A DNA stretch of 64,000 bases from Euglena gracilis (Eukaryota), in the NCBI GenBank assembly GCA_039621445.1, contig CP154954.1, positions 32,140,012 to 32,204,011 of the forward strand, in the 5' to 3' direction. Under the pieces are notes generated by a model. It saw only the letters and a program-made list of their open reading frames with translations, searched no databases and was not told the DNA's origin. This document shows, piece after piece, positions 1 to 64,000 of this stretch. Both the position numbers and the translations under genes were made by a program. Numbering within the stretch: position 1 is the first letter of the stretch; each line of letters opens with the position of its first letter.

Positions 1-553
1 GGGCGCGGGGGTATGATAAGCAGATGGGGACCACCCGGACCCCAAGGCTGCACCTCCTTGGTCTGCAAGGCGGCGGTGTCCGAGATATCCACACCGGAGA
101 GGAAATAACCGCCCACGAGGCGCACACCGTGCAGGTCCACCACTTGGTCAGAGACCAGGTCCGGGGCCAACGCGCGCAGCCATTAAGGGTTCAACCGCGT
201 GTCTTAGACGCGGATGGCCCCCAGCCGGCGGCACGCAATGTACCAGCAAGTTGAATGTCCCGTAGCTGTCGCGGTTCTAGTCGTACCGCCGCCGCCGGTG
301 AGCGTCGTTGCGCGGAAGTCGAATTCCCGTGCAGCGCATGTTGTCGCCGGTTCCGGAGCCGCCGGCTGAGGGACCAGGGTGTTGAGGGAGCGGGCAGCCT
401 AAGGGCGGCCATCTTGGCGGCCCGACGGAGTGGGTCAGTGGAGCTGGAACATCGGGATGCTGAGGGGGGGGCTCCGAACAATGCTGGCAGCATGAAGCTG
501 CTTCCACACATGGGGGCTTGAGTGCGAGGCTGTGTGCCTGTGCTTTTGGCAAC

Positions 554-975
554 CAAGCTTTTGCTTAAGGACCCCCGGGGGGGTGCTGGCTAGCCAATCG
601 GCTAGACACCGGAAAAATTGGACTAGCTAGACCCCCCCTCCCCCCCGGGGGGAGGGGGGGTCCCCCCCACTGGAAAAAAAATTTCCTCCGGCGCTGTGCG
701 CCGAGGTGGAAATGAGGTTTCTAATAGGTTTTTGGCTGATTTTGTTCCAAAACTTCCCAAGAATCGCCAAAAACGGGCATTTTTGGTCATTTTTGGGGGT
801 CCCAAAAAAAATTTCCGGCGCTTGGCGCTGGTCAATGGAAAAAAAATTGCACTAGTTAGCCCTGCTAGCAGACCCCCCCCCATGGGGGTCTGCTAGAAAT
901 CCCACTAGCCAAGTTTGGACTAGCTGCAGTCCAGCCCCCCCCGGGGGGTACTGCAATCCCTTAAACAAAAGCCTG
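554..975. mobile_element. hAT-like MITE (CAGGCT family)
   Basis: TIRs CAAGCTTTTGCTTAAGG / CCTTAAACAAAAGCCTG; degenerate 8-bp TSD ttggcaac/ctcgcaac; related to 13733-13955. Confidence 0.75.
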
Positions 976-1103
976 CTCGCAACAGCGATCGACCTTCAAC
1001 AAAACAGCTTTTCACCAAAAAAAACTGTATGCAAACTGTTGGGGGAGGGAATACAAATTGTATCGGGGGGGGGGGATGCCCATTGGGGACCGAATGCCTG
1101 GCC

Positions 1104-1836
1104 GGGAGAGGGCTCCTCCTCCACCTGCTCCAAGCCATCGAACGAGACGGTGCGGCGCTCCGTTGATCGCCCATTCCGGGCGGCGGCGCGCCGGCAACGA
1201 GCGGGGTCGCCGGAGCCGTGGCCAGGGACCGAGGCCGAGGCGGTTGGTGGACGGCGCGCCAGGAGGGCGGGGCCTGGCCCAGGGTTCGATATAAGCAAAG
1301 GTGGGGGGGTGGTCTGGACCCCCCCTGCGGGCCAGGAGGGGGGGGGGGGCACCCCCCCACCTAAACAATTGCCATTTTGGGCACATTTTGGGCAAAAATG
1401 TGCCAAAAATGCAAAAAAAAAAAAATTCGGCGCAAAGCGCCGGAGGAAAAACTTGACCCTTTTTGGGGGGGGTCTCGGGAACCCCCCCGAGGGTCGGTCC
1501 GGACTCCCCTTGCAGGTGGGGGGGGGGGTGGTCCGGACCCCCCTGCGGGCCAGGAGGGGGGGGGGTGGGGGGACACCCCCCCACCTAAACCATGTACGCC
1601 CTCCTTATATCAAACCCTGGCCTGGCCGCTGTCCTGACCCGGATCAAACCACATCGTCAACCGCGCCGGTCCCCCACGGGGTCGCCCGGCTTCCTCCGGC
1701 ACCGTCGCCCCCACCGGTCTCCGCCCTCCTCCGGTCCCTGGGCGCCTCCCTCGTTGTTCCGCCGGGTTGGGAGGCGGGACCGCGTGGGGCCGTTGGGCCC
1801 GGCCGGGGGGCTGGGGCACGAGGGGGTGCAGCCCAT
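1104..1836 (-). CDS. 5' part of gene A encoding an MGCTPSC... protein (putative N-myristoylation/palmitoylation motif); continues leftward
   Basis: Exon 1744-1836 (MGCTPSCPS...RRNNEGG) and exon 1104-1217 (GSGDP...RRTVSFDGLEQVEEEPSP) join in frame across intron gccCAGGGACC...GGTCCCTGgccac. An AG lies shortly upstream of the ATG. Paralogous to 20286-20703. Confidence 0.7.
1280..1619. mobile_element. hAT-like MITE (CAGGGTTCGATATAAG family), nested in intron 1 of gene A
   Basis: TIRs CAGGGTTCGATATAAG / CTTATATCAAACCCTG; perfect 8-bp TSD GCCTGGCC (1272-1279, 1620-1627); second copy at 17856-18252. Confidence 0.92.
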
Positions 1837-4129
1837 CGGCTGCCTCTTGAGGGAGGGTCAGGGGAAGAAGAACTGCACGGCGTAGCCCTGGGGGGCAGGG
1901 CGGTACGGGAAGGCCACGGTGGGGGGGGGTCGACTCCTGCCCACCGTGGCACCCGTTCAAAGAAAATTGCTTTGGCGCCAAGGCGCCGAAAGGACATTTT
2001 GACCTAAAAACTGGCGGCACCGAAAATATGGGAAGGCCTGGTGGGGGGAACCCCTCTTACCCCCACGAACGTCGACCCCCCCCCCCGACCCGCCACCCAT
2101 AACGTTGCGGGGATTCCCGTCCAGCCTTGCTTGGGGCGGGGAAGTGTTTGTTTTGATGCATTGGGCGGAAGGATAACAGAAAAAAAATTTCCCCTTATAC
2201 AAAAGGCATTTACCCCCCCCCGTGCGCTTGGCCAGGGCCATGATTGAAAGTAAAGCCTAAAGTTGACCTTTAGCTTTTGCACATGGCCGCTGAAATCCTT
2301 AACATTCAAATTTGACCCCCCCCAAGGTTGGCTGCTTGGCCTAGGGGACCAAGTTTGCATGTAAGGAGGAGGGGGGCCAAGTCGGGGGGGGGGGGGCATA
2401 TTTGGTGCTTTCTCTGGAGGATTGTTGAATGTGATGTGATGGAAATTTCTAACAAAAAAAGACGGCTCTGTGTTTCAATGCTTGTTTCATTTCGTCCTCA
2501 GAGAAATCGTGGAAATATTTCGTCCCGAGGTTGCAGAAGAGATCCAACTCACCAAATTTCACGAGTTTCCTGTCAAAAGTAGTGGCAACTTCAACGCCCC
2601 ATTCTCTCCGACCGGTGAATTCATCAACAACTTATCGGAATAGGGAAATTAATCCTCGATTGAAAGGCATTTTCAGGGGAGAACGTTCAAAGAAAGGGAA
2701 AAAATCGGCGGTTGCTGGTCATGCTGGCCACAATACCCCACAACTCCACAGTCCCATACACCCCCACCTCCCCCCCATGAGTGTCCTGGAACATGGCCCC
2801 GGAAGGGCCTGCCAGACACCCACAAGCCTTCGAGTGTGTGGTCACTTCGGCGCCCCTGCTACCCATGCAGGGAGGGCTGTGGAGTCGAGTCCGAAAGGAC
2901 CAACGTGTCAGGCCAACCAACCGGTCCCGGAAGGGTGACGCTGCGATGTCACTGGACCGGGGGTTGTCAGGCTGAAGATGACACGGAGAGAGGGACGCTC
3001 TCTCACTCACCCACCAAACACCCCCCCCCACACTACCTCCACACCCCCCACAGTACCACATCACAATTTTGCATCATTCTTTGACTTATTCGGCCTTCAG
3101 CCTCATTCAAATGAGCATACCCCCCCACAGCACCCCACACTTAACTGTGTGGGCTCCACTTTATACCATATGCGGGGAAGGGAATGCCTTGTGATATGGG
3201 GTGCCTGCCCAAAGCAGGCACCCCCCAACCCGAGGAGGTTTTGGGCCCGATGCCTGCCAACCAAGCCAATTTCAGTGGGTGTGCTATAGCACCACCCACG
3301 CCCAAAACTCAACCGCCCCCAGGGGTTGATGCCCTACCCTCCTGCCTGCCCATAGCAGCCTCGGGGTGCAAACTTCCCAAAAAAGAATCCTGCCCAAGGA
3401 TCAAGGCACGCCCCAGGGAGGGGGTCCAGCGACCCACTCACCCACCTACTCGCGAAATCCCCCCGGAGGGGTCACGCAGGTGTTAAATGAATCCATGGCC
3501 ATGGATCGCAGGGAATTCGCTGCGGACCAGTTTGAACTTCGCCATCAGCTATTCCCATCCCCATCCGGAATAGCCACCTTGCGACATAACATGACGTCCC
3601 GGAAAGGATACCGATCAAATAGAAAAACCTGCACGCGATGCGTCTTGAGCTCGAGAGGCAGCTGCACCACAGTGTCCTGCTGTCACAGCAGGGGTCAGCG
3701 CAGGCCAACCACCTCTCACGGTCTCACAGGCAGCGGAGGGACAGCGCAACGTGCCACCCGTGACCCGCTAGGCAGTTGCTGGGCTCGTTGCTGGCATCGG
3801 GGTCATCAACGCAAACCATTGGCGCGGGCGCTTTAAAAACCCCTCACGTTAAGTGCGGCCGACATAACTGGGGGGTCTGGTTTATATCCAGGCTGAGTCC
3901 CAACCAGACGAAATTCCCTTCTGAATGACTTTTAGGCACCGGAGCATCGGAGGCACCAAGAGCGCTGCACCTTTCTGGCAACCCTCTCCCCGGGTCTGCA
4001 AAACCATAAAGAGATGCCTGCTGATGCCCTTCCCCTCCATGTTCGGAAGACGAGCATTGGGCTTACGCGAGATCCTGCCCTTTGCGTACTCCCCATGGAA
4101 CTTTTGGTCCAGGCGGAAATCCGAACACA

Positions 4130-4460
4130 AAATTTTTCAACCAAATGCAAATTTTGGCCGACACAGGGTGTCGCATTCCCCTTCTCTTTCGAACAGGAGT
4201 AATTCCCAACTCCCTCTTGGTGAAAACCAAGTACTTCATCAAAATCATGACTGCTGGCAACAGCCCCATGTGCGGTGGTTTCTTGGGATGCTTTTTTGGA
4301 CATACTCCTCCCTATCATCCCCAAGCACCACCCACAACCCCGACAAATACAAAATTTTCTGGGTACCTGGAGTTACAAATCGGGTATCCGCGGCTCTGAT
4401 GTAATTTTGGGTTTTCCATTCTTGCGTCAGAACCGCCTGGTTGTGGATTGCCCCTCCCTT
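4130..4460 (+). pseudogene. Retropepsin (retrotransposon aspartic protease) relic
   Basis: ILADTGC (DTG at 4160-4168), IKIMTAG and, after a frameshift, DVILGFPFLRQNRLVVD (from 4398): the hallmark retropepsin motifs in order. Confidence 0.65.
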
Positions 4461-7400
4461 GGTTTGCGTACTACTGCGCGCACACAACCTTCACCACCTA
4501 ATTTTTCCCCCGATCCGTCTCCCCAGACGTCCCCCCGCCTTGCCACAACGTTTTCTACAACCGAAAACACCGTTTCCTACACCAGGGGTAAAGAGAAAGC
4601 CGCCGCCCCCCTACCCCCTACACTTTTACCGCACGTTTCCCATGTGGTAGGGAAAGCGAGTAGCTTAAGGGCTGGAGAACAGCGAAGGTGCAACGAAGCC
4701 CCAAAACAATTGGAGGATTCCAAGCAGTTCTAAAGCAGTTCCATCGAATTGATGATTTCAAACACTTTGAATTGATGATTTCAAAACTGGCGACTTTGGT
4801 CAAACCCATACCGATGAATAAGAGCAATGATGTGGGGTGTTCTTGTGCCAAAATACTTAAAAAAAAAAACATTAAACTCTCATTTTCAAAAAAAAACTTT
4901 GAAAAGAATGTCACCAAATAAAATCATAGCCAAAAAAACCAGGTTGTGTAAACCAATGACCGATCAAACAACCTTCTTTGGGCAATTTCATCTCTGTCGC
5001 AAAAATGATGGAGCTGTTGTCGGGATTTGCCGGGATGTGTCAGGATTCGTCAGAACCCCACCTACAGGAGGTCCAAACAGGGTTGTCGGGATTTGTCGGG
5101 ATGTGTCGGGATTTGCCGCTGGAGGTGTTTGACCAGCACCACCCTCACCACTGGCACCCAGGCAGCGAACCGCAGGGTTGGGCGCGAACGACGGAGAGCA
5201 GCGCAGGGGAGGGAGGCTGGCGATGACGGCGGCGAGGTGGGGCGAGGCCCCTCCCTCCCGGTCCAACGCCACGCAGGGGCACGCACAAAGTCGCCGCCAC
5301 CCTTGGCCCGCTTCGCACACAAGTCTCAGGAGGAAAAACAACACCGGGTTTCTGGAGCAGTGCGTGAAGTTACACCAAGGATAGATATTGGATATCGCCC
5401 CATATTGGCCTTATTTTTCATTGTGGCAGATTATTTTTGTAGGAAAAAAGTGCATGTTTTGGACAATAATATGCAAAATGGTACCTTGCACCTTATTTTT
5501 CGAAAAAAATGCCACAAAATAGAAACCAAAAATGACACACCAAAAGAAAATACAATACCAACTTGTGGTACTTTGCGACACGAGTGGGTACTGGCATTAT
5601 TTGACACGCTGTATGTATTTTCAATTTCACTTTTAATGTGAAATTGGTCCCAAAATGTGTAGATGCAAATTTCAATTGTTTGCAAAAAAATTTCCCTACG
5701 CAACCTCCTGAAAAAATCTTATCAAAAAAATGGCAGAGCAAAATATGCAAAAAATGGAAAACTTTCTTTTCAAAATTATGCAAAAAAGCAAGTTTTCAAA
5801 TTCTTCTCCCTTCAGTTCCAAAATACATATGCAAATATGGAAGCTTCCTCTCAGCCTTTCCGCCTATTCTGTCTCACCCAAGCTTTTGCCACCAGAAAAA
5901 ATACTTGCCAACCCATTTCCACCACTACCCTTGGGCCTGCCACTCAATCTCATTCCATTTTATCCTCCTGCTCCCCAGTCAATTCTGTGAAATTATGGAT
6001 CAGACCATCTTCCCCTTTGAAGCCCCACACAGCCTTACCTGTCAGTTTTACAAATGGTCTTTAGATATCCAGTCCCCCAAAAGACCAAAGATAAGACTTG
6101 AAAAAATCTCTTGGCAACCCCCATGGATGCCACTCAAAGCCTGGAAAGTTGTGACTGGTTGGAAAAGGGGTGCTGGCTGAACCTCTCCATTGGGGTCCCC
6201 TGCTGGAACTGGGCCGAATTGGGGGGGGGTCAAAACGGCACCAACCAATCGAAACCGCAAAAACGCGTATTTCTCGTAAAATTCTTTGAAAGCAGAAAAG
6301 GACCTGCCCCCGCCAGCCGCCCGAAAGTAAAGAATTCCTGTCGATGGGGGGAAGGGTCCACGGCTTTTTTCCAGCCTGCTGGCTGGACCGCCCCTCCCCC
6401 CCTGGAGGATGGGGTCAAATTTCCTTAAACGACGCGCTGCGACCAACACACAGGGAACACCATGGGGTGGAACACGGGGTGCCGGCATATCCTTTGCCCC
6501 CCCCCAGGCAGGATGAGCAAAAAAAATTCGGAATATAAAAAGGCGGGTCGTCTAAGCTGGTGGGCATCACGTGGAGAGGGGAAGGAACGCCGGTCATGCG
6601 CCGGCATTTGGCTTGTGGGTGCGATGTGGATCCAGTGGCCTGTGGAGCACCAGAGGGTCGTGGGGCAGCCACGTAAATGAACCCACCCACTATGCTCAAA
6701 AAAAAAAGAAAACCCAACTTTCAAACGCCCCTTTCTGGTTCAATCATTTGGGCTGGGACCCGAAGCAGGGGATTTCTTGGGGACCCCGGGGGGTGGGGGT
6801 CCAGCCCAGGCGGTTTCCAAGGCGCCTTAAAAAATATTAAAATATTAGAAACCTCAAAAAATGTTTCAAAATTTTTGGCCAATTTGCCTGAAAACCCCTT
6901 GAAAAAAAAACTTGAAAAATTCTTCTGCTTTTGAAATTCGAAAATGAAGTCACCGTCAAAATCTCGGCAAAAACAAGACAATTCGGAGAAAAAATGATTT
7001 TTAACATCACAGGAACATTCTCTATCCACCCAAACTCGACAAAAAATGAGGCTTTAGATTCCTTTGATTTTGGACCCGTTCGATGCTGGGATGGCCTTGG
7101 ACTTCCCTTGAAAATAGACGCAAAAAACGTTAAAAATAGACATAAAAATAGACGTAAAAAAGTTTTTAAAAAATTACACCTTAAATCATAAAACATAAAA
7201 CATAATACCCCCTGGTCCATCAGGCCGGCTGGAAGTGTTGGTTGGACCCAGAGGGTGGGAGGGGGTCGGGGGGTATGGTGGCCAAGTTTGCATATTAAGA
7301 ATTCTGGCGGCCATAGGCAAAAGGCCGAAGGCCAATTTTGGGGGGGGGGGGGCAAAGCTGCATGAAAGGAGGACGGGAGCCAAGCGCCCGAGGGGGGAGG

Positions 7401-7965
7401 TAATTTGCAAAGCCCCAACTCTGAAATACACCATTTTTGGCTATCTTGACCCCCTTTTCAACATTTTCGGTCCAGCCCTGTGCTGTGCCTCCAACTGCAT
7501 TCCAGCGGATTCTGGGGGGGGGGGGGCTCCACAGCCAGCCTGGGAGCCACTGGCTGGGAAACAAAAGGGAGCTGGCTGGCTGGATGGGCCCCCTCAGGAG
7601 GGGGGGCGGGGGCGCTCTTTCTTTTTTTTCCTGGGGCGGGGGTTTTAAGTGAAAATTCCCCATCCACACCTTTGGTGCAGAAGGGGCTTTAGATGCACAG
7701 TGCCACAGTGGGGTGGTCTGGCCATCGTCCACGTCCTGGGTGGGGAGGTGACCCCCACCAGGCCTCCCGGGACAGTTCTGGAGGAGGCACAACCGGCCTG
7801 CATTCTTTCTGGTTGATTGCCAGAAAACAAGCCACTATCCAACCTCTGTCTATTTATTGGGCAGGGAAATGGCAATGGTGTTGAATGGATATTTGAGCAA
7901 AGTTTGGAAAAAAAGATCCGGAATCGTCATGTCATTCAATTTTTTTCATCATCATTTTTCCCCTA

Positions 7966-8145
7966 CCTCCCCCCCCCTTGTCGTTGACACGCCAATGTTC
8001 CAGGAGAGTGCCGTTGGCACGGGGGGTGTGTCAACGACACGCCATGTCAATGTCACTGTGCTTCAATAGGTAGTGTTCCAGAAAAGTGTCGTTGACACGG
8101 GGGGTGTGTCAACGACATGCCGTGTCAACGACAAGGGGGGGGAGG
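7966..8145. mobile_element. Palindromic MITE of the CCTCCCCCCCTTGTC family
   Basis: TIRs CCTCCCCCCCCTTGTCGTTGACACG / CGTGTCAACGACAAGGGGGGGGAGG; internal GTGTCAACGAC repeats. Confidence 0.8.
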
Positions 8146-9597
8146 TTAGCTTTATTGGGCACCCCCATCATGCCCGAGCTTTAATTTGTGCTGGCTTCAT
8201 TTTAAGGAAGTGTGCAATTCTTGTGGATGGGGGTCCGACCCCAAAGGAATATTTTTGAGAAAGTTGATTTGCACAATATTTTGAGGATGATTATTCCAAA
8301 TTTGAGCTGGAAATAGATGGAAAAGAGATGACGCAAAATTGTGGCGGTTTTTCTAGACCTTAAAGTTTGAAAAAAAATTGAGTGGACAAATTACCTCCCA
8401 CCCGCATCAATTACCCCCCCCCCAAGCAAAAACTGTTGGAGGCTGCTTAGGAGCAGCATGTAGGTGGTGTTAAAGTTTATCTTTTCATTTGGACCTGACA
8501 TTCTCATCGCTAAGGCTCAAATCAAATAAAAATTCATTTCATACCATGTACACAGCGGGGTTGCATTTTGGGGGAGGCTGTCGGTATAACTGTGGGTGCA
8601 GACCTCTTTGCGCATTCCCAAACTTTTCTTGCATTCCGTCCTTTTTGAGTGGCACACTTCAACCGCGGTTGTCCTTGGCCTTGGAACTCCAGAGCAAGAG
8701 GTGTCACCCCCAGGGCAGGTTTTTTTTTACCAACCCGGGGTGCCTTGTACAATGGGAGGCCTGACCACATCAGCCCCCCCCACCCCCCGGCGAGTCAGTT
8801 TTGGGCCCCGGTGACTGAGCCTGTGACTTGAAAATGACCATTTCCGGGCCCAGCGCCAAAGGCGCCGGGGTGTGTGCTATAGCACTATCCACCCCAAAAC
8901 CTGACCTCCCGGGGAGGTCGAAAATGCCCTACCCCCTGCCTGCCCATAGCACCCACCCCTGTGCTATGGGTGTCAACACCCCCACCACCACCCATACAGT
9001 TCCTGGGATTCACAGTTGGCCCTGGGCAATTTGACGGTCCTACCACTGGGTTTGTGGATTGCACAAAAGTCCAAATCAGACTCACATATCAGATGGAGCG
9101 GGAAACTCGTTGGCAAGGCCATTCACAACGCGGCTCTGAGGGATAAGTGGAGCTGCAGGGTACGGCAGAACAGTTTGTAGACTGACAAATTGTACGACAT
9201 AACAGTTTGTCAACTGACCACACCCTACAACCCGTGAACCATCGTTGGGGGGGTCGTACGTCTTCCGACGTGCAACGTCTGGTACCCGCCCCCCCCCCCC
9301 TTGTCGTACGACCGGGTTCCTGCAACCTGTGACCGGGGGGGGGGGGGGGGGGCGTAACACCCCCATGACCTGCAACCTGTGACTGGGGGGTGGTCGTAAA
9401 TGAGGGGTGGTCGTACGACTAGGGGGGGGGGGGTGGAAAAAATCAAGGGAAGAACCCACCTCTGCTGCTCTCATCTTTGCCGTTTTCATTTATACATATA
9501 TACAAATGCATATATACACACACATATGTATATGCATACACACATATATACATATGTTATACATATATATGTGTGTGTATATATATGTATATATACA

Positions 9598-10847
9598 CAC
9601 TCAGTTGCAAAAATCTTCATACCCCTGGCGTGTCAAAAGTCTTCACACCCCCATTTTTTTGCAAACTTTTTTGGAGAACTTAAACAGGGGTTCAGTTCAC
9701 CCCGGTATGTCAAAAGCCGCACATAAGAATGCTTGCACAGGGGACATGTGATGCTGCTGGGTGTGTGCAACGTTGCCCATGGTCCCTGAACGGAAGGTGC
9801 AATGAAGCCACACACCAGGTGCCAGCAGCAAAAACATCGCACACAGCTGATCGCCCTTCGGGATAATTAGTCAGTTGGATGGGGAAAAAAAATGTTCGGT
9901 CCCTACGAGCCACTACACGCCTTATCTTCACAACAAAAATTGTACTGAATCATTCTGTTTAATTTGCTATTTCTTTCCTAAAGAGTAATCAGTCGTGTGC
10001 AGTAATTGTCGTGTGTTTTTGCTGCTAGCACCTGGTGTGTGGCTTCATTGTGCCTTCCATTCAGGGACCATGGGCAACGTTGCTCACACCCAGCAGCATC
10101 ACATGTCCCCTGTGCAAGCATTCTTATGTGCGGCTTTTGAGATACCTCCCCCCCCTTGTCCAACGACCACTAATGTTCGTCTCTGACCGGGGGGGGGGGG
10201 GGCGGTCGCTAAAATGGCCAATGTTCGTCTCCGACCAGTGGGGGTGGTCATTAGACAAGCGGGGTGGCCCCCAAATCGGAGGAAAATTTACCATAGATGG
10301 GGTATATGGCCATTTTTGGGCTGTTTTTGGCCATTTATGCTATTTCTTGACTACAGTTGGCCACTTTTGGCCATTTTTGGACATTTTTTGGGCGCTTTTG
10401 GGAATTTTTAGGCATTTTTGACCGCTTTTCGCCATGTTTGGTCGCTTTTGGCCACTTTTGGCAACTGTTGGCCACACTTTGGCCCCCTTTGCCCATTTTT
10501 GGCCACTTTAGGCTGTTTTTGGTTACTTTTGGCCATATTTGCCTTATTTTTGCTTTTTTTTGGCAACTTTTTGGGCACCTTTGGCCATCCCTCGGCCATT
10601 TTAGGCCATTTGGGTTATTTTTGACTGTTTTTAGCCAATTTTTAGCAATTTTGGACGAACCAACATCGTATACAAAAAGATCGTCTCTGACCGGGGGGGG
10701 GGGGGTCGTTAGACAAGCCCGGTCGTTGGACAAGGGGGGAGGAGGAGGTACCGGTGTGAACTGAACCCTGTTTAAGTTCTCCAAAAAAAATTGGGGGTGT
10801 GAAGACTTTTGACACACCAGGGGTATGAAGACTTTCACAACTGAGTG
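9598..10847. mobile_element. Tc1/mariner-like non-autonomous element with long (~250 bp) inverted repeats
   Basis: 9598-~9855 is inverted at ~9985-10144 plus 10749-10847; ends CACTCAGTTG/CAACTGAGTG; sits between AT/CA microsatellites. Confidence 0.8.
10145..10748. mobile_element. TA-targeting MITE (CCTCCCCCCCTTGTC TIR) nested in the right arm of 9598-10847
   Basis: TA duplicated on both sides; the uninterrupted left arm has a single TA at the equivalent site. Confidence 0.85.
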
Positions 10848-10911
10848 CATATATATGTGTGTGTGTATACACACACACACACACACATATATACACATAC
10901 ATATATACGTA

Positions 10912-11530
<619 letters not shown>

Positions 11531-13732
11531 CACACATATATATACATATATGTATATATGTATAAACACTTTCCGATACCCCCACTACGCCAAGGTAGAG
11601 TATGAAGCATCTTGGTCCCTTTCCTGTGCCATGGCATATTCATTCTGTTTGTTGATGCCTGTGGTTCCCTAAGTTCAAGAACACTCTACAATCAATTTCT
11701 TTCCCTAAAACTCACTTTTTCATTCGTGGAAAAATTAAGGCACTTTAAATAATAATGCTAGTTTCCCCCATCCCCCCCAAAAAAACGTTGGCAGTTTGTG
11801 CAGGATTCTGTGGTCATCAGGGTGCACTTGTCTCGCCGAAATTCTTCACATGGAAACTTGGCCCCCAAGGTTGACCCCCTACCTTCAATCCTCAAGCCAA
11901 GTGCAGGGGGGGGGGTCAACGGCACTCGCAATCACTGACCTCAACTGGCTTGAAAATAAAGCAACTTTTTCAGAAATTTTCCAAAGTGAAAGTGGAATCA
12001 AAAGCATATTGAAATAGGCCAAAACATTAAGAAATAAAGCCACGATCGCAAGCTAAGACCGAAGGTCACCTGCAGTTGCCTGCAAGGAGGGGGGAAACAC
12101 ATACATTTAAGCATGTTTCTTCACTGAATTGCCTTTCATCAGACCTAGGGGGCGTTGAGCACCCATGATGCGCAGTACACATTTGCAATTTTGATAAATT
12201 GGATTAAAATCATTCTGGACCAGCTTTTATCACTTCTCGTCTTCGGGGGTTACAAATCAAATGGGCAGGTCTCCATCATGCAAACTGTTGTCAGGTGTGG
12301 GTGTGCCAGCAGAACAAGGGCAAACCATACAGCCTGGGGGTGGAGGGAAAATATTGCTGAGGGGAAGCAAAGCACAACACGGTTGACCTGTTTCTCTGGC
12401 AGATACAATTGTCCAAGGCCTCATTCAAGCCCTGAGGACTTTGAATGCTTCAGCCAAACAAAGCCATGCCCATTTTGAAACAAGAATGCAATGGCTCAAA
12501 AGAAAAGGTGGATATTTTATCTGTAAAGTCTGTTTGAAATTTGAAGGAAAAAAGGGCATGGTCGTTGTGTTGAAGAGGTTGGTATAGGGTGGATGCAACG
12601 GACAGAAAAACAACAATGAGATTTGGCATGGTGTGCTGATTCAAAAATAAACACACCGTATGACTCCTGGCCAATCATATGAGCAATTAGGAGATAAATA
12701 CTTGTTATATTTCGAGAACAAGGAGTGTGCTTCAGGATTTCAGGGATGCAGTATGTAACCATTCATAAAATTTAACACTGTTTGATAATGTTAAAGCAAT
12801 GTGCTGGGGGGACAACAACCAATTGTACACCTAATACCTATCAAACGGTTCGTCTTACCGTAACCTATGAAGAGTACTTATCTTAAGGTGGGCTTCCTAC
12901 TTATATGCTTTCAGCAGTTATCCACTCCGGACGTGACTACCCGTTTGAATGATCCCTGTGAATTTGTGGTCAAACCAGAGTGAGCTCCCCCGCAGCAACG
13001 GCAATAGATGCAGCACACTCCAAACGAATGCCGACCGCGGCAGTTGTGCCGCAGCCCCCAGGGCACTCGAACGCAGCGCAGCTGAGAAGCATAGGGTAGC
13101 AGGGCACAACCTCCGTCATCAGGCAGGAACCGCCGCTGTGAGGCACTTATGGGGGCGGGGGGGGGCTCAAAGTCCCTACAGCGCTGGAATTACACCAGAG
13201 TTACTCACCCGGCCAGGGGGAGCAACAAAAGAGGACTGGCGTAAGGGGTCCCTGGCCACTCACCACGCAGCAAACTGGGCCAGAAGCGAAGTTAGCGCCG
13301 GCCATAAACAGACAAGAAGCCTTAGTGCAACTAAGGGGGGGGGGGGGCTCAAAGGAGAAGGCGATCAGAGCAGCGAGATGGCCCCAAGCTGAAGAGACTC
13401 ATGTCGCGTCTTCGGAGCTATATGGAGTGGGGGAGTGTCAGCGGTTGGATGGGGGCAACGGTCAGGGAGGAGGGGTGTACTGGAGGGCGTGGGGCGGTCT
13501 CCGGGAGGCCCCATCAGCAGCGTCTGTGCAGCCCCCCGCCAGCCCAGCCCTGAGCCGGAACCTCATCCCCCCCCCCCCCCCGGGTGTGGACCATCCGGCA
13601 GCTGCTGACAACCGCGCTCACCCTCCTCCCTTTCATGGAGAAATGCGCCGGCGGACAGGCCCGTGACCCATTCTTCCGGCGCCCTCCCAAACACATTACG
13701 CATCCGCGCACATTGAGGGTGTCAGTGGATTG

Positions 13733-13955
13733 CAGGCCATTGCTTAAGCCCCCCGGGGGGTGCACTGGCTGCTATTTTGCTGGACACTGCAAAAAGCCAC
13801 TGGCGAAACCCTCCGGGGGGGGTCTGGGGAAAAAATATTTTTTCCCATGCTGCATGTTGACCGGGGGGAGGGTCGACAAGGATTTCCACTGGCCAAATGT
13901 GGACTAGCTGCTGTCCAGCCCCCGGGGGGTGCTCGAACCCTTAAGCAATAGCCTG
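13733..13955. mobile_element. hAT-like MITE
   Basis: TIRs CAGGCCATTGCTTAAG / CTTAAGCAATAGCCTG; perfect 8-bp TSD GTGGATTG. Confidence 0.92.
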
Positions 13956-16900
13956 GTGGATTGTGCACACACACGTTTTGGACGCACAGCCCTCCCTTCC
14001 CTGTGCCGCTCTCTCCCTTTGCGCCATGATGAATCGTCAGCCAACCGTTCACTACACAGTTTTGCACTGCACAAGCGCAACCTACTGAAAGTTGGGCATG
14101 TGAGGACACACCACAGCATGGGGCATTAGTGAATGAATACGAGGGACAAGCACATCACCCATATACGGGTGCAGGGCCCCTGCCCCGGACCACGGACGGG
14201 ACGTCGTATGGGGGGCAGCAACCACGGCTGCGGAAATGCACGAGACCTAGGCTGAGGAAATGCACGCTAGGTGTTTGTGTCAGCGTGTAGATAAAAAACG
14301 TTTGGGGTGGCTGGCAACCCATCGGTTGCGGGGGGGTGCTGGTGTGGTGGGAGGCAGGGCGAAGAATTGAAGACAACGGACAAAATGTGTCGCTCTGCCT
14401 GAAGTCCAACCCAGTGTTCCAGACGGAACAATGAGGGTCAAGATTGCCTGCAGCCACGATGGCGAGTGAAATTGAACACACTAGTTTAAATCAAAATCAC
14501 AAATCTAATTTAAATCAAATTTTAAATCGCATGTTAAAAATCTGAGCGAGCGTTACAGAAAATATTGAAAATGGTGGAAGCTGAAGGGGAAGAAACAAGA
14601 TTTCCATTGCCCGGCATTTGCTTATCTTTCAAGGATGCTCAACACCACCCCACCCTTGCAGGGTTGGGACTGTGTGAAAATTGGGCTTCTTTGGGGGGGG
14701 GGGACTCTCCTTTTTGTGCTCAGAGAAATGCAAAAGCAAACGATCCAATGCGGAATGAGGAGACTATTGGATTGGGAATACTTCCCGTTCCGTCCCACCG
14801 TGGCACACCACCGGACGGGATGGCTGTTGGCAGTCAACGTCTCGATGGAAAGGCGTCAGTTGGTGGGCAGGGTGGGGCACGGCTGTACAGGAAGGCCTGG
14901 TGGGGGGGGATCCAACCTACCCACCAGGATGGGGGGGGGGGCGGTCGACCTCCTGTACAACCCTGGGGTGGGGAGGGGGTCGGACACAAATCACTCCTCA
15001 CGTGAAAAGAGAGGCAGATGTGAGGGGGGGGGGGTGGAGAAGGCGATTGGAGGCCAGAAGCGGGGGCGGGGACGCAGCATGTGCCCTCGAAAACCGAGAC
15101 ACAAAAAAGGCAATAATAAAAGTAATGATAAAATAAAAACGTGAATAGATAATAAAATAAAAAAAACAAATAAAAGCAAATGAATAATAAACACAAATAA
15201 AACGAAAGTTGCATGAAAATCCCTCAGGGCCTGCCCCGGGAATATCTCCTGAAAAGGACTCAGAAAAAATTCACCTCTGCCCGGGGGAAATTTTTGTTTT
15301 ACATAAAAATGAATTTGTTGACCAAAAAAAATGCAAAATGACTCAAAAAAATGAGAAACTTTTGGTCCCAGGGGGAAACTGGGGCGGTTTTCGAAGTCAA
15401 AAGATTATCCAGCAGAAATGAAAAATAACGGGAAAAGACCACAGAAAAACGGAGGGGAAAAAACGGGGAAAATGAAAATTTTGCCAAAAAAATAGGGGAA
15501 AAAACAAAAAAAAATCTACAAAAATAAGTGTTTGCGCCCCCCCCCCCCCGCCCCACATCCCACCGGAAGCAAGCTGCAGGATGTGAACACTGGAGGTGGG
15601 GCACGGCACACTCACCGAGGAGATCTGAATTTCATGATCCCAGCTCTCTTGCCAGCCAATCATTTTTTTTGTTGTCAAACTTCTGAACCACTTAAAACCC
15701 CCGGTATTAATACAATCTGATTTGCTTGGCCGCAGGCTGGGGGGCAATTTTGATATCACATGAACAGGATGGTCCATCCAAACAGGGAAACATTATTAGA
15801 AAATCTGGTATTTCCTGTGATTTTTGCCTCCTGTGGTGTTTTTCCAGGTTGTAAACAAGAGTGCACCACGGGGTCACCGGCCCACGCTGTTCCAGCGTAG
15901 GCCTCCCCGGCCACCCAGGCAAACTTCCAAAAAATGACCGTTTTCCAAGTGTTAATCCTCCATTTTTGGGCTTTAATGGCTTTTTCCTCCTCTTGTTTGC
16001 GAACGTGTCGATCAAATTTCCTCCCAAGGCTCCTGTTCAAACTCAGGTCAAGGCAATCCCGGAAAAGAGATATGACTGTCTGGCCAGACATTCAAGCCCT
16101 TGCATCACTTATCTCAAGCACACATCCATTGAACAGTTTAACCTCGTATGAACCCCTCTCCTGGGCATGTTCCAGAGTTGGGGGGGGGGGGCTGTATCGA
16201 GGCCCAATCCGGCCTGGTTTTTATGGCGTTTATGCCTGCTCAATTTTGTGGGTGGGTGGGTGGGTCGACCACCCCCAACTGTGTGGATGGGGGGGCTCCC
16301 ACTTGTAACCCGTCTTGGAGTCGACGAACCAGAGACGATATCTCTTATACCCCAACTCTGGTGGAGCAAAATGAAAGATGAGCGGCATTAACTTGTGCTA
16401 TTTTTGCATTTCTTTTTCAATCAAAACTTGTGAAAGATGAAAGATGCCATTTTGACGAATTTTGCCAATTATCCTGCCTGGACGGCTATTTTGGATAGCC
16501 AAAATGCCCTCGAACCAAACTTCTGGTCTCGGGATAAATAAAAACCCAATTTCACATCAACTTCGGCCATTATTCCCTTCTTTTTACAAAATTTACAGAT
16601 TTGCAGCACATCAGAATGTTTCCACCCAACTCCTCTGCACAGCGCCCATCCACTGGGAGGGGCAGGCTCCCAACCCACTCCCACCCAGGTGTTTTTTTTT
16701 AAGACCGGGGGGGGGGTCCCCTCCCCACCCACCCACCCATCCACAGGGGGGTCCGGGGGACCCACCCACTTTCCCCCGAAAATGGCCAGAAATCGCCAAT
16801 GATGCTAGAAATAGCACATTTATCAAAAAATTTTCGGCGCCTTCGGCGCCAAAAAAGTATATCCTCCCCCCGGGGGATACCCCCCCCCCCGGGGGATACC

Positions 16901-17855
16901 CCCCCCCCGGGGGATACCCCCCCCCGGGGTGGGGGCTCGGCCAGACCCCACCAGGTTTTGAATAGTGCTGAGCTCTTAATATGCGCGCCAACCCCCATCT
17001 TTGATGCCCTATATAAACCGGCTCCCTGAATTGACGTTTTTCAATTAAAATGTGAGGGTGACAAGGGGTCGAAAAAAGCTCGTTTTCGGCTTAAGAAAAC
17101 TTTTTCCGGGTCCGGGAGGCCAAAAAACATGGGTTTGGGCCAATGTTTTTCGACTTTTTTGGTCTGAAAACGAGCCTGACAGTGGAAAAAGTGTACAAAA
17201 TGTCCCAAATTGGCCGAAAAACGGCCGTATCTAGGGCCAGGCGGAGAGTTGCGGGGAAATCAAAATACCAGTAGGAAAGGCTGACCGCAACAGTGGGGAT
17301 TTGGCGATGGGGGCGCTGGGCCTGGAGGCGGCAAGGCAGAGTCTCAACGAGGGGTCGGGAGCCACCCCCCTTCTCCTGTGCACAAAATTTCTTGGGTTCC
17401 GGGGGGAACCCACCCCTCGGTCCAAAGGGAGAGAGAAGAGGGGGGTGGTCTGGACCTTTCTCCCTCTGTACAAAACTTTTCCTTAATATCTTGGATTTGG
17501 GATTCCATGGCATGATTTGGCCTTGGGAAGGACGTTGTGGCAATGGCATGAACCGGAATGATGCGGCTAGCGCGGGACAGCGGTCGGGGTTCGGCCCACT
17601 TCTCAGGGACGTGCGCCGCAGCGGAGGGGGGTGGCGCTCTGCTGGGGCATCCCGGCACCGTCCTTTGCCAACACAGCCCAGACACAGCGTTGCAGCCCTG
17701 GGTCCGTCTGCAGAAAAGGAAGCATAAGCAGAAAAGAGACATTTTTGTGGGAGCAAAGCGAAAAAAAACATTCCTGATTTTTATTCCACGCAACGACTTT
17801 CTCGTCATTCTAGTCATTCTATGATTTTGAACTGTTGTTAGCGGGGGGGGGGGGG

Positions 17856-18252
17856 CAGGGTTCGATATAAGGACAGGGGGGGGGGGTGGTCCGGGCCCCC
17901 CCCCTGCGGGCCAGGAGGGGGGGGGGGGGGGGGGGACACCCCCCCACCTAAACAGGTGCGCGGTCAGGGTGGCCGAAAATTTTTGACCCCCCAAAACGAC
18001 CAAAAGTGCCATTTTGGGCACTTTTTGGGCAAAAATGTGCCAAAAATGCAAAAAATTTTCGGCGCGAAGCGCCGGAGGAAAAAATTGACCCTTTTGGGGG
18101 GGTCCCGGGAACCCCCCCGAGGGTCGGTCCGGACCCCCCTGGCAGGGGGGGGGGGTGGTCCGGACCCCCCCCCTGCGGGCCAGGAGGGGGGGGGGGGGGG
18201 GGGGGACACCCCCCCACCTAAACCATGTACGCCCTCCTTATATCAAACCCTG
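17856..18252. mobile_element. hAT-like MITE, same family as 1280-1619
   Basis: Same TIRs and highly similar interior; inserted in a G run (poly-G TSD). Confidence 0.9.
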
Positions 18253-19061
18253 GGGGGGGTGCAACAAGGTATGCAGCGGTCAAAGAAGGAAAACAAATGG
18301 GAAAAATGCAAACAATGCAAACCTCATGCTAGTTCTGTTACGACCTCCCCGCACTGTATACATCTCCTTTTTTTCCACTTCTGCTGGAGAAATTATTATT
18401 ATTTTCATTGTGCAACAATGTTTTGAATAATCATTCACATTTCCTTTCAAAAAAATAACAACAGAGCTTCATCAAACAACAAAAATAATGAAAACAAATT
18501 GCAAAAAAAGTGGAAATTTCAGCTTCAAATTGTCTGGGGAATCCCTTGGGATCCCTTAGCAGCCGGGCAAACCTTGTGTGCATTTCCAAAAAAAAAATAT
18601 TATTCAAAAAAACTGTTCGATTGGGAGGAGAAAATGCAAAACAGTCGCAAATTTTCACATTCATTATGAAAAAAAATTCAAATTATGTAGGAATACACAT
18701 TACAAAAAAAACTTCCACACTCCCCCCCCCCTATTTCAGCCACTTTTAAACACTCAACAGCACTGCACCACATTAAATTTAACTACATTCTTCCTTTTTA
18801 TTACCCAATGTTATTTTAGAACAAATCTGATCATTTAATGACCAGGAGTGCTGTACAGAGAAAAACGAAAACACAACGTTGCGTTCTCAATGTCCATTTT
18901 GTCTGTACTCTGACATGCCTTCAAATATCGCAGCCAGGCTTTCCAAAAAAAAAACACAAACAACGCAAAAAAAAAGCCGAAAGGCAAAGGCACGTTCCGG
19001 CGGCAGAGACCACGGCAGCAACCTTCGCAAAGGCGAACGGCAGGTCGTGGAACCCCTGGCT

Positions 19062-20703
19062 GGAGAAGCCCGGGCTCGGCTGGGAGGACAAAGATGACGG
19101 CGTTCCGCCGCTCCTTTGGCGGAGGGTTCCCCGGGGCCGCCGGAGAATGGACCATCTCCTCTGCAAACAACGGGCGGAGGTGGATGGGGCAGGCGAGAAG
19201 GGGCCCCTCACGGGCTCCTTATGCGCACACGTGTACCAAAAGTGCTCTCGCCAGAACGATTCATGAAAATAATAATCTAAAAAAAAATGACAAAATACAA
19301 TAAACAACTAAAAAAGTCCAAAACGCCTGGATGAAGGATTTTCGATGTAAAAACACATTTTCACAATTGAATTTCACAATCCACAGAAGGTAAAAGAAAC
19401 AACAACCAAACGCCACATCGGCATGAGTCCCTGTAATGATGACCCATTCATTTTCGCCCTCCCTCGAAGTCGGCTCTATTTGGACGATGTTCATTTTTTG
19501 CGTCTTTGTCGGCCCATAAGCCTGGGTTCTCCCACATAGGTTGTGGCTGGGACCGCAGCAAACTTGTGGCTGGGTGATCACCCCCCCCCAGAAGTGGAAA
19601 AGCATTTTGAGCAATTTTGTGCAACGTGCTTCCTCTCATAAAAGTCATGTGGCAGGCATCCATTTGAGAAACGCTGGGGGGGGGGGGTCTGGAACCCCTC
19701 AGCCAGTCTATAAAAAAAAACAAGTTCCAGCACAAAGCGACAGATAAAAAAAATTGCGGGACTGAAAAAAAAGCCCGAAATCGCGATTTCACACACTTTT
19801 TTGAAAAAAAATTGGCTGAAAGATATTCCAAAATTTTTACCATCTTCCCTGGTGCGAAATGCCGGAAATCTTTCTTGGGTCCCAGGACCCCAGATCATTT
19901 CACTGCTGGACCTCCCCCTGAACAGGGCCGTACGGGAATCCCCACAAACCCTATTGGTGGTGGGGGGGGGGTCGACCACCCCTCCCGGGTTGACCCCCCA
20001 CCAGTCCTTCCCGCACAGCCCTGGGGGGGTCACAGGCGCAGGGCTGCCTCAACTTTACGTCCGCCCCGTTTCCCCCATACGACCCAATTGACCTCCTGCC
20101 GCGAAAAAAAAAGGAGGTCCCGTCTCAGGTGTACTGGTGCCTCGCCCCGGGGGGGGGGGGGGGGGGGGGCCCCCCCCAGGCCTGGGGTGGTCTAACCCCA
20201 AAAAACCATCACTCGGTTAACACCCTGGGGGGTCGTTGTTGGAGACGAACGGACCTTTTGCCCGCTGGCCACCCGAGGCCTGGCTGGGAGAGGGCTCCGG
20301 GTCCACCTGCTCCAGCCGGTCGAACGAGGGGCTGCGGTGTCGCATCGCCGGCGGCGGCCGGGCGGCGGCGCACCGCGGCCGGCGTAGAGCGAGGCCCCCG
20401 GCGCTGTGGCCAGGGACCGGGGCCGAGGCGGGCGGAGGGCACCCCGGGGCAGGCGAGACTGGCCGCCGTCCCCCCAACGAGACCAAACCCCAGCCCCAAG
20501 CACGGCCCATGTGTCTCCCAGCGGCCACCCCACGCCCGCACCAGCTCCCTCAAGGCGCTGTTCCCCGGACTCTGGGCGCTTCCCTCGTTGCTTCGCTTGG
20601 CCGGGGGGCCGACCCACTTGGGGCCTCCCAACTTGGCGCCCGGGGGGGCAGGGGGGGCCGCCGCACAGGCATCGGCGCTGGTGCACGAGGCGGCGCAGCC
20701 CAT
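19062..20703 (-). CDS. 5' part of paralogous gene B encoding an MGCAASC... protein; further exons probably extend toward ~17 kb or beyond
   Basis: Exons 20578-20703 (MGCAASCTS...KRSNEGS), 20286-20405 (...RHRSPSFDRLEQVDPEPSP) and probably 19062-19184 (STSARCLQ...SPGFS). All are phase 0 and bounded by CAG(+4)/CTG(-8..-6). Confidence 0.7.
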
Positions 20704-21318
20704 CGGATGCCTCTGAAGGGAGGGGTCGCACAGGCACGCCGGGGGGGGGGGGGGCGGGGACCAGCCGCAATGTCACCAACCAATGCCATCAACGGTTCCG
20801 AGCAAATTTTTTCTTAAACGCCCCCAGGGGAGGGGCAGGGCAGAATGGGAAGGCCTGGTGGGGGCGCCTACCGTAGATTTTTCACCAATTTCGGCAAAAC
20901 GGGGATTCTGGCCGGGGAAATTTTTTTGAAAAGGGAACCCAAAACAAGTGATTTTTTGATGGAAAACCACATTGTTTCACAAAAAAACCTCAAAAAATTC
21001 AGGTTCATAAATTGATAGTTCTTAGAAGGAGGGTGAAAAAAATGCACGTCAAAAAAACTGGACCAAAATTTGGCACGGTCCATTAGCCAATTAGGGGGGG
21101 GGGGGTCAGCCTAATTGGCTCATGGCCGGGGTAAACAGGTTTTGAATAGTGCTGAGCTCTTAATGGGACTTTGCAGGCAATGGAAAGCCGAAAAGACCTA
21201 ACATTGCAAATTTCGTGTCATTTGTAAATTATAAATTACGCGAAAATACAGTCTTGCAATTTACAGTTGATTTTCAGTGCTTTTACGGTAATTTCTGAAA
21301 CGTTAATGAACGGTTAAC

Positions 21319-22060
21319 CAGGTTTTGAATAATACTGAGCTCTTAATAAGCGCGCCCCCACCCCTTCATTGACCCCCCCCCATATAAACCGGCCCACTCC
21401 ATCTTTTGACTTTTGACTTTTGAGGTCTTTTGACTGAAATGCAAGGGTTTTGTGGCATAAACGGGAGGCCAGGGGGTCGAAAACCGCTCATTTTTGGCTC
21501 AAAAAACACTTTTTCTGGGTCCGGGAGGCCAAAAAAACATGGGTTTGGGCAATTTTTTTTTCGATTTTTTTTCGACTTTTTTTTACCCACAGTCCACTGG
21601 TTTCGGGCCCAAAAAGGGGGGCGGGGGGGCCAAAAACGCTCATTTTCGGCTCCAAAACAGGTTTTCCTGGTCCGCGAGGCCAAAAAAACATGCTTTTGAG
21701 CAAAAACAATTTTTTCGATTTTTTCGACTTTTTTGACCCCAAATTGACCCAAAATCAATGGGTTTCGGGCCAAAAACGGGGGGGGGGGTAAAAAAAAACG
21801 CTCATTTTCGCTCAAAAACACTTTTTCCAGGTGAGGGAGGCCAAAAACCTTCCTTTCAGGCAAAAAAAATTCGATTTTTTTTCGACTTATTCAACCCCAA
21901 ATTGACCCAATTGGGTTTCGGGCCAAAAACGGGGCGGGGGCGGGTCGAAAAACGCTCGTTTTCGGCCCGAAAACACTTTTCCCAGGTCCGGGAGGCCAAA
22001 AAACATGACTTTGGGCAAAAATGGGCTAAAGAATGGGCAAAAATGGAACGGAAATAGGCT
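21319..22060. mobile_element. Repeat element starting CAGGTTTTGAATA(G/A)T(G/A)CTGAGCTCTTAAT with an internal ~160-bp tandem amplification
   Basis: Same terminus at ~16952 and ~21137. The unit GGTCCGGGAGGCCAAAAA...AAACGCTCATTTTCGG is repeated 3-4 times in 21470-22020 and occurs once at ~17060-17150. Confidence 0.65.
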
Positions 22061-25000
22061 GGCAAGGACAAATTTGGGGTAAAACAAAGTGATTTTTTTT
22101 CCTGCGTAATTGCACGCTTTCTTTTGGATTTCTTGCAGTTTCAATCGGGTCGGCCCAGCTCCAGCCTGGGACCCCTGAGAGGGTTCAACCAGCAGCCTCT
22201 TTCCAGCCAACCCAAATTATCCAGCCTCTGAGCTGGACCCCCTGGGGGTTGTCAAAAAAAAAACGCCTGGTGGAGATGACATCTGAAGTGGGTCACTGGT
22301 CGTCATTGGTCAGCGCAATAGCTGAGGACCCTTTCAACCTAGGGGAGGGGCAGGGCTGCCGGTGAATCCCGTAACGTTGGTGGACGAGGTCGACCAACCC
22401 CTTTCCCCGCTTCCAAGGGCGCCGGTTTGGGGCAAAATATTCCTTCGGAACCTATCGGCGGAAGGAGTTTTCGACTTCGCTGTCATTATCCATAAAGCTG
22501 TGGTGAGAAAGGGGGTGTAAACCCCACCAAGCTTTCCTGTGCACGCATGGGAGGGGGACAAATTGCTGTCGCCCATGGGTCCAAAGTGATGGGGGACGGG
22601 GAGCATCCTTTTTTTACAAAACAGATTCTTCCGAGGCTATGTTTGGGAGGCCCCCCCTTTGGGGCACCAAATGATTGGCCCTCCGGCTGCGGCAATAGCT
22701 GTGGGGGTCCTGTGGGGCCTTGGGCTGTTGGCCCCACCAGCCCAACCTTCGGGATTCGGAATGATCCGAGGCGAACTGTTATGAGGTCGCAGAGCTGATC
22801 GTCGGAATACCCCATTTGTCGCCGGTGCCAATGGCCTTGCATGGATGCCCCCTTGTGGGGGAAACGAGTCCAGCAGCGGCTTGGCCAGCCACAAGTACCT
22901 CCCCCCCCCTTGTCCAATCAATGACCAGCCCCTGTCATAGGCCGCAGGTTAATGCTACGTTGCACCTCCTTGTTTCTTGACTCCTTCCGCCCTTTTGTGC
23001 GGGGAAAAAAAATTGCGGAAAATTGCGGAGAATTGCGCAAAATTGTGGACAAATTGCAGTTATCGATTCCCCCCTGGAACCTGCAATGCCAACGGAGTTG
23101 CTTGCACTGCCAGATGTTTCGATGCATTTTTGTGCACAGGCAGAGGGACTGACTGGACTTTTCATGTCAGGTCGGCCCAAAGAAAAATGGCCGCCCAGCG
23201 CCGAAGGTGCAGAAAATTTCTGGTTCCTGTGGAATGGATGGGTTTTTTTTTCCACGCTGAAGGCCTTTCTGCTTCACACCTTCAGCAATAGTATGGTTGG
23301 GTTTGCTAATGTCTAGCCCTCTGACTTCCCACTGTCGAATTGAGCATCAAGAAAATCAATATACGACCAGTACTGTGCCACTGTCGCACAGCAGGTGTTT
23401 GAAGGGTGGGGAAGGCACTGTCTGCGGTAAATGATTGGCAGGGGAATAGGGAGAAATGGCTCGAAGCCAGTCACATGAGAGGACGGGACTTGGGCGACTC
23501 CCAAGTGCAAGAAAGCCTGTCACCGCCACAGGGGACAAAGGCAGAGGAAGGCGTGTCGCAGAGGAGGGTGGGTGTGCAGAGTCCTGCGCAGGTGCAATGT
23601 GTGGCTGACGGGGAGAATGAAATTTGGAAAGGGAAGCCCCCCATCCAGCACTTCCACTTCCAGGGTTTGGCCTGGTTGGTTGGGTTGGTGGGTTGGACCT
23701 CCGTATACGGTCCTTGACATACAGCACACCACCAAAGGAAGGCATTTCCCATGTCAGGCAAAACCTGGTGGGACTTTCACCAACAATTCTTTCATTTAAA
23801 CCCCCCCCCAATTGTAACCCCCCTGGCTGACCACCAAACCCGATCGCATCCTTGGCCGATCCTACAAACCCCGGGGTTTTTTCAAGTAATGAGTTTTTTT
23901 TAGTGAGGTGGTGGGGTGTCAAACCCTGATGAAAGTGAAACCCCAAATGACCAAAAACCTCCAAATTACTGATTGGCAAATGGCTAATTGGCACATTTTT
24001 TGAAGAATAGCGTTTATTGATAACTATTAAAAATCACCGGTAAGATAAAAATTGCAAAAAAAAATTAGCTTTGGGTATTTTGCGGCCAAAGAAATCGTCC
24101 CTGGCCGACCTTGTTTTTCTTCTACCAGGGGTTTGTCAGCCGTTCTTTGGTTGGCGAGCCTGTGGGGGCATTAGTGTGGGGAGTTAAAGACTACGATAAA
24201 AATAATTTGCTCCCCTGGCGTTTTTTATCAAAGAAAAATACTCAAAAAAGAAACCCTTCAAAAAAAACCTCAGTGTATGACCCCCCCAAAAAATGATTCT
24301 ACGAGTTATACAATCTTTATCCGTTTTGTCATATATGTTTCAATTAGTGCGATAATGCTTGTTCAAATAAAAATTTATGAATTTGATTGTAATTCATTTT
24401 GGACTCTCTGGCAGGATAAAAAACTTTGTGTTTTAAAATACACTAAATAAATACAACCCCTTTAAAGCACACTTGGTATTTTAATGAAGGACCCATGTCG
24501 CTTTGGAGGATTTGAAATGCATGCTAGTGGGCATCCAGACCCAAATGCAGGGGGCTCTTATGGGTGGGGTCTGAACAGTGGAATAATAAAACGACCAAGA
24601 GCAGCAAATTTTTTTAAATTTTCTGTGCCACAAAAATTTAGGCGTAGGGGAGGCTCCCCTCTTTTCCCTTTTGGATGGTCAAAAAGGGTCAGGCTTAAAC
24701 TCTTTTTGATACAAAAATATTTACTGACCCCCCATGGGGGAAGGTCACTTCCACTCTTCCAAAAACCAGTCAGTTACTTTTTTTTTGCGGAAAACCAGTC
24801 GGTCGCAACCCCCTGCTGACTTATCCCTGCAGGGTAGGGGGGCTGGAACGTGTTGAACTGGGCCTGTGTGAGCTCCAACTAGGAATGCAACACTCCAAAC
24901 TGCAAAAAAAATTCTGAAAAACGTTGGAAAATTTGTTATTTGACCCAAAATTTGGCCTGGGTATTTTATGTTTTCAACTCATTTTGAACTTTTTTGTCCT

Positions 25001-26460
25001 AGCAGTTTGATTGTTTTTAGTTGTTTTTTTTGGCCCAAATCATCTGATTTTGCCATCAGATCTCACCAAGTATGTACCAATGGTCACTGAGTCTGTCCAA
25101 GTGGCCACAAAATCGACAAAAGTGGGCAAAAATGGGCAAAAGATGGCTAAAAGCACTGAGAAGTGACCTGAAGTGACCACAATGCGCAAAAATGGCCAGA
25201 AGCAGCCAAAAATTGGTAAAAATGAGCCAAAAATGCATTCAAACAGCTTAAAGTCGTCTCAATTGCCAAATGCAGCCCAAAGCGACCAAAAGCCAAAAGC
25301 GGTCCAAAATGGACAAAAAAAAACGACCAAAAACTGCCAAGAGTTGCTGATTTGCAGGAAACTAGACAAAAAAAATATGGAAATGAAAAGCAAATGGGGT
25401 ACTGGTGGAAATTTGTGAAAATTGCACGTTCCGAAGCGATTCTTCTCACGCGGTGCACGCGGTGCGCCACGCAGTGCACGCGGGGCGGAATCATCCCCTT
25501 TGGCGACCAAATTTATTGCCATTGAATTCGCTGAAGAGGGTGAGGGTTCCAGGGCTGGAGAAAGGCTCCCCAACTCCCGGAGTGAAGTGGAGTCAAATCC
25601 AGCTGCAGCAGACACTCTAACCTTAATCACAGATTTTAGTGTTTGAAAGTGGTGAAAAATACCTTCTTTTTTTGAATAGGAAAATTAAAAATGTCCCCAA
25701 GAAAATGCTCCCAAAAGAGCGCTAGACAACTCATTTTCCTCTTTATGTTGTGTTTTTATCAATGTGCTGGAAAAACACCTTCAAATTTTTGATTTGAAAA
25801 AAGCAATGTTTTCTTGAACTCAAAAAATGCAGGTTCCCAGCAGCCATAAGTGTGGGCCTCGTGTCAGGTCAGCATGAAATGGAAGAGGTGGGGAGGGTTG
25901 GATATAAAGGCAGCTGTCCCCTGCTGGGGGGGGGGGGGTTAAAAACGCCATAAGCAATGGGGGAACCACCCATAAAGCTCGCACGTCGAACCCTGTCAGG
26001 GAGAAATAAGGCGGGGTGGGTGAGAAACAAATGGCGGGCAGCGGTGGGCAGAACGTCGGCACTGGAATGCAATGCCATGGTCCGGGCGACCTTCGGGCAG
26101 CGAGCCACGTGGCTTGGGAATTTTCGTACCTTTGCTGGCGGTTGGCCTTTCACTCACCAACATTGTTGAACACTTTAACAGCAGCAGTAGCGGCAACAAA
26201 CAACAACTACAACTACAACAATAGTAACAATAATTTAAAGCGCAGTGAGCAGTTCCCTTATCAAGGGGATAAAACCGTGGGCCAAATTCACAGGTGGCCT
26301 ACTTCGCACTTAAGAGGTAAACTTTTTGTCGATTGAGCAAATGAGTAAATGAAGTGGGGGACGCCCCCCACCTGAGCAGTTCACACCCAAAATGTCATTT
26401 CCGGTGAACCCCAAAAAATTCAAGGCACCTTCCCCTGGCTTTATATTTGGACGGGATTTG

Positions 26461-26492
26461 AAAAAAAAAAAAAAAAAAAAAAAAGAAAAGAG

Positions 26493-26524
<32 letters not shown>

Positions 26525-26536
26525 AAAAAAAAAAAA
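26461..26536. repeat. Poly(A)-rich tract
   Basis: Directly visible. Confidence 0.9.
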
Positions 26537-27596
26537 CAAAGATCAACAAAAACAACCCCCACAGGACAAAACAAAACCCGCAAAGGGGGTTGTTAGATTT
26601 AGTTTTTAGAAATCAAACTTTCCTTGGCAAAAAAATGGAGGAATTTGCTGGAAAATTTTTATATCTGCCCAAAATATTTCTGCTGTTTGTGAATGACACC
26701 ATTGGCGGGCTTTGCATTGCAGGGGGGGGGGGGGCTTCATATTTGGGCGACCAAACCCAATCCCCTGGGGGGTCACCATCTTTTTGTTTTGAAACATTTT
26801 CATATTTATAATGATTTAAATCCTTTCTTTGATTGAATAATTTCATGAAAACAAAAATCGCATATGGTATTGCCTTCGATGTTGTTTATGAAATGATATA
26901 GGAAAAAATGACTTCGGTCTTCTACATGAGAGAAATACTCTTTGGAATCTCGTGAGAACTGCTTCAGCAAAAAAAAAAAAAGGACACAGGAAGAGAAAAA
27001 AAAAACCTGAGCAATCATTGAAAATTGAGGGAAAAATCGATACGCAGTTCAGGAGAAAACTATTGAGTTTTGGCCATCGGTGATGCAGTGGTAGAATTGG
27101 TCTGGGACCCTTCCCAACATCTCCCACGCCAGCTTGAGGAGCACCAGGGGGGGGGGGGGCTGTCTCAGAGCCGGAAGGCTTCCCACCCACCACCAACTTG
27201 CAGACAATGGGGTCAGTGGACGGCAACGCCATCCTTGGCCGGCACCAGAGGAATCGCCACCACGTGTGGTCAGTGCTGCGGACCGCCGGTGGGGATCTCG
27301 TTGTTGCCGGCTTGGAAGGAAAGGGGCTGGGTTGGGGGACAGATTCCTTCGTCGATTTTGTTGTTGATTTTGTTGGTATTGCGCGATTTTGAGGAAGAAC
27401 AGAAAAAGATGTTGCCAGGCTGCTTTTCTCGAGGGACGCCCCAGGGGGTCCCCGTTCCCCCCGGCCTGCACCCCCCCCCCCCCGGGGGATGGAGGCATAC
27501 AATTTTTTACCGACCCCCTGGGGGGGGGGGGGGAAGGGGGGTCACTCCACTTTTCGAAAAACCAGTCAGTCACTTTTTTTTCGGGAAGCCAGTCAG

Positions 27597-28885
27597 CAGG
27601 CATTGTTTTTTTTAAGGCGCCTTAAAAAACCTTAAAAACCTTTAAAAACCTTAAATTTTTTTTGCCAAAATGCCTTAAAAAACCTTAAAAAAACCTTAAA
27701 AAAACCTTAAAAAAATCACCACGGGGAAGTTTTTCTTCCCTGTGATGACCTTAAAAACACCTTAAAAATTCTCCCTGATAAATTTTTTTCTTGCACCAAA
27801 CAAATAATGGCAGGCATAAAGCCAGTCAATGCAGAAGTGGTTGTGAACAAACAATATGAAAACCGGATTGTTTGCCAAGGTTTCTGGCATAGTTCGGTTG
27901 GCCTCGGTTCACCAAAGGCTGTGACACACGGCCAGAAAAAGCAAACCTTGCAACCACATCTTTCTTGATTTGAATTACTTGAGACATTCTTAGAGGAGCC
28001 AACCCAAATTGCTTAAAAGTGCAATTGCAGCAAAAGTTGCATGAACAACAAAAAAATACCAATTTGGGGCAATTTAGTACACTGGAGCAGTTTCCCACAC
28101 TTGCCACAGCATTTCAAGAAGCAAAACAGCGCGTTCTCCAATTGAGCGGCAATTCCGCAAATTTTTCCCACTTTCTTGCCCAAGCACGCGAAAGTTTTGA
28201 TCCCCACAATTATGTGCAGCAGTTGGAAGAAAGACTTTCTCGTTTGGAGCAGAAATCTTGTCATTGTGGAGAAATTCCTGCTGAATTTGCAATGTTTCAC
28301 ACCCAAAATCTCGAATATCGCAAGTAGGATTGAGAATTTGCAACAACAGTGGCAAAATGACAGTGGATATCCGAACCGCAATCGCGGATTTGCAGACCCG
28401 CAATGCGGCAACCCGTGCACCCACACATAGCCTCATGAACACCGAGAAAATAATCAAACTTTTTCATGTGAGCAATACCAAACGCGTGCCCATGCAGTGT
28501 GCTGCCATACACATTGCTCAACACCTCGTTGCATGGGATGCAGAGTGGGCCAAACTCGAAACCATCCATTTTTTTTCATTGCAATTACTTTAAATTTCTG
28601 ACCCTATTCAGGACATTTGCTTGCCTGTTGACAATAACTATCCCTCATGGACCGCCCTGATCCCCATGCTTCGCCCTAGACTTCTTCCTTGGGCGTTCCG
28701 AAGCCACAGAGGAGTCTGAAGCCATCGGGCTGTCTTCGGGGTCTGTCATTTTACCTGAGGGAAAAAAATGCCTTAAGAAACCTTAAAAATTTTCCAAAAT
28801 CCTCAAAAAACCTTAAACAACCTTAAACAACCTTAAAAAACGCCTTAAAAAATTTGAGGAATTTTTAAGGAAAAAATAATGCCTG
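27597..28885. mobile_element. Non-autonomous hAT-like element with transposase N-terminal relic
   Basis: TIRs CAGGCATTGTTTTTTTTAA / TTAAGGAAAAAATAATGCCTG; perfect 8-bp TSD CCAGTCAG; subterminal CCTTAAA repeats. The minus strand encodes LCIPCNEVLSNVYGSTLHGHAFGIAHMKK (CGGBP1/BED-like zinc finger) at ~28460-28545. Nested inside another MITE starting at 27416. Confidence 0.88.
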
Positions 28886-31870
28886 CCAGTCAGTCACTAC
28901 CCCCCCCCGGGGGGGGGGGGGTCGGCCACTCTGGAATCCAAAGAAAATTTGGCCCAAAACATGAAAAAAAGGCAAAAAAAATTTCCGGCACCTTCGGTGC
29001 CCGGTCACTTTTGTGGCTTTTTGCTGGCTATTTGCTGGGGGGGGGGGAGGGGGTCCAGGCCAAAAACCAGTTGTTAGTCACTCTGAAAAAACCAGTCACC
29101 CCCCCCCCGGGGATTGTATGGATGGAGGGGCAAAGACCCCTCCCCCATGAACCTGGCTTCGTGGCGAAACCCATCGGCCTCTGGCACCCTCCCCCCCCCC
29201 CCCCCGTGTCCAGCCCAGACCCAGCACCCTGGGGGGCGACTCAGCCAGCACAGGGGCCAAATATTGTTGGAATTCTATTTCCACCGTTTTTTTCTGGGAG
29301 TTCCCCCCCCAAAAAAAACACAAACTCCGCTGCTTGTTCCCCCCTTTACTTTATCGTCCCTCGGCTGGTGGCAGGTGTGTGCACGGTATGCCGGAGTATT
29401 CCGATTCAAAGCCTGGCTAATGCCCATACCGGGGGGGACTTTAACAGCAGGAAATATTTTTGATTCGTATCCGTCCAGGTTTTCCCCATAAAATTTAGAA
29501 AAAATACAATTTCCTCAGTGAACCCCCAAAAAAATTTATTTGGCGCTTTGCGCCAATCCTAGAATCATTTCCTTCACAAATCACCTGTTGCTGGGTGTTT
29601 TTATGCTTCGTTCGGCAATTTTGGAGGTTAAGAATTTTTGTGTTTCTTGGACTTGGGAAAACCTCAGGATTTGGTGTAAACTCTCTTCAGGTTCGCGAGA
29701 CTTTATCGTCCAAAATAATTCCTGGCATTTTTTTTTAGGGATTTGTCCAATGGAGATGCCGACACACGGTGCGCGGCATCCCCGCCAACCCATTGAACCC
29801 CCGCAGCCCCATTGGCACGCGACCGCCCAGGGCCAACATTGGGGTACAAGTTGACTACAGCTAGCGATACTGCATTATATACCACCTGAATGCCGAGCGT
29901 TTTCAGTCAACACATCCATCCTTTCACAGCGGACGTACTTTTCTTTATCACTCGACAAGTGCGAAACTCATCTCTTATTCAGGTATGAAACCTTTAATTT
30001 GCGTTTAATTTGATGATACAGGGGCCGAGCATCCCAGATGGGTTCAGACAACAATGCACACATTGAACAAAGTTGAAGGAGAATTATCTGTACAAAAAGA
30101 ATGAGGTCCGGTGTGAAAAGGGATCATCAATTGCTTTATGAAACTTTCATTCCCCATGTTTTGCAACATGACTCCAAAAAAAAGCTTGACAAAGGGCACC
30201 TGTCACTGTTGTTGTGAGACTACACGTGGTTGTGTTCATCATTTCCAGACCCGAAAAGTTTCAGACCCCGAAAGGGGATGGGTCTTTTAGCATTTCTGAT
30301 TCACCTCCCTAACCGTTTCAGCCAATGACGTGTAAGAATTTGAGAATTAACTTGTCGGCTTTCCCCCCAAGGTTCGGAATAATTTTAAGGGCAAAAGAAA
30401 CGACGAACCTTCTTCGTCTTTCACCGAGTTTTCAAAATCCCGGAAAATGGTGAAGATCCGCGCACGGAGGACCGGTGGGTCGCCAGGCACCTCAAAAACC
30501 TGAACCCAAGCTTCAGGAAGTGGAAAAAAATGGGAAGGTTTGCGCAGTTCAAGGCAACATGCTTACAGTGCGCCCAAAAAAATCGGCAAAAAAGGAGAAA
30601 CGTATGAACATTTCGACCAAAAACGCCAGGGAAGAGAATCTGCCCAAAGGGGAGATGTCACATCCCCCCACAACCACCGTCGAGGTCGCCTGGTCACCTC
30701 AACCTACCAGGGCGGTATGAGAAGCCACCGCCCCCAGCCAGGAGGTGAGGAGACTCCCCACCCACCATTGCACGAGGAAAGGTTCTTTCGGTGCCGAAGG
30801 AAAAGTTGACCAAAAACAGCGCAAACGAAAATACGGGAGGGGGCCAAAACCGGTGGGGTTTTGGGGGTTCCCGCCCAGCCTGCTGTGCGACGCCCCAAGG
30901 CCAGGGGACCACAGGCTTTTGGTGCCGACGGCGAGAGGAGGGGACACTCCCCGGCGGTGACGGCGGCGAGGCAAAGCGCGCCCCCCGGTCCACCACTGAG
31001 GAGGGGGGCAGCGGAGAGGGGCGATCCGAGCCGGCCGACTGCACCCGTGGGGCTTCGGAAAAAGGGGGTGCCCCCCCCCCCCAGGAACTGTCACGCGACA
31101 GGCCAGTCGGTACCGGGGGCGTGGGGGACGCAGACACCTTAAGTGATGGTGTTGTGGGAAGCCTCACAACTTCCGGTACTGGTAGGTTGGGCAAACCCTG
31201 GCAGTAAACCCTGACAGTGGGGGGTTGCACATTGCACGGTGTTTCGCCTCTGAAATCAGATTCTTGGGTCGAAATCAGTGTGCCGCTTCACAGCATGACC
31301 ACAGCCAACCGGGCCCTCCTTTCCCACCTCTACAAATCTGGAACCACAGTGTCAGTGGGATCCATACATCCATACATCGGTTTTTCAATTTCGGCCAGGC
31401 TTGGCCGAAATCGGACTATGCCCAAAAAAATGTCCTGCAAAACGCAGTTTTGAAAAGAATATGACAACTGAAAGGACTGAAGGACAGCCCCGAAAACGCC
31501 CCAAACCCCCCCAAAACAACTTTTTTGGCTATTTTTGAAAAGTTTCGGGCTGGACCCGGCAAAAAGGGACCCCATACCCCAGGAGGGGGGGGGGCTGTTT
31601 TTTTTAAAGACCGGGGGGCACCCACCCACCCTCCCCTTGGGGGGGCAGCCCTGGGGGGGGGACCCCCACCCACCCACCTTTCTCCGAAAATGGCCAAAAT
31701 CGCGAACTGCTAAAACAAGCACCTTTTTTAAAGTTTTTGGCGCTGGGAAAAAAGTATATCCCCCCCTCCGGAGCGACCCCCCCCCCCTAGGGGGGTGGGG
31801 GCTCAGCCTGACCTATCCACCCAACCCCCCCCACTCCCCCGGGGGTCCAAGGCTAAAAAAAACCCTGAGA

Positions 31871-32422
31871 GGGGGGGGTGCTGAGGCCAAAATCAGGGCT
31901 AGCTGCAGCAGCCCCCCCAGGCAGTATTTTTTAAGGCGCCTTAAAGTGCCTTAAAATGCGCCTTAAAATGCGCCTTAAATCTTTTGGCCAAAATGCCTTG
32001 AAATGCCTTAAAATTCTGGGTTCGAAGAATTTTCTCCAAAAGGAAAAAAATGCACAAAACCTTGGCAAAAAATGCAAGCTCTGGGAAGAAAAATGATTGC
32101 TGGCATCGCAAGAGCATGGTCCATCCATCCTGCCAAAACTCAAAGAATGTGTTTTTTTGAATTTTTATTGATATTGGACGAACGAGCAAAATCAAAAATG
32201 TTGGTTCGATGCCCGGACAGCCCTTTGACCTCCCTGGAAAATAGGGCCATAAAATGCCTTAAAAAATCCCTGCCCCTCCCCCCCCCCCCCGCAGGTCTGC
32301 AAAACCTTAAAAAGATTTTTGGCGGGATCAAATTGGCCTTGAGGAAAGGAGGGAGCCCCGGCGGTGGGATGAAGGAACTTGTTGCGTCTGTGTGCAACGT
32401 GAAGCAGGGTTGCCTGTGCCAT
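31871..32422 (-). CDS. Two putative exons of an unidentified gene (probably continuing to ~22-27 kb)
   Basis: 32364-32422 (MAQATLLHVAHRRNKFLHP) joins 31871-31912 (TLLQLALILASAPP) in frame when a MITE-like intron is removed at the +4/-6 register. Other exon-like pieces lie at ~27340-27410, ~27080-27150 and ~22770-22815 but were not assembled. Confidence 0.4.
31918..32360. mobile_element. Degenerate MITE of the CCTTAAA-repeat family (relative of 27597-28885)
   Basis: Left end CAGGCAGTATTTTTTAAGGCGCCTTAAA, with CCTTAAA repeats; degenerate right TIR. Confidence 0.65.
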
Positions 32423-33464
32423 TGGCCCTCTGTCCCCACACAGGCCAGGGGCCCCAGAATGATGAACACAACAAGGGTTGGTTTCCCCGAAAAGTCACCG
32501 GGCAAAGTCGGCCGCCTGAGGCTATGAGGGGACTGGGTCAGGGAAGGAGTGGGGGCTACAATAACGTTGTGCCAGAGTTTGGACTGCGGGTGCAATGTGG
32601 CTCGAACAGCTCCTGGGAACGGTTCCCGCACTGTGATAGGGTGTCGGGATCAAAAAAAAAAACACACAGTGTGTTTTTTAACGAAATTTGGTAAATTTGG
32701 GCAGGCTGGAAAATGCTGCTGGCTGAGGCCACCCCTCCAGGGCAGAACGGGAAAACCTCGTAGGGGGGGGGGTCGACTCCCCCACCCACCACAGCATTTT
32801 CACCGATTTCGGGAAAACAGGGATGTTGGACAAAAAATTTATTGAAATTTTTTTGAAAAATGAACACAAAACACATGATTTTTTGAGGGAAAACCACATT
32901 TTTTTTCAAAAAGAAAATCTCAAAAAATTCAGGGTTAAACAATGGTAGTTTCTTAGGAGGGGGGTGAAATAAAAAAACCGAAGGTCAAAAAAAGTGGACA
33001 ATATTTTGGCACAGTCACGTTTTACTGACATTTTTTCTCTTTCAATTTTCTTCGACTTTCAATGGCATTTTCTGCTTCAAAAACCACTCAAAATCAAAAT
33101 TTTTAGAAAACGTTGAATTTTTGGAAGGTGTGAAAAAAATGGAGTTTTGGGTGGTTTTTGGGGAGACCCCCTTTATGGGTCCCAAAATGGGTAAAAAAAA
33201 ACACCCAGCACCGAAGGCGCTGGAAAAAAATTTTCGGGTCCAAAAATTCGTGCTCCCGGAAATACGGGAAGAGTTGGTGGGGGGGGTCGACCCCCCCTCC
33301 CCACCATGCAGGGGGTGGGAGGGGTGCCCCACCCACCGGGCAGGGGGTTGGGGGGTGGTCGACCCCCCCCACCCACCACCCTGGCTGTTCGGCCGATTCC
33401 CGTTCTGCCTTGCCCCCCCCCCCATTGGGTCCTGGGCAAGCACCTATAGTTGACCCCCCGATTT

Positions 33465-33522
33465 TTGCCATTTTCGGCCATTTTCGGCCATTTTCGGCCA
33501 TTTTCGCCCATTTTCGGCCATT
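33465..33522. repeat. (CATTTTCGGC)n 10-mer array; second array at 35236-35345
   Basis: Directly visible, same orientation on both sides of 33.5-35.2 kb. Confidence 0.85.
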
Positions 33523-34109
33523 TTTTCCTATAGGTGGGGGGTAAAATTGTCTTAAAATATTTCGTACCAACAATGCATTTGATCATTCATGTGACGTGAA
33601 AGTAGTTTGTGAGCAACAAATCAAGCGAACACATCCAAGGAGGTCCGTTTGGAATGAGTGCTCAGGGATTAAAGGGGTCAAAGAGTTTTTGGTTGCAATA
33701 TGCAAATGCAAGGCTTTGGGAATAAGCTTCTTTTTCCGAACATTGGATAAACTCCAACTGGAATCCACAAAACAAACTTGGGGGGGGTACTATTTTGAAT
33801 GGTTTCAAAAGAAACAAATAAAATAAATGTCGTGGGAAGTTGAATTCAATCGGAATGAAGAGAACGTTGCCGAATGACGAAGCAGTATTTTATTGTTTGA
33901 AACTCTCACAAATAATTGGCATGGTGAAAAACCTAAATGGCACACATCCATGACTTCAAGAAGCCTTGATGTGAAATTTCATCCATCATGTTGAGACGAT
34001 CATCCGTCTGGATGTGGCGAAGTTGGGTGAAAGTGCGCTCAGCTCGAGCGGCAGAACAAAAGCAAGCAAACGTGTGATCGGCCCATTATGTTGAAATATT
34101 GACATCAAA

Positions 34110-34640
34110 TATGCTCACCCAATTGCCCAATGTCTGCATCTTGTCCAGATGTGCATCTTGTCCAGCAGTGTCGGCGCCGTCCATGTTCTAGCAGTGGTTC
34201 TCGAGAGTACGCACCCACTCCGCGTGCTGGTGCTCGGGGTGGACGCGGTACTCCGCGGCGTCGATGTTGATCTGGATGAGGGCGTGCAGGGGGATGGGCC
34301 GGCAGAGGTCGAACATGCGGACGGCCTGGTCCTCGAGGACGATGTTGTAGACGGGCTGTAGGTGGAACGAGTGGTAGCTCCAGCCACTGGTGGTCATCTC
34401 GTAGTGGCAGTACTCTGTGCCGTCCCAGTAGGGACCGCGGCCGTAGACGCGGGACAGCTTGACCTTGGCCAGCTGGTCCTCGGTGTAGACCCGAAGTCGG
34501 ACTGGCAGCGGGCGTGGATGGTGCACACAAGCTGCACGTCGGCATGGGTAAGGAGGGCGCGGAGCATGCGGTGGCTCATGGTGCGCTTCTCCGCGTCGGG
34601 GGAAATGGGGCAGGCGCACCCAGTCCGCGGAATATTGTGA
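34110..34640 (-). pseudogene. Intronless GC-rich coding relic of unknown family
   Basis: Codon-biased segment RVYTEDQLAKVKLSRVYGRGPYWDGTEYCHYEMTTSGWSYHSFHLQPVYNIVLEDQAVRMFDLCRPIPLHALIQINID, with a frameshift (~34500) and an in-frame stop (34188), embedded in AT-rich repeat DNA. Confidence 0.45.
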
Positions 34641-35626
34641 ATGCCGGACCAAAAAAGGACCACAAAACACTCAAAATTGACCACGAAAAGCCCCCAAAAA
34701 CTACTAAAATGACCTAAAATGGCTTCAAATAACCTAAAAATGCCCAAAAACACCAACAGTGTCCACAAAAAATTGTGAAAAATAGCCCAAAATCACCAAA
34801 ATGGCGCAAAATGACCAAAATGCCATAAAATGTGCTCATATTGACCCAAATTAGCCTAATATTTGCCAAATCAGTGCAAAATACCCAAAATTAGCAAAAA
34901 TTGATCCAAAATAGCCAAGGTGGGTGCAATATTGGAGATTTGTGGAGAAATTATCCCAAAAAATGGGTTTAATTCTTCAAAATATACAAAAAAAAATGCC
35001 AGTGTCGCCCTTGTCAACAAAATTTTCTGAAATGTCATCAAAACCTTCAGCTTTGGCCCAAATAACCCATTTGGAGGTGGTTCTTTGAGCAGCATGTGTT
35101 GCAGGGCCAGGCATGACGGCAGGAGAAGAGAGGCTGTACAGAGACAAGAATCAGTCGCACTGGAAATTGGCCCTCAGGGAAAAAGAAACTGTTAGGCAAA
35201 ATAAACTCGAAAAAGAATTGCAACAGTTTTTTTCTCATTTTCGGCCATTTTCGGCCATTTTCGGGACCCCCACCTATTGAGCCCAAAATTTCATTTTCGG
35301 CCATTTTCGGCCATTTTCGGCCATTTTCGGCCATTTTCGGCCATTTTTACTTTTGGGGCTGGGCCAGACCCAGGGTCAAAGCAGGTAAATGAGATCCCAT
35401 AAATAAATGTAATCGAAAATATGCCTCCCAAAAAACTGCCAATTATGCAAAAAAAAATTGGTTTTCTGACCCCAAATTTCGCCATTTTTGACCCATTTTT
35501 GGTCCATTCATCATAGTACAGAACCCCTACATGTGGAGCCCCCACACTCAAGTTGGGGGCCTCACATGCCCCAATTTTTGGCCAAAAGTGGGTTAAAAAT
35601 GATCAAAGAAAGGAAAAGTGGACTAA

Positions 35627-38170
35627 CTTAGGCGGCCGGATTCGCACTTAAGGATTTTTTCTTTGAAATGGGCGCATTTGCGCAAATCAACAATTTTTAT
35701 AAAATTTCTGGGACCCTGTACCCGGACACACGGAAAACAGCTTTTGAACTGTGACACCCCTCTGTTGGAGGGGATTAACCCCCGGTGTTTTGGTATGCAT
35801 GCTGCTTACCAAGTGACGCGAAGAGGGCCGAGGGTGAGACTGGTGCTCTCGCACATCAAACAGGTTGGAAGCACACACCCGCTGTTACGACTACTCGTAT
35901 TGGTGCTGAAATGGTGACTAAACTTGCTTGGATACTGACAGCCGCCCGTAAGAACACACGGAGCCTTATTACATCACATACCACATACTACGACAGCCAG
36001 CCAACAGGCAACTGATGTGTGTTTATGCGTGCATTTGCGCAAATAAACACAACGTGTTTATTTGTGCATTTGCGCACACAAGACACAAAACATTGAAGGT
36101 AAAAAGACATGTTTGTGGTGCAAATGCGCCCACAAAAAAAATTGTTTATGGGCGCATTTGCACGAACATCTTGTGAAAATTGGTATGGGATGCTTTGTGT
36201 AATGGGAGGCAACAAACAACATGTCTGTGTTAAAGCACACTGATTAGGACCATGGGTCAACGAGGTTTTTGGACATGATAGATGTGTTGGTGCGCGCATT
36301 TGCGCAAATGAACACAATTTTGTTGGTGCGCGCATTTGCGCAAATAATAACATTTAATTAATCACTTCAAAATAGTGTTTCTGAGCGAGCCTTAGCGCAC
36401 ACAAACAAAGTTTGTTTGTGCGTGGCAATGCGCGCACCAACACACATCAGTTGTGCGATACCATCTCCTCGTCCGTGACGGCTGGCAATTCCTCACACCA
36501 ACCATTGATTTGTATCACAATTACGTGGTGATGAAATTTGTGGTGAGAGGTAGTGTGCAATGTTCATTGGAACACGGCATCTGACGGGCCAAAATTTGCC
36601 TACCTCACGTGTGAACATTTTACACTGCTGTTCCCCGGCCCGCACAGCCGGTTGTTTTGGCCTCATTCATTTGGCAGTTAAGTGTAATGAATCGATCACG
36701 TGCAAGACCTGTGACTGTTCGACACCTTTTCTGCAACGGTGCTGTGTTACAAGAAGGGAAAGTTTGGCACCTGACATACCCAGGATGTGTCAGGCCGGAG
36801 TCCATTTTCTGGTTTATCTCCACCATGTTTACCTTGAAAAATGTTAAACCCACCAGTTTTTGTACATAATGTGTGGGGAGTCCCACCGCAACCATGCAAC
36901 CAATCCAGTGGTAACGGTCCACCACTTCCTTGCACCCAAAATAACGGGTGCTTGAGGGCTACCTCTCTCCGGCTGCCAGTTGCCATGAACTGGCACCACG
37001 TCGTCCCCCCAATCTCACACCCCTTTGCCGGGTATAACATGTCCGCCAAAGCTGGGTGCTGTTGCACCGGGGAGGTCAATTCCCGCTGGAGGGTGCTGAA
37101 GCATCAGCAGCTGATGTGGCTGCAGCAGCGGAGCCCAGGCCGGGGGCAGGGCCCTTGGGATCCTAAAATTGGTGCCGGTGGACATGTACCGTTATCGGGT
37201 AGCTGCGCACCCACCTTCAGGAGATCCTCTGTGTCCATCTTTTGTGGGACCTGTCAGTGGACCAGAAACGGCACCTTGATACCATGTGCCGGAGGAGACG
37301 GGGTGGTCATTTGGGTTGAACCTATTCAGAAGTAATTAATGGTAGCTGTTAGAGGTCCAAATGAAGCCGCTTTTTACTCCTCCATTGGTTGTTTATTTGC
37401 ACATTTGTGCGCATCACGTTGTTGGTTGGCGCAAATGCGCAAATGAACCAGATGCAAATTGCGCAATTTTTCATGTTGTTCGTTTGCGCGAACAATATGA
37501 TGCGCGCAAATGCGCAAATGAACCACATTTGCTGCTGGTACTTGACAATCGTGTTTCTGTCACACCCTTCATCTTTGTGTTTATGGGCGCATTTGCGCCC
37601 ACCAACACAAATTGTGTTGGTGGGCGCAAATGCGCCCATAAACATAATTATATTTGTGTGCGCAGTTGCGCCAATAAGCTTGCGCCGTCTGCAAACGCTG
37701 TGACAAACCCACTGAAATATGTTTCTGGACTGTCCACTGGTTCGCGCCGTCACGGCCCCTTTGTCACGCCGTGTATCGACGGCGTCAGTTCATGGCCAAC
37801 CCTTGAAAGGCAAAACTGTGTTTACTTGCGCACATGCGCGCACCAACACAATTATGTTTATGCGCGCATTTGTGCAAATAAACACAATTTTGTCCTTCAA
37901 GGGTTGGGCTTCTTCCGCTGGGTTCTTTGCCACAAAACTGGTTGTGCGGATCCCGGGTTTAAATTGGGTGGCAGACACCCGTCCCCTTCAATCCCTGTGG
38001 ACCCTATTTCTTCTCCTGTGTGCTTCCCTTGTCAAACAGCCCGCACCTACCTTCCTTATCTTGCGTCCTTCCCACCCACTTGGTCACACCACACCCACAC
38101 ACCCCGGCACCTCCTCCCCACGCTTTAACAAACAACCCAAAAACACCACACCAAGGCGCCGCAAGCAAAG
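35627..38170. mobile_element. Putative degenerate transposon with many GCGCAAATGCGC palindromic subterminal repeats
   Basis: Motif clusters at 35670-36440 and 37400-37880; left terminus resembles 56516-56542; right end uncertain. Confidence 0.45.
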
Positions 38171-38379
38171 CCGTCTTGGGGCCTTTCTTTCTCTTCCATT
38201 TTGAACCACCTTTGTTTTCTGTCATTTTTGCCCGATTTTGGTCTTTTTGGTCTTTTGTGGCCCATTTTGGTGCTTCTTTTTTGACCTTTTTGATGCTTCT
38301 TTTTGTTCTGTTTCGTAATTTTATCCACTATTTCATCGCTTTTAACCATTGTTGGCTGTTTTTACAAGTTATGAATCCA

Positions 38380-38612
38380 CATATTATATTATATATTATA
38401 TATATATTATATATTATAGATATAATATTATATATATGTATATATATGTATATATAGATAATATATATATATATATATATATATTATATTATATAATAAT
38501 ATATACTAATATAATATAATATATATATAGAATATATATATATATATTATATATATTATATATGTATATATTATATATATTATAATATATATATATATGT
38601 ACATATATATAT
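38380..38612. repeat. Degenerate (TA)n microsatellite
   Basis: Directly visible. Confidence 0.95.
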
Positions 38613-39321
38613 ACCTTATCTACACAGAAAGTGAGCAAGGGCACCCCCTTGCCCAATGAACGCCCGCTTTCGGGCTGTCCAGATTGTCACCCGAGTGTTC
38701 ATTGGGCTTGGGGGGGTTCATCCCCCCATCCTTAGCAAGGCTGGTCCATGACACACCCACCCACCCATGCCAACTGCACTTTCCTCGTACTTTTGTGTGT
38801 CAAGGACAGGGGGGGGGGATGTACCAGTTGATAAGCATTCTTTGGAAAGCTTTCACATGGGCGTTTTAAGTTAACTTGCCTGCCCAACAAACGGAATCTG
38901 TCGGGTCTTCTAAAAGGGTTCAAGCCACGCAATGGAGCTGGCCAGAAAGGACCTTTCGTCCCCTCCCCCCTTTGGGTTCTGCATTGCCTTTGAGATCCTT
39001 GACGGTGCCCTTTCGTCTCTTCTTCTGCTTCTTGTTTATTGTTTTTGAACTGACCTTTCGCCGTCAAATACATTTTGCCTCATGGACCTCATAGTTACTC
39101 TTAGTCATTTCTGGCGACTTTGCACTCTTGGTCACTCTTGGTCACTTCTGGCCTCCTTTGGCCACCGTTGGCCACGCAGGCCACTTTTGGCCATTTTGGC
39201 TGCTTCTTGGCTGCTTTTGACAGCTTTTTTGGCACTCTGCTGTTTCAGGCAAATTTTTGGTCACTTCTGGCATAATTATTTGCATCCCCACATCCGCTCC
39301 AGTACCCACATTCACGTGTAA

Positions 39322-39629
<308 letters not shown>

Positions 39630-39881
39630 CAGGCTTCTTCTTAAGACCCCGGGGGGGAGGGGGGGGTCCCCCCCACCCACCCAGGTGGCGCGGGACCCCC
39701 CCAAAATCGGGCCCGTTAAAGGCAATTTCCAAAAAACTTCGGCGCTTCGCGCCGAAAAGGTATACCCAGCGCCTCCGGCGCGGGACCCCCCCCCCCGGGG
39801 GGGGGGGGGGCCGGCCCCGACCCCACCCCCCCCCCCCCCCCCCCCGGGGGGGGGGGGTGTGCTGACTTAAAAAGAAGCCTG
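39630..39881. mobile_element. hAT-like MITE (CAGGCTTCTT family)
   Basis: TIRs CAGGCTTCTTCTTAAG / CTTAAAAAGAAGCCTG; perfect 8-bp TSD ATATATAC; homologous to the intron at 52995-53204. Confidence 0.92.
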
Positions 39882-39922
39882 ATATATACATATATATACA
39901 TACATATATATATATATATATA

Positions 39923-40210
39923 TGGCAGGTGGGAAGTTTAATACCCCCCCCGGGGGGTATTAAACTTCCCACCAGGTTGGGCGCCCCCGTTATTGGAGGT
40001 ATAGGGTTAGGTGCGCACATGCTGGTTTGCGCTCATCGGCTACGTTGCGCTAATCGGCAATGTTGCGCAACATTGCCGATTAGCGCAACGTAGCAAATTA
40101 GCGCAAATCAGCATGTGCGCACCGAACCCTATACCTTCAATAACGGGGGTGCCCAACCTGGAGGGAAGATTAATACCCCCCCGGGGGGGTATTAAACTTC
40201 CCACCTGCCA
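39923..40210. mobile_element. Near-perfect ~290-bp palindromic (foldback) element in a (TA)n tract
   Basis: TGGCAGGTGGGAAG...CTTCCCACCTGCCA, centre GGCAATGTTGCGCAACATTGCC. Confidence 0.85.
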
Positions 40211-40225
40211 TATATATATATATAG

Positions 40226-40257
<32 letters not shown>

Positions 40258-40262
40258 TATAG

Positions 40263-40298
<36 letters not shown>

Positions 40299-40319
40299 AT
40301 ATATCTATCGTAGTAATAT

Positions 40320-40378
<59 letters not shown>

Positions 40379-40419
40379 TATATATATAGATAGATATATA
40401 TATATATATATCTATATCT

Positions 40420-40482
<63 letters not shown>

Positions 40483-41065
40483 GGCCCCCCTGGACCTACC
40501 CAGCCGGTGAAACATCCACATCGGACTCAACAGAGTAGCTTGGTTCATTGCAAAGAGCCGTTCATGCCATGCAGGGGGGGGGAAAGAAAGCTGGGACGGG
40601 GTTTGAGGTACGGAGCACAGCAAACTGCCCATCACTTTGACACTCTCCACTGAAAAGTGACGAAACTTTCCGGTTTGGTTCAGCTGGGTTGAACTGGCCA
40701 CAATGCAGCCCTGCTGGGAGTTGCTGGCTGGGGGGGGGGGGAAGGTTGGGGGGATTGCACCATCCTTGAGGGCACATGCCTACAACCACGACCACAGTCG
40801 CCCGTTTATCCCACAACTTAAGATTCACCCCATAACCTCCCTCTCCCACTGGAGCATCCACTCCAGGAGTCACTCAGGGAAGGCCAGACGAGCCAGGGAG
40901 GAAGACAGCACCAATGTGGAGGCTGTACGCAGGTTATGCAGCAGGGGCACGATACCTTCGGCTCCAGGGGAGTCACACACCTCCCGGAGGGGGACGGAGA
41001 CAGACAGAGGGAAAGCTGCCGAACTCCTTCATCCATTCCCCTTCGGTCGGCCAACCACATGCAAA

Positions 41066-41178
41066 TCGGCCCTGGTCGGCCCTGGTCGGCCCTGGTCGGC
41101 CCTGGTCGGAAGCCCCACCTACGGGGGTCCTGAAAATCATATTCGGCCCTGGTCGGCCCTGGTCGGCCCTGGTCGGCC
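41066..41178. repeat. (CGGCCCTGGT)n 10-mer arrays
   Basis: Two short arrays separated by ~35 bp. Confidence 0.85.
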
Positions 41179-42370
41179 GTAGGTGCCTGGCCACATTGAC
41201 CATTCGAACTACATGAAATTGGGGGGGGGGGCATTACGCACACACACCAGGAGGCTGCCGAGCAGTGGGGACAGCTGGACGCCGTAGTCCTCATCGATCC
41301 CGTCGACGGACTTTACGGACAATGCGTGGCCACCGAACCTGGCCAAGACCAGCGGCCGCAGCACACAAGACCCTCGCTCCAAAACGACTCAGTTTTTACC
41401 AAACCGTCGTGGTTCTCAGATTGAAGACATATTCGCACACTTTTACACGATACAAATGCAAATCTCACTCCATCCCAGGGGAAAATGTGGGTTGGGTTGG
41501 ACCTCTCAGTTTCCTGAACGGACAGAACAAAAGAAACCAAACCAACGTCATTATGGGGCTCCTACAAATATGTATTCAGCACCACACCAGCAGGGGACAA
41601 CATTTATCATTGTGGAAATAGAAAAATGTTGATGAGAACGGCTCACACAAGCTCTCCCTCTGCCTCCTCCTCCACCGTCCCATCTCTTCCTCCACACAAC
41701 CTATACCGGCAATTATTTTTGAGCCTTTCCACTCTCAATGTCTGGGCCTCGGATGGCGTTCTGTAATGGTCAGCACATTCGCCACAAAAAAAAAACTCAC
41801 GCCCAACGTCACTGCAAATGAAAATTTCCTCTGAAGGAAGGGAAAGATATAAAACAATAACGTCCAGAGACACACACCTCCGGGTCGAAATGGTCTCTCT
41901 CTGCGAGAAAAGAGAAATACTGCTGTCCGGGGGAGGGGGGTCACAAATCCTGGTCGACACCGAGGAGGGGGAGGGAGAAACAATTCACAAAATAATTCTG
42001 CATCAGGAATTAAAGGAACAGAGCAAGGATTGGTGCAGGCTTGTGCTCTGGAGGAAAGAGGCTGGAAATCAGAATTGCTGGCAGTCTTTAAAACAAAAAA
42101 GTGAAAATGAAAAATCCGAGTCTCTTAAAGACCGCCCTGCAAAAGCAAGGTATGAAAATTACAAGAAATTGAAGACAGAAGCAACTGGATTTCCTTTAAT
42201 ATGCCAAGGAAGAACCTTGGAGGAAAATGGGACTTGAGCAGGAGTTTGCTGAATTGACTCTCGTCCACGTGTCTTGGTGGTTTGGATTGCCACCCCCAGC
42301 AACACCCGAGGCCTCCCCCACTGTCCCTGGGCTCCAGGCTTCCCTGGCACCCACCCACCCACCCACCCGC

Positions 42371-42935
<565 letters not shown>

Positions 42936-43439
42936 ACCATAGTCCCTCATCATCTACACTGCGCGGCCACGCGGGTGGTGCAGGGGCGGTCCGGCGGGCG
43001 TTCTTGGCGTTACAGCTCTCCCAATGCCTCCTCCGGCCCCTCTGAGGGGGGAGTGCCGGACAGGAGAGGAAATAATCCGGACGGTTTTCTGGGACACTCA
43101 AGGACTTAGCAATACCGGCGGGGGGCTGACTGCCATCTACACATACTCACTGCGTCTGAATTTTGGAGGACATTACTTTGCATGCTTGAAGTGAGCAAGA
43201 AGGTATTTTAGGGTGAATTCCCGGGAAGGTGCTTTGACTGGGAGGGGTGCATTGTATTATTACTTAAAAAATTGGGAGACTCATGCCGCCTTCAAATGTG
43301 GGGCTTAGTGACAACCTCAGGCATGACTGCTCTAGAGCGCATTCACCAAACGCTGTTGCGCCTGGAGCTGTCCATGGTGACATGTGGGGGTACAGCACTG
43401 CACACCAATGACTTGGAAGAAAGCGCCGGGCTGCGGGAT

Positions 43440-43511
43440 GGAAAGCAGGCAGCTGGTGAGGCGCTTCTTCTGGTTGGCGACGCGGCCGTACAGCCCGATG
43501 TAAGCCACCTG

Positions 43512-43546
<35 letters not shown>

Positions 43547-43766
43547 TGCGTGTGTGCGTGTTGCGTGCGTGTGTGCGTGCCCGGCACAGATGCCAATGCA
43601 ACAATGGCTGTGGCATATGGGGTGAGTGGGGAAGGGGGATCCCCAGTCTGCTGTCCCATCTCCTCAATTCTGCCATACCACCTCACCAAAAGCACATATG
43701 CCAGGCAGGGAACCAGCAAAATCACCAAAACTGTGGGACACCAAAAGTCCAGAAATTGGGGGGGGG

Positions 43767-43798
<32 letters not shown>

Positions 43799-43985
43799 TG
43801 CGTGTGTGCGTGTTGCGTGCGTGTGTATGAGTGTATGCGCTGTTGTGTGCGGTTTTGAATTGTAAGTGTGTGTGTTGTGTTTGTGTGTTGTGTTTGTGCT
43901 GCACGTTGTGTGCGTGCGTGTGTCTGTGTGTTTGCATGTTGTAAATTTGTGTGAGTTGTGCTGTTGTTGTAGTTGTTGTTGCTGT

Positions 43986-44022
<37 letters not shown>

Positions 44023-47000
44023 GTTGCTGTTGCTGTTGTTGCTGTTGTTGCTGCTGTTGTTGATGTGTGTTTTGAGTTGTTCGTGTGCGTGTTTGTCTGT
44101 GTCTCTGTGCGTCTCTTTCCCTCTCTCTCTCTCTCTCTGTGTGTGTGTGCACATGTGTGTGTGGGGGGACAAAGGAGGCTTGGACTTTGACATTAAGAAG
44201 GCCCTTCAGGGACTGCTTCACCCACCAAAGACAATGACTCCCAGATTCACACCTCTGGGGGGCGGGGGGGGGGGGGGGGGGGGCGTCTGCCCGTCACACA
44301 CCTCCTGTGCGGACATCGGCTCCTTCCAGAATGAGATGTAGGCGCCGCCAGGGGAGCCGGAAAGGGGGGGGGCAAGCCCCGTCGGTCCCGAGTGCAGGTT
44401 CACTTGGCCTCAACCCACCCACCCACTCTCGAAACCCTTGTGGGGTGACACCAGCGTTGAACGAATCTATGGTCCAGGAAACGAATATAAATCAATGTGA
44501 CGTTTCAATAAGAAACCAGTAAAGAAACACGGAGGATGTACACCCCGGAGTGTCTTGTGCCCTTCAATGCACTTGAGGTATGGTTATTCACGCCAGGACA
44601 CTTTCAGTAAGATTTTATCAACTGACACACACAGGGTGAGACGCCTGTTTACCTTCCTTTTTTTATGGTGGAAAATTCGAACAAGAATGTCAACCTTCAA
44701 AGGCAAAAAAAAACCACTCAAATGGGAAACACTGAGATTTGAAAAATGCACTATAAAAACACCGACAGATGCACTATAAAGAATGCACTATAAAGACACC
44801 GAGGTGCTGCGGTGTCCATGGTGCTGGGCATCGACCTCCCCACTGGCATAAAACGCTGAAAGCAAATTGCCGAGTTTTTTTGGAACCAGAAGAATGATTT
44901 TTTCCCTGGGACGCAGAGGAAAAACAAGTCCCCACAGTCTCCTGCAAAAAAATCTGAAAATACGAGACAATTCCCCCCCAAAACGGCCCTCCCCTGGAGG
45001 TTTCCAGCAACGGACCCAAAAATAAGACCCGGGCCCAATTTTGGGAGGGGGTCAGAGGGGGGCGGCTTCCTCCTGCCCTGGGCCAGGGACACCTCGGGCT
45101 GGGGGCCCAGCGCGGCCAGCTCCCGGGCCGTCCGCGTCTCCTCCTCGATGCGCCGGTAGAGGTGGTCCCGGTACCACGCCAGCTCCTCCAGCCGCTCCTC
45201 CAGCCTGGGGGGGCGGGGGGGTCAACCCGAGTCGGGGTTCAGCCTGACCAACCCCCCCCCCCCCCGGGGGGGGGCTCGGATTTCAGGCCCGGGGTGGGGT
45301 TGGGTGGCCAAAATTATTTTTGCCAGGAAGAATTTTTTTAAGGCATTTTTAAGCATTTTCACACATTCTAAGCATTTGGCCCAGATTTTAGGGCCATTTT
45401 AATTCAATCACGGGATTTTAAGGTTTTTTGAAAAGCTCCTACGGTGGAGCAAAATGAAATCACAAAACCTCGGCAAAAGGAAAACAGTTGAAAAAATGAT
45501 TTGGGTGGATAGACAACGATGCCAGAAAATCATTCTTTCCCCAACGTTGGTTCAATGCATGGATGGACCGCCTTGCTGCAGCCTTGGACCTCCTGAAAAA
45601 TAATGTCAAAAGTGCCTTAAAAATTGAAGTGCCTGGATGAACCAAAGGGAGAGGGGGAAAGACCTTGAAAGCTTTGAGGTGGCCAATCTTGCACCGGGGC
45701 CTTATTTGCCCTATTTGCAGAACTGGGTAACCTTCCATTCTTTTTATTTCGCAGGCTTGGGTCCAGGTCTTTGAGGTTCTGCTTATGCCGTCCATAGCCC
45801 ACAGCTGTTTTACGCTACCATCTTCTCAGGTTGAAACTCGGGGCATCAAAGCAAATTCTTATAACTGTTGAAAGAGCGCGGACCATGTTTTGTGTGCTGT
45901 CCCCCCAAACAACCAACTGGCCTGTCCCAACCCCGGTCATCGATTGGGGGTGAGGAATGATCAAAAATGTTGAGACCAGCTTTTGTTGATTGTGAGGTTG
46001 GAGGCATACTCTTGTTCCTTCGCATGGTCCCGGCTTTCTATCACAGTGCACTGCTGGACATGCAGCTCCGCTGAGCACAAAGCATTGCCAAGACTGGGAG
46101 TTGAAAAAATCCCATCCCATCCCATCCTGACAGTGATCGGCCAGGGAAGAGCCCCAGAAAGGGGAAAAGGTCAGATATTAAATTTGGTATCAAACCAGAC
46201 AGAGGTGAGAAAATGGTAACAGCTACAGCAGCAGGGAACACACTGAGAAACACCATGCTCATAATATGTATAATGTACATAATATGTAATATACAAATGA
46301 ATAATACACATATAATATATATAATATATGATATACGTATGCATAATATGTATAATATGTATACAATATATAATGTACATTTATTTATGTATGCAATACA
46401 ATATAAATTAAGCACATAATAATACTATTATACCATTATTTTTTATTTGTTCTCCCTTTACAAGGCCCTGTCCACAGATTTGGTATCTTTCTCATTTAGC
46501 CAGCCGACTTCAGGATGGGCAAGTGAGTTTCCCGGGCGGAGGTCAACCTACCGACCTACCCAACCCACCGGTCAAAAAGCCCTTCAAAGCCCTTTGGTAT
46601 TTTTTTCTTCTTCGTCGGAACAGCTTCTGTATACCACAGTGATAAGCAAACGTCTAGTAATAAATGACGTTGCAGGCAGGCCATCTGCTAGGCAACAGGC
46701 TCACAGCTTTCTTGCTGACTTATAATCCACTTCCGCAAAATCCCCCTACCCCCCCCAAACCCCCCTGGTTTCCAGTGATCTTGGCGGTTTTTTTGGACCC
46801 AAAACACCCGAAAAATCCCCGCGAGCAGAGGTTTCTCTCAGGACCAAAAAGAGGAAGTTGCAGGGAAGGGGGGTGCAGACCCACCCACCCACCCTCTCGC
46901 CCCTCAGGGGGGGGCGCTCAGGGGGACCCACTTTTGGGGGTCAATTTTGGGTAAAAAAATGTTTCCTCCCTCTGGGGGGGCCCCCCCCCCAGGGGGGGCT

Positions 47001-47325
47001 TGGCTGGGACCCACTGGGGGGGGGGGTCCTGGTGGGTCCCCGTGGGTACGAAACTTAAAAGATTTCTCTGCCCACAAGAGGCACATAATAAAAATTTTGG
47101 GGGAATGCTTTCTTGCATAACAGCTGATCCATGCCAGGAGGGGGAGGGATAGAGCGCCCCGAACACCCACCGACGTCAAAAACACGTACAAACACGCCAC
47201 ACGGAGAGGCACAATGATTTGCATAACCCCATTTTGGGGGTGTTGGGGGTTTGGATTGAAAAGGCAGGCAAAGCCTTGGTGAGGTCCCGGAGCACCATTT
47301 GCACTTGGTCCTGCAGTGCTTCCAT
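43440..47325 (-). CDS. Unidentified multi-exon gene, coiled-coil-like protein; ends approximate
   Basis: Exons 45084-45204 (LEERLEELAWYRDHLYRRIEEETRTARELAALGPQPEVSL), 44302-44343 (AYISFWKEPMSAQE) and 43508 downward (VAYIGLYGRVANQKKRL) join in frame. Candidate upstream exons: 47325 (MEALQDQVQMVLRDLTK), ~45760-45795 and ~45546-45592. Confidence 0.6.
43514..44162. repeat. (TG)n, (TGTTGC)n and (CT)n simple repeats inside a GT-AG intron
   Basis: Directly visible; a ~60-bp TG-rich block is duplicated (43514-43580 and 43768-43825). Confidence 0.9.
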
Positions 47326-49221
47326 CCCGGTGCCTCACACCGCCCGGAGGAAAAAGACGACACACGGCATGCGACGCACTGCGGGTTCGGGTGGCACGGG
47401 TCGAGTTGGAGGATTGAACTGTCATTGGGGCGCTCCAGAAGAAAAAATCGGGGGCCATTTTCTATGCTCCCAGGCTTAACCTCCCACACTGGTAGGTGCA
47501 TAGCGTAAAAATGCCCCGGCCAGTGAACAAAGCGTCCAACTGAATCTACTCAGCGATTGGATTGGCATTTTTATCTCTTTGCTTCTGTTTTGTTCTTTGA
47601 ATGTTTGCGGGCCGCGCCCCGATATTTTTTGGGGGGGAAATCCTTTTTTCAAGGTGGCTGCCCCACCTGTTGGGATGCTAACTGGGGCCGAATCATTTGA
47701 CACACCACTCAAGGTGTGGATGCGCATGGGATGCCTTAAGCAGGTTTTTTCATAACAACCGTCTCAATGCACCACATTGTCAAACAAATATCGAAGCTGA
47801 ATGAGGGTTTCTCCCAACCAGCCAATCAGCAACGGTGGAAGTGAATTTGCTTGCAAAAGCAGGTACACCTACAATTTTGGGATTTTGAACAGACGTTGTG
47901 AGACGAGGGGTGGTGCCTCCGGAAACAAAAGCAATTCAGGGGTACGCCCACTGGTAAGTGTGCTGAACGGCTGCGACTGACTCCAGGGCTGTTTATCTCT
48001 GCAGGAGAGGAAAGTCGCAAACTGGAGATTTTCAATCAGCCCTGGTTTCACCCCAACAACCTGCTGGTGCGACCACAACCCTTGAGGTGGAAAAAATATT
48101 CAGTCCCCCCTCAATCTTTTTTTGCAAAAGGTGTGAGGCACAGAAATAAACCAATAAAATTGTTTGCCACAAGGATTCCACACAATTTGTAGAAAAATCC
48201 GTGAAAGCACACCTTCCCACCTGGGACACTGTCACATGAAAAGTCAGCCAGTACCACAGTACCAGGGACCCTGGCAACTTGCCATGATGACAGATTGGCC
48301 GGTACAGGGGCTTCGGACAGCATCCCGGGCGGGACCTGACAGGTTCTCGGGCATGCCAGCCAGGGGTTTCCATTTAAGAACCTCCGGGGGGGGGGGAGGG
48401 TCATGCGGGCCGGCTAGAAAAAGGTGCTGGCTGGACCCCCCAGGCAGCCAGGTGAGGGGCGGGGGGTTCGGAGGGGGGGGGGTCCGACCTCTGGCAGCTG
48501 GCCCCGGCAGATACCCGAAAAATGGCAGAGATGTCCAACTCCAGCTGGGTTGGGGGTTTTTTTTTAGCTAGAAATCCCGAACCCCTAAAAACCCTAAAAA
48601 CCCTGAAATCCCTAAAAACAGCCCCCTTCAAAAATGCATTTCTTGGCCACTTTGACTCCTTTTTTTCCGGCCCCGCCCGGCTTTGCCGGGCTGGCTAAAC
48701 TTCATTTAAGAGGATCTCCTGGGGGGCCCACAGCCCAGCTGGGAGCTGCTGGCTGGAAAAAAAAACGTGCTGGCTGAATGGAACCCCCCCCGGGGGGGGT
48801 GGCTTGAGAAAACCCTTGGTGACACTGTCCCAGGAACTGGGTGCATAAAATGTCAAAATTTTGAAGGGTATCTGTATCTTAAAAAAATACCATTCTTGTT
48901 TTATTAGCATTGGGAAGAATATGGCAATGCCCAAATGACGAGGTACTAGAAAGATGGTACTAGAAAGATTAAATTTGCGTGGGAAAAGTATTTATGTACT
49001 GCGTTCCATATTTCCAGGTTGGCACGATGAGTTCATGGATGAAAACACAGACCATCAAAATGCGCAATCCAACAAATGGAGCATGCCAACCCGGTCACTT
49101 GAGGGGTTCAAAAGACAAACGTACTGCATCACGCGTCCAATCAACACGGCAGGAGACAGTCCAAGGGTGGGGGCGTGCAGTTAATCCATAGCTGGAGGCC
49201 GGGTTCCCCGCGCCTAGGGTG

Positions 49222-49358
49222 TCACCGCACGTGCCTCAGGACGGCAAAGTGGTCCTCCAGTGAGGGGCGGCGGCCGGCGAAGTGATAATCGCACGTGGAG
49301 CGGAATGCGTCGCCGTGCAGCGCCTGCAGCGTGCGGCAGAACTGCTCCAGCTCGACTC
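49222..49358 (-). CDS. C2orf69: C2orf69-like last exon
   Basis: VELEQFCRTLQALHGDAFRSTCDYHFAGRRPSLEDHFAVLRHVR, TGA stop at 49222-49224. Confidence 0.88.
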
Positions 49359-49449
49359 CCGCCGCCAGCCTTCGCTTTGCAACACCCCATTCCCCCGGAT
49401 GTAAACCCTCCCCCCAAATAATGCCCCCCCTGGATGGGGACTTCAGGCA

Positions 49450-49534
<85 letters not shown>

Positions 49535-49535
49535 T

Positions 49536-49595
<60 letters not shown>

Positions 49596-49600
49596 TAATT

Positions 49601-49633
<33 letters not shown>

Positions 49634-49640
49634 CAACAGC

Positions 49641-49713
<73 letters not shown>

Positions 49714-49715
49714 GC

Positions 49716-49749
<34 letters not shown>

Positions 49750-52700
49750 CAACAACAACAACAACAACAATTTGGTGGAGTTACACAAAACCCCAGCTCC
49801 GCCGCATTGGCCGCACGGTAAATTTTGTAAGACACTGCAGCGATGGGTGTTTTGCGGAGTGAGGTGGGTTGGGCACACTTCCGAACCCTTTTTGGCAGAT
49901 ATCGAGTGAGTCCCAGCGCGCAACAAGCAAAGTGTCTTCCATACTGAAAAGCAGCAAAATCAGGCAGGGGCGGAGAGCCAGGGTTCCAAAAGTGAGGTCG
50001 GGGTGGTGTGACCCCCTCTCTCCCCAGCTGTGTACACCCAAAGCTCACTTTGCCCCCCGGGGCAAGCACAGGTGGCAACGCAGCCGAGGCCGCAGCTGCA
50101 CCATGTATGGGGTGGAGTGGATTTCGATGCAGCGTTGGCCACCGTCAGCAGCTGCCCTCAGGGTTTGATGATGCGACAGACCATCAGGGTGCCAACCAAC
50201 CCATCCCACTGGGGGGGGGTGAAGGGGCGGGTCGTTAGTGTAGTCAAAACGTGAATCCCACGTAGTTTCCAAAACCTTTCATTTCAGCATTTCATGCATC
50301 AAACCCCTGGCTAGCCGAGGCAAACCCTGCTGGACTTTGCCGCCACCCACCGCTCCACGAAGCACAGCAAGGCATCATTTCATCGCCCCCCCCCCCCTTC
50401 ATCAGTTATTGAATTTTGTGTATCGATCAGTTAAGCACATCAGCAATTGTCCTGCACAACAAACCAAATCAAACCAAATTCCATAGCCCAGATGCAGGGG
50501 GCCAATGGCTGGCTTATTTTGGATACACTTTTTTGATTTAAAGGTTAAATGGTAACTTGGATGTTACCATCCTTGGCATCAATTTTTGATTGGGCATTAT
50601 TGAAAGAAACCCAAATGGCTACCCTCCCCTCCCTTGTCGTACGACCTGCAACCTGCGACAGGGGGGCTGGTCGTTAGACCCCCCTAACCTGCAACCTGCG
50701 ACCGGGGGGTGGTCGTTATAATGGGGGTGGTTGTTGTTCACAATATTGACCGATACCAATGGGGACCTGAATTGTCGTCATGGGTGCGCTGAAGGACCTT
50801 GTACAAACTGCGGAGGCTTTCGAGCCATCGCTACGGGTGTGCAAACCATGAGCGCCGGTGGGGAACATGGAAAATGCCTGAAAAAGGCGACAACCTCAAA
50901 AAACCAGCCTTTTTTTGGTTCTGACCTGCGACCTGCGACTGGGGGGTGGTCGTTAAACCCCCCTGACCTGCAACTTTGGACAAGGGGGTGGCCGTTATAA
51001 TGGGTTGTTCTTCCGACAAGGGGGGGGGGAGGGTACCAGCAAAAAACTGTCGACAATATTGAATACCAGGAATGCAACTCCTTCAGCGATGGACCCTAAA
51101 AAGGGACAAAACACAAAACACACACAAGTCAAAAACAAGCTTGCATTTCCCCCTGCCTTCTTTTGCATGTGATTTGGTGCGTGGCATTTGGCATTTGGCA
51201 TTCTTAAAAAGAAGTTTCCAGCCACATTGTGCTTCATCAGCTTTGGTGAAAAATGACTCTGGTACCGATGAACAATGAATGAAGGAGTCAAATTGCAGAA
51301 CAATATGCACAAACAGTACACCCCCCCCCAAATAAGCCCCGGGTCATATTTCTGGGTCCGTTCCTGGAAACCTCCAGGGGGGGGGGGGGCTTATTTTTGG
51401 AGTTTTTCTTGACCAACCCGGGCCTGAAAAAAACATCATTTTTCAGGATCCCAAAAGCATTTCAAATTCTCTTTTGGCGCTTTGAACCATGTGCAAATTG
51501 GTGTAAGTTGACATTTGGCATTTGGCATGTTTTTTTTTGCACTTCAAAAATCTGAAAAAAATTGAAATTTCATCATTTTTGTGCGTGAAATTGGGGGTTT
51601 TGGCAATTTTCAGGTATATTTTTTCAAATTTTCACCGTCTTTGGCGCTTCGTGCTGTCAGGGGGGGTCTTATTTTTGGGGGTCTTATTTTTGGATTTTTG
51701 CTTGATCGGCCCAGGGGGAGTCTTATTTTGGGGGGGGTCTTATTTTTTGAATTTTTGCTCGAAGGGAGGGTCTTGTTTTTGGGGGGTCTTACTTTTGGTA
51801 TCATTGATCGGGAATGCTCACAATTTCCTCCTTAGGCAACACGTAGATGACAAACACTGAGATCGCAACAGACCACCGTCACAGGGGTTGAGGGGGACAG
51901 CGGAGGTGAAAGGCGGCCTGGGCGTTGCACAGCGGCGGGCCAGGGGCCGGGGTAGGCGCCCGGCAGGTTGGAGTTGCCGGCGTCGACCCAAATGAGGCGC
52001 CGCACGAGGCGGAGGGCGAAGGGGCTGTCCGGGGCGGGGGCGCCGTCGCGGGGGTCATCCACCGCTTCCTCCGGCGGCGGCGGGCGGCTGGCGACGGTTG
52101 AGGGTTGAGGCGGGCCCTGGCCCCAAACAAACCCGGGGCGAGGGGCTTTTTTAAAGACCCCCGGGGGGGATTCCGCATGCCGGCTGGAAAAAGGTGCTGC
52201 CGATCTCCCCCCCCCCAGGGGTACGGGTCTGGGGGTCTGGCCAGGTGGTAGCTGGACCTGGAGGGCACCTAAAAACAGGCGAAAGCCTTGCCATTTCTGG
52301 CCATTTTGACCCCCTGTTCCCAATATTTTCGGTCCACTGGCTTCGCTGGGGTGTGGCCCGAACTTTATTTCAGTGGCCCCCACAGCCCGGCTGGCTGGAC
52401 CCCCCCCCCAGGGTAGGGTCCCCTCCGCGTGAGAAAACCCCTGCCCGTTCTTTGCAAGGCGGCCCTGGACGAAATGGAAAAAAAGAAACTTTTGTCCCAG
52501 CGCAACAAGGAAAATAAAAAGGAAAAATAAGTGGAAAATTGGAGGAAACGGGTTCACAGAAAAAATGTGATCAAAAGTTCGCTGCACAGAGTTGATTGAT
52601 TGCAAAAATCCCCAACGTGCCAGTTCAGGCGCTGTCCCCCCTCCCTCGAAAAGAGTCGATATCATCCTGAACATCAACGCCGCCGTTTAAAAATAATAAA

Positions 52701-55700
52701 AATGGGGGTGCCGGTGGGCCAATACTGGCGACCCTGACAGCTTCAGGAGGAGGGGGACGCAATACTTCCCCAGACATGACAGTTGTTGTTGGGGGGGTTA
52801 TTGCCGAGAACCTTAGATGTGGTTCAATCCACGGCAAATCTGCAAGCAAATTTTACACGGCGCACGCAAATTCCACATTGAGAAAACAATCTAGAACTTC
52901 CACATTGAGTGCTGTGGAGGCCCCACCACCAAGGAAACACAACACTAGGGCCCACGCTGCTTTCTGTGGCCGACGCTGCAGGGGAGCTGCCCGCCAGGCT
53001 TCTTTTTAAGACCCCCCCCCCGGGGGCAGAGGTCCCCCCACTCACCCGGCCCAAGGCAGAACCTGCACTTCCAAGATCGGGCCGTCTGAAGGCATTTCCC
53101 AAAAAATTTTCGGCGCTTCACGCTGAAACCCATATCCCCCTGGGGGGGGTCTGGCCTGGAACCCACCCCCGGGGGAGGGGGGCTTCGAGTTGAACAGTAG
53201 CCTGGCGCCCGCCAGGCAGCAGCAGATGGTTCAGCACGAGGCATCCCTTGCTGAAGCCCAGCAAGACGAGGGGCAGGGGCGGCAGCGCGACGCCGTGCTG
53301 CCGGGCCAGCGCCCGCTGCACAGAGGCCATCAGAGCTGGGGGCAGGCCCCCCGGCCCCCGGCCCCCCCTCCCAGTTGCTGAGGCTTCTTGTCCGTCCATG
53401 GCCGGCGCCAAAAGCGGGGGGGCGGGGGGTGGGGGGCAACGCGGACTTTCGCAATATGCAATGCAAAAAAAAAGAATGCAAATTTGGGAACTTTCTGAAT
53501 CTGAAAATGCGCAATGTGCATTCAAAACTGACAAAAACCGAACAAAATTTGGCCACAGAAATAAAGACCAAACCCGAACCAAAAAGTCCACCATGAAATC
53601 TTCCAAATCGAAATAATATCACAGCAGAACTGAAAAATTTACCAGGAAAAACAAACTGAAAAAATGCAAAAAAAAACTCACCAGCACAAACAGAGCACAA
53701 AAAAAAACCAACCGCAATTATCAAGTGATTTCTTCCCCTTTGAGCATGTGGCTTCACAAAACATGATGTTTCTATAATTAGTTGGAACTCCAACCAGGGA
53801 GATGTATTTGGATGGGGGACTGAGTTGAAAAATCACAAACGGTAGAATTCCATTGACATTGAGGCAATTAAACAAAATCCGACTGTAAGTTGGTGCAAAA
53901 AAAACTTTTTCAACAGCAACCCACAAGAAGCCTGAAGCAACTGGCAACTATCATTTCCTGTCCTGAAATGCTCCATCATGGGGAGGGTTAAATTGATTTC
54001 TCCCACATGAAAATTGTATTTCTCCCACATGCCGAAAACCTGCTTGCGACTGCAAGTTCCTTTTTCCTGATGTCAGCGTTTCCTCACGTTAATGGAATCC
54101 AGTGGCTTTTCAGGGTTACCCCTAACAGGCATTCTCGCCATTTTGCAAATTCCAACGAAGACTCACTCCAGGTGGGGGGGGGGGAGGTGAATGAACTTTT
54201 ATGGGGTATGGGGTAGTTATGGGGTAGTTAGGGCTCAGTGTTGTCCGGTCGCTTTCGTTGCACCCATCAGCACTCCCCGAGGGGATGGCGGGGGGGCTGG
54301 GCTGCAGCTGGCAGCGGGTGGTCACTTCCCCCACCCCCTCGGGGCCAACCACGAGGGAGCCGTCCCCGTCCAGGGAGGACAGCAGGTTGGCATACACGCT
54401 GCGCCCGTCCGGGTGCTGGTATGCCTCAGGGCTCTGGGCCGGATGGCATGGTGTGATGGTGTGGGGGGGGGCACACTGTACGGTGTCTGGGGTTCTGTTC
54501 CAGCCGGGGCCGCATCGGTTGGGTTCCAATAACATCACCCAACTGTCACCCTATCATACCAAACCAATTATACCATACCCCTTCGTTGGCAGAAAAAATG
54601 AGCTGGTTTGGCAGCTGCTGTGGCCCGGAGTTGTGTCAGCATGGACCGGGAGTTGTGTGAAGTTGAAGGTGGGGGTGTCCCACCCAGCCGGGTCACAGGG
54701 TTGGCAAAAGGGGCGAGCAACAGCGCCCTGCCCGGCCGGCTGGATCAGGAAGAGGTTCGTATCAACGTGTTTCCCCTGCCGTTGCAGAAGAGCGACCCAT
54801 TTGGGAGGTATGGTTTGCATTTTGAGGGACACCTCCCTGGAATTAAATCATCAGCAAATATTTCTTAGATATAAATTGAGAAAATAAATCAATTTATGAT
54901 AAATTAACTTTAAAAAATGAAAACAATTTAATTTTTTTAAAAAATGCTCTGGGCACGCCATCGAAAGACTTTCAGCATGCTAGCTCAGACCAGAGTAGGT
55001 TGTTTCTGATCACCAATTCCACCTCCATTCAGAATTCATTTGCATTGTATTGGCAGTTGGCGTTTCTTGTGCGTTGTGATGGTGCCACAACTTTATCTTC
55101 ACCCTGTATCTACAATCATTTCAAACGACAACTTTGGGGGACATAAATACCATCAATTCCTTTGGGTCAAACATAATCATTTCAAAATAGAAGGCCGGGG
55201 AAGGGTTGCAGCAGGGGACAAGACAGGGAAACTGGCCTTCAGAAGGTCTAGCGTCCCCTCATATGCATACTCTGCAAACTGAGGGTACCAGAAGGGCTGA
55301 TTTCTTTGAAGGCATCTTAAAACCCTCAGAAAAAAACTCTTAAAAAACCTCAAAAAATCAACTTTTGGTCAAATAAAAAATCATTTTGGCAGAATTTTAT
55401 CTGACTGAGCAAATCTCGAAATCTCGGCAAAAACACGCCAACTTCAGAAAAGAGAATGATTTCTGGCATGCTTGTACATCGGCAATCCACCCAAAACTCG
55501 GAAATGCGTTTTTTTTTGGCTCTGTAATTTTCGACCCCCATTCGACTCTTGGACTGCTCTTGCACCGTCTTGAAAAACAGCAATTTGAGAAAAGCCTTAA
55601 AAAACTTAACAAAATGCTTCAAAAATTGCCTGTGGAATTTTGAAAATTGATTCTTTTGGCTTGAAAAATAGCCCTGGGCACCGGCCGGTCAGCATGGCCG

Positions 55701-56360
55701 CACGCTCTGCCTGTACATCCCCCGGGAAGAAGAGGAGGGTCTGGCGGGCGGTGGGGGTGCACACCGTGTAGACGTCCCGGAGGGGCCGCCATTCCTTTGA
55801 CTGTGGCCTGGAGGGAGGCCCCAGAAGGCCAGGTGGCACACTGCTCGCCACGTCACACCGCTCACCATCCCAGCCATGCCAGCTCAGATGGAAACACCTG
55901 CAATGCTTCGCTGAGGCAGCAAATTTCCCGTAACAGGGAAATGGCCAGTGATCACACTTATCTTTATCTCGTTGAAACAGAATGGCTCCTGTCGTTGAAA
56001 CAGAATCGCTCCCGTCAGCTGACCGAAATGTCGCAAAGAAAATGGGCTTCTTATGTGCATGATCTTCACAATTTTTTCCCCTTGATGCAGAACCTCTCCC
56101 CAAAACAAGCCCATTGTGTTCTGTGAGGGTAAATGACAAAAATACTGCAAAAACAAAATACCACCACTAAAACCGGTACTATTAATATTGTTGTCACTGG
56201 GTTTGGCCATCGCCTTTCTCTATCGTTCCAGTCTTCTATTCCAGTGGGTCCTCTGGGAGATGGCACCAGAGGGGGGATTTCCAGCAGAAGCAAGGGAAAA
56301 GAGGACCCCGGCGTTGCAGTGCAGCTTGCTGCGCCCCACCACCCCGCGCAGCACTAACAT
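49222..56360 (-). CDS. C2orf69: C2orf69/UPF0565-family protein gene (multi-exon, non-conventional introns)
   Basis: Family motifs recognised in the correct order on the minus strand: MLVLRGVVG..CN/DVY (56313-56360, 55680-55776 with LLFFPGDVQ), YPQFAEYAYEGTLDLLKASFP (55225-55286), DTNLFLIQPA (54734-54763), YQHPDGRSVYANLL (54303-54421), LVLLGFSKGCLVLNHLL (53208-53337), QLPCSVG (~52970-52989), RRLIWVDAGNS (~51924-52135), IEIHSTPYMV (50080-50153), VELEQF..YHFAGRRPSLEDHFAVLRHVR* (49222-49358). These match my recollection of the human C2orf69 motifs YFPGDVQ, GFSKGCVVLNQ, WLDGGHS, HVTPYQ and SIENHF. Exon structure between 52135 and 52970 is unresolved. Confidence 0.9.
49451..49770. repeat. Compound (AAT)n-(AAC)n microsatellite in the last C2orf69-like intron
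   Basis: Directly visible. Confidence 0.97.
50080..50153 (-). CDS. C2orf69: C2orf69-like penultimate exon (HSTPY motif)
   Basis: CIEIHSTPYMVQLRPRL; there is a 1-nt phase discrepancy at its 5' part (see findings). Confidence 0.75.
50622..51033. mobile_element. TA-flanked MITE of the same family, inside a C2orf69-like intron
   Basis: TA|CCCTCCCCTCCCTTGTC...GACAAGGGG...GAGGG|TA; CTGCAACCTG repeats shared with ~9180-9430. Confidence 0.75.
51318..51795. mobile_element. MITE with GGGGGTCTTATTTT subterminal repeats
   Basis: CCCCCCAAATAAGCCCC at left, inverted GGGGGTCTTATTTT repeats at 51660-51795; similar ends at ~63920-63990. Confidence 0.55.
51924..52135 (-). CDS. C2orf69: C2orf69-like internal exon (WVDAGNS motif); 5' boundary approximate
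   Basis: ...PEEAVDDPRDGAPAPDSPFALRLVRRLIWVDAGNSNLPGAYPGPWPAAVQ; followed by gccCAGG. Confidence 0.75.
52995..53204. mobile_element. hAT-like MITE that constitutes intron 6 of the C2orf69-like gene
   Basis: TIRs CAGGCTTCTTTTTAA / TTGAACAGTAGCCTG; TSD ctgcccgc/gcgcccgc; interior co-linear with 39630-39881. Confidence 0.88.
53208..53337 (-). CDS. C2orf69: C2orf69-like exon 6 (GFSKG nucleophile-elbow-like motif)
   Basis: ALMASVQRALARQHGVALPPLPLVLLGFSKGCLVLNHLLLPGG. Confidence 0.9.
54303..54421 (-). CDS. C2orf69: C2orf69-like exon 5
   Basis: YQHPDGRSVYANLLSSLDGDGSLVVGPEGVGEVTTRCQLQ; flanked by CTG(-8..-6) and CAG(+4..+6). Confidence 0.8.
54734..54763 (-). CDS. C2orf69: C2orf69-like exon 4 (30 nt)
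   Basis: DTNLFLIQPA; the next intron is gggCAGGGC...GCCCTGaggca. Confidence 0.8.
55225..55286 (-). CDS. C2orf69: C2orf69-like exon 3
   Basis: YPQFAEYAYEGTLDLLKASFP; phases match both neighbouring exons. Confidence 0.8.
55680..55776 (-). CDS. C2orf69: C2orf69-like exon 2 (FFPGDVQ motif)
   Basis: DVYTVCTPTARQTLLFFPGDVQAERAAMLTGR; followed by intron start gccCAGGGCT. Confidence 0.85.
56313..56360 (-). CDS. C2orf69: C2orf69-like exon 1 (MLVLRGVVGRSKLHCN)
   Basis: ATG at 56360, 8 nt downstream of a TAG (possible trans-splice acceptor). Joins in frame to DVYTV. Intron ends pair (+4 GGGGTC with GGCCCC ending at -6). Confidence 0.65.
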
Positions 56361-57924
56361 GGGGTGGGCTACAGTGGAACCTGGGCAGAAGGTGGGATGG
56401 AAACATGAATTAACACATTGACAGTGCCGTGACCATTGGCCGTGTGTGTGTATGTTTGTATGTATGCATGTATTCATGCATGTATGCATGCATGCATGCA
56501 TACGTGTGAGTGTGTCTTAGACGGCCGTAAAGGCACTTAAGGGGTTTTGGGCCCAAAAACCGGATCGTCCGCGGTTTTGGGACCGGTCTTGCTGACGGAC
56601 ACGGTCACAATCTGCCTGCGCCCTGGGTGAGGGTCGCGCGTGCGCAGGTGCGACCGGGAAGGCACCTGCGATTGTTGTTTAAAATACTGAAGTGAAAAGT
56701 CCCCCCGACAGAGCTGCACCGCCTCCCCATCCGCAGCCCTCACAATGGCCGGTGCCCTGCTGCCCCTGTAGCGCGGCCGTGACCGCGCAGTCGGCCATCT
56801 GTGCGAGACGGGCTCTGTCAACTGTTTGGGATACTGGGTCCGATGTGGGTGGGGCGTCAGGTTGTCACCGGTGTGCAGGGCGCCGCAACCCGTAGACCGG
56901 AAACCCCTGGCAGACGTGTGAATGTGCAGTGTTCTGCGTGAATACAGCGTGGGTGGCTGTGCACATCTCGGGCGGTACATGTCAGGCGGACAGTGCTTAA
57001 GCAATGTGTAGGGGGAGTTCCTTCGGGACGGCGAAAATGCGTCCGACCAGCGCCCAGCGGGCACCAGCAGCCTCAACGACAGGAGTCCCCGGATCAACAG
57101 ACACACGCAGTGCATCCCACCTGGTTCCAAACGTGCGGGTGGGTGAGGGCAGACAACGATCGTCCCTCATGTGCAGGTGCGCTCCAATTTGGTGAAAATT
57201 GAAAATTTGAAAACTCAGTCGCAGGTGCGCCTGAGGGAACTGTGCACGGTGGCCATTGGTGTGAGCGAACCGGGTTGTATCGTACCGGAAGCAGCTTAGA
57301 ACGGGACAAGGTGAGGATGATACTTCCGGTCAACCGCCTGGCCCCCCCCGCCGGAATTCGGGACCCATGAAAGCACTCCAAACTGTTACGACAAACGCAG
57401 AGCCACGGGCCGTTGTTAGGTCATATCGCTGACGTGACGAGTGAACACTGCACTCCGAAACGAGAGAATGACACGTCCGCGGTGCGCAGCTGCGCCAGGG
57501 CATACATTCTGTGTTCCGTTTGTACTGTGTACTCTGAACTCAGAACCAGGCGCACCTGCGCTTGGTTCCCGTGCTGCGTGCCTGAGTGTAAAACGGTGCG
57601 CGCATGCGCACGCATGCCGTGTGTGAGGGTTCCACTGTCCGTGTGAGAAACACAAACCACACATACAACAGCGTTTGTTATGTGCACTCAGTCCCGTGCG
57701 CACCTGCGCCTGGATCTCATTTGTTTTTTTAAAATAAGACGGTGCCAAGCGCACATGCGCACGGACAGCCAGGGTGACTGGTGCAAAGGTCCGCAGAAAG
57801 GGTCACAGCGGTGGCCAGTGAAGACACCCGCGGATCGGTTGGGGTGGGAGAATTGAGTTACCAAGGGTCAGTGTTGGTGTGCCACGGTGACGGAAACCAG
57901 TGACAGAGCTCGCCTCGGCCCTAA

Positions 57925-60500
57925 GTGTGGTCAGGCGCCGCTGCGCAGCGCCTCCTCGTCCCCGTCCCCGTTGCTGCGGCCGCCCCCGCCCTCGCTGCTG
58001 ATGTCGAGCTCCACCCCACCGGGCCGCGGCATCCGGCAGCGTGGGACGTAGCAGTACAGCGATGCACAGCGGCGGGCGGCGGACTCTGGCAAGGTGTTGG
58101 GCGAGCTGGCAGCGTTGCACCTGGCCCGGACCTTCGACGAGTTCGTCCGGGGCGTGTTGGCCCCGCCGGAGTACCACCTGCTGCCATTCGTCACGCACGT
58201 GGCGCACATGCGCCGGCCGCTGCGGACGCGGGGCCACGGCACGCTGCTGGAGGAGCTGCAGTGGAACCCTCAGCGACGGAGTACTACCAGACTGCTGCAG
58301 AACGCCTGGGCGTACTACCGCATCGCCCGGGACGCGGCGTGCCCGCGGCAGGACCAGCCCCACGTGCCCGCCGGCGACATGCCGATGGGGTGGACGCGGG
58401 CGGTGTCCCGCTACCTCCGGTCCGCCGGCATCCCCCCCGAGGCGCCGCTGTGGGACGTGTCGGTGCGGCGGGAGCTGGCGGCCCAGCGGCTGCGGCATGT
58501 GGGCGGACATGGAGGGGGCGCACGTGGTTGTCTGGTTTGACAACCTGTACCGCCAGCGGTACGTGACCACCCCGCGGGTGCCCCACGCGTCCCTGAATGG
58601 CACCATCATGGCCGTGATGCGCCGCACGGACCCCGCCGCCGCGCGCCGGGAGCCCGTCCCGGCCCTGCCCGCCGTGCGCGTGCTGCTGGCCGACGCCCCG
58701 GCGCAGCGGGGCTCGTGCCGGTGGTGGAGCGAGTCCCTGGCGGCCTTCGCCCGCAGCCCGCTGGTGGACCTCATCGCGCTCTGCCGCGGCCCGCTGGAGG
58801 AGGAGCAGTTCCGGGTGCCCCTCGACGTGCCCCGCAAAAACGCCTGGTCCCCGGTCTGGCGACCGTTCAACCTGTGCGAGACGGTGGTTGGCGCACAGGT
58901 GGGCCTTCTGCATACCCTCCGCTTCCTCGAGGAGAACGTGCTCCCGCAGGTGGCCGGCCCCGTCCTTGTCCTGGCGGACGAGAACATCTGGTACCGCGTC
59001 GCGCGGCTGCGGTACGGCCAGCTCTCCGCCACCTGCTGGGACCTGGCCACCACGTTCGACCGGCTGCCTCTGCTGTACGGCGTCTGGCACCCGTACAAGC
59101 AGCTGCTGCACGCCCTGCACCGCCGCTTCCTGCCGTTCTACCTGTTCCTGAAGAACGGCACGCTGGAGGTGACGGGGCTGCTGGTGGGCGAGGAAGAGCG
59201 GGCGCAGCTGCGCGCGTGGCAGGAACGGTTGGCGGTGCGGGTGGGGCGGGTGGAGGCGGAGGTGCGGCCCGGGTGGAGGCCCTGCGGTCCGAGCGTGCGC
59301 AGGTGCGCCCGGGGACAACGGCGGTGCAGGATGCGTCCGGCTTTGTGGGGCCCCTGCAGGTAGCGGGAGCGTCCGGGCAGGCGGCGGAGGAGGAGCTGCG
59401 GCAGGGGTGCCTGGCGCTGCAGCGGCTGTGGACGGAGGCGACGGTGGTGGACGGCTGGCGGGACCTGGTGGAAGTGTGGGCCCCGGCCGCCCTGGTGTTG
59501 GGCTGGATGGTGCGGTCCTGCAGCTGGGACGGACGTGGCGCGGGCAGCGGTTGGCAGGCCCGTGAGGTGCTGCAGACGGCCCTGCTCCTGCTGGTGCACC
59601 TTGAGGTGGACCTGCCGTCGGCGGCCCCGCCGGCCCACGCCCCCTGGGCCAGCGGCCACCCCCCGCCCGAGGCCGCCGCGGCCTTGCTGGCGGAGCTGCG
59701 GGCCGCGGAGCGCGGCCACCCGCCGCGGGCCCGGTCCTCCTCGGAGTACGAGCGGACGGTGTCCTGCGCGCTGCTGCTCTGGACGGAGTGGCACGACCGC
59801 CTGCCGGCGTGCTGCTACTCCGAGGAGCTGAACGAGGCCGCCATCAGCCGCCTCGGGAAGGCCCTGAAGCAGCACCTGCAGTCGCAGTCCTTCGACGAGG
59901 CGATGGACCTCTACATCGCCGTGCGACCGGGCACCCCGGGGGCCAGGCGCATCGGCGCCGGCGGCGTGGGGCGGGAGTGGGTGGCGCAGTCCACGGCGCG
60001 GCTCCGGAAGCTGCTGCGACGCGCCGCGGCGGAGCGCACCTGCGCCCGGCGGAGCAGTCGCAACGTCCGCAGCCGCGGCGGATCGGGACGGTCGCGGTCG
60101 GCCACCGGCGTCCGGCGCCGCTCAGCCCGCCGCGCCGGCGGGGTCCACCGCTGCGGCGGGCTTGGCGGCGCCGGAGCTGGCCACCAAGGTGGTCACGTAC
60201 GTGGAGCGGCGCGGGGCGAAGGAGTGCATGGCGTAGGCCGCGTGGCCTTCCTGGTGGCGCGCACCGCGGTACGCCCGCCGCGCGCCCCCGCCCGCCGACG
60301 ACCTGGCCGACGTGCTGCGCTGCAGCCTGCTCCTGATGCTGCGCGACGAGGAGCCCTCGGCCGACGCGGCGGCGGAGCTGGACCTGCTGGCGGCCCGGCA
60401 GCCGGAGATCACCGCCGCGGCGCTGCGGGCGGAGTACGCCGGCGTCCCAGTGCTGGAGCGCGCCCCCAAGACCCGGGCCGCGGGCCAGCCCCCGGCCCAA
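57925..60500 (+). pseudogene. Frameshifted, intronless DDE-type transposase-like ORF (DUF6589 / Transib-RAG1-like motif order)
   Basis: Overlapping GC-rich ORF segments (58094-58540, 58041-59363, 58715-60751, 60312-60662) give VVVWFDN ... VLVLADENIW ... LYGVWHPYK ... YSEELNEAA, a D...D...H...E order typical of RNase H-fold transposases. Several frameshifts. Family assignment is inference. Confidence 0.6.
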
Positions 60501-62279
60501 CCAGTCCCGCCCGCGGCCGGCAGGCGTCCCCGGCCGTACTGGTGTGGACCCAGGGGCCGACTGTTTGCCGGTTTGGAGTGTCGGCGTCAGCAGAAAGCTG
60601 GTGCCCGCTGGGTTGTTGTTTGGGTTGCACGCGCTCGGTACTTCACGTCCCTTCCGGGGTGACCGTCAAGCGCACGCTTTGGTTTCGAATGCATCCTCCA
60701 TGGGTTTTAAAGAATTCATGCGCACCTGCGCATGCTCCCCCCCCTGGTTAGTTGTGCGGGTCCCACCCCCCATCGCAGCCGGTAATCCAGGACCGGTGAA
60801 CGTATGACCTCGGTGGGCGGGTGTGTCGCAACCGCCCCCTGGGTTGTCCCTCCATCGCAGCTGCGCACGCCGGGCGCGTAACCCCTCCCGCCGCTGCCCG
60901 CCCCTCCTCCTTTCGTTGGCTGTGTCCACTCCGGCACCCAACCACCGCCGTCGTGCCCCGGAGACCGAAACCGGCCGCCGTTGGCGGTGCGGATAAAACT
61001 AGTGGTGGACCCACTTTTATTCAAGAAGCACTTTGTTTCTGAATGCTGTTTTTATAAATAATTGCAACACGATTTACTTCATCGGACAACATAACAAACA
61101 GAACATCATGGCATGGTCTTTGTCCTTCCACTTCCTCATTTTCAAAGACGATGCACCCCTTTCCATATTTTTCTTGTAAAGGGGGGGGCAAAATTATTTG
61201 GACAGATCTTTTTCGGCCATCCCCCCTGTTCTTTGATTTGCATTCACTGATGATGCGCTTGCTAGTTTCTCTCTGGGATGGAAAATGCATATGACACTGG
61301 GAAATAATGCATTTGCATCGGTGCGGTGGGTGAGGTGGTGGGTGGAGAGCAGAAAAGGTCAGGGGATCAGGAGGCGGGCTGACATGCATATTGCACAGAA
61401 TATTACAACAGTTAGGGAAAACCAGACCGACTTCGAAAACAAACAAAACGACACAGACATCATGGCGTTCAAGGTCAGTGGTGCAGCGATGGAGTTAAAA
61501 AATGAAACGTTGAGCAGTGTCCATGTCAGGATAACTTCGGCGGGGTGTGAACAGCGCTCTGTAAATGATCGCATTTACCCTGCCCCCTGCACCTGGGGGT
61601 GACCGATGAACACCAAAAAAAAAACCCCGGGGACGAAACAAACACAAGGACAATGTGAAAGACCAACCCCCCCCCCCCCACGAGGGCTGGTTCAGAAATC
61701 CACCCCTTGCCATTCGTGACTTCATAACGAGACGTTGTCGATGGAAGGGGCTCAGGAAATGTGGATTGGGGGGGAACCTTCAGCCAGAAACGCCCCCCCC
61801 CCCCCCAGGGTATCCGGCGCCAGCCACCCACCACGCCGGGGGGGGGGGGTCAGCACTCACAACACAAACTGGGCTAAACGCGAAGTTAGCGCCGGCCATA
61901 AACGGACAAGAAGCCGTAGTGCAACTCAGGGGGGTGATCAGCGGCGGGCCTGGGGGGGCCGCAGGGCGGGACGCTGGGCCGGGGCCTCCCCCGCCGCGGC
62001 GCCGACCAGCCGCCGAAGGACGGCGCTGCCCTTTTTTGGGGGTCAGGGGGGGGGGGCAACTTTTGGAAGTTCCACCTGTGCACCAGTGGTGTCTGATGGC
62101 TTTGGGGGACACCCATTGCTGCCTGGCCTGACTGTCACGTGCGAAGGTGGCTGTCCTTCTCGGGGGGGGCATTTTATGACTGTTCTCAAAGCCCCTGGGG
62201 TTCCTCCACGGAACCTCAGCTTGGGGTGTAGGTTGGAATATCCCCAAAGGGTGCCTTGCAGAACCACATGGGGCGTCCG

Positions 62280-63720
62280 GGAAGGACGGGAAGAGCAGCG
62301 CCCGCCGAGACATGAGGCCCAGCCCGCCGGGGTCCTCCAGCGGAGTGGGCTTGCTGGGGTCTGGCCGGGTCTGGGCCATAGCATTGCTTAATAACCAGCC
62401 TGGGGGGGTGGGCAGGGGAGGTTTATTCACCAGCCCACTTTCAACCCCCCCGGGTGGGGACTGGGGGATCACTCCAGCCACTCAAGACAAACTGGTTCAA
62501 AACCTCACGCTGATCAACGTCAAAAAAGCTTTCATTTACATCGCGGGGCACTTGCGGCCGACCCCACCCACTCCGAGGGGTCCGGGGCCCAAAAACCAGT
62601 CAGCCATCCCCTTGGGGGGGTCCAGCGCATCCCGAGCAATGCAGTGGTCCGGGCCGCGGCCTGGGCCGCCCCAACGGGCCGCTGGGCCGGGGGTGGCTGG
62701 GTCGACGGGGGCGGGGGGTCCGGCTGGTGGACGCCGTGGAGGCGGCGGGAGGCGAGCCCGAGGCCGAGGCCCGGGTCGGCCGGTGTGGCGCTGCCCGGGG
62801 CGGGGCGGGCCAGCGGGGCGACGGCGGAGGCGCGGCCGGGGCCGGCGGGGGCCGGGGCGGGGCGGGGCTGGGGAGGGGGGGCGGCGGAGGGGGACGGGGG
62901 GAGGGGCCGGCCGGCCAGGCTGGCGGAGAGGTCGGGGGCCGGGGCGGCTGACGTGCGGTGTGGCCCCAAAGTGCCCCGGGCATACACGTGGGTCTGTTTG
63001 CTGGGGGGGCATCCATGGGTAGAGAGGAGGGAGGGGAATACATGGGGGGGGGCTGGTGCACACGACAGGGTTCTACGGGGATGTACTACTACTATGTCCG
63101 CAGCGGCCGGGACAAAGAGGAAACAAAGGGCCGACATGAAGTTTCGCAGGAAAGCAGGGTCTTTCATCCTTCGGGGGCTGCCTGTCTGAATCAATTCCAC
63201 CCACCCCAGTAATCCCCCCAGTGGGGGATGGTGGTGTGTGCTTTGCCTTTTGGCCACAACAAGGATGGATATTGGATATCGGCCCATATCGGGTTTATCG
63301 AAAACCTTGAATTTATGGGGTCCCAAAAAAATATCGTGAAATATCGGCTTTTATTGGGGGGGGGGGCAACGTACTTTTTTGTTCTCTCTTTTTTTGGGGC
63401 GACTTTGGGATTCTCCAAATCACAAAAATGAGGATATCGGGGCACAAAATGATCATATCGGTTTTATCAACCTTTATCGACGATATCGGGGCTTCAATCC
63501 ATCCAAATTTATCGCGACCTCCAAAAACCAATATCAATATCCATCCTTGGCTACGATAGTTTGCTGCTGCCAAAGCACAGTGACACAGAGCAGCCCCGGA
63601 GAAGAGCTGACAGGTGGACGGTTGGGCAGGGGGGCGAGGGCGGTGGACTTAGCTGGTGCACGCATAGGAGATGGCATCGAGGGGATGGGAGGGGGACCGC
63701 CTTGAAGACATGGGGTGAAA
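62280..63720 (-). CDS. Exon-like fragments of a further unidentified gene
   Basis: GC-rich, protein-like stretches such as MKDPAFLRNFMSALCFLFVPAAADIVVVHP (~63080-63170) and a Pro/Ala-rich stretch at 62640-62950; not assembled. Confidence 0.3.
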
Positions 63721-64000
63721 CTGGGACTGTGCGTGTGCGTAAGAACTCCAATGCAACGATGAAGAGACCATCTCACATGGATGAAATCATACGCACACAC
63801 ATGTTTGCTTAACCTTGATTTGTGAAAAGGTGTTAAATACTCATTCGTTTATGGACACACACAATTACTACCTAACCGCCCCCCCCCCCCCCATACCGAA
63901 AGAAACACTGAAGGAAATAATAAACCCCCCCGTATTATTATCTAGACATTCGGAATTGGGGTCCAGGGGGGTTGATTATTTTGGGGGGGGTTCGTTACTT

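What the first reader, a model, noticed from the sequence alone, without database searches (positions are those of the whole stretch)
49359..56312. The same +n/-(n+2) end-pairing register holds for most C2orf69-like introns, even where CAG/CTG has decayed
Seen, with junctions fixed by protein homology and frame: 54422-54733 gggCAGGGCgCTG..CAGaGCCCTGaggca; 53338-54302 gccCAGcccccc..ggggggcCTGccccc; 55287-55679 gccCAGGGCT..AGCCCTtctggt; 54764-55224 has TCCCCTGC from +7 pairing with GCAGGGGA ending at -9; 49359-50079 has GCCA (+4..+7) pairing with TGGC (-9..-6); 55777-56312 has GGGG pairing with CCCC. None is GT-AG. Inference: this is an age series from a recognisable MITE (intron 6) to introns in which only stem geometry is kept, suggesting the splicing machinery measures distance from the stem rather than reading a dinucleotide.
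Basis: partly seen in the sequence, partly recalled or inferred. Interest (0 to 1): 0.75.

Follow-up and report, generated by a model that had tools for sequence, protein, structure and literature searches.

The report
Euglenid nonconventional introns, known pairing rule
Nine introns of one Euglena-type gene lack GT-AG ends and instead pair their two ends in one fixed register; this is real, but it is the rule already published for euglenid nonconventional introns.

Summary
RNA contigs from three runs and raw RNA-seq reads from a fourth give nine introns in a minus-strand gene at 49.2-56.4 kb. None of the 20 allowed border placements is GT/GC-AG. Summed longest runs are 64 at that register against 28-45 at registers that sliding cannot reach. 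0 of 7454 re-pairings of the 3' ends reach 64.

The rule is not new. Pairing of +4,+5,+6 with -6,-7,-8, "complementarity maintained rather than sequence", was published in 2014 and 2016 (PMC3935182, PMC4770533). The 3-nt and 5-6-nt spacers were tested genetically in 2025 (PMC12501133). The MITE origin idea is also in print.

The "age series from a recognisable MITE" has no support here. Intron 54422-54733 has no flanking direct repeat and no second copy in the window. Stems of introns without CAG/CTG are as long as those with it.

One modest point: 6 of 9 spliced introns fall outside the 2025 CDG/CH'G code.

The parts
56313..56376 (-). Exon 1. First ATG of the open frame at 56360-56358. The 5' limit is not fixed.
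   Evidence: Contigs of X1 and X2 extend 59-65 nt beyond the joint at 56312. Frame. No in-frame stop within 150 nt upstream, so the start codon is provisional.
55777..56312 (-). Intron I1, 536 nt, slide 1. GGG at +4..+6 and CCC at -8..-6. Six consecutive pairs from +4 in register 2.
   Evidence: Joint in X1, X2 and 2 raw reads of X21; pairing.
55680..55776 (-). Exon 2, 97 nt
55287..55679 (-). Intron I2, 393 nt, slide 3. CAG at +4..+6 faces CTT at -8..-6, so +4/-6 is unpaired. Six pairs from +5.
   Evidence: Joint in X1, X2, X5 and 3 raw reads.
55225..55286 (-). Exon 3, 62 nt
54764..55224 (-). Intron I3, 461 nt, slide 2. Starts GT, ends TT. Ten consecutive pairs from +7 with -9 in register 2; +5/-7 paired, +4 and +6 unpaired.
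   Evidence: Joint in X1, X2, X5 and 2 raw reads; (2 of 5000 shuffles reach the run).
54734..54763 (-). Exon 4, a micro-exon of 30 nt
54422..54733 (-). Intron I4, 312 nt, not slidable. N3-CAG ... CTG-N5, followed by T as first exon letter. 6 + 3 pairs in register 2.
   Evidence: Joint in X1, X2, X5 and 1 raw read, 0 letters fit either side; no other copy in the window.
54303..54421 (-). Exon 5, 119 nt
53338..54302 (-). Intron I5, 965 nt, not slidable. N3-CAG ... CTG-N5|A. 3 + 7 pairs around one C-C mismatch at +7.
   Evidence: Joint in X1, X2, X5 and 2 raw reads.
53218..53337 (-). Exon 6, 120 nt. The only piece with a Pfam match (C2orf69, below threshold).
   Evidence: PF10561, E 7.2e-05, 22.7 bits against a cut-off of 25, profile positions 195-214 of 301.
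52073..53217 (-). Intron I6, 1145 nt, slide 1. TGG/CCG; nine consecutive pairs from +4, the first a G-U.
   Evidence: Joint in X1, X2, X5 and 1 raw read; (24 of 5000 shuffles).
51924..52072 (-). Exon 7, 149 nt
50364..51923 (-). Intron I7, 1560 nt, slide 2. CAG faces CTT. 4 pairs (+5..+8) and 5 pairs (+13..+17) in register 2; not significant alone. Holds dispersed repeats.
   Evidence: Joint in X1, X2, X5 and 2 raw reads; (3275 of 5000 shuffles); repeats.
50333..50363 (-). Exon 8, a micro-exon of 31 nt
50154..50332 (-). Intron I8, 179 nt, slide 1. N3-CAG ... CTG-N5|A. Nine perfect pairs from +4.
   Evidence: Joint in X1, X2, X5 and 2 raw reads.
50080..50153 (-). Exon 9, 74 nt
49359..50079 (-). 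Intron I9, 721 nt, slide 1. Starts GT, ends GG.
   Evidence: Joint in X1, X2, X5 and 3 raw reads.
49094..49358 (-). Exon 10. Stop codon at 49224-49222, then 3' UTR.
   Evidence: X5 contig from 49094.

Best explanation
The region is one protein-coding gene on the minus strand (288 codons, weakly C2orf69-like) of a euglenid-type nuclear genome. It is interrupted by nine ordinary nonconventional introns.

Shown: they are removed from RNA at non-GT/AG borders.

Shown: in each, the two intron ends are inverted repeats that pair so that +n faces -(n+2). The helix begins at +4 or +5. That leaves about 3 unpaired letters after the 5' junction and 5 before the 3' junction.

Shown: junctions follow the weak pyrimidine|purine pattern.

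Inferred from the literature, not tested here: the helix brings the two junctions together, and an unknown non-spliceosomal machinery cuts at fixed offsets from it. The exons are ligated and the intron is released as a full-length circle.

My own inference: register 2 means both cut products would carry a 2-nt 3' overhang if the helix is extended on paper to the cut sites. That is the geometry of RNase III-type cleavage (a recalled property). The polarity is opposite to that of the tRNA bulge-helix-bulge motif (also recalled).
For: - Nine RNA joints in up to 4 runs from 4 studies.
- One open frame after splicing.
- 0 of 20 allowed placements is GT/GC-AG.
- Register 2 stands out: sum of runs 64 against 28-45, and 0 of 7454 derangements reach 64.
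- +5 is paired in 9 of 9 and +6 to +9 in 8 of 9 each, while +2 and +3 are paired in 1 and 2 of 9.
- +1 is a purine in 8 of 9, the first letter of the next exon is a purine in 8 of 9, and the last letter of the upstream exon is a pyrimidine in 8 of 9.
- 7 of 9 introns are slidable, against 84.4% reported for E. agilis.
- These features are the published definition: PMC3935182, PMC4770533, and PMC11170887, which gives CCAGG at +3..+7 and CCTG at -9..-6.
- Spacer genetics are in PMC12501133.
- Circular product: I saw only citing passages.
- RNase III has been proposed in general terms in PMC12621601.
Against: - The organism is coded by the tools and no genome is held. 'Euglenid' therefore rests on the intron type alone.
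- X1, X2 and X5 are only guessed to be RNA. The run on record as RNA gives just 1-3 reads per joint.
- I7 alone is not better than shuffles (3275 of 5000).
- Duplex energy is a weak discriminator in this G+C-rich sequence: true partners average -26.6 kcal/mol, 72 mismatched partners -22.2 (sd 6.8). The minimum-energy duplex of I4 does not use the register-2 stem.
- For 7 of 9 introns the exact border, and so the register, is chosen among 2-4 placements.
- 6 of 9 introns do not fit the genetically defined code N3CDG/CH'GN5-6|R at any allowed placement.
- I3 leaves +6/-8 unpaired, and I2 and I7 leave +4/-6 unpaired. These were rare or absent among the 55 introns of PMC4770533.
- The letters around the cut sites are mostly unpaired, which does not fit a plain RNase III substrate.
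Confidence: 0.9

Rival explanations
1. One reading: the nine introns are one age series of MITE insertions. It runs from a still recognisable element (54422-54733) to old copies in which only the stem geometry survives.
For: All introns end in inverted repeats. 7 of 9 have 1-3 nt direct repeats at the junctions. A MITE-like origin is a published hypothesis.
Against: - The supposed young element has no junction repeat, no second copy in the window, 59% G+C and low RNA depth, 4.7 in its own X1 contig.
- Apart from I7's internal tandem copies, no intron matches another intron; the matches that I2, I5, I6 and I7 have elsewhere in the window are interior pieces, none at an intron end.
- Stems of introns without CAG/CTG (10, 9, 7, 6 pairs) are not shorter than those with CAG/CTG (6+3, 3+7, 9).
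- 1-nt repeats are expected anyway from the Y|R pattern at both junctions.
- Age cannot be measured without orthologues, and none could be fetched.
Confidence: 0.1
2. The register is an artefact: chance pairing in G+C-rich sequence, plus freedom to choose the junction placement.
For: Mismatched 5' and 3' ends also pair well: a run of 6 or more in 19 of 72 combinations, and mean duplex energy of -22.2 kcal/mol. 7 of 9 borders are slidable.
Against: - The two non-slidable introns are in register 2 with no freedom.
- The sum statistic is never reached in 7454 derangements, and registers that sliding cannot reach give 28-45 against 64.
- The register-2 placement is independently the best or joint best by the Y|R rule in 7 of 7.
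Confidence: 0.03
3. They are spliceosomal introns with unusual or mis-placed borders (GT/GC-AG or AT-AC at other positions).
For: Two introns begin with GT at the chosen placement.
Against: 0 of 20 allowed placements has GT/GC..AG or AT..AC termini. Borders are fixed by RNA to within 0-3 nt. A 5' GT in such introns is explained in print as a purine preference at +1 (PMC4770533).
Confidence: 0.03

Closest known systems
Euglenid nonconventional introns (model of Milanowski et al. 2014 and 2016; PMC3935182, PMC4770533)
   Same: - Non-GT/AG borders.
- Ends pair so that +4,+5,+6 face -6,-7,-8.
- Complementarity is kept rather than sequence.
- Purine at +1 and at the start of the next exon; pyrimidine at the end of the upstream exon.
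- Short direct repeats make the borders slidable.
All were seen here.
   Different: Nothing in kind. In detail, +6/-8 is unpaired in I3 and +4/-6 in I2 and I7. In their 55 introns +5,+6/-8,-7 always paired and +4/-6 failed once. CAG/CTG occurs here in 3 of 9 against 33 of 55.
Noncanonical splicing code 5'-N3CDG-/-CH'GN5-6|R (Nomura et al. 2025, PMC12501133)
   Same: Same spacer geometry: 3 letters before the helix and 5 after it. I5 and I8 fit the code fully; I4 fits except for the purine.
   Different: 6 of 9 RNA-confirmed introns do not carry CDG/CH'G at any allowed placement. They belong to the 38.8% of E. agilis nonconventional introns that the paper leaves outside the code. The paper's Datasets S7-S8 and SI figures on derivative motifs could not be read.
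MITEs and transposon-derived introns ('introners'; review PMC11282704)
   Same: Terminal inverted repeats, short junction repeats, non-coding, mostly under 1.6 kb.
   Different: No repeated family, no target-site duplication at the best candidate, and not A+T-rich. Here the inverted repeat works at the RNA level.
RNase III-type cleavage of RNA duplexes (proposed for noncanonical introns in PMC12621601, passage seen)
   Same: Register 2 equals a 2-nt 3' overhang on both products if the helix is extended to the cut sites. This is my inference; the RNase III product geometry is recalled.
   Different: The letters at and next to the cut sites are mostly unpaired (+2 in 1 of 9 and +3 in 2 of 9). 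No enzyme is known and nothing was tested here.
tRNA and archaeal bulge-helix-bulge introns and Ire1-type mRNA introns (raised in PMC3935182)
   Same: Structure-defined, spliceosome-free cutting followed by ligation, with circular intron products.
   Different: Here both cuts lie on the exon side of a purely intronic helix, with the 3' cut further out. As recalled, the bulge-helix-bulge motif has the cuts on either side of a 4-bp helix. Not tested.

Membership tests
Euglenid nonconventional introns | Borders are not GT/GC-AG | tested here: met
   0 of 20 RNA-allowed placements of the 9 introns.
Euglenid nonconventional introns | Base pairing of +4,+5,+6 with -6,-7,-8 brings the ends together | tested here: met
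   All three pairs in 5 of 9 introns and two of three in 3 of 9. I3 has one of three, with a 10-pair stem from +7 in the same register. Register test.
Euglenid nonconventional introns | Pyrimidine|purine pattern at both junctions | tested here: met
   Upstream exon end is a pyrimidine in 8 of 9, +1 a purine in 8 of 9, -1 a pyrimidine in 6 of 9, next exon starts with a purine in 8 of 9.
Euglenid nonconventional introns | Excised as a full-length circular RNA, after the conventional introns | not tested
   No back-joined reads were among the 15 joints listed; 11 more were not shown.
Euglenid nonconventional introns | Host is a euglenid (or diplonemid) | not testable with these tools
   Organism names are coded and no genome is held.
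Nomura 2025 code N3CDG/CH'GN5-6|R | C-D-G at +4..+6, complementary C-H-G ending 5-6 nt before the junction, purine as first exon letter | tested here: not met
   Met in full by 2 of 9 (I5, I8). I4 lacks the purine. 6 of 9 lack the motif pair at every allowed placement.
MITE (for intron 54422-54733) | Terminal inverted repeats | tested here: met
   10 positions with one mismatch. All nine introns have such repeats.
MITE (for intron 54422-54733) | Target-site duplication | tested here: not met
   0 letters fit either side of the joint.
MITE (for intron 54422-54733) | Many copies in the genome | tested here: inconclusive
   No other copy in the 64-kb window. The whole genome is not held.
C2orf69 protein family (PF10561) | Pfam match above the gathering score | tested here: not met
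   Only exon 6 matches, at 22.7 bits against a cut-off of 25, E 7.2e-05. The spliced protein could not be handed to the tool, so the family assignment stays probable.

The most novel reading that the evidence does not exclude
The universal determinant of euglenid nonconventional splicing is the 2-nt staggered register of the terminal helix, not the CAG/CTG letters. Two thirds of the introns of this gene are spliced without that motif. The stagger is the footprint of an RNase III-like double-strand ruler nuclease, which leaves 2-nt 3' overhangs that an RNA ligase then seals into mRNA and intron circle.
Probability: 0.15. Interest if true: 0.6.

Novelty: already known. Interest (0 to 1): 0.15.

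Why it matters
Little changes for the field. The gene adds nine RNA-confirmed examples to a rule described in 2014-2016 and tested genetically in 2025.

Its small use is as a natural test set. Six of nine efficiently removed introns lack the CDG/CH'G motif that point mutagenesis found essential in one model intron, yet all keep the register. They are ready candidates for the published knock-in assay, to ask what substitutes for the motif.

The trans-acting machinery is still unknown. The constant 2-nt stagger is a constraint that any candidate nuclease must satisfy.

Tried and rejected
- The look-up of sequencing runs: no RNA holder listed. The runs with small shares were laid instead.
- Whole-genome search for copies of intron 54422-54733: no genome is held for this window.
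- Orthologous loci in metagenome contigs: exon 7 (49 aa) gave 599 pattern matches, none confirmed by tblastn. No compensatory-change test across species was therefore possible.
- Variants among the runs: 0 of 39 listed variant places lie in the stem zones; 25 more were not shown. This gives no covariation evidence either way.
- Duplex energy: true partners are only 4.4 kcal/mol better on average than 72 mismatched partners (sd 6.8), and true partners rank best in none of the nine sets. Energy was dropped as a test in favour of the register statistic.
- BLAST of each intron against the window: only interior repeats of I2, I5, I6 and I7 match elsewhere. No shared intron family.
- Pfam on eight long open frames and seven exon translations: only one sub-threshold C2orf69 match.
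- Rfam on 48800-57200: only low-complexity matches far below gathering scores at 56441-56508.
- Earlier findings of this scan: nothing on record.
- Print search for RNase III: a search for 'nonconventional introns' with 'RNase III' found one paper. Its passage proposes the enzyme family but, in the passage seen, does not mention the 2-nt stagger. I did not search other wordings, so I do not claim the point is unpublished.
- I ran no further search on the family name, since it does not bear on the verdict.


Full report
WHAT IS THERE

The stretch 49.2-56.4 kb holds one gene on the minus strand. I laid Logan contigs of three runs (X1, X2, X5; kind only guessed as RNA) and raw reads of one run on record as RNA-seq (X21) on window 48900-57000. 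The four runs come from four studies.

Nine skips appear. Eight are present in one contig of each of the three contig runs; the ninth (55776-56311) is in X1 and X2 only. All nine have 1-3 raw reads in X21.

In + coordinates, with the number of letters that fit either side of the joint, the skips are:
- 49358-50078 (1)
- 50154-50332 (1)
- 50362-51921 (2)
- 52072-53216 (1)
- 53338-54302 (0)
- 54422-54733 (0)
- 54763-55223 (2)
- 55287-55679 (3)
- 55776-56311 (1)

Joining the exons gives one open frame of 288 codons, from an ATG at 56360 to a stop at 49224-49222, with no internal stop. The start is provisional, because there is no in-frame stop within 150 nt upstream.

Only exon 6 matches Pfam: C2orf69, 22.7 bits against a cut-off of 25, E 7.2e-05. 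'C2orf69-like' is therefore probable, not shown. I number the introns I1 to I9 in the direction of the gene.

CHECK OF THE OBSERVATION

None of the 20 allowed placements of the nine introns has GT/GC..AG termini.

The longest runs of consecutive pairs among +1..+16 are 6, 6, 10, 6, 7, 9, 4, 9 and 7.

Letters at +4..+6 and -8..-6:

| Intron | +4..+6 / -8..-6 |
|---|---|
| I4, I5, I8 | CAG/CTG |
| I2, I7 | CAG/CTT |
| I1 | GGG/CCC |
| I6 | TGG/CCG |
| I9 | GCC/GGC |
| I3 | TTG/AAC, with a 10-pair stem starting at +7 |

IS IT MORE THAN CHANCE?

- The summed best runs are 64 at register 2. Registers that sliding cannot reach give 28-45. Registers 0 and 4 (45 and 51) share stems with register 2 through sliding.
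- Re-pairing 5' ends with the 3' ends of other introns never reaches 64 (0 of 7454 derangements, maximum 53).
- Shuffling each 3' end reaches the observed run in 2 to 371 of 5000 trials for eight introns. For I7 it does so in 3275 of 5000. I7's stem is split 4 + 5, so that intron is not significant alone.
- By position, +5 is paired in 9 of 9 and +6 to +9 in 8 of 9 each. +4 is paired in 6 of 9, +2 in 1 of 9 and +3 in 2 of 9.

The weak point is that 7 of 9 borders are slidable, and each slide changes the register by 2. Two things answer this. The two non-slidable introns sit in register 2 without any freedom. The register-2 placement is also the best, or in one case joint best, by the separate pyrimidine|purine junction rule in 7 of 7 slidable introns.

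Duplex energy does not discriminate well in this G+C-rich sequence: mean -26.6 kcal/mol for true partners against -22.2 (sd 6.8) for 72 mismatched ones. The minimum-energy duplex of I4 uses another pairing.

WHAT IT IS

These are ordinary euglenid nonconventional introns. Every feature is in the published description.
- PMC3935182 (passages) names +4,+5 paired with -7,-6 as the most conserved feature. It proposes MITE-like elements as the source.
[quoted passage not shown] CAG/CTG occurs in 33 of 55 introns. It also describes the purine and pyrimidine preferences at the junctions.
- PMC11170887 (section 10) reports CCAGG at +3..+7 and CCTG at -9..-6 in E. gracilis. That fits the GCC seen here at +1..+3 in 5 of 9 introns.
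- PMC12501133 (Results and Discussion read; supplements not readable) found 84.4% of E. agilis introns slidable. By knock-in it showed that a 3-nt donor spacer is strict, that 5-6 nt are accepted at the acceptor, and that pairing beyond the motif is needed. Single changes in CAG or CTG abolish splicing of the tested intron. Its code N3CDG/CH'GN5-6|R covers 61.2% of nonconventional introns.

The test it asked for (moving the stem register in a minigene) has been done.

WHERE THIS GENE ADDS A LITTLE

- Only 2 of 9 introns fit the 2025 code in full; I4 fails only the purine. 6 of 9 lack the motif pair at every allowed placement, yet are removed in all runs that cover them.
- I2 and I7 carry CTT where single changes of CTG were lethal in the model intron.
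- I3 keeps the register, but its continuous stem starts at +7/-9. The constant is therefore the register rather than the distance to the first stable pair.

THE 'AGE SERIES FROM A RECOGNISABLE MITE'

I find no support for this.
- Intron 54422-54733 has no junction repeat and no second copy in the window.
- It is 59% G+C and has low RNA depth.
- Apart from I7's internal tandem copies, no intron matches another intron; the matches elsewhere in the window are interior pieces of I2, I5, I6 and I7.
- Stems of introns without CAG/CTG are as long as those with it.
- The 1-nt junction repeats follow from the Y|R pattern at both ends.

Age cannot be judged without orthologues. One metagenome scan found none, and the other exons were too short to use. 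The genome is not held.

MECHANISM

Shown here: the borders, the register and the unpaired spacers.

Taken from print, not tested: spliceosome-independent removal and circular products (passages; I did not read the original circle paper).

My inference: if the helix is extended on paper to the cut sites, register 2 gives a 2-nt 3' overhang on both the intron and the exon pair. That is the product geometry of RNase III enzymes (recalled). An RNase III-plus-ligase route has been proposed in general terms (PMC12621601). Against it, the letters at the cut sites are mostly unpaired.

VERDICT

Interest is low.

Noticed in passing
window 50526-50796 and 51339-51880 (inside intron I7): Dispersed short repeat families: a 35-nt unit in 5 copies and a G-run followed by TCTTATTTTTGG in 8 copies. 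Summed contig depths are 400-1700, against 38 for the exons. Similar pieces lie at 9289-9431 and 44987-45050. Probably a high-copy element or expressed repeat.
   Followed up: partly
window 49443-49780 (inside intron I9): About 340 nt of (AAT)n followed by (CAA)n microsatellite. Read laying skipped it as a repeat.
   Followed up: no
window 54734-54763 and 50333-50363: Two micro-exons of 30 and 31 nt, each flanked on both sides by nonconventional introns.
   Followed up: no
window 52169-53070 (inside intron I6): A joint skipping 900 nt with four other letters (CCCC) in between. It stands in all three contig runs and one raw read, with only 21 letters on the shorter side. It could be a shorter allele or copy of the intron, or a repeat artefact at two similar G/C-run motifs.
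   Followed up: no
window 56438-56515 (upstream of the start codon): A TGCA/TGTA-type simple repeat. It gave the only Rfam matches, all far below gathering scores.
   Followed up: yes
intron 5' ends of I1, I2, I5, I6, I7: GCC at +1..+3 in 5 of 9 introns, and G at +1 in 8 of 9. This is more uniform than the 'N3' of the 2025 code suggests. It partly matches the CCAGG consensus at +3..+7 reported for E. gracilis.
   Followed up: partly
window 58000-60000: G+C rises to 0.74 in a 2-kb bin, against about 0.5 elsewhere.
   Followed up: no
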